Shown here: positions 1 through 64,000 of the stretch, piece by piece
Position numbering within the stretch: position 1 is the stretch's first letter
Layout of the letters: every line of letters begins with the position of its first letter
NCBI GenBank assembly: GCA_965113315.1
Contig: OZ220370.1
Origin: Podarcis vaucheri
Taxonomy: Eukaryota
DNA length: 64,000 nt
Direction: 5' to 3' (one strand)
The notes under the pieces: model-generated
Databases searched by the model: none
The model's input: only the letters and a program-made list of their open reading frames with translations
What the model was told of the DNA's origin: nothing
Made by a program: the position numbers and the translations under genes

Positions 1-93
1 AACTCTGCTGGAGGGCTTGGAATTGTAATGATAGAACTGGTATTTATTCATATTTGCATTTTGATAATAGTATTTCTCTCTCTCTCTCCTTAG

Positions 94-192
<99 letters not shown>

Positions 193-724
193 TAATAATA
201 CTAATGTATTTTCTTATTGCTACTGTGTTTAAACACTGCTACTAGTGCTTGAATGAGCAATATAGAGTTGTGTTAGTAAATTATGTAATCATGATCATTT
301 GTTGGTCAACAGACAAAAGGGAAAATTAAGTTTACCACACTTAGTTGTCCATTGATGCATAAGGATTACTTGAGCTACATGCTCATTGCCTTTATTAACA
401 CACACCTAAAAAGTTACATTGATAATGCTCAACCTGTGACTGTGGAGTGAATGCAGGTCTTGCTTACTGTCAAGAAAGTGCAGCATTAGTAAACCAAAAG
501 TACACCTCTTCTCCCCACATACATACACATTTTGAAAGCATGTTAAGAGCTGTGTTTACACTTCAGATTCTAGTTTTTATTCAGTGACTTCTTACAGAAG
601 ACTGTGTTTCTGATATAATTAAAGGCACCATGGCTTCTAAATGAAGACAAAGCAATGCATTTTTGTTTCACCCATTCTTTGAAACTGTAACATCTCCTAA
701 CCTTTGTGGACTTCCTTCAGATAG

Positions 725-1201
<477 letters not shown>

Positions 1202-1650
1202 TAGCCTATCTCTGCAAGAAAACTACCCACAACTTACATTTTTCCTTTTCTAGGTTATGTATTGTAAATAAACCTTAGATTTATAGCTTCACAAATCACA
1301 AGATTAATGTAACAGTGGTGTGTATTTATATATTTTTATTTAATATTAATTAGATGAAATGTGAGCATGCAATATTCTTCCTGCATGAAAGCCTCTACCT
1401 GCATTTGTTTGTATCCCATTATTATTTATGTACGAAGCACATAATGTTTTCTGGGCGCTGTACAAATATCAAAAGCAACACAGAACCTGCCTGTAGGCTT
1501 ATAATCTCATAGGTATCCTACATAAAGATGGAGCAAGGAAAGAAAAACAAGCAAATTCAGGCATCAGTTAGTCATTAAACATTTAAGAAATTTTAAGAAT
1601 ATGTGGAATAGCAGCTGAAAATGTTTTTTGCCCTAAGATAACTAGAATAA

Positions 1651-1788
<138 letters not shown>

Positions 1789-2806
1789 TGATGAGCATAG
1801 GCCGAGTTGATTTGATGACGGTGGTGGTGGTGATAGCAATCTAAGCTGAAACTTTTAAAACCTTTTCTGAACAATGCAGTTTAAATACTGATGTTTACTG
1901 ACCCTGTTAAAATAAGTATGTCAGGACCTGTCATGAGAAGCATGTGTGTTTCAGGCTGGGACACCTCCTCCCCCCCCCCCCCCCCGGAGATCAGCACTAG
2001 AGAATAATTCAATGCTGTGCTGGTTTGTACATTATTTTCTCCTTATGGAGAGAGTGCACATAATTTTAGTGAGAATCTTAATTTTGTATGCTGCTCCTAC
2101 CAGATGCAGGAATACTTCTGTAAATGGAAACTGGTAGTTGAAGAATTCGACTGGAAAAGCTAAACCATGTCTGTCTTAATGGGAAAGCAAAATAATACTA
2201 TATTGCATGTGACATTCTGAAGAGAAAAATAAACAATCCATTTTTTTACTATGTTCATGCCGTTTTCCTTGTTCAGTTACTGTGCTGTTAGTGTCTGTAG
2301 AATGATCCTATTAAGGTTAGTGCTGGAAGAACATTTTAAAATCTCTGTATGGCATTTGTTTTATGTCTTGGCTTAAAGCAGTGTCAACAGCGTTCAAAAC
2401 TCCCATTGTTCTAGGCACATTTTGTGACTGGGAATTTCATTAGCACAAGCAATTTCTGAGCAGTACTGCACCTAAAATTTCTGATTTAAACTGCCGCTGC
2501 TGATGCTGAGGGCGTGGGAGGAGAAATTTCTGCCCGCTCAACTTCCAAGAAATCACTGCAGCATCAGGCAAGCTGATAGGTTCTGCCTCTCAGCTGGCCT
2601 TACAGAAAGGCAGTATTTTGAGCGACCCTCGAATATTAAGGGGGCAGGCAGGGGAAGCATGGCTTTGTGTTTTTCTGCAGTCTTCAGATGAGGACTAGAC
2701 CATGTGAAAAATGAACATAAGATTTTAGTAGCAGTTCATTAATTTTCAGTTTTGTATTGTTATAAAAAAGTGTGCCTAGTCATTCTGTTGTGGCACACAT
2801 AAGTTA

Positions 2807-3289
2807 TCGTATTTTTCGCGCTATAAGACACATTTTTTCCCCTCCAAAAATGAAGGGGAAATGTTTGTGCGTCCTATGGGGTGAATGCAGGCTTCAGGAA
2901 GCTATCCGCAAGCCTTGGGAGCCCGCGGGAGTTCCCGCCGGGCTCCCACGGTTTGCGGAGAGCTGCCTGCATCCCAAAGCCTGGGCATGCTGAGCAGTCG
3001 TGCCGGGGCTTCGGGTAGCTCTGCGCAAGCCGTGGGAGCCCTCCCACGGCTTGCACAGAGCTGCCTCTACACCCGAAGCCCGGGCGTGCTGAGCAGTCGC
3101 GCCAGGGCTTCGGTAGCTCTGCGCAAGCCGCGGGAGGGCTCCCACGGCTTGCGGAGAGCAGCCTGTTCTGGGGGCTGGGGAAACTCCGGCTTCCCCCGAC
3201 CCAGCCCTGTGCCTGGGGGGGAAATAAAATTTGTTTTCTTTATTTCCCCTCCAAAAAACTAGGTGCGTCCTATGAGGAGAAAAATACGG
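2807..3289. mobile_element. Non-autonomous Tc1/mariner (Tc2/MER104-like) MITE with GC-rich internal hairpin repeats
   Basis: TA|tcgtatttttc ... gaaaaatacgg|TA terminal inverted repeats with TA target duplication; CpG-rich interior. Confidence 0.8.
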
Positions 3290-4329
3290 TAGTTTAATGT
3301 CCCATTTAGCCCCTAGTTTTCATATCTCAGCTTCTACCACTGAGTGTCAAACAGTTTAAATTGCCAACAAGCTATCTGGAGAGAAAAAGGCTTCACTTCT
3401 TTTATCTGGTTCCTTTTCTTTCTCTCTCCTTTGTCCTCTCTTGCCCTTGAAAACTTTCCCATGTTTGTCCCCTTGCTTTGTTGATACCTGAGATAATACC
3501 AGGGGGTTAGATTCCTGGAGGCAGATCTAAATTAGAAGAGGGAACTGTGGACATGGTGTTGAGCAGTAACCCAAGTGTGTGTTGTTGACCTTAAAACCAG
3601 TACATTTCTGCTATGGGGGTGGCTTGGTCTGGGTGGACAGGGGTGGTTGAATGAGGTTGAAGGATCTAATAAGTGATATGCTGTGGATCTCCCCATAGGA
3701 GTCTGGGACTTGCCTACAAATTGCCTTTTTCTTAACTAATTGAAAAGAGTCTCGTACTTGCAAGACAAGTTGTGACTCTGATCCAGAAAGTGGGTACATG
3801 CCACATAAATGCTCTCCTTTGATGTGAGCTCAGAAATGCTTCGCCAAATTCTTAAGTTAAAGGGAAGTGCCTTTAACTTTAAATCCATGAGATCTGCATC
3901 GCATGTATTGGTCTTTATATTTGCTAGTTGTTTTCTACAAAAAAGTCTCAAACAATTTAACAACAGGGGTAAATGCCCAGCTGCACCATGGCCTGTCGTT
4001 ATTCTGAGCCTTTCAGTACTAGAGGGGAATGTTTTGGAAGAGTGGGCCTTAAAAATGTGTGCTCTGCGAGTCCCAAACAGTACTACAAAGTTCCTGTTCT
4101 AGACTGGCTGAAGACTTGCACAGCACACACTTTGTAGTATTTAGGGGTACACTGGAGCATTATGTTGTGGCACATGATTCTTTACGCTGACATTTCAGTC
4201 TTTAGAGGTTTGCTGTTTTTCTGGCTGAATGTTAAAAATACCCTTCAGCTTGTCCAGTTGTATAACTTTAAAGGTTGCATTTTGAAAACATGTTGAAAAC
4301 TTCTTGCCCTTGGCTTAGATGGAAATTAA

Positions 4330-4608
<279 letters not shown>

Positions 4609-5853
4609 TAATGATTGATACACTATAAACTCTTGGGCTTTGAATAATAAGCAGTTTGAAGTGGATAATAAACCAGATTGTGGAAATTTGAGTATTGTTC
4701 TCCCACCACCGATCAGAACATATTCTTGGCAGTAATGTGAGCCAAAATATAGTGCATGGTAGCTACTGGTTCAGTGTTGTGGTTTGCCATTGTTCCCTTT
4801 ATTTCTGATGTTCAGGCTGTGAGTACCAGTGCTCACGTAGCTTCCCAAGAGAGAGCTATCAGTAGATGCAGGAGTCCAAGGTGATGGGAAGGGGCACACT
4901 GAGGCAGTTAGCCACTGCCCATCCAGCTTATGCCACCCCCTCTCCTCTAACTATCTCCCCTCTGTGCACAGCAAAGATTACTTGATATTACATAGATAGG
5001 GTTGGCTGTTAGTTGCCCAGTCTGCATCTTCATATATCGCAACTGGTTTCTGAAACAATCTGGTCCTAAACTCTTAACACATTAAAGGTCAGAACCAGCA
5101 GTGTAAATAAAGCCCTGAAACAGATGGGCAACCAGTAGGGATGGTGTAAGACCCAGTCTTCCAGTACCTGATGACAACTGGTAGAAGTTTCCTGAATGTC
5201 TAAAGGGAACCCCACATTGTCACGACCTATTCACTTCGAAATTAGGGCATGAACAACTGATGCCAGATCTGTCATCTTCAGGAAGTAGAGACAGGCACAG
5301 ATGACAAATATTCTTTACTATCTACTCATGTTTTGCCTTAATTTGAAGCACGCTTTGTTAGACTGTGGATTTCTGAAGATAAAAAAGCATATTGCTTCAA
5401 AGGAAAAACAAAACTATACAGCATTCCTATACAGATGCCTTGTCATGCATCTCTGTATAGTGCCAAGGCTGATCTTAGTGGTGATGTCATTTGTCTCGGG
5501 TTGCTGAAAAAGCTATAACCCTTAGGATGGAAGAGATTCATATTCAAAATGGCAGCTGGCACTCGCTGTGAGCAATTTAGACAAGACTTAAAACACGTTT
5601 CTGTATATAAACTGTATATAGCTTCTCAAGGCCTTCTTCTGACTTTTATGACTGTGCTTTAGGCCTTGGGAAATTGGCTTTAGGGTTGGAAAAGCCATCC
5701 AGAGGTAAAGGCTGCAACTTGAACATATTTCCAGAAGTTCATTTTTCTGTGCCATTTGACTCATACAGAATACAAGGCTGGAAAGCTTGACTTAAACGCA
5801 TGGTGTGTGTACACTTCTGTGTCCAACGTGTTCCTCCCTGGTTCATGCAAATA

Positions 5854-6091
5854 CAGTCATACCTCAGGTTACAGACGCTTCAGGTTGCGTTTTTTCGGGT
5901 TACGGATGCGCCGGAAGTACCGGAACAGGTTATTTCCAGATTTCGGTGGTCATGCATGCACAGAAGCGCTAAATTGCACTTTGTGCATGCACAGAAGCGC
6001 CGAATCGCAACCCGCGCGTGCATACACGTGGCGCTGCTGGTTGTGAACGTGCTTCCTGCACAGATCATGTTTGCAACCTGAGCGTCCACTG
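5854..6091. mobile_element. Tigger/pogo-like MITE
   Basis: TA|cagtcatacctcaggtt ... aacctgagcgtccactg|TA, imperfect TIRs; related to the 40242-40474 element. Confidence 0.7.
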
Positions 6092-6852
6092 TAAAGGATT
6101 CATATCGCTTTACATTATTCATTTTTTATCGGTAACTACACAAACCTTTCGTTGCTCCTTTGTTTCTTAACCAATTCTTAGTCAACATAAATTTGCTGCT
6201 TCTTTAAACACATTTGGCATTTCCTCCAGCATAAACATAAATGAAAATATTTGTGCAATAGAACAGTATGTTTTAAAGCTATTATAAACATTTTGGTGTT
6301 GGTTGAACTATGAGCCAATTCATATATTGTTTCACCTGGCTCTCCTGCATATTTGAATGGCCTTGCTGAAGGTTTAGGGGTCAGTCCATCCCCCTAGCTG
6401 GCACTGGTGGGGCTTGATGGAGCTATGCAGCCACTGCTGCTTCCACAGCCCAGATCGGACCCATTGCCATCATGCAAGAGTAGTAAGGTTGGCACCGGAT
6501 CCATCTGGTGGTTGTTGATTGAAAGGGGAGAATATTAGCATTTTTTTTGTCCAGATGTTGATTGGACTAAAAAGTCTAAAGTGAAGACAGAAGATTAGGG
6601 GATAGGTTTAAAGCAGCCTTCCTCAATCATTTGCCCGCCAGATGTTTTGGACAACAACCCCTATCATCCCTGTCCACTGGCTGATGAGAATTTGAAGTCC
6701 CAAACTTATCTGTAGAGCAGCAACTTGGGGAAGATTGATTTTAAAGCTTTTCAAGCAGCTTTCTGTATCTAATTCATTTTTGTTATAATTACGTTGGGTT
6801 TCTTGTATACTGCTTAAAGGCAATTGTAATAAAATTGTGTACAAATTGTTGA

Positions 6853-7080
<228 letters not shown>

Positions 7081-7239
7081 TGATTTGATGCATTAACTGG
7101 TTCCGAAGCTAACTGGCAAATCAACAGGCCCTGCAGGTGAAGACAGTTGCAAGATATGAGAATATGTTGTCCAGTGTGAAGGTTTCTCTTGTTCTTTGAA
7201 ATGTCACTGTGTGTTGAATGTGTCAATTTTGTTTTACAG

Positions 7240-7344
7240 TTCTTTCAACAAGCCCTTAAAGATGAACTGTGCCGCCAAAACAATTTATATATCCAACCCT
7301 ATGCTTGCTATGAACTTGGCTGTCTCTTGTTAGAAGACCCACAG
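7240..7344 (+). CDS. TTC39C: TTC39C coding exon
   Basis: ttacag| FFQQALKDELCRQNNLYIQPYACYELGCLLLEDPQ |gtaaac. Confidence 0.95.
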
Positions 7345-9307
7345 GTAAACAGTACAGCATACTTTGGAACTGTCTAAAATTTGGTGTGACATTACTACTT
7401 CAAAAAGAGAAGTAGAGGAAGGTTGCAAGCAAGCTGGAATGTGCATTTTCTCTTTTTGGCCTTTCTTAGTGGTTTTATTTTTAACAACGTGCTCCTGTGT
7501 TCTGGGGAGTTGTATTAATCTTATCCTACCAGTTTACTGATTGCCTAACATAATTGCATCAAGTTTACCAGCAATTTATTGATATGACTCTTGCATTTAA
7601 TCAGTGCAATAAAATCAGTGGTCCATTTGAAATGTCCATTTATTCAGTCACTGCAGCATTGTTGGTGAAAAATGTTTAAATGTTGTGAAATGATATTGCA
7701 CTGGTTGTACAGGTGATGTTCTCAGATGGAGTCAAATGAATTGCATATGGCATTTCAACATATGATCTAGCTCAGGGGTGTAAAACCTTTTCAGCCTGGC
7801 GGGCTAGTTCCTGAACTCCACCATCCCCAGCCACTCTGATGTTGGTCACATGACATCAGCATGGTGTCAGGTGACCCATTTCCCCTTTTGCAATGAGGCT
7901 TGAGTTCAAGTATCACAATAAAAGGTTAAAGAATACTGCATGAGAAGATATCTAAATTGTGTTGCTGGTCTGTATACATGTAGCATTAGCATGTCAGGGA
8001 CCTGTAATTGATGCTATGCCAGTATGGTAGGTAGAGCCTAGTGGTCAAATTTTTTAAATTACATACATTGAACCCTTGTTGGGTAAGGGTTCTCCGTCTC
8101 CTCTTATTTCCTTTCTTTTACATGCTCAGCATTACTCTTAAACCAGGCATTAGCTGGCTGCGAATGTGGCTTGGAGTCTCTCTTCCTACCCCTACCTTTC
8201 CAGCACATTTAGGGTGAAGTGGGAGAGCGGTGGTTAGCATCATGGATGAGATTAGGAGGGAAGGGAAGAGCATCGGTACAGGTAAAGAGAGCGAGGAATG
8301 GGTGGCTTGCTGGGTTGCTTAAGCCCTTTTCCAGTAGGGAACACTCTTGAGTAGTCCAAGCATTATTAACATATACTTAATGCCTCCCAACTGTGCGTGG
8401 TAAAACTTGTGAAGCTAGTAAGAGTGTAAAGACCTAGGCATGTAAAAATTAGAGATCTTTGTACTCTTTCTCTTCATGCTTCATACACTCAGCCGCCCAC
8501 GCTTCTCTTCATTGCCATATTTAAAGAGAAGGTCTTAAAATAGCTTTTAATTAATGCTTTTCAGACCTGCCTCTTAATTGCTCTCCAGCAAGACCATGGA
8601 AAGGCAGCACGAGCTTGTTTTGAACATGAAAATCAGAGATCCACTGGCACATCGATGATGTATCAGTATTTTGAATTTGCCTTTTTATTTGGATCCTTAT
8701 ATGAAAAGGAGGGGATATACAAGGGCTATGCCCCATTTTTGTATACTTAAAAACACACAATGCATGTGGAAGATGGCTTGCGAGGTTTACTGCTTTCTAG
8801 AAGGAGATTGGGGGGGGGAGTCACGTTGCACAAGCAGAAATCCTTGTGCTAATGGGACTCATTAATTGAATATTGCCCACTGTGTGTGCAAATTTGTTCT
8901 TCTTTTTAATGTGGAGAGACAGCTGCCAGTTATTTTGAGATACCTAAAAACTTATTGAGTGACATTATTTATTAAAATTACGTATCTAATTTCTGGTAGT
9001 TGGCATTTTGCTATCCAAACTCATTATTAGAACTTGAATTCTCATTAGACCAGTTAAAGAGGGGCATTCAGTGGTGACTAACCAGACCATAGAACAAGTT
9101 TCCACTGGTGCAACAAGACGTCCTCTCCTCTCCCCTGCCTACCCCCAAATTTTTCACCGTAGGGTTTGGAAAACCTCCAGAGCAGATTTAAGCAGAGAGT
9201 GAAGAAATGGAGAAAGTCCCATAATGTGCCATTGTCTGTCTCCCAAAGTATTATTTTCTTGCATTTGCACACAAATTTTAAAAATGACATTTTGCTTCCT
9301 CCTGCAG

Positions 9308-9346
9308 ACAGTGCCAAGAGGCAAAGCATTACTGCTCCAGGCAAAG
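9308..9346 (+). CDS. TTC39C: TTC39C short (39 nt) coding exon
   Basis: ctgcag| TVPRGKALLLQAK |gtaaaa; recalled human TVGRGRALLLQAK. Confidence 0.92.
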
Positions 9347-9601
9347 GTAAAAAAAAGTGAATGAATTGAGCATTATTATTATACAGGTGGTGTGTCCTTT
9401 CCTTCATGATATAGCCTGGCTGGACTTGGAGGGTGGCATTGCTAATAGTAATTGTGGGATGTGAATGGAAACCTCTTATCCTTCCCAGCCTGCATTGCCA
9501 TTGAGGGTATTGAGCTATGTCCTATAAACAAATAAATGCCATATTCTGTCCTGCGTAGAAGTTACCATGTTTTTCTGGTAAACCTGAGTGACTTAGGCTA
9601 A

Positions 9602-9721
<120 letters not shown>

Positions 9722-11389
9722 TGGGCAGGATGCCTCAACTCTTTCTTCTCCCTGTTTCTGCACTCAGAGCAAAACTGTTAGGAGGACCAGCTTCTCTACT
9801 GAAAACAACCACCAGTGCCAGAGACACTTTTTCCACGACATCTAGAGTTGGTGGCAGAAAAACATTACCATCTTCAATGGTTAAGGGCAAAATTAGCCAA
9901 AAAATATTAAGTGTCCTAGGGCCTAATCCAGTAGCAATTTCTCTTGCACAAGTCCTAACTGAGTGAGTGGGAGCTGGAAGTTGCCTAACTTCTGGGATAG
10001 GTATGTGAAGGCCTGGGGCGATGGGGACTGGAAAATTGGGTTAGGTCGTGGAGAGGCAGTTGTTACTCAATTATTCCTTCCCCCACCTCCCACTTGTCTT
10101 CATATCTCTACTCTGGGATTCTGTGGGGTTTGTGCTAGAGGACTTCTCCAGGTTTGGAAGCCTTTGCTTTTGAGGTGTGTCTTTTTTGTTTGTTCTTCGA
10201 CAAGTGGAACATATTTAGCTTGTGATTGTACAAATGAGCCTACAATAAGCACACTTTGACTTCTATAACAACATTGGCTCAGTTTCTGCAAAAAGCTTTT
10301 TTCTCTCATTTTGGATAGGTTTATTTGTTCTTTTGAAGAGGAATACCAACTGTTTGTTGAAACAGTACTGTGTAATTAATTGTTTGAAACTGTAAATAGG
10401 CAGAAATAGATATTATTTTATTCAGAGGCCAACAAAAACAGAGCGAGCCTGGAAAGAATCAAGCCTGGCTCACTCACAGCACAGCAAACCTGCTCATTTA
10501 AGTTATATTGATCATCCAAATGCATGTGTAACAGAGCCTAACCCTATATTTATGTTAAATTGTGTGAAGATTTAGAAACTTCTATTTTTCAGCCAAATGT
10601 TTATTTTTAAACCCTTAATAATTGTGTTGAAGACATTTTTTATCTGTTTTAAATGGTACTGTTGCCTACTAGCTTTGCTGTTAACAAGGTGTTTACAAAT
10701 TATCACTCATATGTTAAATATAATGGGACTTGCCATGTGGCAGTCCAGACCTATGATGTCACTTATCTTTATTGCAGTTTGTTTTAGTGTTTTATTTTTA
10801 ACAAGTAAGTGTTTTTTTAAAAAAAATCAAAAACAACTCAAACACCAATTTTTGGAATAGCAGTTTTCCTAAATACTTGGGAATTGTGTAACTTTATAGA
10901 ACTGAAGTACCTTTTTCTTTCAAAGTGGTTAGAGCCTTACTTTCACTCCTGGTATCTAGCTATAAACTTTTATTCTGGCACACTCTGAAAAATGCTTATA
11001 TTGTTTGTACTTTACCTGACTGACTGGCTCCAACAGTTTCTTGGCGTATGGAGAGTACAAATTTGTTGGCCCTGATTCAGACCTTGCCATGCTTCTAGTG
11101 AACCCGTGGAGATAAATATAAGCAGGGGGCTCCACATTTCACCTCCAGCTCTCGCTGATACTCCGTGTGGTGCAGTGCATAAAGAGCATTCCCTAACCTG
11201 CATAGGTCTGCTCCCCAAACTGCCAAGTATTGACTGGAGCTGTGGGTTAGATTGCCCCACTCTCCCTTTGGCCAGTAAAAAGCACTTCATGACAGCTGAA
11301 CCTGCTGCCTTCTAAAAAGAGAAGTTGAATGTTTAAGAGATGTAACTACACCTTTACTTTTTAGTAACACTATATGCTGTGAATATTTC

Positions 11390-11390
<1 letters not shown>

Positions 11391-11428
<38 letters not shown>
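11391..11428. repeat. (TTA)n microsatellite in the probable TTC39C 3' UTR
   Basis: Direct reading, about 12 units. Confidence 0.95.
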
Positions 11429-13872
11429 TGCTTTGGAGAAGTCCCATTTCTCAATGGATTGACAGCCTATCTGCTTTGGTTTCATTTTGTAGACATGGGA
11501 TGTTTGCTCTTTTGTTTGCTTTAAATGGCAGGATTTGCCATTCTGTTTCTTGGCTTGGAGATTAAAAACAACAACAACAACCTGTTGGGATCCTTGCAGT
11601 ACATTCCTTGGAAGGGCAAGGGGATTGGGAAATTAGCAGCGCTCAAGCAAGAGATTGCAGTTGCCTTACAACAAGATTGTTTCACCCTTGGTGGTCATAC
11701 AGAGAGTCGATGGGTATCAAACACAGCAGCAGCATCCTCATCCCTGCGTGGTCATGGGATCTGAGGATAAGCTTTCAATGTTGAGCTCATGAAACAGGAG
11801 CAGCCATCCTACAGCTACAAAATTTAACAAAACTTAAAACACGTAGTGGGTTGGGAGCTATGTGCCTATATGAAAGCATTTTTGACCCCTGATTGCTTAT
11901 GACTCTCTCACACACACAATTTTTCTGCTAGGTTTTTTAAATTGGTGCAAGCACTTTACCTTATCTGCAGTTTTTCTTTAGACACGAATTAGTAAGTTAA
12001 ACTAGCTCAGCATCTTAGACTCTTGTACAAGTTAACTGTTTTAAGTACACCTGTGCCAGCTTACATGACTTGAGGATTACACACCAATAAATGCCTGAGC
12101 AAGGCTATTAAAGTTAGAAGACTTTTGCATTGTCATGATGGGTTCATAGGAGGGGCTCCTCACAAGTGTCTAGGTGATAAATAAAACAGTAGTGACCTGA
12201 CCATGGGCCTATTGCTGTCGCCAGGTCTGTTTTGAGATGTGCTAATCCTGCAAGCAAAGTAATCTCGCCTTGTATGTTGACAGTGGCTCAGTGCCATCCA
12301 TGTATTTCCCCCACTCCCACCCCTCTCGTGCACACATAGAAGAAACCTCTATCTTGTAAATGTCAAAGGTATTTTTATATTAGATTATGCCAGTGATGAG
12401 AATAATCTCAGCTGTATTTTATGTAATTGGAATAAGTTTTTATACTTTATAGCTCGGAGGCATGGTCTAATAGCAATAACAGAGTAAGCATCTCATTGGT
12501 TTAATATATATATATATATATTATTAAGAATTTACCAGGTCTGGTATATTTTTGTTGTTGTTGATACCTTATTGCATTATGACGTCCTTCAAGTGAATAA
12601 CTTGAATTTTTACATGTCACTTTAGATTGTTTACTTTGGTGTGCTATAAATGTCTTTAATTTACAGAACCTGTACTTTAAAAAATATTTCTGCTGAGTAA
12701 AATTAAGAACAAGATTTGAGGGTTTTCCCTTCTTTGTAATTACCCTTCAGTTAAGTAGCCTTCTAGTGATAAATATGCATAGTTTTTCAAGAATACCTGG
12801 ATGTTTATCAAAGTGAATGGTGTAACTTATGGCCAAATTTGATGTGGTGCAGGAGACGTGTGGAGGGTTTCCCAATAGTTTTTGTTTAATGCAGTTGCAA
12901 GGGCATTTATTTGATCAGAGTTGGAAGGAGGGTGGTGCTTAACCACCTACTGAGCAATACACACAAGCACTTGCGAGAATAAATACTAGGGCCTGTTACC
13001 TTTTTCCATTCTGGGCAGAATGAATTTTGATGAGAGAAAGGATTAAATTCCCCTTCTGCTCTATTCAAATTAGGGTCATATCTAGGCTGGGTCTTTAGGC
13101 CTCGTTCTCCTCTGAGGTGGTAGGCCTGTGTTTGGCGTCTTTCAAGAAAGTCTGAGGAAGTGGGCTCACAGGATTAAATGTTCCTCTGTATTTGACAACC
13201 ACAACACCTCCACATAGAAGACTAGCTTCTCAGGAAAAGAAGTTTCTAACCTAGAATCCTTCTCCCTAACACCTAGTTTTCTGTGTACAGCTCAGATTGG
13301 TTTATCACCTCAGTGAGAACAAAGGCTGAAATGTTCTGGGCTGCCGCTGGAACCTGAATGTTTGTTCTTCATGTTTTAGTTTCTCCAGGTTTTGCAGATT
13401 GAGTACTTCTACCATATTCAGCTCAGAACTGATTCATACTTGCATAGAAATATCAGCATACAGAATACATGTGCAGATGTTGGTTGAATGGTGAGCATGC
13501 ACTTAAAATTGCTGGTTTTCCCTAAATATACCTGGTTACAAGGGTGTGTGATTCTTTCCTTTTAGTTTCCCGTGTCTACTGTAGGGAAACCCAGCTGTTT
13601 AATAGTACTCATGCCACTCAGTTGATGCACTGCCCATGTCTTGTGTAAGCAAAATTCAACCTATGAACTGGGTCTCAGTTGTGGCTTGGACAACAGTATT
13701 CCATGTGTGCTGCAAAGACATGTTTCCCATGCAAAATCTGTACTTGTTTACCGTTTTAAAAAAATGTTTTCCTTAAAAGATGTATTCACTTTTCCCCCCT
13801 GGAGCCAAACACTTTATGTTCTGCCACTAAACTTTCAATGCTTGTTTCTTATATTTACCACATTGGTTCTTG

Positions 13873-13878
13873 AATAAA
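13873..13878 (+). terminator. TTC39C: Candidate distal TTC39C polyadenylation signal (3' UTR about 4.2 kb)
   Basis: AATAAA after a U-rich, UTR-like stretch with TGTA motifs, followed by a T-rich element; other AATAAA hexamers lie near 12.1-13.0 kb. Confidence 0.5.
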
Positions 13879-15250
13879 ATCTGTAGAACATTTTCCTGAC
13901 TTGACCTCTGTTTTTTAAATGCCATCCTGTTGTATCCCTCAGCACCTGCATAGATTACATCAGCGGCTTAGCCAGGAGGGTTGCTTCATCAAACAAATGT
14001 GAAAGGGACAATTGTTGCACAGCAAATAACAGCAGAGTTAATGCAATAGAGGAGCAATTAATTAAATTGAACAAACTGTGGAAATCAAAAGAAAATTTAT
14101 ATTGAGCTAATTTTTTGGCTAGCCTAGCTGAGAGGAAATGGAGTGTGCTGGGCTTATAATATGATACAATAATATTTATCAATGAAATTGTACAATTTCA
14201 CATCTCTCACCTGCGAACCATTACATTGAAAACTGGTTCCCTTCTTTTTCTATTGGAGTGCCAAGACTGCTACAATTAGACTGGAAGCTTTGTAGCATAA
14301 GTCACACTCACAATAATTCATGCGGCATAACTTGGATAAATTTTACATGGTATGAACTGGGTATGATTTACATTTGGAAGGGATTTTCCTCTAGATTAAG
14401 TTGCCTGGAGGCCTTGGAGTTTGTTTTGTGAGCTGAATTGTGCCACAGGCTGATCTGTGTTGTGCAAGTGGGTGAATGGTCTTTGTGTGCTGGGATAAGT
14501 TTAGATGGCCTTCTATCTCTTCCAGTGTAATGGTTGCATAAAATCCATTAGACTATGCACAATGTTTGCTACTTCAGTTTGAGAATTTTTCAAAAATCAC
14601 TTTATTTAGGAATTCTTCATCTTTGTTTAGGTGGTCATCTCAGTTGTACAGGTTTAATCTGTAGTACAGACCTGCAGATAGTTCAGTGCTTTCAAGCCTT
14701 AGCTTAAACATAAGATAGGGAAATGCCTGAATAGATCCCAGCATTTTGAAAACATTAGCCTTAAAAAAAAGGAAACAAAATACACTTGTATTAATTACCC
14801 GAGTGTTTGAATAATTCCAGATCTACAAAGTTCTACTTCTGCTTTCCATGCATATGCAGGCTTTGAAAAACATTTATCTGCCTATACTCAATTGCTTACT
14901 CACTTGACTACTAGCTTTGCCAAGAGTCCACCTGCATTCACTTCCACACTTGTCTTTTACATTCCCCTAAAGTCCTGAGTTACAGAGAATTGGTCCACAA
15001 TGTTCAAAATCAGAAAATACATGACAACAAAAACCAGAACACTGTGAAGCCTCAAAAGCTTACATGAACTCCCCAGTGGAGATCTGTGCCTGCTGTGTTT
15101 CAGGATCTCTTCACATACTTTATTTTCAGGTGCACACAGAAGTCGTTGTAGCAAATAAATGTTCGGAAAGCACATGCATCATATAGCTATACTCACAGAA
15201 GCGGATGCCAACAGTCCCCTGTTGACTTGCATGCAACTTGTTAATTTGTT

Positions 15251-15574
15251 ACCACAGAGCCTAGGGCTTGCTGATCAGGTTGGCAGTTCGAATCCCCGTG
15301 ACGGGGTGAGCTCCCGTTGTTTGGTCCCTGCTCCTGTCAACCTAGCAGTTCGAAAGCACGTCAAAGTGCAAGTAGATAAATAGGTACCGCTCCCGTGGGA
15401 AGGTAAACGGCGTTTCTGTGCACTGCTCTGGTTCACCAGAAGCGGCTTAGTCATGCTGGCCACAAGATCCGGAAGCTGTACGCTGGCTCCCTTGGCCAAT
15501 AAAGCAAGATGAGCGCCACAATCCCAGTCGGCCACGACTGGACCTAACGGTCAGGGTTCCCTTTACCTTTACCT
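15251..15574 (+). mobile_element. Sauria SINE, 5'-truncated
   Basis: B-box-like gttcgaatccc, core gtagataaataggtaccgc...gggaaggtaaacggcgtt, (ACCTTT)n tail; homologous to 48259-48622. Confidence 0.88.
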
Positions 15575-15989
15575 ATGGCCCTTGGAAGGTGCTCAAGCAG
15601 TGAACAGATTTAAGGGAGCGAGGGGAGAACTTAATGCTGAATAGCTGAGCTTTTCAGTGTTATATAGCATTTCTTGACACATTGCAAGTGGATTTGATAA
15701 GTCAAACATTTAAGAGATGTCTTTTGTACTCGTTTTCACATGCCTCGTGTATGTTGTCAATTTGTACGCATGCAAGCATCCATTTTGTTGCTACTTATTT
15801 ATAAAGCACCTCCAAAATACTGGAAGGAAAGAGTCTTCATGAGTGTGCAATCTAGCATTTGACAGCAGTATGAAGATACATTTTATAGGGGTGGGAGAAG
15901 AGAAGCATGTGTTACAGATTGTAAACAACCTTTTCAGACAAAACAATTTTTAAAAAACACATTTATAACCACCTTGCCTTCTGCTCTCT

Positions 15990-16110
15990 ATTCTATCATC
16001 AGAGGGACCCTGTAAGCTGGGTGAGGCTAAGATGCAGTGCTTGCCTTAAGGTCCGCTAGTGAAGTTAATGCCTGAGCGGGGATTTGAACCCTAGGCATTA
16101 TGCCAAACCG
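15990..16110 (-). mobile_element. Degenerate tRNA-derived MIR-like SINE fragment
   Basis: gggatttgaaccc is the reverse complement of a B-box, within MIR-like core sequence; boundaries approximate. Confidence 0.5.
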
Positions 16111-16349
16111 TCTCTTATTGCCAATATAACTTGAATTCGAATGTGGGAAATTGTCTTTTGCCAGCACGGGGTCGGCCTCTTGTTGAACACCACAGGCTTA
16201 ATAAGAGCTTCCCCCACTCGCTTCCCTCAGGTAAACGAGCGTAGCCAAGTCAGTTTCACCTGGGAATGCAAACAGTGAGGGACATATTAATTCTCTACAC
16301 TAGATAACTCGTCACGTGTGGAGCTAATGGCGGGTTTTTTATTGTAATA

Positions 16350-16960
16350 GTGACACACGTTTATGTAACGGCCGTGTAATAACTGCAGCTGGACCCCTGA
16401 CGCCCTGACCCTCTTCGCGCCTGATTCAGGGAGGCGCGCGCTCATCCCGAGCTGGCCGCGCCGAGGGGCTTCGCGCGTCTATCTAGAGCAGGCCTGGCGA
16501 ACGTCAGGGCCGGCCTCCCCGCCCTTTCCTTAGCGCTGGTCTTACTCGGCCTTTGTGACCTCACAAATGCGTGCGCTCTAGCCCCGCCCACCAGGAGCAT
16601 CTCGATATAAAAGGTCCGCCGGTCTCCTTCGCCGCTCCAGAGGAGGCTCCGGCAAGGGGCGAGGCGGGAGCTTCGGCGCAGCCGACTAGCGAAGTATTTT
16701 TTAAAGAAAGGTCGGGCGGCTTTCGAGCCAGCGGCGGTTTGGCGAGCGAGGGAGCCACCTTGTGGCTGATGAGGAGAACGAGCGGGTTGGATGGGGAGCA
16801 AACAAGGAGCCGAGGGAGGGGCGGCTTCCTGCAAGCTGGGCGAGGGGCGTGCAGGGAAGGGCGTCGGAGTCCGGGCCCGAGGTCTCGGGAGCGGCGCCCT
16901 ACTATGGCTGGATGGTTTATTTCAGTTGTAGTTATCCTCCCCTCGGGGAAGACTCCCAGC
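16350..16960 (+). promoter_or_regulatory. CABYR: CpG island, likely CABYR promoter and non-coding first exon
   Basis: Only long non-repeat CpG-dense stretch in the window, about 1 kb upstream of the first coding exon; GC box 16582-16589, TATAAAA 16606-16612. Confidence 0.75.
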
Positions 16961-17067
16961 ACATTCCTCTGCATCATAATTAAACGATTTGTGTCTTAAA
17001 CACTGACAAAGTTATTATGGCATAAACTTCGTGGACCACTTTGTCCACTTCATCAGATGCATATTTG

Positions 17068-17122
17068 TCTGTGTGTGTGTGTATGTCTGTGCAGATACAC
17101 ACACACACACACACACACACAC
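17068..17122. repeat. (TG)n/(CA)n microsatellite
   Basis: Direct reading. Confidence 0.9.
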
Positions 17123-17961
17123 TTAGGTTTGAGTAGAAATTATAGCTGGAAATACAATACAGGTGTGATAGGGATGTACTTAACTGTTTTGTGAATGTGC
17201 ATAATTAATACTTTCTGCATTTTATTTCCCTTGCTGACCGCACTTTTTACACCCCCACTCCCCAAAAAATTCCCATATGTATTCTGTAACTCAGTATAAC
17301 ACTCCATGCACCTGATAGAAGCTTATTCCATATTAAATTTGTTAATCTGTAAGGCATCATAAGAGTCTCTGGGCATTTTCCACCTGTTGCTATTTACAGG
17401 TGTGATTCAAGTGCATATCTGCAAATTCAGGTGGTGCTTTTTGTGATTCGGAGAGTGATGGGGAAATACCTTGGAAAGTGAAGTGTGTAACCCTTCGCAC
17501 AAACGTGCAAACAAATCAATAGGAATGCTCAGTAACCTGGTTTGGAAGCAACTTCTGTTTTTGCTGTAGAAGCCTAACACCTCTTGAAATGCTATCTTGT
17601 ATTGATTTTTGTTAGCTGCCTTGGGAGGGTTTACCCTAATAGGCAGAATATAAAGGCACAAAATGACATCATTCTACAGCTACCCTTGGGGGTGCAAGTA
17701 TTTAACAGTGTGAACTGGGCAAAGTGGGAGGTATGATTGCAGCCTAACATGGCTTCCCCTCCAAAAATTCCCATAAGAGGTCTACACATGCTAAACTTCC
17801 TCATTACTGTCCACTAGAGGCCCTGAAAAATCACTGTGAGTGATACCTTCCATGGGGTTATGGGTAGAAAGTAGTGTAGATTGTAGAAAACACCAGTTTA
17901 TTTCATCCAGTTTCCTTTCCTTACAGTTGTGAAATTGCAGTATTGTCTTCAAGTGGCAACA

Positions 17962-18109
17962 ATGCATACCACAAAGCCCAGGATGGTGGTTCCTTATGGC
18001 CTCAAGACTCTACTTGAGGGAGTGAGCAGAGCAGTTCTGAAAGCCAGTCCCTCTAACATTACTGAATTTGCTGCTGTGTATTTCAGGGAACTGATACTTT
18101 TCCGAGAAG
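17962..18109 (+). CDS. CABYR: CABYR first coding exon (RIIa-like dimerisation/docking domain)
   Basis: MHTTKPRMVVPYGLKTLLEGVSRAVLKASPSNITEFAAVYFRELILFRE |gtttgc; recalled human MISSKPRLVVPYGLKTLLEGISRAVLKTNPSNINQFAAAYFQEL; acceptors upstream at 17926 or 17940. Confidence 0.93.
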
Positions 18110-18293
18110 GTTTGCTTTTCTTCTTTTTTAAGTTCAATACTAGTTTATAGAGCAATTCAGTGACATTTTGGACTAACAGTACTGCCGCAATGGCTCCAAT
18201 TTGTAAGTTGTCAGCAAACCACCCCCTTAAGCCTTTGTAAAATCTGATACCCTGAATTAAAATTAATTGGCTTTTCCCACCTTTTCTTTCCAG

Positions 18294-18347
18294 ACCACCC
18301 TAATTTAGACATTAAAGACCTGGTGAGAGAGTTTCATATGACTAGAG
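18294..18347 (+). CDS. CABYR: CABYR second coding exon
   Basis: ttccag| (D)HPNLDIKDLVREFHMTR(V) |gtaaga; recalled human DIKDLVKQFHQIK. Confidence 0.92.
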
Positions 18348-18409
18348 GTAAGACATTAGCAGCAAAGCAATAGTTCTTGGGGCAAGAACTAGCACAGACA
18401 GATGCATGC

Positions 18410-18580
18410 CCTACATTTAAAGCACAGCCAAGACACCGTTAAAGGACATGACTTCTCCCAAAGAATCCTGGGAGTGGTAGTTGGTTAAGGGTCCTGGGAA
18501 TTGTAGGTTGGGGGTCTACAGTTCCTGAAACTCTTTGGGGAAAGCAGTCTGCTTTAAGTGTGCATTGAATGCACTTTATA
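18410..18580. repeat. Second short dispersed repeat (aaagcacatg...cccaaagaatcctgggaactgtag); copies near 22140-22290 and 26290-26440
   Basis: Three recognisably similar degenerate copies; boundaries approximate. Confidence 0.55.
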
Positions 18581-19439
18581 GTGTGGATCATTCCTGCCTT
18601 CCCTCCCTCTTTTTAAAAGAAATACAGTGCAGCCGCTGAGGGTGCGATTTGAAGTGGAAGCTTGGCATGGGGGAAAGGGGGCTCTCCTCCTCATCCCATT
18701 TTCCAACTGAAACTCACCCCATACAAGAAAATGCAGCTTGGAAAGGGTGATTGTATATGTCCTTCCTGGTATTGGGGGGAAATCAGCAATCTTGTGTTTT
18801 TGCACATGTGTTTTAAATCATTAGGAATTGTATGTATGGATAAACTTTAGACAGTATGTAGAATATATTGACAGGTACTATGCAAACTGTATTTCTTTCT
18901 AAATGATAGCCTGCAGTTTTTGTATTGGAATTATCATTTTGGGTTAAAAAGACTTGATATCTCTGTTTAAAGACTTTTGAACCATATCATTAGTAGCAGG
19001 AGTAACAGTTTTTGTTATCAATTGTAGAAATAGAAATCCCTTTTCTGCCACATCAGTCTTCCACGTATATCATAGCCTGAGTCCTGGAATCTTATGCCTT
19101 TTAAAATATGCTACACAGCAAAGCTGTTGCTATGGGGGGGGGGGGCTAGCCAGGTTTTTTGCCCCGGGTGAAGCCTTCAGAGGGGCACCATTGAGGCTTC
19201 CAGCCTCTCTGAGTGTACACAAATGCACATGGTGGGGTGTGTGTGTGCGCGTGCGCAGGCCAAACTGAATCTTAGACCTGGGTGAAATAAAGCCTCGTTT
19301 CGCCCCTGTAAACAGGATCACAGAACTACTGCAATGTGTTATTCTGTCTCCCTCAAAAAGGGATTATAACTGAGGCAGCTAAATTGGATTTGGAGAGATC
19401 CCGTTAAATGGCGATTTGAAGAGAGACTGTTTGAGTCAG

Positions 19440-19585
19440 CAGTCAGGGACGGTGGAACTTGTGGCCTTCCAGAGGTTGTTTTGATACAACCCCCACCAGC
19501 CTCAGACAGCATGGCCGACAGTCAAGGATGGTGGGAGTTCTAGCCCAGCAACATCGGAAGGCCCCACAGCTTCCTCATCCCTGGT
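19440..19585. repeat. Short dispersed squamate repeat (ctacaactcccatc/gatgggagttgtag-type, internally palindromic); further copies near 6615-6735, 24745-24845, 41545-41680 and 47980-48075
   Basis: Shared ggccctccagatgttgttggactacaaYtccc...atgggagt...ccaacaacatctggagggc motif in several introns; family and boundaries approximate. Confidence 0.6.
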
Positions 19586-20813
19586 AGAAAGTTGACTTGT
19601 ATTTTTGTGGAAAATATGCAACAAATAAGTAGCTGCAGGTTGGGGAAGTTTATTCATGCAGTCACAAAATACCCTGTCCCCCAATATGTCCCTGATCTAT
19701 GTTGTAAGGCAGAGGTGGCCGGAAGGTAGATCTCTAGAGTGATTCACAGCAGGTCCATGAGGATTCTCATGCCCAGTTGTTTAACAATAGCAACAACGAA
19801 AAGGTCTCCCTTGCTTCCTAAATTAGGCTACTGAGTGGATGCAAGAGGAAAACAAGGAGTGAATAGTGCACATGCAACTTGCCAAATGGACATGTGGCCA
19901 CAGGGGGGCAGCCACCTCATAGTGGCTATTTAGGGTTATTCGGCCTTGAGATCAGGTCAGGTCCATAAGGCCCATGACCACTATTTGGTAATAGTCCAGA
20001 AGCAGATGAATTGTTTGAAGTAGAAAGGATCCACATATGATTTGTAGGAACCTGGGGTTTATAGAAAGTGGTGCTCAGCAGACACCTTCCATAAAGAACA
20101 CAGCTGCCTAATACTGAATCAGGCCAGTATCTACCTCAGTATTGTTGATACTTGACTAGTAGCAACTTCCCAGGGTTTTGAATAGAGGTCTTTCCCAGTC
20201 CTGCCTGGCAGCAGTGGGGAGCAAACAGCAGACCTTGTATATGTATTTGTTCATATAAAAAAAAAAACCACTTGCATATGAAAATTAAATAAAAAATAGC
20301 AAAGTGGTTTGCAACAGTTACATCTGTACAATTGAAACCACATTAAAAATATAAAGATCACAGATCATTAGCTAACTATTACAGGAAGAGGTTTTAAAAA
20401 ACACTTGCTCTGTCACTGAGCTGTAACCCCTCTCCAAAGGAAATAAGTGGCTTTATGGAAAGGGATTAATGTTGTCTAGGTCATTATGACATTTCCTGTT
20501 CAGCATTTAAAGTATAAATCGAACGTATTTTTAAAAGCCAGTCTTTGGGGAATTGCAGAAAAGCGGCTCCTATTGTGCAGCCTTGAAATGACAAGTGGAC
20601 ACTATCTGACAGTTGAATGTATGGAACAACCTCAACGTTTCACAAGCTGTTAGCCATTCATTGAGTCTCCCAGCAATTCATAAATAAGTGTTAAGCTTTT
20701 CAAACTAGACTTGGAAGTTGGTGGTTTTAGGCAACTGCAAGTTGGTGGCTTAGAGAGAGAGAAAGCAGTTTGAGAAGAAAGCTGTTTAACCTTGTTTCCT
20801 GTTCACCCTGCAG

Positions 20814-22013
20814 TGGAAGGATGGGCAGAAGGGACAGCAGGAGCGGCACAGGTGCCCCGCAAAAGGGCTGACGTGGGAGATGCATATAGGCCAGAGGTGG
20901 ACACGACGGCTCCGATGAGTGACGAACCGAAACGGAAGGAGAAATCGACTGACACAGAAGAGGACCAGATAAGTGAAGAACCACGCCGTGAACAGTGCAC
21001 CAAGACAACCCAGTACCCATCGACCGTGGACGAGTTTGTAGACAGGGCTGGGGACGAAAAGGGAGCTGGGCTCGCCTACGTCCCGGCCGATCCAGCCCAG
21101 CTGGCATCCCAGATGCTAGGTAAAGTTGAACCTGTTTCTTCCGAAGCTGAACTGAAGGATGTGGCGATCTCAGTGCAGACACTCCCTACCTCCTCCCAAA
21201 GTATAGAGAATCTTGCTGCTTCAGTCACAGAGGCCCCGCCACCCTCACCCGCACCGGAACCTGCCCCTGCCCCTTCGGAAGTAGCGCCTGCCCCTGCAGA
21301 AGAGGAACCGCCTGCCCCTGCAGAACCAGAACCTGCCCCCGCAGAACCGGAACCTGCCCCCGAGGAACCGGAACCTGCCCCTGCGGAACCGGAACCTGCC
21401 CCCGCAGAACCAGAGCCTGCCCCCGAGGAAGCAGAGCCCGCTGCGCCTGCAGAAGCAGAAGCAGAGCCTGCTGCCCCTGCAGAAGCAGAAGCAGAACCTG
21501 CTGCCCCTGCAGCTTCTGTGCACTCTCTCAGGGCTGGGTCCGCCACTCAAAGCCACACCTCTGCTCTTGGGGAGGTAGTTACCCCAGGCAGTCAGGCTGA
21601 GCAGCCACCTGCTGACGTAGCAGATCCAGATTCCTCAGACCCCTTGCTGGAAGAACAGCCGCCCCCGCCACCACCACCACCTCCTCCTCCTGATAAAGAC
21701 CCATTGCAGGCTGAATCTTGTTCAAGTGAAATTGAGCTCACATCAGACATACAGCTCACCCCCATGTGTGATGATGATCCCAATGCTGGTGGAGAGCCCC
21801 AACCACCACCGTATGTAGAGCAGTTTCCGCAGCAGATAGTAATTCCTTTCGTAGACACTGTAGCATGTCTCTTTAATCCGCTGATGGCTTCACAGAATGC
21901 AGGTCAGTTTGCTAGTATTCTAGATCCATCTGCAGATGATGCAGAATGTGACCCTGACAGGATGGATACTGCAGAGGAACTGAGTTCAGCTGATCCAGGT
22001 TTTATTATGTCAG
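20814..22013 (+). CDS. CABYR: CABYR large exon (acidic/Pro-rich CR-A region); internal alternative donor after 21119, distal donor after 22013, TAG at 22058-22060 if unspliced
   Basis: ctgcag| (V)EGWAEG...EKSTDTEED...AYVPADPAQLASQMLGKV...YVEQFPQQIVIPFVDTVACL; these blocks match recalled human CABYR. Confidence 0.9.
21311..21511 (+). repeat. CABYR: Coding minisatellite in CABYR: 6 x 21 nt (PAPAEPE) plus 2.5 x 30 nt (PAAPAEAEAE)
   Basis: Direct reading of the cctgccccYgcagaaccRgaa and cctgctgcccctgcagaagcagaagcagaR units. Confidence 0.93.
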
Positions 22014-23548
22014 GTAAGAAAGTCAAGATATTTCTGAAAGCTGCCTATTCCATGTTGTAGTGCTATTATTGCTCCATAATCAACAGATGGCTCCATCTCC
22101 TCAAATGCACTTGTGCCCATAGCTCAGCTGAGACTGAGGTCACACCCACGCTGTACATTAAAAGCACATGGCTCCCCCGACAAAGCATACTGGGAACTGC
22201 AGTTTACCTCTCACAGAGCCCCCAGACCCTTAAACTACAATTCCCAGGACTTTGTCGGTGAAACCATGTGCTTTAAATGAATGGTGTGGTTGTGGCCCCA
22301 AAGGCCTTGTGCTGGTACAGTGCCTTGGGGACTGGAGCTTTAATTATTTAAATGCAAGTATCTATGGCAGTGCAGTGTTGAGATAAGTGATTGGTCACTT
22401 TTGCGTTTAGGGAGTTACAGAGCCCACAGCACCAAACTGGAATGTGCATGTCTGGAATTTTTGCCTCTGTTTTTTTCCAGGTGCATGGTTGATTGTGAGT
22501 AGGCCCAAAAACGTACCTTGTGTGAGTGCCAGCTGCCCCGTTTTTCTGCTCAAGTCTTGTATCATTTCCTGCAAGCAGACTGGGCCGGAGCAGGATGACA
22601 TTCAGCGGGGAGTTAGGCCAATGCCTTTTGGCCCTTCTTTAAACCATGATTAGCCCCTCTCACAATAGACTATGCATCTTGAATCAAAATTACACACATG
22701 CTCACAACGGTTAGCAGAAAGTGATGTGGGTGACTGTGGCTTCAGGTTGTGTTTTTTAAAAAATGAACTAGTATTCAGATGCTCAGCCATGGCACTGCTT
22801 AGGTTTTTGCATTTAAAAGAAATGGTGGTGGTTGCCTGGGCTGTCCCATTAGGCCTGGTCTTCTCCAGATTGTTGACAGAGAGGGGACTAATCGCTTCTT
22901 GCTGAGAACTGCAGATCTTGCTGCAGCTGGAGGATTGGCTTCCCATGGCGACACCGTTTCCTCTCGTTCTCTGCTCTCCCTCTGTGAGAAGTGTGTAGCC
23001 CACTCCTGTTCTCGAGCTGGAGAAGCCCTCCTAGCACCTTTCCCTTGGCCTTAGTGTGCCCTGCGATGGCACACTATTCCCTAGAGTCACTTCCCATTAG
23101 AGAGGTGTAGGTAGGTAAGGTCTGGAAGCATCTTACAGAAGAGAGAATGCCGAAGGGGACAGGAGCTAGAGGAACACAAAGAGTTGGCATGGCTGGACAG
23201 GACTTGTGGTCGAGGAGACACTTTCAACCCATGATCTTTGGGTCACCCATACGAAAACAGTATCCTTACAACCAACAGAAGTACCTAATGACAAAAATTG
23301 CCCCCCAAAGTTGTGAATCTGATACTTTGGATTTATTTCGAAAATTATGAGAACCGGTTCTTCTGCTGTTCTCCATTTCAGCCATGCCAAGGTCCTCCCT
23401 TTTGCCTTCAGGGATTCTCTCCTCTCTGTAACATCCTTTCTTTGTGGCATAAAGTTGTGGGTAAGGCTATGCAATGTGACTGCAGTTCGTACATCCTACT
23501 AGATGGTCTTTCATGCCAGCAAATTTTCTTTAAATTTTTATTTTATAG

Positions 23549-24183
23549 CCATGGCAACAAGCGAACCAGGACAACCACCACCATATTCTAATGTGTGGAC
23601 TCTCTATTGTCTAACTGATATGCATCAACAAGGTCGCAAGTCACCACCACCTCCACCACCCCTTCCACCTGTTGGAACTGGTGCTCCTGTTCCCCAGGCA
23701 ACCCTATTCATATCTAGTGGTAAGGACCAGCCGCAGTATCTACAGCCACAGATGCTACAACAAGGCCAACCACCACAAGTGTCCTCTCCAACTTATGTGA
23801 TGATGGAAGAAGGGAAGAAAGGAAATGCACCACCTTTCATTTTAGTGGGCTCTTCTGTTCAGAATAAACAGGACTGGAAACCCATACCTGGCCATGCTGT
23901 CCTTGCACAGCAGGATACTGGCGGGACTGTGAGGAGGTTCGCTACGATACCTGTACCAGTTGCCAGGGCAGCAGATCCGAAAATGGCCAATCCCAATTTT
24001 AACTCTGCACAGGATAGCGGCAGGCCTCCAACTCCAGTTTTTCTTTCAGTTGCCATACCACTGGAAGATGTGATGAATGGGAAGAAGGGCTCAGGAGCTG
24101 GGGATAAAGCACCCTTTGCAGGCAGCTATGGTATAGCAGGAGAGATCACATTTACTACTGCCTCTGTGCGCAGGACAGAATAG
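23549..24183 (+). CDS. CABYR: CABYR CR-B exon with TAG stop
   Basis: ttatag| (A)MATSEPGQPPPYSNVWTLYCLTD...APPFILVGS...PVFLSVAIPLEDV...GSYGIAGEITFTTA; matches recalled human CR-B. Confidence 0.93.
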
Positions 24184-24418
24184 CAAAAGGGTAAGTAGAT
24201 CAGTTCATTTTGTTTGTTATTTTAATGGTTGGTTGGTTGATTGTAGAGATGTATACTCTAGTGGGCTACATTTCTAATATGCTGCAGCCATTCTGGGATC
24301 AGAAAGTTTTCTTCCATGGTTGCAAACTGGGGGGGGGGGTATCCCTAACTCCACATTTATTTTATGCATTTCCCTCTAGAGAAGAAGCTGTACCATTTTC
24401 ATATTGGGAACGGTGAAA

Positions 24419-24424
24419 AATAAA
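24419..24424 (+). terminator. CABYR: Candidate proximal CABYR poly(A) signal
   Basis: AATAAA about 235 nt after the stop, with T-rich sequence downstream; would be intronic if the donor after 24190 is used. Confidence 0.4.
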
Positions 24425-27400
24425 TAGTAGACAAGTAGTTTATTTTTTAAGGGTTGTGAGCTGCTGAAAATGGGACACTAAAATAATGTTGGAATTCTCT
24501 GCACACACCTCAGTTGGCAATGACCATAAGCTTTCAACTTGGAACTCGAATCCTACAGGGTTCAATGGAATGTATTCCCAGGTGATGGCTCTGATGCAAA
24601 AGTTTGTGCTTAGCTTCTGTTTTGTTTTTTTTAATGAAACTTAAATTCTCTTCTGTTTGGCAGAAAAGTTAAAAGTTTGGAAATTGAATACCCTCCACCT
24701 TGCCCCGCAATTCATTGGTAGGACTTTTGTATTCAGGAAAGGACTTGATGCAGGTGTAAAGAAACCTTTGGCCCTCCAGATGTTGCTGAACTACAACTCC
24801 CACCAGCCTCAGCAAGCTTGGCCAGGGATGATGGGACTTGTAGTGCATGGAGAGAGAGGCTTGGCGCGTAGAGAGGGTGATGGCACATGGAGCACTGTGT
24901 TGTGCACATCTGTTCCCTGCCCAGTTATGCACCTGGGACCCTGTTTCCAAGGACATAGTGCTCTGAGCTGTATGAGGGTGCTGATGCCGTTCACATCTTA
25001 ATTGGTTTGGTGAGTGTGTCCCTTTTTCAGAGATGCAGTGGCAAATCAAGTGTTGTTCATAGAACATTTTAAAAAATACTCAGCAAATGACTGAAGGGAT
25101 GTTGTTGATTTCCTTTGGAATGTGCATTTGGCCAGTTTCTGAGAAACGGGTTTGAAGCTTGTGAGCCCCCTTGCTGAATCTGTTGTCATTTGCTTTCCTT
25201 TTCCTTCATGTGCATTGTCCGTTATTGGAGACTAAGTTTGGGTTAGAAGGTCCACAGAATACTTGCTGCAAGTTTTCTACATTACAGAATTAATGAAGAG
25301 CTATCTTTAAAATAGAGGGTGGCATTCAACTAAGTTTTACTGAGAGCAGATCCTTTAAAATTAATGAACATCACTAAATTGGAGCCATTCATTTGAATAA
25401 GTCTGAGTAAAACTTAGTTGAATGCCACTCAGAGTTATTTTACAGCTGCTATTGCATGTGAAAGATAAAAGTAGTTTTGTTCTGGTTGTTGTTGAACTTG
25501 AAAGTATGGAATAGGTTGCAGGTTTTCTAGAGATTTGCTGAGACATGCAGATCAGTTCCGTTCTTTTTTCAACAATCCATGAAATGCTGTCTTTGTTACT
25601 TCTGAAAATCTTACCCAGTTTGCCTTTGCTTTGATGCTTTAGAACTGCTGCTCTGTATTGGTGACAACCACAGCGTCAGCCTGCTTGTGGAACAGATGTC
25701 CAGTTCTGACACAGGCCTTACCCATCCACTTCCACCCCTACTCCTCACATGACATTGGATATTGTCTAATGTATTGTTTAAAAGGACACATGTCATGGCG
25801 TTGAGGGCCAATTACTCAGTGTATCAGAGTGTATGAGAATAGCCAAACAGGGAGGGGGAGATATTAGACTTAAATTCGGGGATGATCTGGGGTTTGTCAA
25901 AGTGCTGGTGTTGTAAAATTGCAGTGATTATGAAACAGTAGATCAGTTCCTACAAACATCGTGTAAATGGGTCAAATGCAACTTTGTTGGCAGCAGATGA
26001 GGCCAGCTTAAGCCACAAGGAGCTCAAGAGCTGCTGAGGGCTTGGTGGTGTCATTCTAGCCTGGTGGGCCTCATAATGCAGATGCCTTGTTGTACTTAAA
26101 ACAGTTCTGCAATAGTTACAGTTCTCATCATCATGAGCTGACCAAGTAGTTAAAGATAGCATAGCCTACAAAGGGTGGGTGGGTGTAATTCGGTCCTATC
26201 GAGAAATTAAACCATGAATAGATGTGACCCTCAAAGATGGGCATAAAGTAAACATACTTTTGGGAGTAGTTTCCAATAACATAGGTCACAAACACACTAG
26301 ACATTTAAAGCACATGATCTGCCCCAAAGAATCTGGAGAACTGTAGACTTGCAATTCCAAACACCCTTAACAGACTACAGTTCCCAAGGTTCTCTTGGGG
26401 AAGCCATGTGGTTTAAATCTGCCTTTCATGTACTTTCCATATATAGCATGGATGTGATGAGAGCTGACAGTTGCATCAGTACAAGGCAGAAAGCCATGTC
26501 AGAATTAAAAATATAGCAGGTAAAATATTTGTAAAAGAGTGCAGTGGTGGCAGCTTTCTGCTAAGGAGAATTTTACATTTGGAAGAGTGAGGGTAGACCA
26601 CATGACTTGCAGGCAGAATGTCCACAGTTCATTCCCTGGCATCTCCAGCTTGGGTTGTCTAAGAAACCCTGGCAAGCTCCTGGCAGTGCAGACCAGGTTG
26701 GCAGGGGGCATGTGGAGAAGGTAGGTTGGGCTCTACTGGTAGATCTACAGTTGTTTGACAATGGGAACAACAAAATTCATCTCCCTGATGAAGTTAGGAA
26801 AGGCCATGGGGAGGAGGGGGACAGGGTCTCTAGGAGTGGATTTTTGTGTAGGACAGCAATTCCATGCCTGAGCTTCGAATTTCGTAATTCAATGCCTATT
26901 TTCTCATGTTATTCACATACAGATGTATGTCAGGTGCAGGCAGGGCTAAAAGCATGGTTCTGTTCTGCAACCATCCAATTATGTTCCACCTGTAAGTAAC
27001 ACGTGAATAGGGTTAAGGCATCTGTTAAAACACCATGTAGCTCTTACAGACTTGATGCATTCCCACCTTCGGTGTAGACAGTATCAGTTTAGCTGCACCA
27101 AAATTGTACATAAACATCCATTTCCTTTAATGTAGTAGTTGGAGGTGAAGGACAAATTTCAGGCTCATAGCCGGGCTAAAAGCTTGGATGGGGTGGGGGT
27201 GAACAACACAAAAGTAGATATTGGTACACATTAATGTTTTACTTGTATTAATTAAGGCTATATAAAGATGGTGATAATGATCATTACTTCTGTTTCTTGC
27301 ACAAGCTCTGCAGTAATGATAGGCCAGCTTAGAGGGAAACTATTTCTGGGATTGCCAGAGCACAGCATCCTCCTTCCGCCTTTTCCTCTGTTCTCCACCT

Positions 27401-30400
27401 CTCTTTTTCATCCGTCCTTCCATCTCTCACCTCCCCTTCCCCCAATTCTTTCCAACCACCATTCTTTCCCAATGTGTTCTCAGGTACTCCAACCCCAAAA
27501 ATTACTCTCCCTTCCACCTTCCCAATAACTACGTGTAGTTACACGATTTTATATTTCTCCCTCAAAGCGAGACCTGACTGTCTGATCTTTGTAAGCAACT
27601 CTGGAAACTTTTTTAGGCTATAGAGATGCTAAAATGCATCATTTTCCTGTCAGTTGTATAGTATTACAGAATAAAAACCTTCATGCGTCAGAACAGTGGG
27701 ATTTGTTAAGATTCTTGAAGCACTGGGTTGTATTCACAGGCTAAAAAAGCAAAAACTTGATTCAAGATAGATAGAAAAGAGCAACCTTTTCTTTAAAATG
27801 GGGTAGGGATCAGATTATATGAAAAGGCTTTTCACAGAAGAGCAGGCCCATTCCAAAGGCCCATCTAATCCCGCATCCCTGGATTCCCCCCAATGGAAAC
27901 CAGGTTCAAAATGAAGCCCACAAGCAGAGTTTGAGGCTAATAATGCTTTTCTGTTAGTCTCCATCAGCCTATTCAGAGACAGACAGCCTCTGAACCTGGA
28001 GAAAGAAAGATATCTCAATTGACAGCTGTATGGAACATCCAGTTAGAGGCAGGCTAGCCCTTGAGTAAGCTGGCATTGTGGAAGGGGGTTTTAGTTTCAA
28101 ACCCTACACCTTCATTGCATGATGAGCTGCGTGAAGAAGTCATTTGTAAGAATCACAAAAACTTTTAAATTATTTTGAAAAGCTATAAAAAAGTGTGATT
28201 CTGTGTCTACCCAGAAGTAAGTCCTACTAAATCCAATGGAACTTACTCCCAGGTATGGCTGTAGCCTTAATTTCCTAGCTACGTATAGTTCAGAAGAGGT
28301 TAGGAAGATGCTCCGCCTTAGCTTTCTGTTCCCATTTGGGTGGTAGGACCATGACATCTGTGGAAATCAATGCCCCTTCTGGTTGGCACTGGTTGCAATG
28401 TTTCAGCTGGAAACAGGGAGCACCAAACTACTGTAATTGTAATTCTTTCTCCTGGCACCCTTCCACTTGGTGCACAGTTGTGCACGATTGTACTTTAAAA
28501 AACAGAGTTAATAGAATCCCTGCTGTCTGCCATGGCAGATAGGTTTGTGAATCACTTGCACAAAGGAAATAATTCTGAAGTTGGGGAGATTAACATCAGC
28601 AAGGGCTTACTAAATCTCTAAGCAGCCCTTGCATGTCAACAAAAGCCTCCAGAATTTGCTCTTCTCTGCTCCCCCATAATCTCATTTTCATCCCACATGT
28701 ATTTGCCATACTGGCTGTCTATAGGTCTATAGAGTCTGGTCCCCAAATACATCTCTCTGTATCTACTTACCCTTGGAGTTAAAGATCTGTGGAGGAGGTC
28801 TTGCTTCTGATGACCCGAGACAGGGCATTCTCTGCTACTGTGCCCCATTTGTGGAACTTCTACTAGAAATAAGATAGTCCTCTGTTTTACCACTTTTTCA
28901 TCACCCAGTGAATATGCCGTTTTGTTTCTGTAGTGGGGTAGAGCTGAGATCCATTATGTTTGTCATGACCGTGTTTGATTGTAGATTGCTGCTGAGATTG
29001 TTTTTTAATGCATATGTGATTAAAGCAAACATACAGCTGAGGGTGGGGGTGCTCCAAGTTAGCCCACCCCCTTAAGAGGATCAGAAATGAGTTGCAGAGT
29101 CATGGTGCCCTCACTCTGCTCTTGCATGCTTCAAGGTTCTTGGTCAGCACCAGTCGGTTTGCTGTGACACCTGAATCAGCAAAACATTGTTCGCACACGG
29201 CCTCAAAGCCGAAATTGGAAACCTACTTCAAACTGTAGTTTCCAATTTCTTGCTGTAAGGAAGGCCACAGAGCACATGCTTTGCTGGTTATAGTTCGGGT
29301 GCTCAAACCACTGATTTCTCTAGTTAAAAGAACTTGGTTTGTAGGGCTGGGAACAACGACCTCTGGCTGAGATTGTTTGAGAGTTGCTGTCAGGTTAGAA
29401 TGCACTGAGTCCTTATACCTTTCTGCAAGAAAATGCGGTAGAGCATATGCGCCGATGTTTTGCTACTGCTATGTACAAAAAATGCTAAATTCACTGAGTT
29501 AAACTTTTTCCCTCCCAGATTGAGAAGAGGTGCTGTTCAACATTTCACCCCAGAATGGAAACCTGCATCTTTAATTAGAAATTGATTAACTAATACACGC
29601 AATAAAGCAATGCAAGCGCTCTTATCTAAAGACTGTTTTTTAAAAAGCATTGGTATTTAGTTATAAGACTAGTAATCAAGGAGTAGTGAACTAAAATCAG
29701 GACACTTTCCTCATTTTGACCTTTGATCTATTTGAGAAATTTAAAATGGACTGCTAGGGAAAGAAAGTCTAAATGAACGTTGCCCTTATTGTTATATAGT
29801 TCCTAAAGTTCAGGACAATATTCTCTTCCCAGTAAGTTGTCACGCTACTTGGAAGGCCCTTAGTCAGAAGTCTTATGACTGGGTAATTGACAAAATAGAA
29901 TGTCATGTCCAGGAAATACAGAATGAGGGCATGGAGATTCCATGCAACTGCAAAATGAAAACAGGCTCTCATATAAGAATGCTGTTTTGTCTCAGCCATT
30001 GGTTTTTCCATCCCAAGGTGGGAACTAGAAAGCCTCCACCCACAATTTTTGGGTGGTTGTAGTAGCAGGACATTAATTGTGGTCATTCTGGCAATTCCGA
30101 GGGCTCGCGCGAGAGAGAGGCAGGCTAAGCTCTTATTTCAAGTTGGACTTTGGATATATAGAGAAGCGGCAGTACTCACTGCTTCTTTGTAGTTCTAAAC
30201 CCCATACTTAAGAAAGAGGCTAATTATTTCCCTCTCTCCAAGTTCCCTGGTATGGCAGAAGACTTTACAAAAGTTTAGGGGCCCCATCTCTCCTGCCCAA
30301 CACAAAGTGTCCTCTCCCACCTCAAAATTATACAATATGTGAAGCAAGCCTTTGCTGTATGCTAGACAACCTGGAGCAGTAAGACAGTTGTGGGTTACCA

Positions 30401-30679
30401 TTGGCCCTCCAAATAGGCCCATTTGGACTAACATGCTCTCACCCCCCCCCCAAGCAGTGTGGTGGGAAGATAAATAATAGGACTTCTATAAAATTGCTGA
30501 AATTAGGATAACTAATCTCATTCATTTTACTATCTTAACTATTCAACCACTAATATGCTTTAGGGTGAACTGATTCAATAAACATTTTGCAAAGCTTAAA
30601 AAACCCACCCTTTCCTGGTTTAATACCCCACCTCCCTGAATGCAATAAAGAAATTCTGGCCATGAGGCAGTTTAAAGTC

Positions 30680-30685
30680 TTTATT
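30680..30685 (-). terminator. OSBPL1A: Candidate OSBPL1A poly(A) signal (3' UTR about 1.1 kb)
   Basis: TTTATT on + reads AATAAA on -, at the end of an AT-rich UTR-like block. Confidence 0.6.
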
Positions 30686-31759
30686 AATAGCAATTAAATT
30701 ATTCAGTTAACACTATACTTCCAAACAGCAATTAAATTATACAAGAGCAGCAAGCCCTCTGGAATTTATGTACTCAGTTTTATACAAATATATAATCCCA
30801 TAAAGTTTAATGTACCCCAAACAAAGGGGTAAATCTGCTGTGTACAGTAGTTTCAGAGCTGCCTTGCTGGCTTTGAAATGCGCACAACTTCCTTTGAGAG
30901 TTTGCTTTTGACAGCAAATACCCAGATACATTTGAAATATCCATGCTGTTGCTTAGGACCAGTTCCTCCCACCTATGATAGTGCTGAGCACGTCTTAAGT
31001 GCATTGCAGATTAAAAAAAAAATACTTCATTTTAGTTAAATTCTTAAAGATTTAAATGGCTCTTAATTCCATAAAGATTTGAGCATGGTAATAAAAGTTG
31101 TAAGAGCAAATTCAAAACACTGCACTAAACATGGAATAGACATTTCTGAGTATTTTATACCAGTTAATCCTACTTAGTATCTTGAGATGAATGGGAAGGG
31201 CAGGCTGGTGCAGAGAGAGTAACATTTTGAGGCTAATAATCTATAATCCAGTATTTTATGAAGTAATGGAACGTCACTTTCAGAAAGTTGGGTAATTCTT
31301 CTCAAGAGTGGCATGCCCTTCTCTGCCTCCAAGCCATGGTAGTATTGCATTTCCCGAGTGTGCTTTTGATATTTGTTTCATAAGAGGCTTCAAATTTCCA
31401 TTATGTGAGCAGATTATCACTGACCAAAGAGAAAGACAGAAAACCCAAAGGGTTTCTATTTTCTATTTGACCTGGGTGGGACGGAACATGAGTTGCACTG
31501 TTTCTTCAGCAAATATAGGTAATGCTCTTCCTCCCTGTAACGGATGTGGTGTATGCATATTATACATGGTTTAATATAGGGGAGTGGACAAAATCTCCTC
31601 CCAATAATCTTGTGCTACCATAATTGCTGCAGAAGCTGCTGAATAGTACATTCAATTAAAATTCAGAGCTGGGTTTTTTTCTAAGAGTACAGGAACAAAG
31701 GAAAACACTGAAAACTGATTAAGACTTGTTTGTGTTAGTCTCAGACTTCCCGATGCAGT

Positions 31760-31862
31760 TTAATAAATATCAGGCAAGCTGAAATAGTTTCTGTCCCAGT
31801 AGTTCCCAGAGTAAAGCCAGTCATGCCCACTGGTGTATGGATTCAGCCCTTGATGGAACCAC
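31760..31862 (-). CDS. OSBPL1A: OSBPL1A last coding exon with TAA stop
   Basis: (R)WFHQGLNPYTSGHDWLYSGNYWDRNYFSLPDIY*; recalled human end ...YWDRNYFNLPDIY. Confidence 0.95.
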
Positions 31863-34800
31863 CTGAAAAGGAGGGAGAAAGGTCATATGCTTTTGAACAT
31901 AGTATCTATATTCCAGTCAATGTATGCTTGAGCTGCCATATATATTCTAGAAACAATGGAAGTGCAATACAATTATCTTCCTCGCTATCTACTTGAGCCA
32001 CTGTTTTCCCTGCTTACTACGTTTTGATCCAACCGAGAGAATGGGGAAATTAATTACATTTATCACTGAGTGAGAAACACAATTAGGAGGCAACTGTTCT
32101 GTGGCCTCATTTCAGGGATGGGTCCAAGTATTTTTGTTCGTTCCTTTAGGGGAGACAGCTCTCAGCCAGAAGACTATAGTGGGCGGGCCAGCTTTCCTTC
32201 CTTCCTCTCAGCCTTCCTTTCCACTCCCACGCACCTGCTCAGAGGGCGTGGAGACAAAAGGGTCATGTAAGGACACATGACAACTGATAATTATGTGATC
32301 CTGGAAGCTGGTCCTCCTTTTGCAGGTTAGTTACATGCCTATCAGTCCAGCTTTCAAAATTTAACAACTAGCAAATTTAATTGAAGCAAGCACCCAAAAC
32401 AGCCCTGGAAAGAGAGGTGAGCTTCAGTTTCTTATGTCGCTGTGAAAAGGGTAAAAAACCAAAAAACAACAACAGACACTGCTTTTTTTTAACAAACCAA
32501 AAAACAGAGGTGTTCATTATGAAAAAGAGAAGGTGACAGGAGGTAGGTAGCACTGTCGCTGCAACACTCTAGCCATCTTGCAATGGTCCTTCAATCAATG
32601 GCTCAGTTTAGTGTAGAAAGACAATACATAAGCCCCAGTTTATGAAGCCAAGAACAAGTGCTGGAACCAAGTGCTCCTCCCACCTCCTTGTGTGCTAGCC
32701 CTGCCATTTATTCCTGGCTTGTACTAAGGCACAGTTCTGCAGCTGGGACATGAGGAAGACTGGCATAATACAAGCCAAGAATGAAGCAATGCACATCAGG
32801 GGAGTTGCATGGCAGGACACTTCTTAAAGCTAGAAAAGACTGTCCAAACTGGTCCAATAAGCATGAGGGTGCTAGGAATAGGCAGAAGTGAGTACATACA
32901 TACATACATACTGCAAATAATCCAATATAAATTGTTGGGTACATTTACTATTCTACCGCACCTTGTGCAAACTGAGTTTATATGATCATTTAACAGGGAA
33001 GAAAAGTCGACAGTGAGTTTTAACACTATCATCCCTCCTCTGGTGAAGAATTACTGTATATACAACCCCACATCCATGTTTTGAAGGTTAGGTTTTGATT
33101 GTACTTCACAAAATTTGACAAATTGGATGTATTAAAAAGAATTGACAGGTAAGGAGAGAATCATCATATGGAGATTAAAATTCTTTCCATGATGGTATAA
33201 ACTCACCCTTAAACTACCAAACAATCTTAAAAATTATGATACTGGAAAAGAATATATGCCTCTGCCTTTCCTTCCCAGGTACATCTTAGGAAACCCTGGA
33301 CATTAACATTCAATGTCTATTTAAATATTAAGCATCAAGTTTACCAGAACTGCTAAGAATAACACTCCCCCCCCCCAATAAATAAAAACCCAAAATCAGA
33401 ATAGTCAATTTGGGTAAGTTGGAAAGCCGACAGAATTCTAATAAGAGGACCAAATTCATATTTCGAGTATCACTAATTTATAGGAACTGGAAACAATTTC
33501 AAGCCTTAAAATGCAAAGCCAAACATGTTAGGAAAGCAAGCAAAAAAAGTATCAGAAAAGGTCAAACCTGGGTCCCTGGGCCACTGGCTGACTTTTAAAA
33601 AGAGACAAAACATAATGCAACTTACAGCAACAATAAGACATTTGAATGAGCAAACCATGAAGGAAATAAAGTGTAGAGTCTAGTGCCTGTTGGCAGCTAG
33701 CACATGTCCCCTACTTGGCATAAGTATTTTTATGAAGGCAACATTTGGAAGTTTGTGTAAAAGCTATTATGCACAGACTGCTCAGTAGCTTCTGATCGAA
33801 GAATACACAATGACACTGCCAAGTCTGGAGCCAGAGGAAACTTTCAGAAGCTTCTAAAGTTTTAATTCCTAACATACAGCTTAGTTTGTTCTCAGTATAG
33901 AGGTACTTGATTTCTAAATAGAAACCATGTCTGGCAGCAACAGGACAAAAAGTATCTGAGAAAAGGTTCCTGATGATGAATATTCAAACTGGCAGCTGAG
34001 CTTGGAGGGAAGTGTCACTTTCTCATTCTGTTTCCTTCAACTATGTTCCTGGGACTCAAAACCAGCATGAGGAAGTGTGCATGTTCCCCCTGAAAAGCTT
34101 GTACTGCAAGTACCTTGCAGGAGGGATCAAAGGCATCTGACTTTCTGTGGTTGCAGCAGAGCCTTTCCCAGTCTGCTGCCCTCCATAGATTGGGCTCCAA
34201 CTGCAATGTGGAGTCAGCCCCAACCAGGATGGGAATTTTCAAACCATGGCAAGACGCCCCCCCAGAAGAATCACTGCACATAACAGTTTTCACCAGAGTA
34301 CTAGGATACCCAGCATTATGGCAAGTTATCACAGGGTGCAATTTCTAGCAATTCTCTGCATAATGTTTGTAACATATGGTAGGCATTTAGGAGCACTGAG
34401 CAATTCCATGTAAAAATACAGCTTCTGTAGAAATAAATGCATAATTCAAAGTAAAGCATAATACAGCATGTTATCCGTCTGTCTCTTTACAAGGAGTTCA
34501 CTGTGTTAATAGTATAATATACAGGAGTCATGGTCCACCATTCACTCTGTTCACATTCTCTGTTCACAGTTAAAACATAGGACCGGAATTCTAAAATGGC
34601 ATTTACTGTTGTTGTTTTTTAAAAAACAATCTCACAATCTCCCTGCTAAAAATGTAGAGTGGGGCAATGAAGAGGAATAATCCCAGCAACGGGGAAAAAC
34701 ACTTCCACTGGGAATCCATTCTGTCCCTGTTCACACCAACGCACTTGGCTGTTTACCAGGGATAATAAAAGTAGCCCAGAACACAGTCAAGCATTCATGT

Positions 34801-37223
34801 CCCATTAAAATCAACAATGTATCATTGTCCTAGCTACCCACTGATTTTTTTAAAAAGACTTGCTTGTCCCAATTCTGATTTTTACTACACACTGACCAAT
34901 GCAGTAGAAAGTTTGCATTTCTGAAACAGATATGATTTGATGCACTGCCCTATTCAGAGGCTGGAAGACCCTGTTGTTGCCTTCTGTGAGAAAGGTAAGG
35001 TCTGGGAGGTAGTTTGCCTCATTTAGAAAATTAGTACTTTGCCATGTGGCAGGCCTCGTTTCCCACAATGACTATTGATGTGCCTTAAAGCAGCTCATAT
35101 TGCAAAACCTTGCCTTTAGCTTGCATTAAACATGCAATTTCACAATTTATTTTTACAAGCCAGAAATCTTTGTCACTCATAACTTCAGCTGTTTTATTTC
35201 AGAAGCAATTCATCCCATCACATTCTTTGCACAATAGTCTAGGGTTATTTGGGTTCATTGACCTGTTTGCAAAGCAACTGAAACACCCTGCTGAATTTAA
35301 TTATACTGAAGAAACAGCAACAGTACCTAAAACAATTAAACGGATTTTAAATATGGACATGAATTTGAACCAAGAATTGAATGTTTTCATAATTTGGGCT
35401 ATCAAGCCTCTTAGCCTGCCTGATATATACAGTACTTTCTAATTTTAGGAAAACTTTTTTTCATCCTGGAGTTTCCAATGCAACTAGATGAACTTGTATT
35501 GAAGTGTTTTGATGTGTTTTCATCCCTACTTAGCAGTATTTAAATCTCCCAATTATGAGATTTCTGGCTGAACTATTTTTTAAAAAAAATACAGCCACTG
35601 GAGCAACTGAATATTTAATACATGATTACTTTAGTGTTCTACCATTATAAAGCACAAAATTGCATCACTTTTTAATATTGACACTATCTGTCCTATCAGT
35701 ATAACATCTGTGTAAAAGGACCAGAATGTGAGGTGTAAGTGGCAAAAATTTCAAATGAAAACTAATAAAAAGAACAATAGTTCAAAAAAAAATTGGAATC
35801 ATTTCTCCAGTTTTAGAAAGTGTTGCTTACTGGCAAATAATAATAATAAAAGGTATTTTAAAGTCCTATTTGGGGGGACTGAAATGGCATCACAACCATT
35901 GTTATTTGTGAACATGTCCACAATAAAGGTATGTGAATTTCTACCATTATGAAAGAAACACGCATGGAATATTAAATGTGGCAAAGAAACAGTCTATTTG
36001 ACATCTGTATTTAGCACCAAAATCACCTTGTATGGACTGTGTATACAAGAGTGTGAGCCTGCTTCCTTCAAGTTGGTATAATGTTGCATGTACTTCACAA
36101 GCACAATAATCAAGTTCAATATGTTTTTACAATCAGAAGTTGTGGTTTAAATGCCTTTTTAAGAATGGGAGTGTAGGCTGCATTTCACAAGGTAACTTTA
36201 CAGCCCTATCATTCAACTTGCCCTGAGACACATTTCAAACCAACTTAAATTGTAAAGATTATTAAAAAAAACCTTAACACTAGGCTGTCCATGTATGTAT
36301 GTCCACACAGATGCATGTATGTTCACAGGCAATGCATGTCTTTTACAATGAGGGAATGCAGACCTCATGTTTTCATGGAATATGGGTGGAAGTATTACAT
36401 GTGTACAGTGTTTGCTCGAGGTATGCACCTATTGGAGACTCAAGTGGAAAAGCACACCGATGAGTGCCGAGACTTAAAAATTGCACAAAAACCACAAACC
36501 CACTCTGAGCTTGAAGCTACTTCACAAGTTCAAAATGCAGACTCGTTGCATTTATTGGATATGAATTCCAAATTTTAAATTTCAAGACAGAATTGTACCA
36601 AAATTCCATTTCATCAGACTTCTTCGCAATTGTAATCCCACTCCTGTCCCAGAATCATTTAACTTGCTTGGGATACAACAGAGTATTCAACGGGAGAGTT
36701 TCCAAGTCTGCCTACCCTTAATGTTTTCAATCAAACACTGCTGGAGAGACACAGGAGGTCAAAAGTACCCTTCTTTCTAAATTCCCCTGGGACCAGCTAC
36801 AAATTACTTCTGAGTCCCCACTGCTGGCCTAAAAATGCTAGGGATTTTCACAGACTCCAGTGTGTGGCTGTACTGGAAATAATTTGTTTACCTCGTTCAT
36901 AAGTCTAATTCCAAGGGGCTACTGCTAAACCTAAGCGCTTTTGAAAGCTTTAACACGGGCAAAAAATCTAGTGAGTAATGACTGAAAGGAGCAGAAGTAA
37001 GTAGTTAAATGGCTGTTGTAAAATATAAGGCCTCTTTCGAAAATGATGGTGCAGTGAGTTTTCAGACTATGAGCAATTTGAAATGGCAAAGCACTGCAGC
37101 ACATAAGCAGTGGACATGTGTAGTATTGCCAGGCACTCCCAAGTATGCAGACATTTAAAAAGAGAGTTAGAAAAAGCATTTGTAAACTATTAAATCAAGT
37201 GCTTTAGCCCCCAGTTTACTGAC

Positions 37224-37314
37224 CTTGTCTTCCAGTCTTCCTCTGACTTTGACCTGTTTTTACGAGCAGCTCTTTGTTTTTCTTCAAGCCTCTTCTTTTC
37301 TTCACTTGCTACAT
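37224..37314 (-). CDS. OSBPL1A: OSBPL1A coding exon
   Basis: (D)VASEEKKRLEEKQRAARKNRSKSEEDWKT(R); AG/GT flanks on -. Confidence 0.95.
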
Positions 37315-38263
37315 CTATCAAGAGACAGACAGAGAAAAGGCTGGATCCAACTGAAACCTACGGAAGAATACTCCCAATAGCTGGAATAGTGCTATGTCAG
37401 TGACGGGGGTAGAATTTTAATGCCGTTTTGGTTGGCACAACTAGAATCTTGAGGTTTTTGTGCAGTGGTGTGAACTGGTAGATCATTCAAACACCAGCTT
37501 CACTGTAATATTTCCCATGCTCCCAAATAATGGGACTAACTAAGAAATGATGTAAGATAACAGACATGTAAGGTACATTAACTAAGGGCATGAGCAAACA
37601 GGACTTCACCTTCCTCTTATCCCCACCTATAGCACCTCTCATGCCTTCAAACTCTGCTTCAGGTGGTGTCCCCCCCAACCCCCCAGAGCAGATTTTGAGG
37701 GTGTACAAAAGGCTGCCACAAGGGAGGTGAAGTCATATTATGGGAGCAAAGCGATAGTGTTACGTGCAGTGATAGTGTTGGATACAACCCTGACATTGCA
37801 GCATTTTCACATATTCTTTGCTGCTGTAAATTTACATTGGAAATCAACTGAAATTTGTTAATATATCGAGTTTGCATTTGTGTAAAGTAAAGTCTGAGTA
37901 ATTTTGATGGTATTGCTACAAAATCAGAAACCAGCTCCTGATAAAAGTTGACACTGTGAGAAAGGACAAGCTGAAACTCATATTCATACGGCAAAATTTT
38001 CATTTATATAAAATCAACGACAAAACTGAGAACCATTGCACGAGGAGGAGCTGCCTTGCTAGCTGTAGAAGGGGAATGTCAGATGTAAATATTCTTTAAA
38101 AGTTAGCATCAGATTACTATTTATATCACTAACAGGCATTCCTTTGCAAGGGACTCTGTAAAATTTGATTGCTAAAACAAATCTATACATAAAAAGTATG
38201 TCCTATAAAATGAAGCATTTGGATATATATTTTTTTAAAAATTCAGCTAGCCCTTTAAATTAC

Positions 38264-38387
38264 CTATGTCACCATTTTCCATAGCTCTTATATCTGGCCT
38301 TAGCCTGCAGTCCGTTTTAGGAATAACACTTTCCATTTCTTCATCCAATTCATTCAAAGCCATAGCAAAAGTAGTGAAGTTGTACAT
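38264..38387 (-). CDS. OSBPL1A: OSBPL1A coding exon
   Basis: MYNFTTFAMALNELDEEMESVIPKTDCRLRPDIRAMENGDI(D). Confidence 0.95.
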
Positions 38388-39130
38388 CTGAAAAACAACA
38401 AAGAGCTTTTTGAATGTTCTTTTATTTTTATGAGCAAGTACCAGCTGTTAATAGGCTTATACATTCTCAGAGGAAGTATCCAACTGAGTTTCTCAAGGGA
38501 TCAGTCTTGGGGCCTTTTATTCAATGTTTTCATTACAGTGACCTTGGGGAAAGGAGTATGTTCATGAAATGAACAGGTATCATCAAATTATCTAAGTGGC
38601 CTTTCAAACAGAAAACAGATGGGATTTTGTGCAGGACGAACTAGAAGACTACAAGAACTGGAATGGGATCAATGGAAAAGGATCAATGTCAACATAACAA
38701 AAAGTGTTAAGCTGCATGATGAAGGACAGGTTTGTTTTATTTGCTCATCAATTGGAACAACAGGCAAGGGAATATTTCAGAACTTGGATCACCACAATAT
38801 GATTATGGGGAGTATAGGCTCCAATGTGATTGCAAACATTTACTAGTATTAAATGCTGAGAATGTAATGGTATATAAATAATAGGGGTAGGGATTAATTG
38901 AAACTAATTGATATCCAACTCTCCATGTTAAATAGATAGAATTCTAATTGGGCCTAAAGAGCAAAAAAAGAGGCAGACAAGTTTTTTTGACAAGTATGCC
39001 ACAATTCCAAGTATACAATATATATTCTGACATGCGCTGCGGTATATGTGTTGAGGAAGCAAGAGTCTAAAGTTTATATTCTGCCATAAAAGCTCTCAGG
39101 GAGGATCACAATACGCAAAAAAACATTAAA

Positions 39131-39477
39131 CTGGTACTGGAGGAGACTCTTGAGAGTCCCATGGACTGCAAGAAGATCAAACCTATCCATTCTTAAGGAA
39201 ATCAGCCCTGAGTGCTCACTGGAAGGACAGATCCTGAAGCTGAGGCTCCAATACTTTGGCCACCTCATGAGAAGAGAAGACTCCCTGGAGTCTTCCTGAT
39301 GTTGGGAAAGATTGAGGGCACAAGGAGAAGGGGACGACAGAGGACAAGATGGTTGGACAGTGTTCTTGAAGCTACCAGCATGAGTTTGACCAAACTGCGG
39401 GAGGCAGTGGAAGATAGGAGTGTCTGGCGTGCTCTTGTCCATGGGGTCATGAAGAGTTGGACACGACTAAACAACAA
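39131..39477 (+). mobile_element. BovB/RTE LINE 3' fragment
   Basis: Encodes RRLLRVPWTARRSNLSILKEISPECSLEGQILKLRLQYFGHLMRREDSLE, then after a frameshift MLGKIEGTRRRGRQRTRWLDSV (RTE RT C-terminus); (CAA)n-type tail. Confidence 0.9.
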
Positions 39478-40001
39478 TAGAAATCCCAAATTTATACAAT
39501 GCTTTCCAAGAACAAAACTATAATTCTGCTAATACACATCCCTTGTGCTAGTGAAACAGGAGCACTGGATCCCGCCTTGTGTCTAGGTAGGAAGGGGGTA
39601 GCCTTGCTCATGTTTGCTATGGAAAGAGAAAAGGCTAACTAAACCTTAAGGGTTTTATCAAAAGAATTCTACACTGATAAGAATAATCCTGTCTTTTACA
39701 AATGTTACACAACACACAGTAATGGAGGTGCTAAGAGGTTGAGGAAGGTACAGCGAGAGGATCAAATTTAACTGCCAGACACCTAATTGTAACCTGAATT
39801 TTGTTTTCCTGAAATGGAGGCACGAGCTGGTGCAAAGTTATCCGTATTCTCTCCTCTCTTCACCTACACACCCTTTAACCCAGGCAACATGAGATAGACC
39901 TCACTCTTACATATACAAAGAAATGCAAATCCATGCAGCACATGTGCATGAGACAGAGCAACACACTGACAAAATGCAGTGTCTTGGTCAAGGTTCCTCA
40001 C

Positions 40002-40118
40002 CTGTGTTGAATTAGAAGGCCTTGGGGCTATCCTCCATAACAACACACTTCCAGGTATAACGCACACACTTTCACAATCTGGCAAGGGTATCTCATCTGG
40101 TTCATCAGAACTGCCCAT
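40002..40118 (-). CDS. OSBPL1A: OSBPL1A coding exon
   Basis: MGSSDEPDEIPLPDCESVCVIPGSVLLWRIAPRPSNSTQ |gtgagg. Confidence 0.95.
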
Positions 40119-40241
40119 CTATAAGAAGAAAGTAAAATGAAAAACAAGAACCTGCAAACTAGCTCTAGTAGTTAAAAGAGGCAGCAGAATTAGGCACAGA
40201 TGGAATATACATATCATATATCTATATATATCATCTATATA

Positions 40242-40474
40242 CAGTGGTACCTCGGGTTACATACGCTTCGGGTTACATACGCTTCAGGTTACAGACCCAG
40301 AAATAGTACCTTGGGTTAAGAACTTTGCCTCAGGATGAGAACAGAAATTGGGCAGCAGCGGCGTGGCTGCAGCAGGAGGTGCCATTAGCTAAAGTGGTGC
40401 TTCAGGTTAAGAACAGTTTCAGGTTAAGAACGGACTACTGGAATGAATTAAGTACTGAACCCGAGGTACCACTA
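40242..40474. mobile_element. Tigger/pogo-like MITE inserted in a TA-rich tract
   Basis: TIRs cagtggtacctcgggtt / aacccgaggtaccact(a), flanked by TA. Confidence 0.85.
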
Positions 40475-43030
40475 TATATATATATCTCCAACCTTTCAAA
40501 AAACAAACAAAGGTATTTACAGATACATGGTCAAAATGGAGACCATTTTGGACAACATGGGAGTTAACATTTAATAATTCCCAAATACTCTGCACAAGGA
40601 GAGGGAGGGAGGGATCATTCTCAGACATGTCACTTGTTTGGACCACCCTGGAACATCCATAGGCAATAAGGAATTCCATGTCAGCAGGTGAGTAAGATGG
40701 CGGATGAGGGATGAAGCAATCTGTCCCCTACTCTGCTTGCCCACTTTCTTTCTGTGCTGGATGGAGAAGGCAGTATGCGCTGCCCTCTGCAGCCAACACA
40801 AAACCATGTTGGCTGGTGAAGGAGGAATGGAGAGAAGGCTTTGTTTCTTACTGATCTGCCTAACAAGCAGCTTAGCAGAATCGCATTTCCTCTCCACAGG
40901 CTAGTAAGATACCTGGCCTTATATACAAGCCTGCATTAGAAAACGTATGCTTCGATGAAAAGGTGTTCTAGAAATACATGCTAGATTCGGAATAACCTAG
41001 TTTTTATTTTAGGATCTTGAGAAATGCAGCAAAACCAGCCTGCATATAGTATGCTACACTAAGATGAATGTTGTCAAAAGGTTCATGTGGATACTTTTCA
41101 GCCCCATTAAGGCACAAGTGAGCCATCTGTGGGCCACATCCTATGTGCCACACCACAAGCTTGAGAGGAGAGAGAAAACATGTATCCTATCTACTTATTG
41201 CTTTGGTCAGTCCATTGACCCATTATGCAGCCCCTCACTACCCCCCAAGGTAATGTGGTCCTTCATCCCAAAACTGATGCCTAGTCCTCCGTTAAATAGT
41301 GATGATTTCCCAAAATGCTCCCCAGGTAGTCTTGCCATCCAGGCATCAACAAGACCTGCTTAAATAAGTTAACGCTTCATGTGCTTTCCAACTACACCTA
41401 GTCCCAGTGGTGTGATAACTAACCAATCATGTAAATGACGGGGGCAAATATTAATTGTATAGGTACTATGGATATACGACTGAATTATCTCTTGACCTGC
41501 CCTGCTTGCGAACGTTTTGCTGAGGGTTGGCAACAGAAAGCTGGACAAGAGGGTAACCTCTGGCCCTCCAGAAGTTGCTGGATTACAATTCCCGTCATCT
41601 CTGACCACTGGTCATTCTGGCTCTGACTGATGGGAATCGAATCCAACAACGTATGGAGGGCAGCAGGCTCTCCCCCACCCTTCCCCCGAGACAAACCTTT
41701 GATCTGATCAAGTCAATTCCTTGGTGTGTTTTTTTATTTTAAAAAAATCCAGTTCGTATGCAATTGGGGGCAAGGGAAATAAATGTGCAGACTGCCTGGG
41801 GGAAATTGTCTACATCTTTTATGTTTGAGTGTATGCAAATTTACAAAACCATAGATTGTTAAAAGGAAGAAATTGCCAGGAGCAAAGCTCTGTTTTGTTG
41901 TTTTCCTTTTCTCCCCTTCAACCATGCATGTCTCTTCCCTTTCCTGTTTCTTAATTGGCTTTTTAAACCTTCTTTACTGTTCTATGTCCTGTGCGCCAGC
42001 TTTATTGGATCTTAGTGTGAGATAAAGATTGTGGCCCAAGCTATTCAATTCTCCTTTTGAGCATGTGAAGCCAGAACTCTCTAGAAGGGACTTGGAAGTA
42101 TCTCAGCTTCAAATTCTTGCCATTAATAAATCTGCTATTATCCAATTCCATCTTCCTTGTAAATTTCACATATCTACAAGCCAAAGCAAGGCTCCATATA
42201 TTTAAGCATTTTGTATTTTGCACCACAGCACCAGCCATCTTCTGCATAACCAGAGTTTGCTAGTAACACAAGAGGCATATACGAATGGTATGTTTTTCTT
42301 GTTTGCTCTTCCTGTCCCCCTGGGCCCTTCACAGGGCTGCCTCTCAAAGACTGCAGTAGATCTCTAGAGCCTTTCCATACTCCTGATAATAAGTGAAGTA
42401 AGCTGCGTTACAGGTAGCAATTCATGTGAATCACTACTGGAGCATTCTGAAATTATAAACATTAAGCGTGTACCAGAATTGGTATCTCTCACACACAAAC
42501 TTAAGGGAAAGATCCAACCAAAATTAAACATGTGCTAAAATGTCTCCCAACTTTAGTTGCAACAATCCCTATGTTTTGGTGAGTAAAAATTAGTTTATCT
42601 TCACCTTGAATAATTTGAAGGTCTTTAAAAAGGTATGAGCTCCTTCCATGGGGCTGATCAACCCAAGAGCAGGCGCCACCATTTGCAATTGTGTGTACGA
42701 AGCCACACACACCCCTTAGAAAAAGAGAGAGACTCCCACAAACTTTTCATGGCAGCCTACCTTCCCCGCAATTTTATGTTGTCTGCAAAAATCAATCCAA
42801 GGAGAGGAGACAACATCACCAATGTGATGAAGTTTAAAGAGCTTTTGTCTATTGAAAGCATTTTTTATATACCTCTGTAATTACAGGACTATAAGATGCT
42901 GCCATCTCCATAAAAACAAGAAATAGGACCATTAACCAAAGTTTAATCCACCATAGGTTATGATGCCAGGAACGTATGTCAGGCCTGAGAACTCCTCCCC
43001 TAAAGGAGTTTACAGTAAAGATTCTGACTT

Positions 43031-43032
<2 letters not shown>

Positions 43033-43081
<49 letters not shown>

Positions 43082-43320
43082 TTTATTTATGCCCTGCCCA
43101 TCTGGGTGGTTTTCCTCAGCCATTCTGGATGGCTCCCAACAGAGGACTAAAAACAGAATAAAACTTCAAACATTAAAAACTTCCCTAAACAGGGCTGCCT
43201 TCAGATGTCTTCTAAAAGTCAGATAGTTGTTTATGTCGTTGACATTGATGGGATGGGCGCCACTACCGAGAAGGCCCTCTGCCTGGTTCCCCTGTAACCT
43301 CACCTTGCAGTGAGGGAACC
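43033..43320 (-). mobile_element. L2-type LINE 3' end with (TAT)n tail; microsatellite 43033-43080
   Basis: Minus strand reads RAFSVVAP (L2 ORF2 C-terminal motif), then 3' UTR, then (TAT)n. Confidence 0.75.
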
Positions 43321-43821
43321 CGAGTTCTTTGTTGCATATGAAGCAGGGAACTCTAGCTTAATATTGGTAAACTAGAACAGTACATTGGGATGTAACCTAG
43401 CTTATTTTCCTGGCTTCTTAACCAATGGTAAGCCAGAGTTCCTTCTGCTTTGACATAACAGGAACCCTTAGCTTAATACAAGCCAATGTGTGCCAAAGCT
43501 GGTGCAAGTGAGTGAGAGGCGAGGGCGGTGAGAGAAGAGTGCTTTGGGCCCAGTGTGCTTTCCTCATTTTATAAACCATGGTTTATGGAGCTCTGCAAGA
43601 TTGTCCAAACTGGGTCACATTGTGAACTAGGCATGCAAAGTCCAAAGGAGAAGAAAAAAAAACATTTTCAGGATTTTTAAAGCACTGAGGAAAACAGGAT
43701 GGCTGCATAAATCCTTTCAAATCATGAACAATACCATCAGGTATTTAGCTGAGGACATTTTTTACTGCTGTTAGTTTTAAACACACATCACTGTTACCAA
43801 GTTACATTTTAATATCAATAC

Positions 43822-43948
43822 CTGCTTGTTGTTTTTCTTCTCTTCTGTGTTCTTCTTGTCATTCTTTTTGTAAGCTTCAAATGTTGCAAGATCAACACTA
43901 TACAAACACTCAGTCCATTTTCCATAGAGTGCACAAAGTTTCTTTTTG
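43822..43948 (-). CDS. OSBPL1A: OSBPL1A coding exon
   Basis: (S)KKKLCALYGKWTECLYSVDLATFEAYKKNDKKNTEEKKNNKQ |gtattg. Confidence 0.95.
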
Positions 43949-44742
43949 CTGTCAAAGAGCCCCCCCACAAAACAAACAAATTAAGGAACAGCAGAAGTAC
44001 TGACTTATTATAATATTCAGGTTCACACTCTTAACCACTGGTCTTCAATTGGTTGCTTGGGACTCAATACCGGGTCACGGCATGACCTAAGGTGGGTTGC
44101 AACAGCATCTCTTACCACCATAGAACCAGATGGTAGAAAATTAAGAAATGGGTTCTCAGTGCATGTTTGAGTTTAAAGGTGGGTCCTTGATCTGAAAAGG
44201 CTGAATGAAGACTATGGCTCTAAACAGAAGTTAAGACACAAAATGCTCAACTCACAGAAGCTAATGAACATCTAAGTCAGGTGTAGGGGACATTTTTCAG
44301 AGCCAAAGGAAGCACTATTCTCTCACAAAATTGCATGCCACTGGTGAGCAGGGACAGAGACAAAAGAAGGAAACACAAAGAATGTGACTCTTGCCTTTGT
44401 ACAGTGAGCTGCATTCTAACGATGCAGAAGTCAGAGGTTCATACACAAGTCTCTCTCCATCCAGGCAGGCAAGGGGCTTTATCACAGTTAAGACCACGTT
44501 CTAGCCAGCCCAAAGCACTCAAGGAAATGGGAGCAGGGCCAGTGAGGGGTGTGACCTGAACAAACGCCTGAGGACAAGAGAGGTAGCCTAGAGGGCCAAA
44601 TCTGCCCCCTGGGGCCTGAGGCTTCTCATCCCTAGTTATGCAACATAATTTAGGCTAATAGCATTTCAGCATTTTTGTAAAAAAAATAAAAATAAATCAT
44701 CTGCCATCTGCTTTAGAAATATAAGCAGAGAGGCTTGCTTAC

Positions 44743-44832
44743 CTTTTATCCTGAATGTAACCTTCCACTTTGTGCAACTCCTTCCCAAAAAGGCCACAGG
44801 GCTTGAAGTTTAACATGCATTTTTCACCAGTT
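44743..44832 (-). CDS. OSBPL1A: OSBPL1A coding exon
   Basis: (K)TGEKCMLNFKPCGLFGKELHKVEGYIQDK(S) |gtaagc. Confidence 0.95.
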
Positions 44833-45286
44833 CTGTGGGGGCAGAAAATTTAATTTAGCTCTCATAATTTACACTTTCACATCAAATACTGGCTAAGCCA
44901 TTTAAAGTACTTCAAGCATGCAAGCTCTGGCTCCTGTAGCGTTCAGCATAATATATGTACTATATCTGCCCTGGGTTTATGAGCTTTACTACTAGGGAGA
45001 TATTTTGAAAGCGTTAAAGGAAAAAAGAAGCCCTGATCTAATATAAATTAAATACACTGGATCTCTGACCACTGAAAGAGTAACATAATATTCCCTGACA
45101 CACTCTCTCTCCAGGAACATTTTGGATCTGAGTGATGCAGAGCAGTGCTATTCATGTTGCCTGACAACACCGATTATGCTTTTAATGTTTTCTTATGCAT
45201 TGGAATTAAGAGTGCATTTTATATCTGTTACAGTATGAGCATGCCACACTTTCAAGCTAAGTAGCAAGTTAAGACTTCCAGCTTAC

Positions 45287-45394
45287 TTGTGATTGGTTAT
45301 TTCCATATTCCCATACTGCTCAATCCAAAGTTTGCCCACAATAATGTTATGCACACAGCATGTAGGGTTTGTCCATGTGTATGCTTCATTATGT
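45287..45394 (-). CDS. OSBPL1A: OSBPL1A coding exon
   Basis: (E)HNEAYTWTNPTCCVHNIIVGKLWIEQYGNMEITNH(K) |gtaagc. Confidence 0.95.
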
Positions 45395-46087
45395 CTGAAA
45401 GGGAGCAAAGAGAATAAGCTTAGATTCACAAAACAAAAGTCATCAGAACATGCCTTTAGGTCAAAATCTTTCACGGTGCAAGGAAGCGTAAGCTGATGAT
45501 TACTTTTCGCTCTCACAATTTTGTAGGCTTTAGCAAATCTTGGCCAGTCAGTCCTACCTTAACTCTCTCCCCAACTCCTGGCCAGATGAATCTAGGTTTC
45601 AGGCATGAACCATGAAAGTCTCCTATCCTAAATTGACTTGGAAATCTCTCAAACACATTTAAGACAATCCCAGACTAGCCAACCCTTCTGCACAGGTTTC
45701 AAAGACAGGGACTTCAGCAGCTGACCTTGCCTAAGCTCAGTCAAATACCATACTTACAGATGTAGCTCAGTCCATCTGAACTATGACAAGGAAAGAGCTC
45801 TGCCCACATCAGATGGGCACACCCATCCTCTGGTTCTCAAAGCTCTGACAGCCAGACATGTGCAGTTTGCCTTCCATCCTTTTACTTATATACCATGCCT
45901 GATTGGTTTCATCTCTACAAATGGGGAGGGAGTGTTCAGGTTTAAGGATAGAACAGTAGCTCCCCAAATTTTTTCCCCCCACAGACCACTTGAAAATTGG
46001 TGAGCGTCTTGGCTGAGCACTTAATGATTTTTCCATCTGTCTTAGCAATTGTAATGCTTTAGTAAGGATGCCGTATAATTTTCTAAT

Positions 46088-46205
46088 TGTATTTGCATTG
46101 TTTTTTTATTTCCTGTATATTGTATTTGATTGTAATCTATAGCATTTAAATTGTAATACAATCAAATACAATATACAGGAAATTTTAAAAAACAATGCAA
46201 ATACA
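46088..46205. repeat. Near-perfect AT-rich inverted repeat (arms about 47 bp, loop 22 nt)
   Basis: tgtatttgcattgtttttttatttcctgtatattgtatttgattgta ... tacaatcaaatacaatatacaggaaattttaaaaaacaatgcaaataca. Confidence 0.9.
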
Positions 46206-46383
46206 GTTAAAAATCAGCATTTAACATGATGGGTATGCTGTCTCCCAAGTTCACCAACACAACACAGACCACCTGAACGACCACAGTGTGGGAACCCCCA
46301 GTATACATTATACAACACTGCAGTTTACATGCCACTTGCTTTTTGTCTAAGGCAGCCAAAAGGTATCAAACAGATCAACTTAC

Positions 46384-46566
46384 TCAAGAAGTTTCAAAGT
46401 TATTATCCCTTTGGGTTCTGCTTCAACACTCTTTCCCCAGAACTTTAGTTTAGGATAAATAGAACCATGAAACACAAAGTCATTGCTCAGTCCTTCAGCA
46501 TAAAAAGCACTGATTGGTGGGTGATGACTAACTTGCTCCGAAATGAGTCTGAATCCAAGGTCCTCT
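46384..46566 (-). CDS. OSBPL1A: OSBPL1A coding exon with the OSBP signature EQVSHHPP
   Basis: (R)EDLGFRLISEQVSHHPPISAFYAEGLSNDFVFHGSIYPKLKFWGKSVEAEPKGIITLKLL(E). Confidence 0.97.
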
Positions 46567-46753
46567 CTAAACATGGAAAGAAAGTGACAGTTGAGTGATA
46601 TTTGCAGTTTCTCTACAAAAGGGGATAAAATGAGGCATTGCCGCATCAGCTTTGTACATTAAAAAAGAATCAATGAACAAAATCTTAAATATCTGACATT
46701 AACTTTCAATTCTCAATGAGGCAGCCAGTTAAACTGTACTGTAAGTTTGTTAC

Positions 46754-46851
46754 CTGACCAGTTCATACGTCTCTCCAAGTAATGGGTTGAATGGCTTTCC
46801 TGTACGTTCCCACTGAGAGGCAACAGCTGAGACAGCAAAGGCAGCTACACA
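46754..46851 (-). CDS. OSBPL1A: OSBPL1A coding exon
   Basis: [32 protein letters not shown](R); ORD motif [11 protein letters not shown]. Confidence 0.97.
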
Positions 46852-47241
46852 CTGTTGAAAAAGCAGTTTGAACTTATATTTATGTTTGTTTAAAGCAGAA
46901 AATCTTACCAATTATTTTGTGTGGGGGTTTTTAAAGCACTAACTCTCAGAAAGAGGTAAGCATTCAAGTAGTTAAGTATCATGAAAACACGTAACAAGGA
47001 AAAAGTCAATTACAACCACCACTTTAAAAATAGAAAAACCAAAGAGTTAAGCAGTACTGCTTAATGCCAACCTAACAGCTCTGATATTCAATAGCTGGAG
47101 GCAAAATTACTTTTATTTCATGCACAACAATGTTCACAACAGTGTTTCAGATGTAATAATAAGCAGCTCTCTTTATCTACCTGCGTGAAACAGTATGCAA
47201 CATTCAGAGAACACGAGATGCATTTATTTTGAGTAGAGTAC

Positions 47242-47376
47242 CTGCATTCGTTCAACCGGGTCCAAAAGCGAACTGGCCTTATGAATTAAGTATGTATGCT
47301 CCATATATTCTGTCAGTCGCTGTAGGAAACTCAGCGGCTCGTTAAAAATTACTGGCATAGTGATCTTCGACAGCTC
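47242..47376 (-). CDS. OSBPL1A: OSBPL1A coding exon
   Basis: ELSKITMPVIFNEPLSFLQRLTEYMEHTYLIHKASSLLDPVERMQ |gtactc. Confidence 0.96.
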
Positions 47377-47559
47377 CTAGCAGAGTGTTAAAAGCATTTA
47401 TTAAAAATGTTTACATATACTACTGCGCCTTGCCAACATTATGGCTGGTATATGTCTTATCATAAAATACAGCTGGTACATATTGGGGAAGGTAGAGGGT
47501 GATATGAAAGGAATGTGGGGGGCAGGAACACTGCCTCCCTTTTAAACAAGAGCCCGTAC

Positions 47560-47700
47560 AGCATGCAGCGGGTAGAGTACTGAAGTTGTATCAGGGAAAC
47601 CTGGTTTCAAATTTCCACTAAGCCATGAAACTCACAAAACAATTCCAAGTCCCTCGCTCACTCTAATCTACATCACAGGGTGGTTGCGATGATAAAATGG
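47560..47700 (+). mobile_element. Degenerate MIR-like tRNA-derived SINE
   Basis: A/B-box-like gggtagagt...ggtttcaaatttccc and core ctacatcacagggtggttgcgatgataaaatg; boundaries approximate. Confidence 0.5.
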
Positions 47701-48258
47701 GCAAGGAAAAGGACCACCCGAAGCTTGAGAATATTACTAAAACACAAATCATGAAAAGAGTTGAAAGAAGGCTGATTTACAGTCAGCTGAAATAACACTT
47801 AGAAGGCATTAATGCAAAAGGGCCGGTATTAATTAAGCTGTAATTATTTTATTGTTAATTATTAATTACAATATTAATTATTAATTACAGCATTAATTTA
47901 TAAAGTACCTAACAGGCACTGTATAAGAAATAAAAAACCTAACAAGCTTTACCTGCAGGCTACAAACCAGAATTGATTCCCCCAACTTAGCTTCTTCCAG
48001 ATGTTTTGGACAAGAACTTGCATCATCCCTGACCATTGCTCATGCTGGCTGCAGCTGATAAAAGCTTGCCACACTTTTGTGACATTTGATTTTATATAAG
48101 ACACACACCCATTTACTTCCGAAATGCATGCATACATCAGTCAGTCCTTAATTCTTTTATTCAAAAGCCGGTTTGGGGGGATATGATCAATAATCTATTG
48201 CTACACATTTACTATAAAGACTATGATTAAGCTTTTTATTCGAAGCTATGTTTCACCT

Positions 48259-48622
48259 GGGACGCGGGTGGCGCTGTGGGTAAAAGCCTCAGCGCCTAGG
48301 GCTTGCCGATCGAAAGGTCGGCGGTTCGAATCCCCGCGGCGGGGTGCGCTCCCGCTGCTCGGTCCCAGCGCCTGCCAACCTAGCAGTTCGAAAGCACCCC
48401 CGGGGGCAAGTAGATAAATAGGTACCGCTTACCAGCGGGAAGGTAAACGGCGTTCCGTGTGCGGCTCTGGCTCGCCAGAGCAGCGTTGTCACGCTGGCCA
48501 CGTGACCCGGAAGTGTCTCCGGACAACGCTGGCCCCCGGCCAATAGATGTGAGATGGGCGCACAAACCCCAGAGTCTGTCAAGACTGGCCCGTTCGGGCA
48601 GGGGTACCTTTACCTTTACCTT
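48259..48622 (+). mobile_element. Full-length, young Sauria SINE with 12-bp target-site duplication
   Basis: Starts gggacgcgggtggcgctgtgg (A-box), B-box ggttcgaatccc, CpGs intact, (ACCTTT)3 tail; TSD TATGTTTCACCT at 48247-48258 and 48623-48634. Confidence 0.93.
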
Positions 48623-48636
48623 TATGTTTCACCTAC

Positions 48637-48712
48637 CATTCCAATGCACTTTCTTAAGATGCTCCAAATACTGAAATCATTTCTGGAAAACATTGGAGAA
48701 GGCAAGCTTGTC
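48637..48712 (-). CDS. OSBPL1A: OSBPL1A coding exon (76 nt)
   Basis: catctag| (R)TSLPSPMFSRNDFSIWSILRKCIGM |gtaggt; identical to the recalled human peptide. Confidence 0.95.
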
Positions 48713-51199
48713 CTAGATGGGGGGTGGGGGTGGGGTGGGGGCAAGAGACCAAGTTCATTAGACCTGAATAATATACTTCTAGTTTAAGTATTTGCAGAAT
48801 GAAGAGTGTATGCAATACTGACAGAACAGAAACCTGTCTAACAACAGCCAACTGGTCTCCCAACCCTCAATTTTTCTATTCAAATAGGGCTCATGATACA
48901 TCGCTGATCACAAACCAGTTATGTACCTCAATATAAACCACCCAAATGTGCTGCACAGTAGCAATAAAGATAATGCAACTTTGGTTGGGTAACCAATTCA
49001 GACAAACTGTTTTGTCACACAGGTAGTTGAGAAGATCTGTCCTCAATATAAAAGTATGAATAATTATACTAAATTTGAGTATATGTAAGGCATTGTCATA
49101 CATTTAATTAAGAACTAAATTAGAACTAATTAAGAATTAAGTACTTAAGGTTAAACAGCCCAGTATTCTGTATGAGTAACCACAGCTCAATTTGCAAAAG
49201 CATTTTTTTAAAAAACAGGACTTTAAGAAAAGATGTGCACCTGTGTAAACATATTTCTGAAGCACGAGAGGTGGGTGGGAGGCATCCCACTTAATTCTGG
49301 ACACTTGGTAAAGGCATTAAGTGTGTTAAGGAGCCTACCTTTGGGTGGGGGAAGCCTGTTCCATTTCTTTACTATGCAACTGCTTCCCCTAGTCTCATAC
49401 AATTCAGTTGAGTGATGAAGTTGACTAGATTAGACTAGAAGCTGTCTGTGATCCAGACAAATTCACACCTAAGGAAGACTGTTCTGAACGGTGGGATATT
49501 ATCTGGATGGCTCTCTCTTACTTTGTCCCTGCCCCAAATATACATTAAGCTGTCTTTTTTTTTAAAAAAAGCTCAAAAACCAGTTCTAACAATGCCAAGA
49601 AAGAATGACTTTTCATGGTTGTCATCCAACGTGTTCCCGCAACAATCACGCTAGAATGTAGATGGGTATTGCAGCAGGTGCTAGTCATGCCTCTGTAAGA
49701 ATACCGTGAGAATTATTGCTTGAAGCAAAAAAGCCTACAAAACCAGTTTGACAAGAGCCCATAATGGAACAGGAAAAATGAACATGCATTATCACTGGAA
49801 GTAACTGCTCTACAATGCCACTGTCCAACTCCCTGAAAGATTATCCTTGTACAAAGCCTGTACTACAGCACCTTTCGGCACCAGATGTGTCTTCATTTTG
49901 CCAACAACAGAAAATACAAATGTTTTTACACTTGTATTTTTTATTTTTTTTTTAAATCCCACTACCCACCACAACCACCAGCTTAATTGCAAGTGGTTAG
50001 CTTTTAATCTTACATCTTAATCAAACTCACTAGAAGGGCTATTCACCTATCTCACAGGGGTGTGAGATTAAAGTAAGCAAAAATACCTGGTAACCTGCCA
50101 AAAGCCCTTATGGCAGGAAAACCTAACTGGTATTTATCCAGTTCTAATGGTGCAAAATACATTATTAATTTCTACATCAGGCCAACATAAAGTCAGTGAA
50201 TTCCCCCCCCCCAAAAAAAAGCACAGTTAGCATGCAAGTCAGCATGAAAAATTGAATTTTTTTTAAGGGAACAATTTTAAGCTAGGTGGCCTTTAATATA
50301 CTTGTGCACCAAAGAGATGCTGTCTTTCCAAGCATACCGTAATTTGCTCTTTTTTCAGTCACCAGGCCTGCGGAATCCCAGTCTAAATACGTTCCTTCTT
50401 CCAGTATTAAATAAGTGTGCTCTTTGTTTTTTAAAGTAACACAAAACACAACCCTACATGTGCACTTGCTTCGTGTTATGATTTTCCTCAAAAGAACACC
50501 AAAATGAATAATCTGTATATCACTAAAAACACTTGACATTTTGTAACAGAGTGTTTTACCCTTATAGTAAGAAACACAATTGGAGAAAATTGTTCTTCAC
50601 TTTCCTGAGAACAGTCATCCTGGGAGTACTGTGTTCAATCCTCATGCTATATGGAGACTGTTCAAACTAAAACTCTGCCTGCCACGAACAAAATCCTGTC
50701 CAAGTCTCTGAAAATAGTCCCAATTTCACAGTGTTGCTTCAATCTCATTGAGCCCAATAGGAAGTCAGATGGCAGACTCCTGTCATTGTAAAGTTGTTTT
50801 CTTGGATTTACTACCCATTTTGAGTGTACTTCTCTACTCAACAAACTGTTTCCAAGGATCCAATAAACAGATCCAGCCTGGTGTACTGGACCCCCAGAGT
50901 CTTCCTTCTTTTATTTCCCCTCCTTAGAGGAGACATGTTTTTGTGGCATCCTGGGCCACACATGGTAGGGAGAAGCCAAAAGCTGGGAAATCCGCAAGGT
51001 TGCTTTGAACCTCCCCTTCAGATATTTTTCTGACTCCTATGGCACTTAGTCAGTAGCAAGTGAGCTTCCCTGCTCCGCTAAGCAGGTCAGTCACTCAGCT
51101 CAAAGCCTTAAGAATTTACTCTTGTGAGAATTCACTCCAACACGTAGTGATAGCCACTGACTTTGGTCATTAAACATGGGGAATACATGGCTATTAGCC

Positions 51200-51362
51200 A
51201 CCAGTTGCTAGGAATCACAGGTGACGTGCACACACTGCTGCACTTGGGCCCTGCTTGTGGACTTCCCATAGGCATTTGGTTGGAGACTGTGAGAACAGGA
51301 TGCTGGACTAGATGGGTATCTGTGTCCTGATCCAGTGGGTTTTATTTTGTTTATGTCTTTAG
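51200..51362 (+). mobile_element. Degenerate CR1-type LINE 3' end (a similar copy lies on - at about 27815-28020)
   Basis: gagaacaggatgctggactagatgg...ctgatccag...ttatgtctt terminal motif; boundaries approximate. Confidence 0.5.
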
Positions 51363-51715
51363 CTTCCTTACACAATGCATTCTTTCCCCCTCTCCTCTCT
51401 AATTACGGTATTGCGAGCTTAACCCTATTGCTGAAAATGCTGCCCAGTCAAGAAAGAGGTCAGCAATGTCTTACACTGACAGTATTCTCCTGTATCATGA
51501 ATGAGCAACAGTCTGTCCCTGTCTCTATGTTCTCAAACTACACAGCTCAGTTCCTGCCTGTGTATACCACTAAGGATATGCATGTTCAAATATTAGTGTT
51601 TCATTATTTTGTAGCACAAGAGAAGGCAAGCCCACAGAAAGAGAAAGCAAATGCAGTGGAAAGTTGTCAGAGAAGTTGGTTTTCTGTAACTTTCCATTAA
51701 GATTAATGCTAGATT

Positions 51716-51862
51716 CAGTGGCATAGCGTGGGGGGTGCAGGGGGGGCCGGCCGCACCAGGCGCAACATCTGGGGGTTAGGGTTAGGGGGCGCAAATCCAC
51801 AGGTTAGGGGGCGCGAATTACTTGCCTTGCCCTGGGTGCTGACAACCCACGCTACGCCACTG
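51716..51862. mobile_element. 147-bp hAT-type MITE with 8-bp TSD
   Basis: TIRs cagtggcatagcgtggg / cccacgctacgccactg; TSD GCTAGATT at 51708-51715 and 51863-51870. Confidence 0.9.
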
Positions 51863-54800
51863 GCTAGATTGCACAAAATTGAAGGGGAAAGGAAACAACT
51901 GCACCCCAATAGTGAAGGTTGCTATTAAGCAAAACTTTGTGGGCGAGGAACACAATTGCATAGAAATAGAATAAAATGCTCTCAGCCACCATTCAAAATT
52001 TAATAGTAACATTATTTGGGAATACCATTCAATGCTTCCCATGTTACATGCTGCATTTGCCACATCTACACTACGTATTTCAAAACCGGTTTACCCATCA
52101 GGGCTTTCCCCCAAAGAACTCTGTGAAGATACCCAAAGCAGTCCATGTCCCTTTATACAGCAATAGTTCAGGGCTCATTGGGTGGAAGCCATGACGGTTA
52201 AAACAAGTTGACATTTAGAGTATAGACATAAATATCACTTGTGAAACAGTAATGTGCTTAAGTTATATTTAGGGGACTTCTCTATCTGCCCACCCCACCC
52301 CCATTAATAATTTTTACACCCCCACCCCTACCCCAGCTAAGCTAAGAGTACTGTATCTGGGAAGGAAGTAGTGGTCCCTTCACAGGACAGGCCTGCATCC
52401 AGATAACATTTTGACTCCACTTGATGGGAGACAGGAAGGCCCCGTTATTAAGGCAAGTGCCCAGTCCAGGATATCTGAAAAAGAATTCACAAGTGAGACA
52501 GAAGTCTTCAATTTCAGAAAAAAACACTTGCATGACTCTAAAGCTCCTTAACAATATGCCTCCCTATACTTCTTTGCAACTATCATCAGCAACCAGCATT
52601 TATTACTTACTTCAGTGAAAAAGATCAGTTAAAAAAAAAAAAATGATTGTCAGAATTGATTTCATCCAAATTAGTGCAAAAAGGGCAGGGAAATGTTTTC
52701 TAGTTTTAGAACTGCTTTCTTCAGTTACTCATCAGGATAGAGGGCAAGGTTTATATTGTTTATTTTACAATAATCTTTATCCTGCTCTTCAGCCAAAAAA
52801 TGCCCCAGACCAGTTTACAGAGCAATACAAAACAATAGAGTCACCACCCTCAGGGTTATAATTTAAAAAGACAAGACAATGGAGAAATGGTTCAGGAGGA
52901 ATGAAGAAGTAAGACGATTTGGTTCAAGTTCTTAGTGTCAAGTTCTCTTAACAAACAGCTGGGGTAGAAAAATTCTAAGAGAGGCAGTCACTGGCCTCTC
53001 AGTTGCAGTGATGAAGCGAGAGGCCCTTTCCTGCTACCGCTTGATGTAATGGCTGCCACCAGGTTGCAATGGTAAGAAAGAGGAACATGGTTTCTCAGCT
53101 TAATAGATTTTTAATTCTATGAAATATTTTGCTTTATTTCACAGTACTACATTTTGCATTCCTTATGCTATATGCCCTAAACGGCATGGTATTCATTAAC
53201 TCACCAAAGCAGCTAACTATGGGCCTCCCAATTTCAATAGAGTTTCAGTGAATAAAGAGGGAAGCGTTATACTAAGGAAGTGTGTGTTCTGTCTCAATAA
53301 GCGCATTCCTTGCACAGGTTATTTGCAGAAGACAAGCTGACACTAGTGTTTAACTTGAGTAATGCTCCTTTGTTTTTTTATTTTAAAAAACATTGTACCA
53401 CTTTTACTGCTGCAATTCTGAAGGGGCACGTGTGTATGTTCTAGCAGTGAATTTTATAGCGAATGCTTAGTTTATTTTACAACAGTATAAAGACCTGCAT
53501 TTTCATGGCAATGAAAATAAAGGCATAACCTTCAAAAACCAGCCAGGTGAATGTTCAAATAAGTCAAAAAAACAACAACAACAAAGGCATAGTAGATAAG
53601 TTGATGAAGCCCATGGAACTTGACCAAAATGGATCTGGAGCACATCCTGGCATAGTGATCTAAAAAAGACTGATCTACGAGTCCCCAGGTAATGGGATTG
53701 CCTCAGTCAGGAACCCAAGAGATGGCTTTAGCCAAGCCACACTCTCAGCCTCCACTTGCCATATGGGTACAATAGTTACCTACCTTACAGTACTGTTTTA
53801 GCGATGACAGCAGGGTATGCTATGTGAAAGCACTTTTCGCTAGCATCATCATCTCATTATTACGGAACTCATGTAGGACCTACAACAAAGTGTTGTTGTG
53901 TGGAATACTCCTGTTCAGGGTTCCAGCCAGACATGCCCAGGATTTCCCAGGATACGCCAATTTCACCACCATCCTGGTTTTCCATTTCCCTTCCTTCAAC
54001 TGTCAGCCAGAGTTCTGTGGTCACTGATATTCCCAGTTTTCACTGGGCAGTTCTTGGCATTTGCCCCTCTTAGGGCTCCCCCCCCCAAACCATTCTGCAA
54101 ACATTGGGGTTTCTTTTCCCTGCCTCCCATCTGCTCCCAGGCATGCTGAATCTTCCCTCTTGCACGCTGATGGTGCTATTTTGGCTAGATAAGGATCAGT
54201 ACTCCGATAATTGAGTTCACTATTAATGTATAGAACGTACAGAAGAGAACATGCCCAAGAGTCAGGAACTTTAAATGAAAATTCCAGTCTGATCTACTAG
54301 TCTCATAAAAGCCATATTTACAGTTTACATCCAGTTTCACTATGCTATACCAATGGCTTGCATGCCTTAAATAACATGCTTAGTACAAGCTGCATATGGT
54401 TCGTATCAAATGGCAAATATTCTTTTCTGCTTCAGATCATGTACTCTTTCAACATTAGTTATGTATTGTCAACAATGAAAAATTCCAAGAGTTTGAGCAT
54501 GCCAATTATCTCAAGCAACCGATAGCAAATGCCTAAGTTTAGCACCAGGGACACAGAAACACAAGCAACAAGACACATTCTTTGCACATGAAGCTGGCTT
54601 TAGCTCTCGGTACTTCTCATATTCAAGGCTAAATTTTACAGGACAGTATGTTTAAATTTGAATGATTCTGTGGTGCAGCTATATGGAGCTAGTTAAGCAT
54701 CTACAAGGTACACCCCATTACATATCATGGAGATCTCTGCCTGTACTAAACTAAAATGGTCACTGCCTGTACTTGGGCTAATGAACGTTATTTACATGTC

Positions 54801-57218
54801 TGGCTCACTGATAAGCCCCCAAGTTAGCCTTTGTATATTTGGGGCTTTTAAAACATTGTTACAAGGTATCATTGTGGAAGTTTAAATATTTTTGCTATTT
54901 GAAATCAGCACCCTAGAGTCATTAGCAACTTTTCTTACCCCTTCTCAATGCTGACACCAACGCTGAACCAGGATTATGCCAGTGTCAATGTGATTATGAC
55001 AGAGTAACACGGTCAGAATTGCCCCTTCGATTACACTTCAAAATGAACTTCCACTGAGGAAAACTGAGCAGCCAGTTTCTTGTTCCGTTTTAAAAATGAA
55101 ATGGCACAGTAACAAACACACAGACAAAAAGACACTACTAGGCCTGTGCATGTGTTTAGTTATTCCCCCCCATCCTTGTTTCAGAACTGCACATAATGTA
55201 AGCCTACGCATGAGAACCCATAAGTGAATGTGAAAGATGAAATGACAACTCGTTCCCAAGACTAACTGGTTTGCTACGTTCTTAGCAGAGAAGTCACATG
55301 CCTCATGCAAAACATGTCCAATTCCAAACTTTAGTAGAATGTCTTTTTTGTATGTAATACAAACATCACTGCGGTTCTAGAATCATGACAGATATTTATT
55401 TACAATTTTTACCATAAAAGTATGTTCACCTTAGTGTTGTATCAAAGCTACATTTAAAATTAAACATGCATTTCCTCCCCTTTGTGTATATATATATATA
55501 TATATTTAGTTATAAATGCAAACATAAAACACTCAGAGAAACCATGGTAAAACATTGCCCACATAAATGTATGTTACAACAGTAGTCACGGTATGACAAG
55601 AAAAGAAAACAGTACAAGAATCCCAAGACAACTGAACAGCTTCATCCCCTGAGGAAGTTTGCTCCAAGGCAAAATTTAGATTGGTTTTCCCACAGAGCTC
55701 TGAGAATCTGCATCAATATACAGTATTTGCAGACACCAATTCCCTAAATAGTGCCAGATGACAGGTCAGATATTGCAATATAGTTCAGAAAGGGATGTGA
55801 GCTGGAAAGTTAAAAACGAATACGCCCTAGCTGCATTTTTAAAACCCTACCAAAAAGTCCATAAAAAAAGCAAAAGACATAATTATTGCTGAATAAGGGT
55901 ATGGGGGCAAAATTATAGAGAAGTTTTTTTTTAAAAAAGTGACCAAAAAGCCTAATGAGAGACATCTGTAGTGGAAAGAAGAGAAATGCCAGGGGACTGA
56001 GGAACAAATAAGAGCTTGGCGGCTCTTGTCACCTCTTGTTTACCATTTTGGCAATAGAGTTTTACAACAAGCATTGTGGAAAGCTGCCAAATTGCAGATT
56101 GTTTCCTATAGTTAGAGCTGCTTTGAGCTTATCTTTGCTGCCTAGCAAAAAATTATTTGATAAAGAACCCTAATCCTTCCTTTCTCCATGGAATGAACAC
56201 TGTGCAAACTGCATTAACAGAACTATCTTATCTAACGTGAGAAGGGGCATGGGAGATGAAGTGGGGAGTGCTGGTTATCATTTATTAAACAGAGTCAATC
56301 TGGGGTGTGTGTGTGGAATTTTGACTGCTTATTCGTTTAAATTTCATTGTGCCTAAAAATTCTGAAATATTTCTACAGTCCTACAACAATTGTGAGTGAA
56401 GACATGACAGGTTTCATTCTGCACACAAGCCATGGTGCCATTTGCGGTGATCAGAATGCATTAAATTGAGCCAAGAGGCAAGCATGGAAATGTTGATACA
56501 TATGAGAGTGAAACGTATTTAAACAGAACTCTCTCTCTTGAATTTGTCTTCAGCAAATAAAATAAGGTCACCATCTTTATGCCAAGCAACTAGTGATAGT
56601 GAAACAGTGGAAGTAAAAAATAAATGTGCACATATTAAATTCTCTCTGCATTGAAACCTGAGAAATAAGGTGCAGTATTTATTACATGTCACAGGGGATC
56701 TATTGTCCTCCTTTTACATGTAAAAAAGTTAAGAACAGATGAAGCAGAAGATGTGTGACATTTGTCTTCAATATGACCTCTTGCTTTTGATGTTTTTTGT
56801 TTGCAAAAACATATTGAAATATCTGGCCAATACTAGCATTGAATGAATGATAATGCAAAGGCGATCAAGTAACTGGAAACTTTTTTTAAAAGGCAGTAAG
56901 AGACCCACATTAAAAAAACATGAAGAAACAAGAGACCAGTATTGATGTCAGTGAGACAAATTTAAATGAGCCAGAAACATGCATTGTTAAGAATTCATGT
57001 ATTTCATTTGCAACATGGTGTAGTCACATCAATGTACCTCACTTTTTAAAAAAATGTTAACAGCAAAAAAGATGATCTCATATTAATGAACTTCTGTTCC
57101 ACCAGTGTTCAAGGGGAAAGGCAGAAGTATCCCCAAGTATCTTTTGTAGATACCACATTTGGGGTTTTTTTTCTAGCACAGCAGTAAAGGTTGCAGCCTC
57201 TCTAGACAAAAATCCTAC

Positions 57219-57375
57219 CTGTGTTTTTTGATGCCATTTGACAGAGTCTCTCCAGTTTTACAGATCTTTTCTCCAGACATGTCAGACGTTATAGTGTCAC
57301 TAGAATCCACGCTGTCTTCTAATGAGTAAGTTGTCACAGTTTCAAATCCACTCAATGATTTTTCAGATTCTGAAT
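57219..57375 (-). CDS. OSBPL1A: OSBPL1A coding exon containing the putative ORP1S start Met (ATG at 57280)
   Basis: (D)SESEKSLSGFETVTTYSLEDSVDSSDTITSDMSGEKICKTGETLSNGIKKH(R) |gtagga. Confidence 0.92.
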
Positions 57376-58256
57376 CTGTAAGACAGATGAACGCCAAATG
57401 AGACACACTTCAGGCTAGCCTTTCGCAGGCTAATGGACACCTCCTTTGCACAGCGTAATGAAACTTAAGTAGCCTATGGTGTACTGATGACAGCATTTGT
57501 CCAGTGAAAACTTAGTACAAGTAGAGACTGAGTCTCTGAAAGAACATGGGTGAGCAAATTGTTCAGCACCAAGGATTATACAAAGATGGGAATGTGAGCA
57601 GGGACAGACAAGTACAGGGTACCAGCAAAACATCTTACCAACTCCTAAACTTAGGCCCGCTACAGGTGCGATATTAGCCTATCCTTTAACCATTCTTATT
57701 GGAATCAGGGTTAAGATACGAGTTCCTACACAACTCTTTGTTTCATAGTTTTAATATGAGAATCCAGCCTTTTCCTCTAGGTGTGTCCTGTGCTACTAGT
57801 TAAATTTAACACCAGGTATTCACCTGAGTTAATTTTTTTTTTAATGTACATCAAGATTTTTTAAACTAATATGCCCCAACAATAAAGGATAAAAACATAG
57901 TGAAACACAGCTGGACACATTAAAGCAAATATACTCACCAGCAAGTCCAACCCAATGAGGAAAGGAAAACATTTTTTCTTACCAACTATGGTAAACATGG
58001 TAAATGAGCACAACGTGCATTTGCATTGGTTACACACATAACAATCCTTTGAAATACACTCAACAAGGACCAGCATTTCTCTGAATCATACCCATCTGGC
58101 AGATGCCCAGGATTTCTGTTATCAGCTGCATCTACACATTACTACAAGTTCCATGACCTTCCTTCATCCAAATGCGTAGCAAAGCCAACTAGGCAATGCT
58201 ATTCAGGGCCAGTGGAACTCTATTTTTAAATGTGGAGTACAAAATCTCACCAACTC

Positions 58257-58308
58257 TGTGTGTGTGTGTATTTGTGTGTGTGTGTACACACACACACACA
58301 CACACACA
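58257..58308. repeat. (TG)n-(CA)n head-to-head microsatellite
   Basis: Direct reading. Confidence 0.9.
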
Positions 58309-61055
58309 TTCAGATTTGCATCTGCTATTTTAAACACACTCATTTGTATTTTTACCAGGCATAGGGAGAAGGAGGTGCTATCTGAAGAGTTTAGAACCCA
58401 CCACCAACAATCCTAGGCTTCATAGAACATCTTTTCCCCAGAGGGTGTTTTTTTCTTCCAGTGTCTGGCAAAACCCAGTTTAGTCACTTACTTTCTATCC
58501 CAGCTATAAACACAGAAAAGGAACTGAGGACAGCACACAGACCTTTTGCATAAATGTTTACAGTTTGTGCTATAAACAAATCTGATCAAAGCAAACACTA
58601 TATTTGCATAGATGGCAATGCAAAATTTCAAGAGCTGGAATATATTGGCTGTTTTTTTATGTATGGATATTAACAGTCCAAGACACTTGGAGACATGGAA
58701 GTCAGGATGGAAGCAGATTCTTCAGATCATGAAACTGGCTCATAACCTTCCCTTTGCAGTCAGTTATTCCTAGTGTTAGATACAAAATGTACAGGAGAGT
58801 TCTCTTACTACATTTTAATACTTATGTGGTGCAGATATTAGCTAGCTACGTGTCCACTAGGCAAGTCCTATTATACCAAACATGCAGACTTTTTTTTTTT
58901 AGGCAACTAGCTGCTGAGCAAGCTGTTCTGTAAGGCACAAGTGAAGCTTTACAGGTTAATTATGGTGCACAGGAAACCATTCAGGTAATACGAGAGACCT
59001 TAGGGTTGCATAATTCCTGATCTCCTCACAGACATCCCAAGTTGACAGGGAGCTTTACTTTTCAAAAGAGTTTGCTATCGTGGATATAAGATTGTAAACA
59101 GACTCTTCCTATCCACTTACAGAAGGACAGCATAACAAGGCAAACATATTAATTTAGGTAAGTCCGTAAAACAAGGGATTTGTATGGTTCCAGGTGACCT
59201 GCCAATTGTAAAGTCTTACATCAGTTAATTAAAACTGCAGCTTACAAGGCCCATAATACACAGTTTCAAGTGAAAAGAAATAGCCTACATTTCTCCCCTC
59301 TCTTAAGAGCCAAGCTTATTTTTTTTTAAAAAAAAAAAATGGCTTTATCTGCCCAAGATGATTGTTTTCTTGTGAATTTTCAATCCCTTTCATACAAGGG
59401 AACTGTCCTTATTCCCACCCAGTTATTTTCTTTGGTTCAAGCAACTGTAATATCCCTCAATAATAGCATTTCAGTAATCGACAACTTGGTGCAGTATTCA
59501 AATTTGATCATGTTATCAAACTTCACAAATGAGAAATTACATTCCCTTGAAACAGCAGCACTAAGATGGAGTCCAACCCCCCCCCCCCGAAAGGGAGGCA
59601 CAAAGCATATCAGACCTGAGGAGCTTTAGATGTTCTGTTAGGATACAAGTGCACAAATCCTGGCTTAGACTTTTATATTAACATCTGTATGTATTCTAAC
59701 AACCCAGCCAGATGGGCAGGGTATAAATAACAATAATAACCTATATCCCAGACAACCCTGTTCTTCCAACAGAATGCTTTCCTTAAGTTCTGATAGATTT
59801 TACCTTCTGGCACAGTCACTAAATTTGTCTATGTTATATTTTTACATATCAGAAGACACTTATGATATGCATGCACACATTAGGAGCAGCTGTGTTGTCT
59901 TTCAGGTTCCGTGAAAGGCCTTTGATAAATAATTTTCACAAGACAATTTAATGCTGAGAAACAATCATCAACAAGACAAATGGCTACTAGGCAGACCATA
60001 GCCTCCTGCTTAACGACATTTTCTCACTGCCTGTAGAGAAGTAACACATAGAAGGTTCTTAAGCAAGCTAGCCAAACCACGCATTCTCTCCAGCATTTCT
60101 TGACCTTGGTGAGGGGTTTTGCTGGTGGCAAAACCTCTCAAATCCTTTGGTAGCTTAATAAAGTTTACAAAAGGGCAACTGCATTCAGTTTCATTTATGC
60201 CTTCCACTCAATTGATCAGCATGCAGATTCCAACCCACACGGCACCCCTCATTCTCAGAGAACAGGCTTTTTCCTTCAGTCATTATCCAAAAATAGGAAT
60301 CAAACAAAGAGGTCTGGTTCTTATTTTCTGCAGAGGACACATTATACATGGCCAAGACAACTACTTGTCCATTCTAAGATGACCCTGAAATCCTAGCCAG
60401 CTGAATGGTTTCAGTAGCAGAAACCTATTTGAACACATAGTTTATTACAGCGCATTTCTCCTCACAACAGTGCAATTCAATTTAATCTAATGCATTTTGG
60501 TCAGGCAAGCTAGAAATTGTGTGTATTATGTTTTAATCTGTTTTTAAACACTGAACATGGGTTTTTAAACTGTTACTTCTCCTGAGCCTGCACCAACCAC
60601 ATTTCTGTTACTGAATCATGATCTAAATTCCTTTTTCATGAGCTTGTCCTTGTCTGTAGATGGAAAGGCAAGAGACAGATGGCAAAAAGCAGCCAGGCTA
60701 GGAGTGACCATGGCTCTTATAAAAATTGAGCTCTATTGTATATAAACCAAGATTTACATACCTACTACTTATAGAGTAAACAATTCATTACTCCAAATCC
60801 AGTTACAGCTGTTCGCACCCAAATCTTGCTACTTTTGCCCCTTTCAACACATTCTTCCTAGCCAGAGTCAAAATTTATACTGCAAACTACTTGTGACAGG
60901 ATAGTCCTTTTCTTCTGTTCATTACTCTGAGAAGTCAAGGTATGTATATATCCATATGTTTATATATAAACACACAAATACACGCACACCCTTGACCCTG
61001 GTCTTTTAAAGAAAAAAAAACCCTAACATTTTAGTTTTCTATGTCACACACTTAC

Positions 61056-61218
61056 CTGAAACAGCATCATAGAACTGTTCCTCACTAAAGATGCTCAGAG
61101 GTGGTGACCCTTTGACCAGTGACTGCTCTAATTCATGGTGTTCAGTAGCTAGTGTTTCTAGAGCTTCAGATAAGATCTTGTTTTTCTCTTGCTCATGCTC
61201 CAGTTTCAGATTCCTCAC
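61056..61218 (-). CDS. OSBPL1A: OSBPL1A coding exon with coiled coil and FFAT motif (gene continues beyond window end)
   Basis: VRNLKLEHEQEKNKILSEALETLATEHHELEQSLVKGSPPLSIFSEEQFYDAVS(D) |gtaagt. Confidence 0.95.
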
Positions 61219-62266
61219 CTATAAGTAGAAACATGTATGAATAAAATCTCATCTCTCCCAAGAACGTGAAACTCAAGGCTATTTCAAGAATAGGCTCCAG
61301 TTTGCTAACTAAACCATGTCAACAAGCTCAGAGAAGTGGATTAAGATGACCAGGGAACTTCTGCACTTGCAATGAAGTTTTGTCTCACCATTTTAATGTG
61401 TCACAGAATAGGAAAGCTTACAAAAAGAATTTGTCTAAGCAAAAATTGGCAACTAAAACTGAAGGCGCTATGAAAAGCAAAGTAAGTTTCCTACTAATCA
61501 GTTAATGCAACTTTTGTATAATTCATGGAACTGCTAGTATTAGCTTGGGGGTAACAGGCTCTTCTAAGTCTATGATTCTATGAAGTTCAGTTAGTCCTGA
61601 ATGCAGCTCCTTAGCTATTGGCAACTCTAGGTATATTATGTCATTATTACTGAGCTCCACTGACAGGCAGTTTCTTTCCCGGTTTTATTTAACATATTGG
61701 TACTGACTTTTAAACCCAAAAATGATTGGCCTAGGATCCCTCAGAAAGCCTTCTGGCATTATCAGTCTTCTAATACATTGTGGTCTATAGTGGTGGCTCT
61801 GTTTCAAATTCCTTTACAATGATTTATTTACAATGCTATATTTCTACACTGCCTTTCATCAGGATTCCAAGGAGGTTTGCATTATTCACATTAAACAAAA
61901 ATAAATTTTACAACAGTGACAAAACCAATTACCATAAAAGCACTGTTTTTTCTGCAGCAGCACAGTATGTCAACAATAGCTGGTGTCACCCACCAACCTA
62001 CCGTAATTTACCCCAAGGCCTAGGTGAAAAGATGGGTGTTAAAGACAACAGTGAAACTCCACTAACAAAGGCACTCTATGCACCTCCAAGAGGAGGGAGG
62101 GAGTTCTATAAACAGAGTGCCACTACAGAGAAGGCCCTGCAGATTCAAATTAGAACGTTCATAAATCAGGCCATTCTTTGCAGCAGTGTTTTCCTTGAGT
62201 GTTCTACAAGACAGGCTCACCGTATGAAGTCTATTGTGGAATTAAAGGAAAATTGACGGTAGGTAC

Positions 62267-62268
62267 AT

Positions 62269-62316
<48 letters not shown>

Positions 62317-62620
62317 TGTGTATACCACCCTTCATCTGAAGATCACAGGGCAGTTCACAACATAAAAACACAAAATACATAGTAAAACCGAAGCAAAATA
62401 AACCAATAACACCCTCTTCCACAGACACATTTAAAAGGTCACAGAATGTTAATCAGCAAAACGCCTGGTTAAAGAGAAAGGCTTTCATCTGGCGCCTAAT
62501 ATATGTAATGAAAGCACCAGGCAAGCATCATTGAGGAGACCATTCCACAAAAGAGGTGTCACCTCAGAAAAGGCCTGTTTCCATGTTGCCACCCTCCATA
62601 TCCCTCTTTCTGTCCCTAAT
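62267..62620 (-). mobile_element. L2-type LINE 3' end with (TAAA)n tail; microsatellite about 62267-62315
   Basis: Minus-strand QAFSEVTPLLWNGLLNDACLVLSL resembles the L2 RAFSxxAPxLWNSLP motif. Confidence 0.7.
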
Positions 62621-63548
62621 ATATTGTAAGAACAGCTGTATGAGCAGAATGGCAGGATTGTGCCCATCATACAGGCCAAGTCTGATTTATTTGAAGGTCT
62701 ATATTTCTGTATACGCTACTTCACATGTTTCATATCTACAGCAGCGAACTAGAGATGTATGTGCAATACTGATGAAACTTAGTATGAGAAGTTAAAGAAG
62801 CTACAGCTTTGAACATGAGGCTGAAACTGGGGAGGCAATGCGCAATTTAATATTGTCCTCCACCCAAATAAACTTCCATGACTGAAAGACTGCTCATAGT
62901 CATTACAGAGTCATTTAAGTGAATTAACCCTTAAAATTATAGTTTTCTATTTAACATTGTGTCTTTAAGGGCAGCTAAAAGTATTATTGTTTATGCTGAA
63001 GTAACTTGAACCACCAGTACCAATATGTCTCACGAAATTGGTACTGGTGCACATAAAATATGGGTTGTACCAAATGACAGCTCCCAGTACCACCTCCTAT
63101 GGTTGTTCCAAAGAGGTTCCCTAATTCTCTGGAACATATTTTGGAGGGGTGTAGAAGGAAAGTGAAGTCATCACAGAGAGAAAGGGGGAAAGTACATCTC
63201 CCCCTCTGTCTGTGTTAATGGAAGCCTTCTCTGGAGCAAAGGGCCTTCTGTAAGGAGAGGAATACTACCCTGTAATTGTATGGTTTTTTGCCAACTTTAA
63301 ACAGAGGACCTTGATCTATCACCACGTTGTTTCAAGTATCAACATAACCAATTAATTGATTAACTTGGCACTGAAAAAAAAGGGGCGCTTTAGATCCCCA
63401 AATATCACTTATTTTCCCACATGGTCATATGCTTGGGTCCACAACTTACTGTGCAGAGAAAGTATGTTTTTTTTCCTGTTTGTAGTGCACACTTTGGTCA
63501 AAAATGGTAAGGGAAAAGAACTGACCCAGGGAATGTGTGTATATATCT

Positions 63549-63575
63549 ATAGATAGATAGATAGATAGATAGATA
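63549..63575. repeat. (GATA)n microsatellite
   Basis: Direct reading. Confidence 0.9.
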
Positions 63576-64000
63576 TTCAGAACAAGATTTAATTAAGAAT
63601 TACCATGTACCCCGGAAGAGTTACAAAATCTTGGTTCAAATTTCTATGTCAAATAGTAACAAACTGGAGCAAATTCCACTGCCTTACATTATAATTTGCA
63701 TTCTGCACTTTATCTTATCGCCATCTGGACTGAAGGAGGCAGGAACAGCAACATTCTGGATCTCATGAATTTGGATGTAAGGATTGTGAGTATGCTCTTG
63801 GCAGCAGGTCTTTTTAAAGATCCAGTTAAAAGATCTCAAGTAACAGGATTAGAAAACACATTACGTAGCTTGAAAGACTGGAGAGCTGCTGCCAGCCAGA
63901 GCACACAATCACCTGGGCTCCAGGCTATTCACTGAATGATCCACTCAACAGCTGAAAACTACATATTCACTTGCAGAGCTAGGGACATTGAGAAGCATGG

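Follow-up and report, generated by a model that had tools for sequence, protein, structure and literature searches.

Open-frame CABYR in the lizard Podarcis vaucheri: predicted splice isoforms and probable repeated closure of the CR-A end among placental gene models

The analyzed window comprises 64,000 nucleotides of contig OZ220370.1 (assembly GCA_965113315.1) from Podarcis vaucheri and harbors the gene CABYR on its plus strand. Coding exon 1 (17962..18109; 148 nt) provides the ATG start codon and the RIIa (AKAP-docking) domain, which was matched by the Pfam model PF02197 with an E-value of 2.7e-10 and 40.2 bits against a cut-off of 22.4. For the 3' part of CR-A and for CR-B, no Pfam domain was obtained at E 0.1. 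An N-terminal RIIa docking domain is also found in the R2D2 proteins ROPN1, ROPN1L and SP17 (PMC3398308), but these are absent among the named CR-A and CR-B matches, which are named CABYR. Within the best 120 of 218 matches, a Podarcis model was closest to CR-B (99% identity over 61% of the query), and named CABYR of the worm lizard Rhineura reached 96%. Among the matches listed, identities of 68–76% were determined for turtles, a crocodilian and ratites, and of 54–59% for mammals. CR-B has one match in the whole genome, i.e., CABYR is a single-copy gene. Upstream of CABYR, TTC39C-like exons were located at window positions 94–9679, in agreement with fused TTC39C-CABYR models of a lizard and a hamster. 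The fusions themselves, present in Podarcis and hamster database models (P0022, P0209), are wrong or rare.

All coding donors and acceptors of the gene are in phase 1. Coding exon 2 (18294..18347; 54 nt, phase 1 to phase 1) is followed by a large exon of 1200 nt (20814–22013). The 5' part of this exon (20814..21119) is common to all predicted isoforms and ends at an internal donor, D1 (CTAG/GTAAAG; 21119). Its 3' part (21120..22013), overlapped by a contig of dataset X13 described below, represents the acidic, proline-rich CR-A block and ends at donor D2 (TCAG/GTAAGA), the top-scoring donor among those listed between 20814 and 23548 when a crude matrix is applied. Tandem repeats of 21 and 30 nt encoding Pro-Ala-Glu units (21287..21512) are expanded in squamates; compared with placental CR-A, the lizard region possesses this repeat and lacks approximately 100 placental residues. 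The CR-B exon (23549–24183; 635 nt) starts at acceptor A1 (TATAG/CC) with a body of 167 codons (23549..24049), which is left out when the internal acceptor A2 (TTTTTCTTTCAG/TTG; 24050) is used. The tail behind A2 (24050..24183) ends at a TAG codon. A2 shows the highest pyrimidine count among the AG sites listed in the CR-B exon and is in frame with A1, because it is located 501 nt behind 23549. The two exchangeable blocks, the CR-A 3' block (297 aa; 21% Asp plus Glu, 2% Lys plus Arg) and the CR-B body (5% acidic residues, 18% Pro, 10% Gln), are clearly different in composition; both are proline-rich and of low complexity. Further downstream, an AATAAA motif (24419..24424) directly past the end of the X13 contig (24411) is the likely proximal poly(A) signal, and a last exon of 3' UTR (29519..29640, 3' end approximate) is joined to a donor at 24190 in datasets X1 and X2. 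Regarding smaller features of the layout, the donor of exon 1 at 18109–18115 is weak (AAG/GTTTGC; score of about 0 with the crude matrix), the 54-nt exon 2 is absent from ratite models, and the CR-B exon starts with CC ATG G in sauropsids, with Ile or Leu at this place in placental models.

Based on this layout, two donors and two acceptors yield four in-frame products, namely D1 joined to A1 (380 aa), D1 to A2 (213 aa), D2 to A1 (678 aa) and D2 to A2 (511 aa). A previous sequence-only reading of the locus had proposed that CR-A and CR-B can be joined in one stop-free frame by splicing a phase-1 donor after 22013 to a phase-1 acceptor at 23549. The DNA bears this out: the four exons sum to 2037 nt (148 + 54 + 1200 + 635) and encode 678 aa plus the stop codon, with zero internal stops. 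Likewise, reading on past 22013 into the intron reaches TAG at 22058..22060 after 482 aa, as had been stated; this codon is met only on intron retention. A further exit leads from D2 to the last exon at 29519 (468 aa). D1, A2 and this last exon had escaped the sequence-only reading. For the 511-aa form, which includes 44 CR-B tail residues, a pI of 4.13 was predicted; predicted masses are 41.2 kDa for the 380-aa form and 23.4 kDa for the 213-aa mini form. Since a phase match by itself has a chance of one in three, support for the D2-A1 junction comes from conservation, its junction peptide recurring in models of other squamates, turtles and crocodilians.

Two additional observations concern the surroundings of D2. 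An in-frame acceptor is also present within the large exon at 21936 (CTGCAG/ATG); in a Pantherophis model D1 is joined to the corresponding position, and a comparable internal acceptor is used in a tiger model. An intron within this exon may therefore be conserved. Moreover, the peptide encoded by the retained intron (22014–22060) starts alike in lizard, snake-like, crocodilian-like, tortoise and mammal models, and in a snake-like protein the tail up to the stop is as long as in the lizard. This likeness stems either from conservation of the splice signal or from a tail that is a genuine minor product.

In order to evaluate which junctions are used, positions 21520–24500 were compared with four of 24 listed sequencing runs, comprising three contig sets guessed to be RNA (X1, X2 and X13) and one raw RNA run (X23). 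All four originate from related organisms, with tissue unstated; X13 is the sole deep run, and X1, X2 and X23 are shallow. In X13, exons were covered at depths of 430–450 and the intron at 27. An X13 contig of depth 450 spans 21521–22009 and resumes at 24046 with four shared letters. The joint corresponds to 22013^24050 after shifting the cut by four letters to GT..AG ends, with 30 letters on the short side. It rests on this one run and documents use of the donor at 22013, for which the sequence-only reading had called. In X1, X2 and X13, the letters before A1 (loose ends before 23546) are identical to those preceding D1, which corresponds to 21119^23549; this junction was thus seen in three of the four runs, originating from three studies. 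The raw run X23 contributed nine reads and no listed joint. The 22013^23549 junction, whose detection had been suggested as a check of the 678-aa fusion, was listed in none of the four runs over 21520–24500. This absence is weak evidence because contigs drop variants, three runs are shallow, and seven loose ends are unlisted. Furthermore, the X13 contig passes D1 unbroken despite the branch expected there, and therefore the assembler loses real branches. The depth of X13 past 24050 is 430, compared with 450 and 429 for the incoming contigs, and is not their sum; one possibility is a fall-off towards the 3' end. Two 3' ends were noticed as well: X13 continues past the donor at 24190 to about 24411, before AATAAA, and X1 and X2 splice to 29519. 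An intronic X13 contig (22277–23569; depth 27) extends 20 nt into the CR-B exon and represents either pre-mRNA or a transcript with its start in the intron.

These results bear on how a long form poor in CR-B would arise. The sequence-only reading had expected an A-only form to be made by a mechanism other than the mammalian stop codon. A different mechanism does apply, in that 22013^24050 yields a long form with little CR-B, but the intron retention it had considered is unseen, since no X13 contig crosses 22020–22119, a stretch that includes the TAG at 22058..22060. It is hardly credible that the lizard makes an A-only form by retaining the intron (482 aa) or by a D2-to-last-exon splice (468 aa), with 22013^24050 being peculiar to the X13 organism. 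The shared beginnings of the retained-intron tail in snake-like, crocodilian-like, tortoise and several mammal models would fit such forms, as would the intronic X13 contig and ends of the D2-to-last-exon type annotated in turtles, kiwi and open placentals, and the last exon lies outside the stretch compared with the runs. Against them stand the gap in X13 over 22020–22119 and the occurrence of D2-A2 models in squamates, turtles and crocodilians.

The distribution of junction types was determined by scripted classification of 52 named long sauropsid models from 35 genera among the matches listed; unnamed rows, including the bird-like P0366 with a divergent tail, were left out of the count. None of these 52 models ends before D2, so a CR-A stop in most other sauropsids, named beforehand as evidence against an ancestral fused frame, was not encountered. 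The D2-A1 junction is annotated in 24 of the 35 genera (models listed), and D2-A2 in 19 by script, or 20 with Pantherophis read by eye; D2-A2 models occur alike in squamates, turtles and crocodilians. According to the table read by eye, nine genera show both long junctions or further exits. Zootoca XP_034981026.1 (497 aa, labelled isoform X2) has the same D2-A2 junction type as the lizard 511-aa form, and Pogona XP_020641387.3 (684 aa) is among the automatic squamate models, both long junctions being represented in RefSeq/GenBank. A protein of the 678-aa type is probably among the existing lacertid database models.

Given that genera with an annotated D2-A1 junction outnumber those with D2-A2 among sauropsids (24 versus 19), the 678-aa protein may be a regular isoform. 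A stronger proposal, that the fusion is the main functional isoform in lizards and open mammals and that the stops of other placentals were selected to silence it, appears unlikely. It draws on the D2-A1 models, which occur in 24 of the 35 sauropsid genera as well as in many placentals and are often the longest isoform, and on the junction peptide kept across amniotes. However, a used donor and a used acceptor of equal phase would yield a D2-A1 model even if the fusion had no function. In addition, D2-A1 was unseen in all four runs, and the one deep run sends D2 to 24050. The case also serves as a warning that the longest database isoform may differ from the main product.

Amphibian outgroups were obtained from a profile search of 1.84 billion representatives. 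It yielded long proteins named CABYR of 726 aa from a newt, 1175 aa from a caecilian and 803 aa from a frog, and inspection by eye showed that each of these models combines RIIa with A-type and B-type motifs in a single chain. The open A-to-B frame is therefore likely older than amniotes. Hence, the earlier suggestion that the fused frame is the ancestral amniote state gains support and can probably be extended to a deeper node.

The second part of that suggestion, one derived mammalian stop, is not supported. Placental states were taken from the ends of protein models rather than from mammalian DNA, and the tree was drawn from general knowledge. The set comprised 66 named models from 62 genera (sources: best 120 of 218 matches, all 70 of a second search, part of each cluster). 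Excluded were UniRef-only and unnamed rows, two low-quality fused models, and further cat-family and other redundant rows, as well as gibbon, squirrel monkey, blind mole-rat and giant pangolin because of other splice ends; the marmot was measured and not placed on the tree. Open through D2 are 27 of the 66 models (25 of 62 genera), among them cats, seals, most bats sampled, camels, rhino, moles and baleen whales, and 39 (37 genera) end before D2. At least ten irreversible losses are needed on this tree; the Fitch count is also ten, with an open root. The losses concern elephants (6 codons before D2), Euarchontoglires (4–7), hedgehog (4), Pteronotus (12), Equus (12), alpaca (14), pig (42), dolphins (12), porpoise (28) and badger (2). 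These model ends all fall within the last 42 of the 313 codons between D1 and D2, at different places and of different kinds. As many as 13 losses may have occurred, because four kinds of Euarchontoglires ends exist (simians, strepsirrhines, colugo and Glires). Near relatives differ in state, with the closed member named first, in elephant and manatee, horse and rhino, alpaca and camel, dolphins and porpoise versus beluga and narwhal, badger and mink, and hedgehog and moles.

More than one genome or source supports five of the losses, namely those of elephants with 2 genera, Equus with 4 named taxa, dolphins with 4 counted rows and more genera among the matches, pig with curated NP_ and GenBank entries as well as unnamed assemblies, and Euarchontoglires with 24 genera. 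The remaining five (hedgehog, alpaca, porpoise, badger and Pteronotus) are represented by one species each. Simian and murid relatives are in the rows used; human and mouse proteins are absent among the named rows. No long model of ruminants, marsupials or monotremes occurred among the matches, the opossum rows being short forms only. Ends at the Gln before the donor in UniRef-only models (pig 469 aa, peccary, blue whale), as well as horse models skipping the stop position, were set aside as probable artefacts of projection, because these groups look different in their NCBI models.

That the placental pattern is mostly an annotation artefact of gene-prediction choice or assembly error, with one to three real closures, is very unlikely. 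Odd ends or a skipped residue do occur in some UniRef-only models, namely those of pig (469 aa), blue whale (448 aa) and horse (482 aa), two fused models are flagged as low quality, and all placental states derive from protein models. Furthermore, the horse-cluster protein P0255 is open, which speaks against a fixed horse stop. However, five losses have the backing of several genomes or sources, and sister groups read through cleanly.

Open placentals also differ in how the long form ends. No D2-A2 product was present among 70 matches, although the length range would allow it; in their A-only models, D2 is either spliced to a short last exon or read through into the intron. In macaque and opossum, an internal CR-B acceptor is located five codons downstream of lizard A2 and is used with D1; the lizard has no AG at that place.

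Mouse and human CABYR (fibrousheathin-2; isoforms I, III, IV and VI) resemble the lizard gene in the RIIa domain, the internal donor after a PADPAQ motif and the CR-B exon. According to PMC3398308, mouse isoform III has a mass of 41.3 kDa, compared with 41.2 kDa for the lizard short A+B form of about 380 aa. Mouse isoform VI has 23.9 kDa, compared with 23.4 kDa for the lizard mini form (221 aa in macaque), and the long acidic mouse form has a pI of 4.0, compared with the predicted 4.13. The main mouse sperm forms described there are a CR-A-only protein of 80 kDa and pI 4 and a 50-kDa protein with CR-B, which form heterodimers; AKAP3 and AKAP4 are binding partners of the RII domain. The same source and the summary in PMC11276731 report fibrous-sheath location, AKAP3/4 binding, calcium binding and tyrosine phosphorylation for mouse CABYR, and a disorganised fibrous sheath on its loss. 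Mouse and primate CABYR have a stop between CR-A and CR-B, whereas the lizard has none before 22013; its long form, unlike that of mouse and human, extends into CR-B, either by the 44 residues of the tail (511 aa) or by the whole of CR-B (678 aa).

In the mouse, CR-A and CR-B are separated by two TGA codons and six in-frame nucleotides (PMC3398308). However, the starts given there, nt 73 for CR-A and 1443 or 1449 for CR-B, place the two regions in different frames, even though the text calls the spacer in-frame. Moreover, rodent models terminate with three residues of a shifted frame, and in the rodent-like protein P0195 the intron is read in a frame that lies one base away from that of the open lineages. 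Readthrough as the source of A+B products in rodents is unlikely, because the frame between CR-A and CR-B appears to be shifted by one base. Stop readthrough has reportedly been proposed for human A+B products. An in-frame stop followed by a conserved coding extension, the hallmark of readthrough, is not what the lizard shows, as its frame has no stop. The open frame in many lineages removes the need for this explanation, and a split of CR-A and CR-B by a stop is probably not ancestral and is not general to mammals.

Taken together, the account we consider probable is that CABYR is a single open-frame gene for which mainly a long 511-aa and a short 380-aa form are likely, with the 678-aa form a lesser product, that the open frame is ancestral, and that at least ten placental closures occurred. 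The lizard would mainly make a long acidic form without the CR-B body and a short form with it, and the 678-aa fusion would be possible but likely minor. By inference from the mouse data, long and short forms would dimerise and, via RIIa, bind to AKAP3/AKAP4 in the fibrous sheath of sperm. Since the lizard pair of 511 and 380 aa mirrors the mouse sperm pair, the conserved unit that emerges from the comparison is inferred to be the isoform pair itself, i.e., a long acidic form without the CR-B body and a short form with CR-B.

Starting from an open A-to-B frame as the presumed tetrapod state, the sauropsid long form would terminate through a spliced-on CR-B tail (D2-A2), needing an open frame up to the donor; sauropsids would stay open for this reason. 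The placental long form, as suggested by models running from the donor to the last exon, would end without CR-B, thus leaving the last CR-A exon codons free for stops and frameshifts. The rest of CR-A would remain intact in placentals, with the final codons taking stops or frameshifts at least ten times. Long acidic CABYR likely works without the CR-B body, which reptiles splice out, placentals having repeatedly hard-wired the cut. The complete sequence of events is proposed tentatively and may well need revision: an open tetrapod frame with the CR-B body spliced out, a shifted acceptor in therians, a long form terminating at the last exon in placentals, and stops or frameshifts independently fixed in 10 to 13 placental lineages and in no sauropsid sampled.

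The gene and both long junctions were known from database models; the repeated-loss pattern is absent from the literature found. No paper on reptile CABYR isoforms or on the origin of the stop was retrieved by a search that left most subscription journals aside, and the searched passages of PMC9502204, PMC7939523 and PMC4855019 hold nothing on isoform structure. The placental closures would provide a dated series of truncations that arose independently at the end of a single exon. Should they be driven by selection against the complete fusion, horse and rhino, alpaca and camel, and dolphin and beluga would be natural experiments on sperm-tail structure.

Changes in CR-A are also apparent in birds, where segment duplications or repeats were observed in swift, hummingbird, tinkerbird and woodpecker models (P0353, P0354, P0356, P0358; 672–1128 aa).
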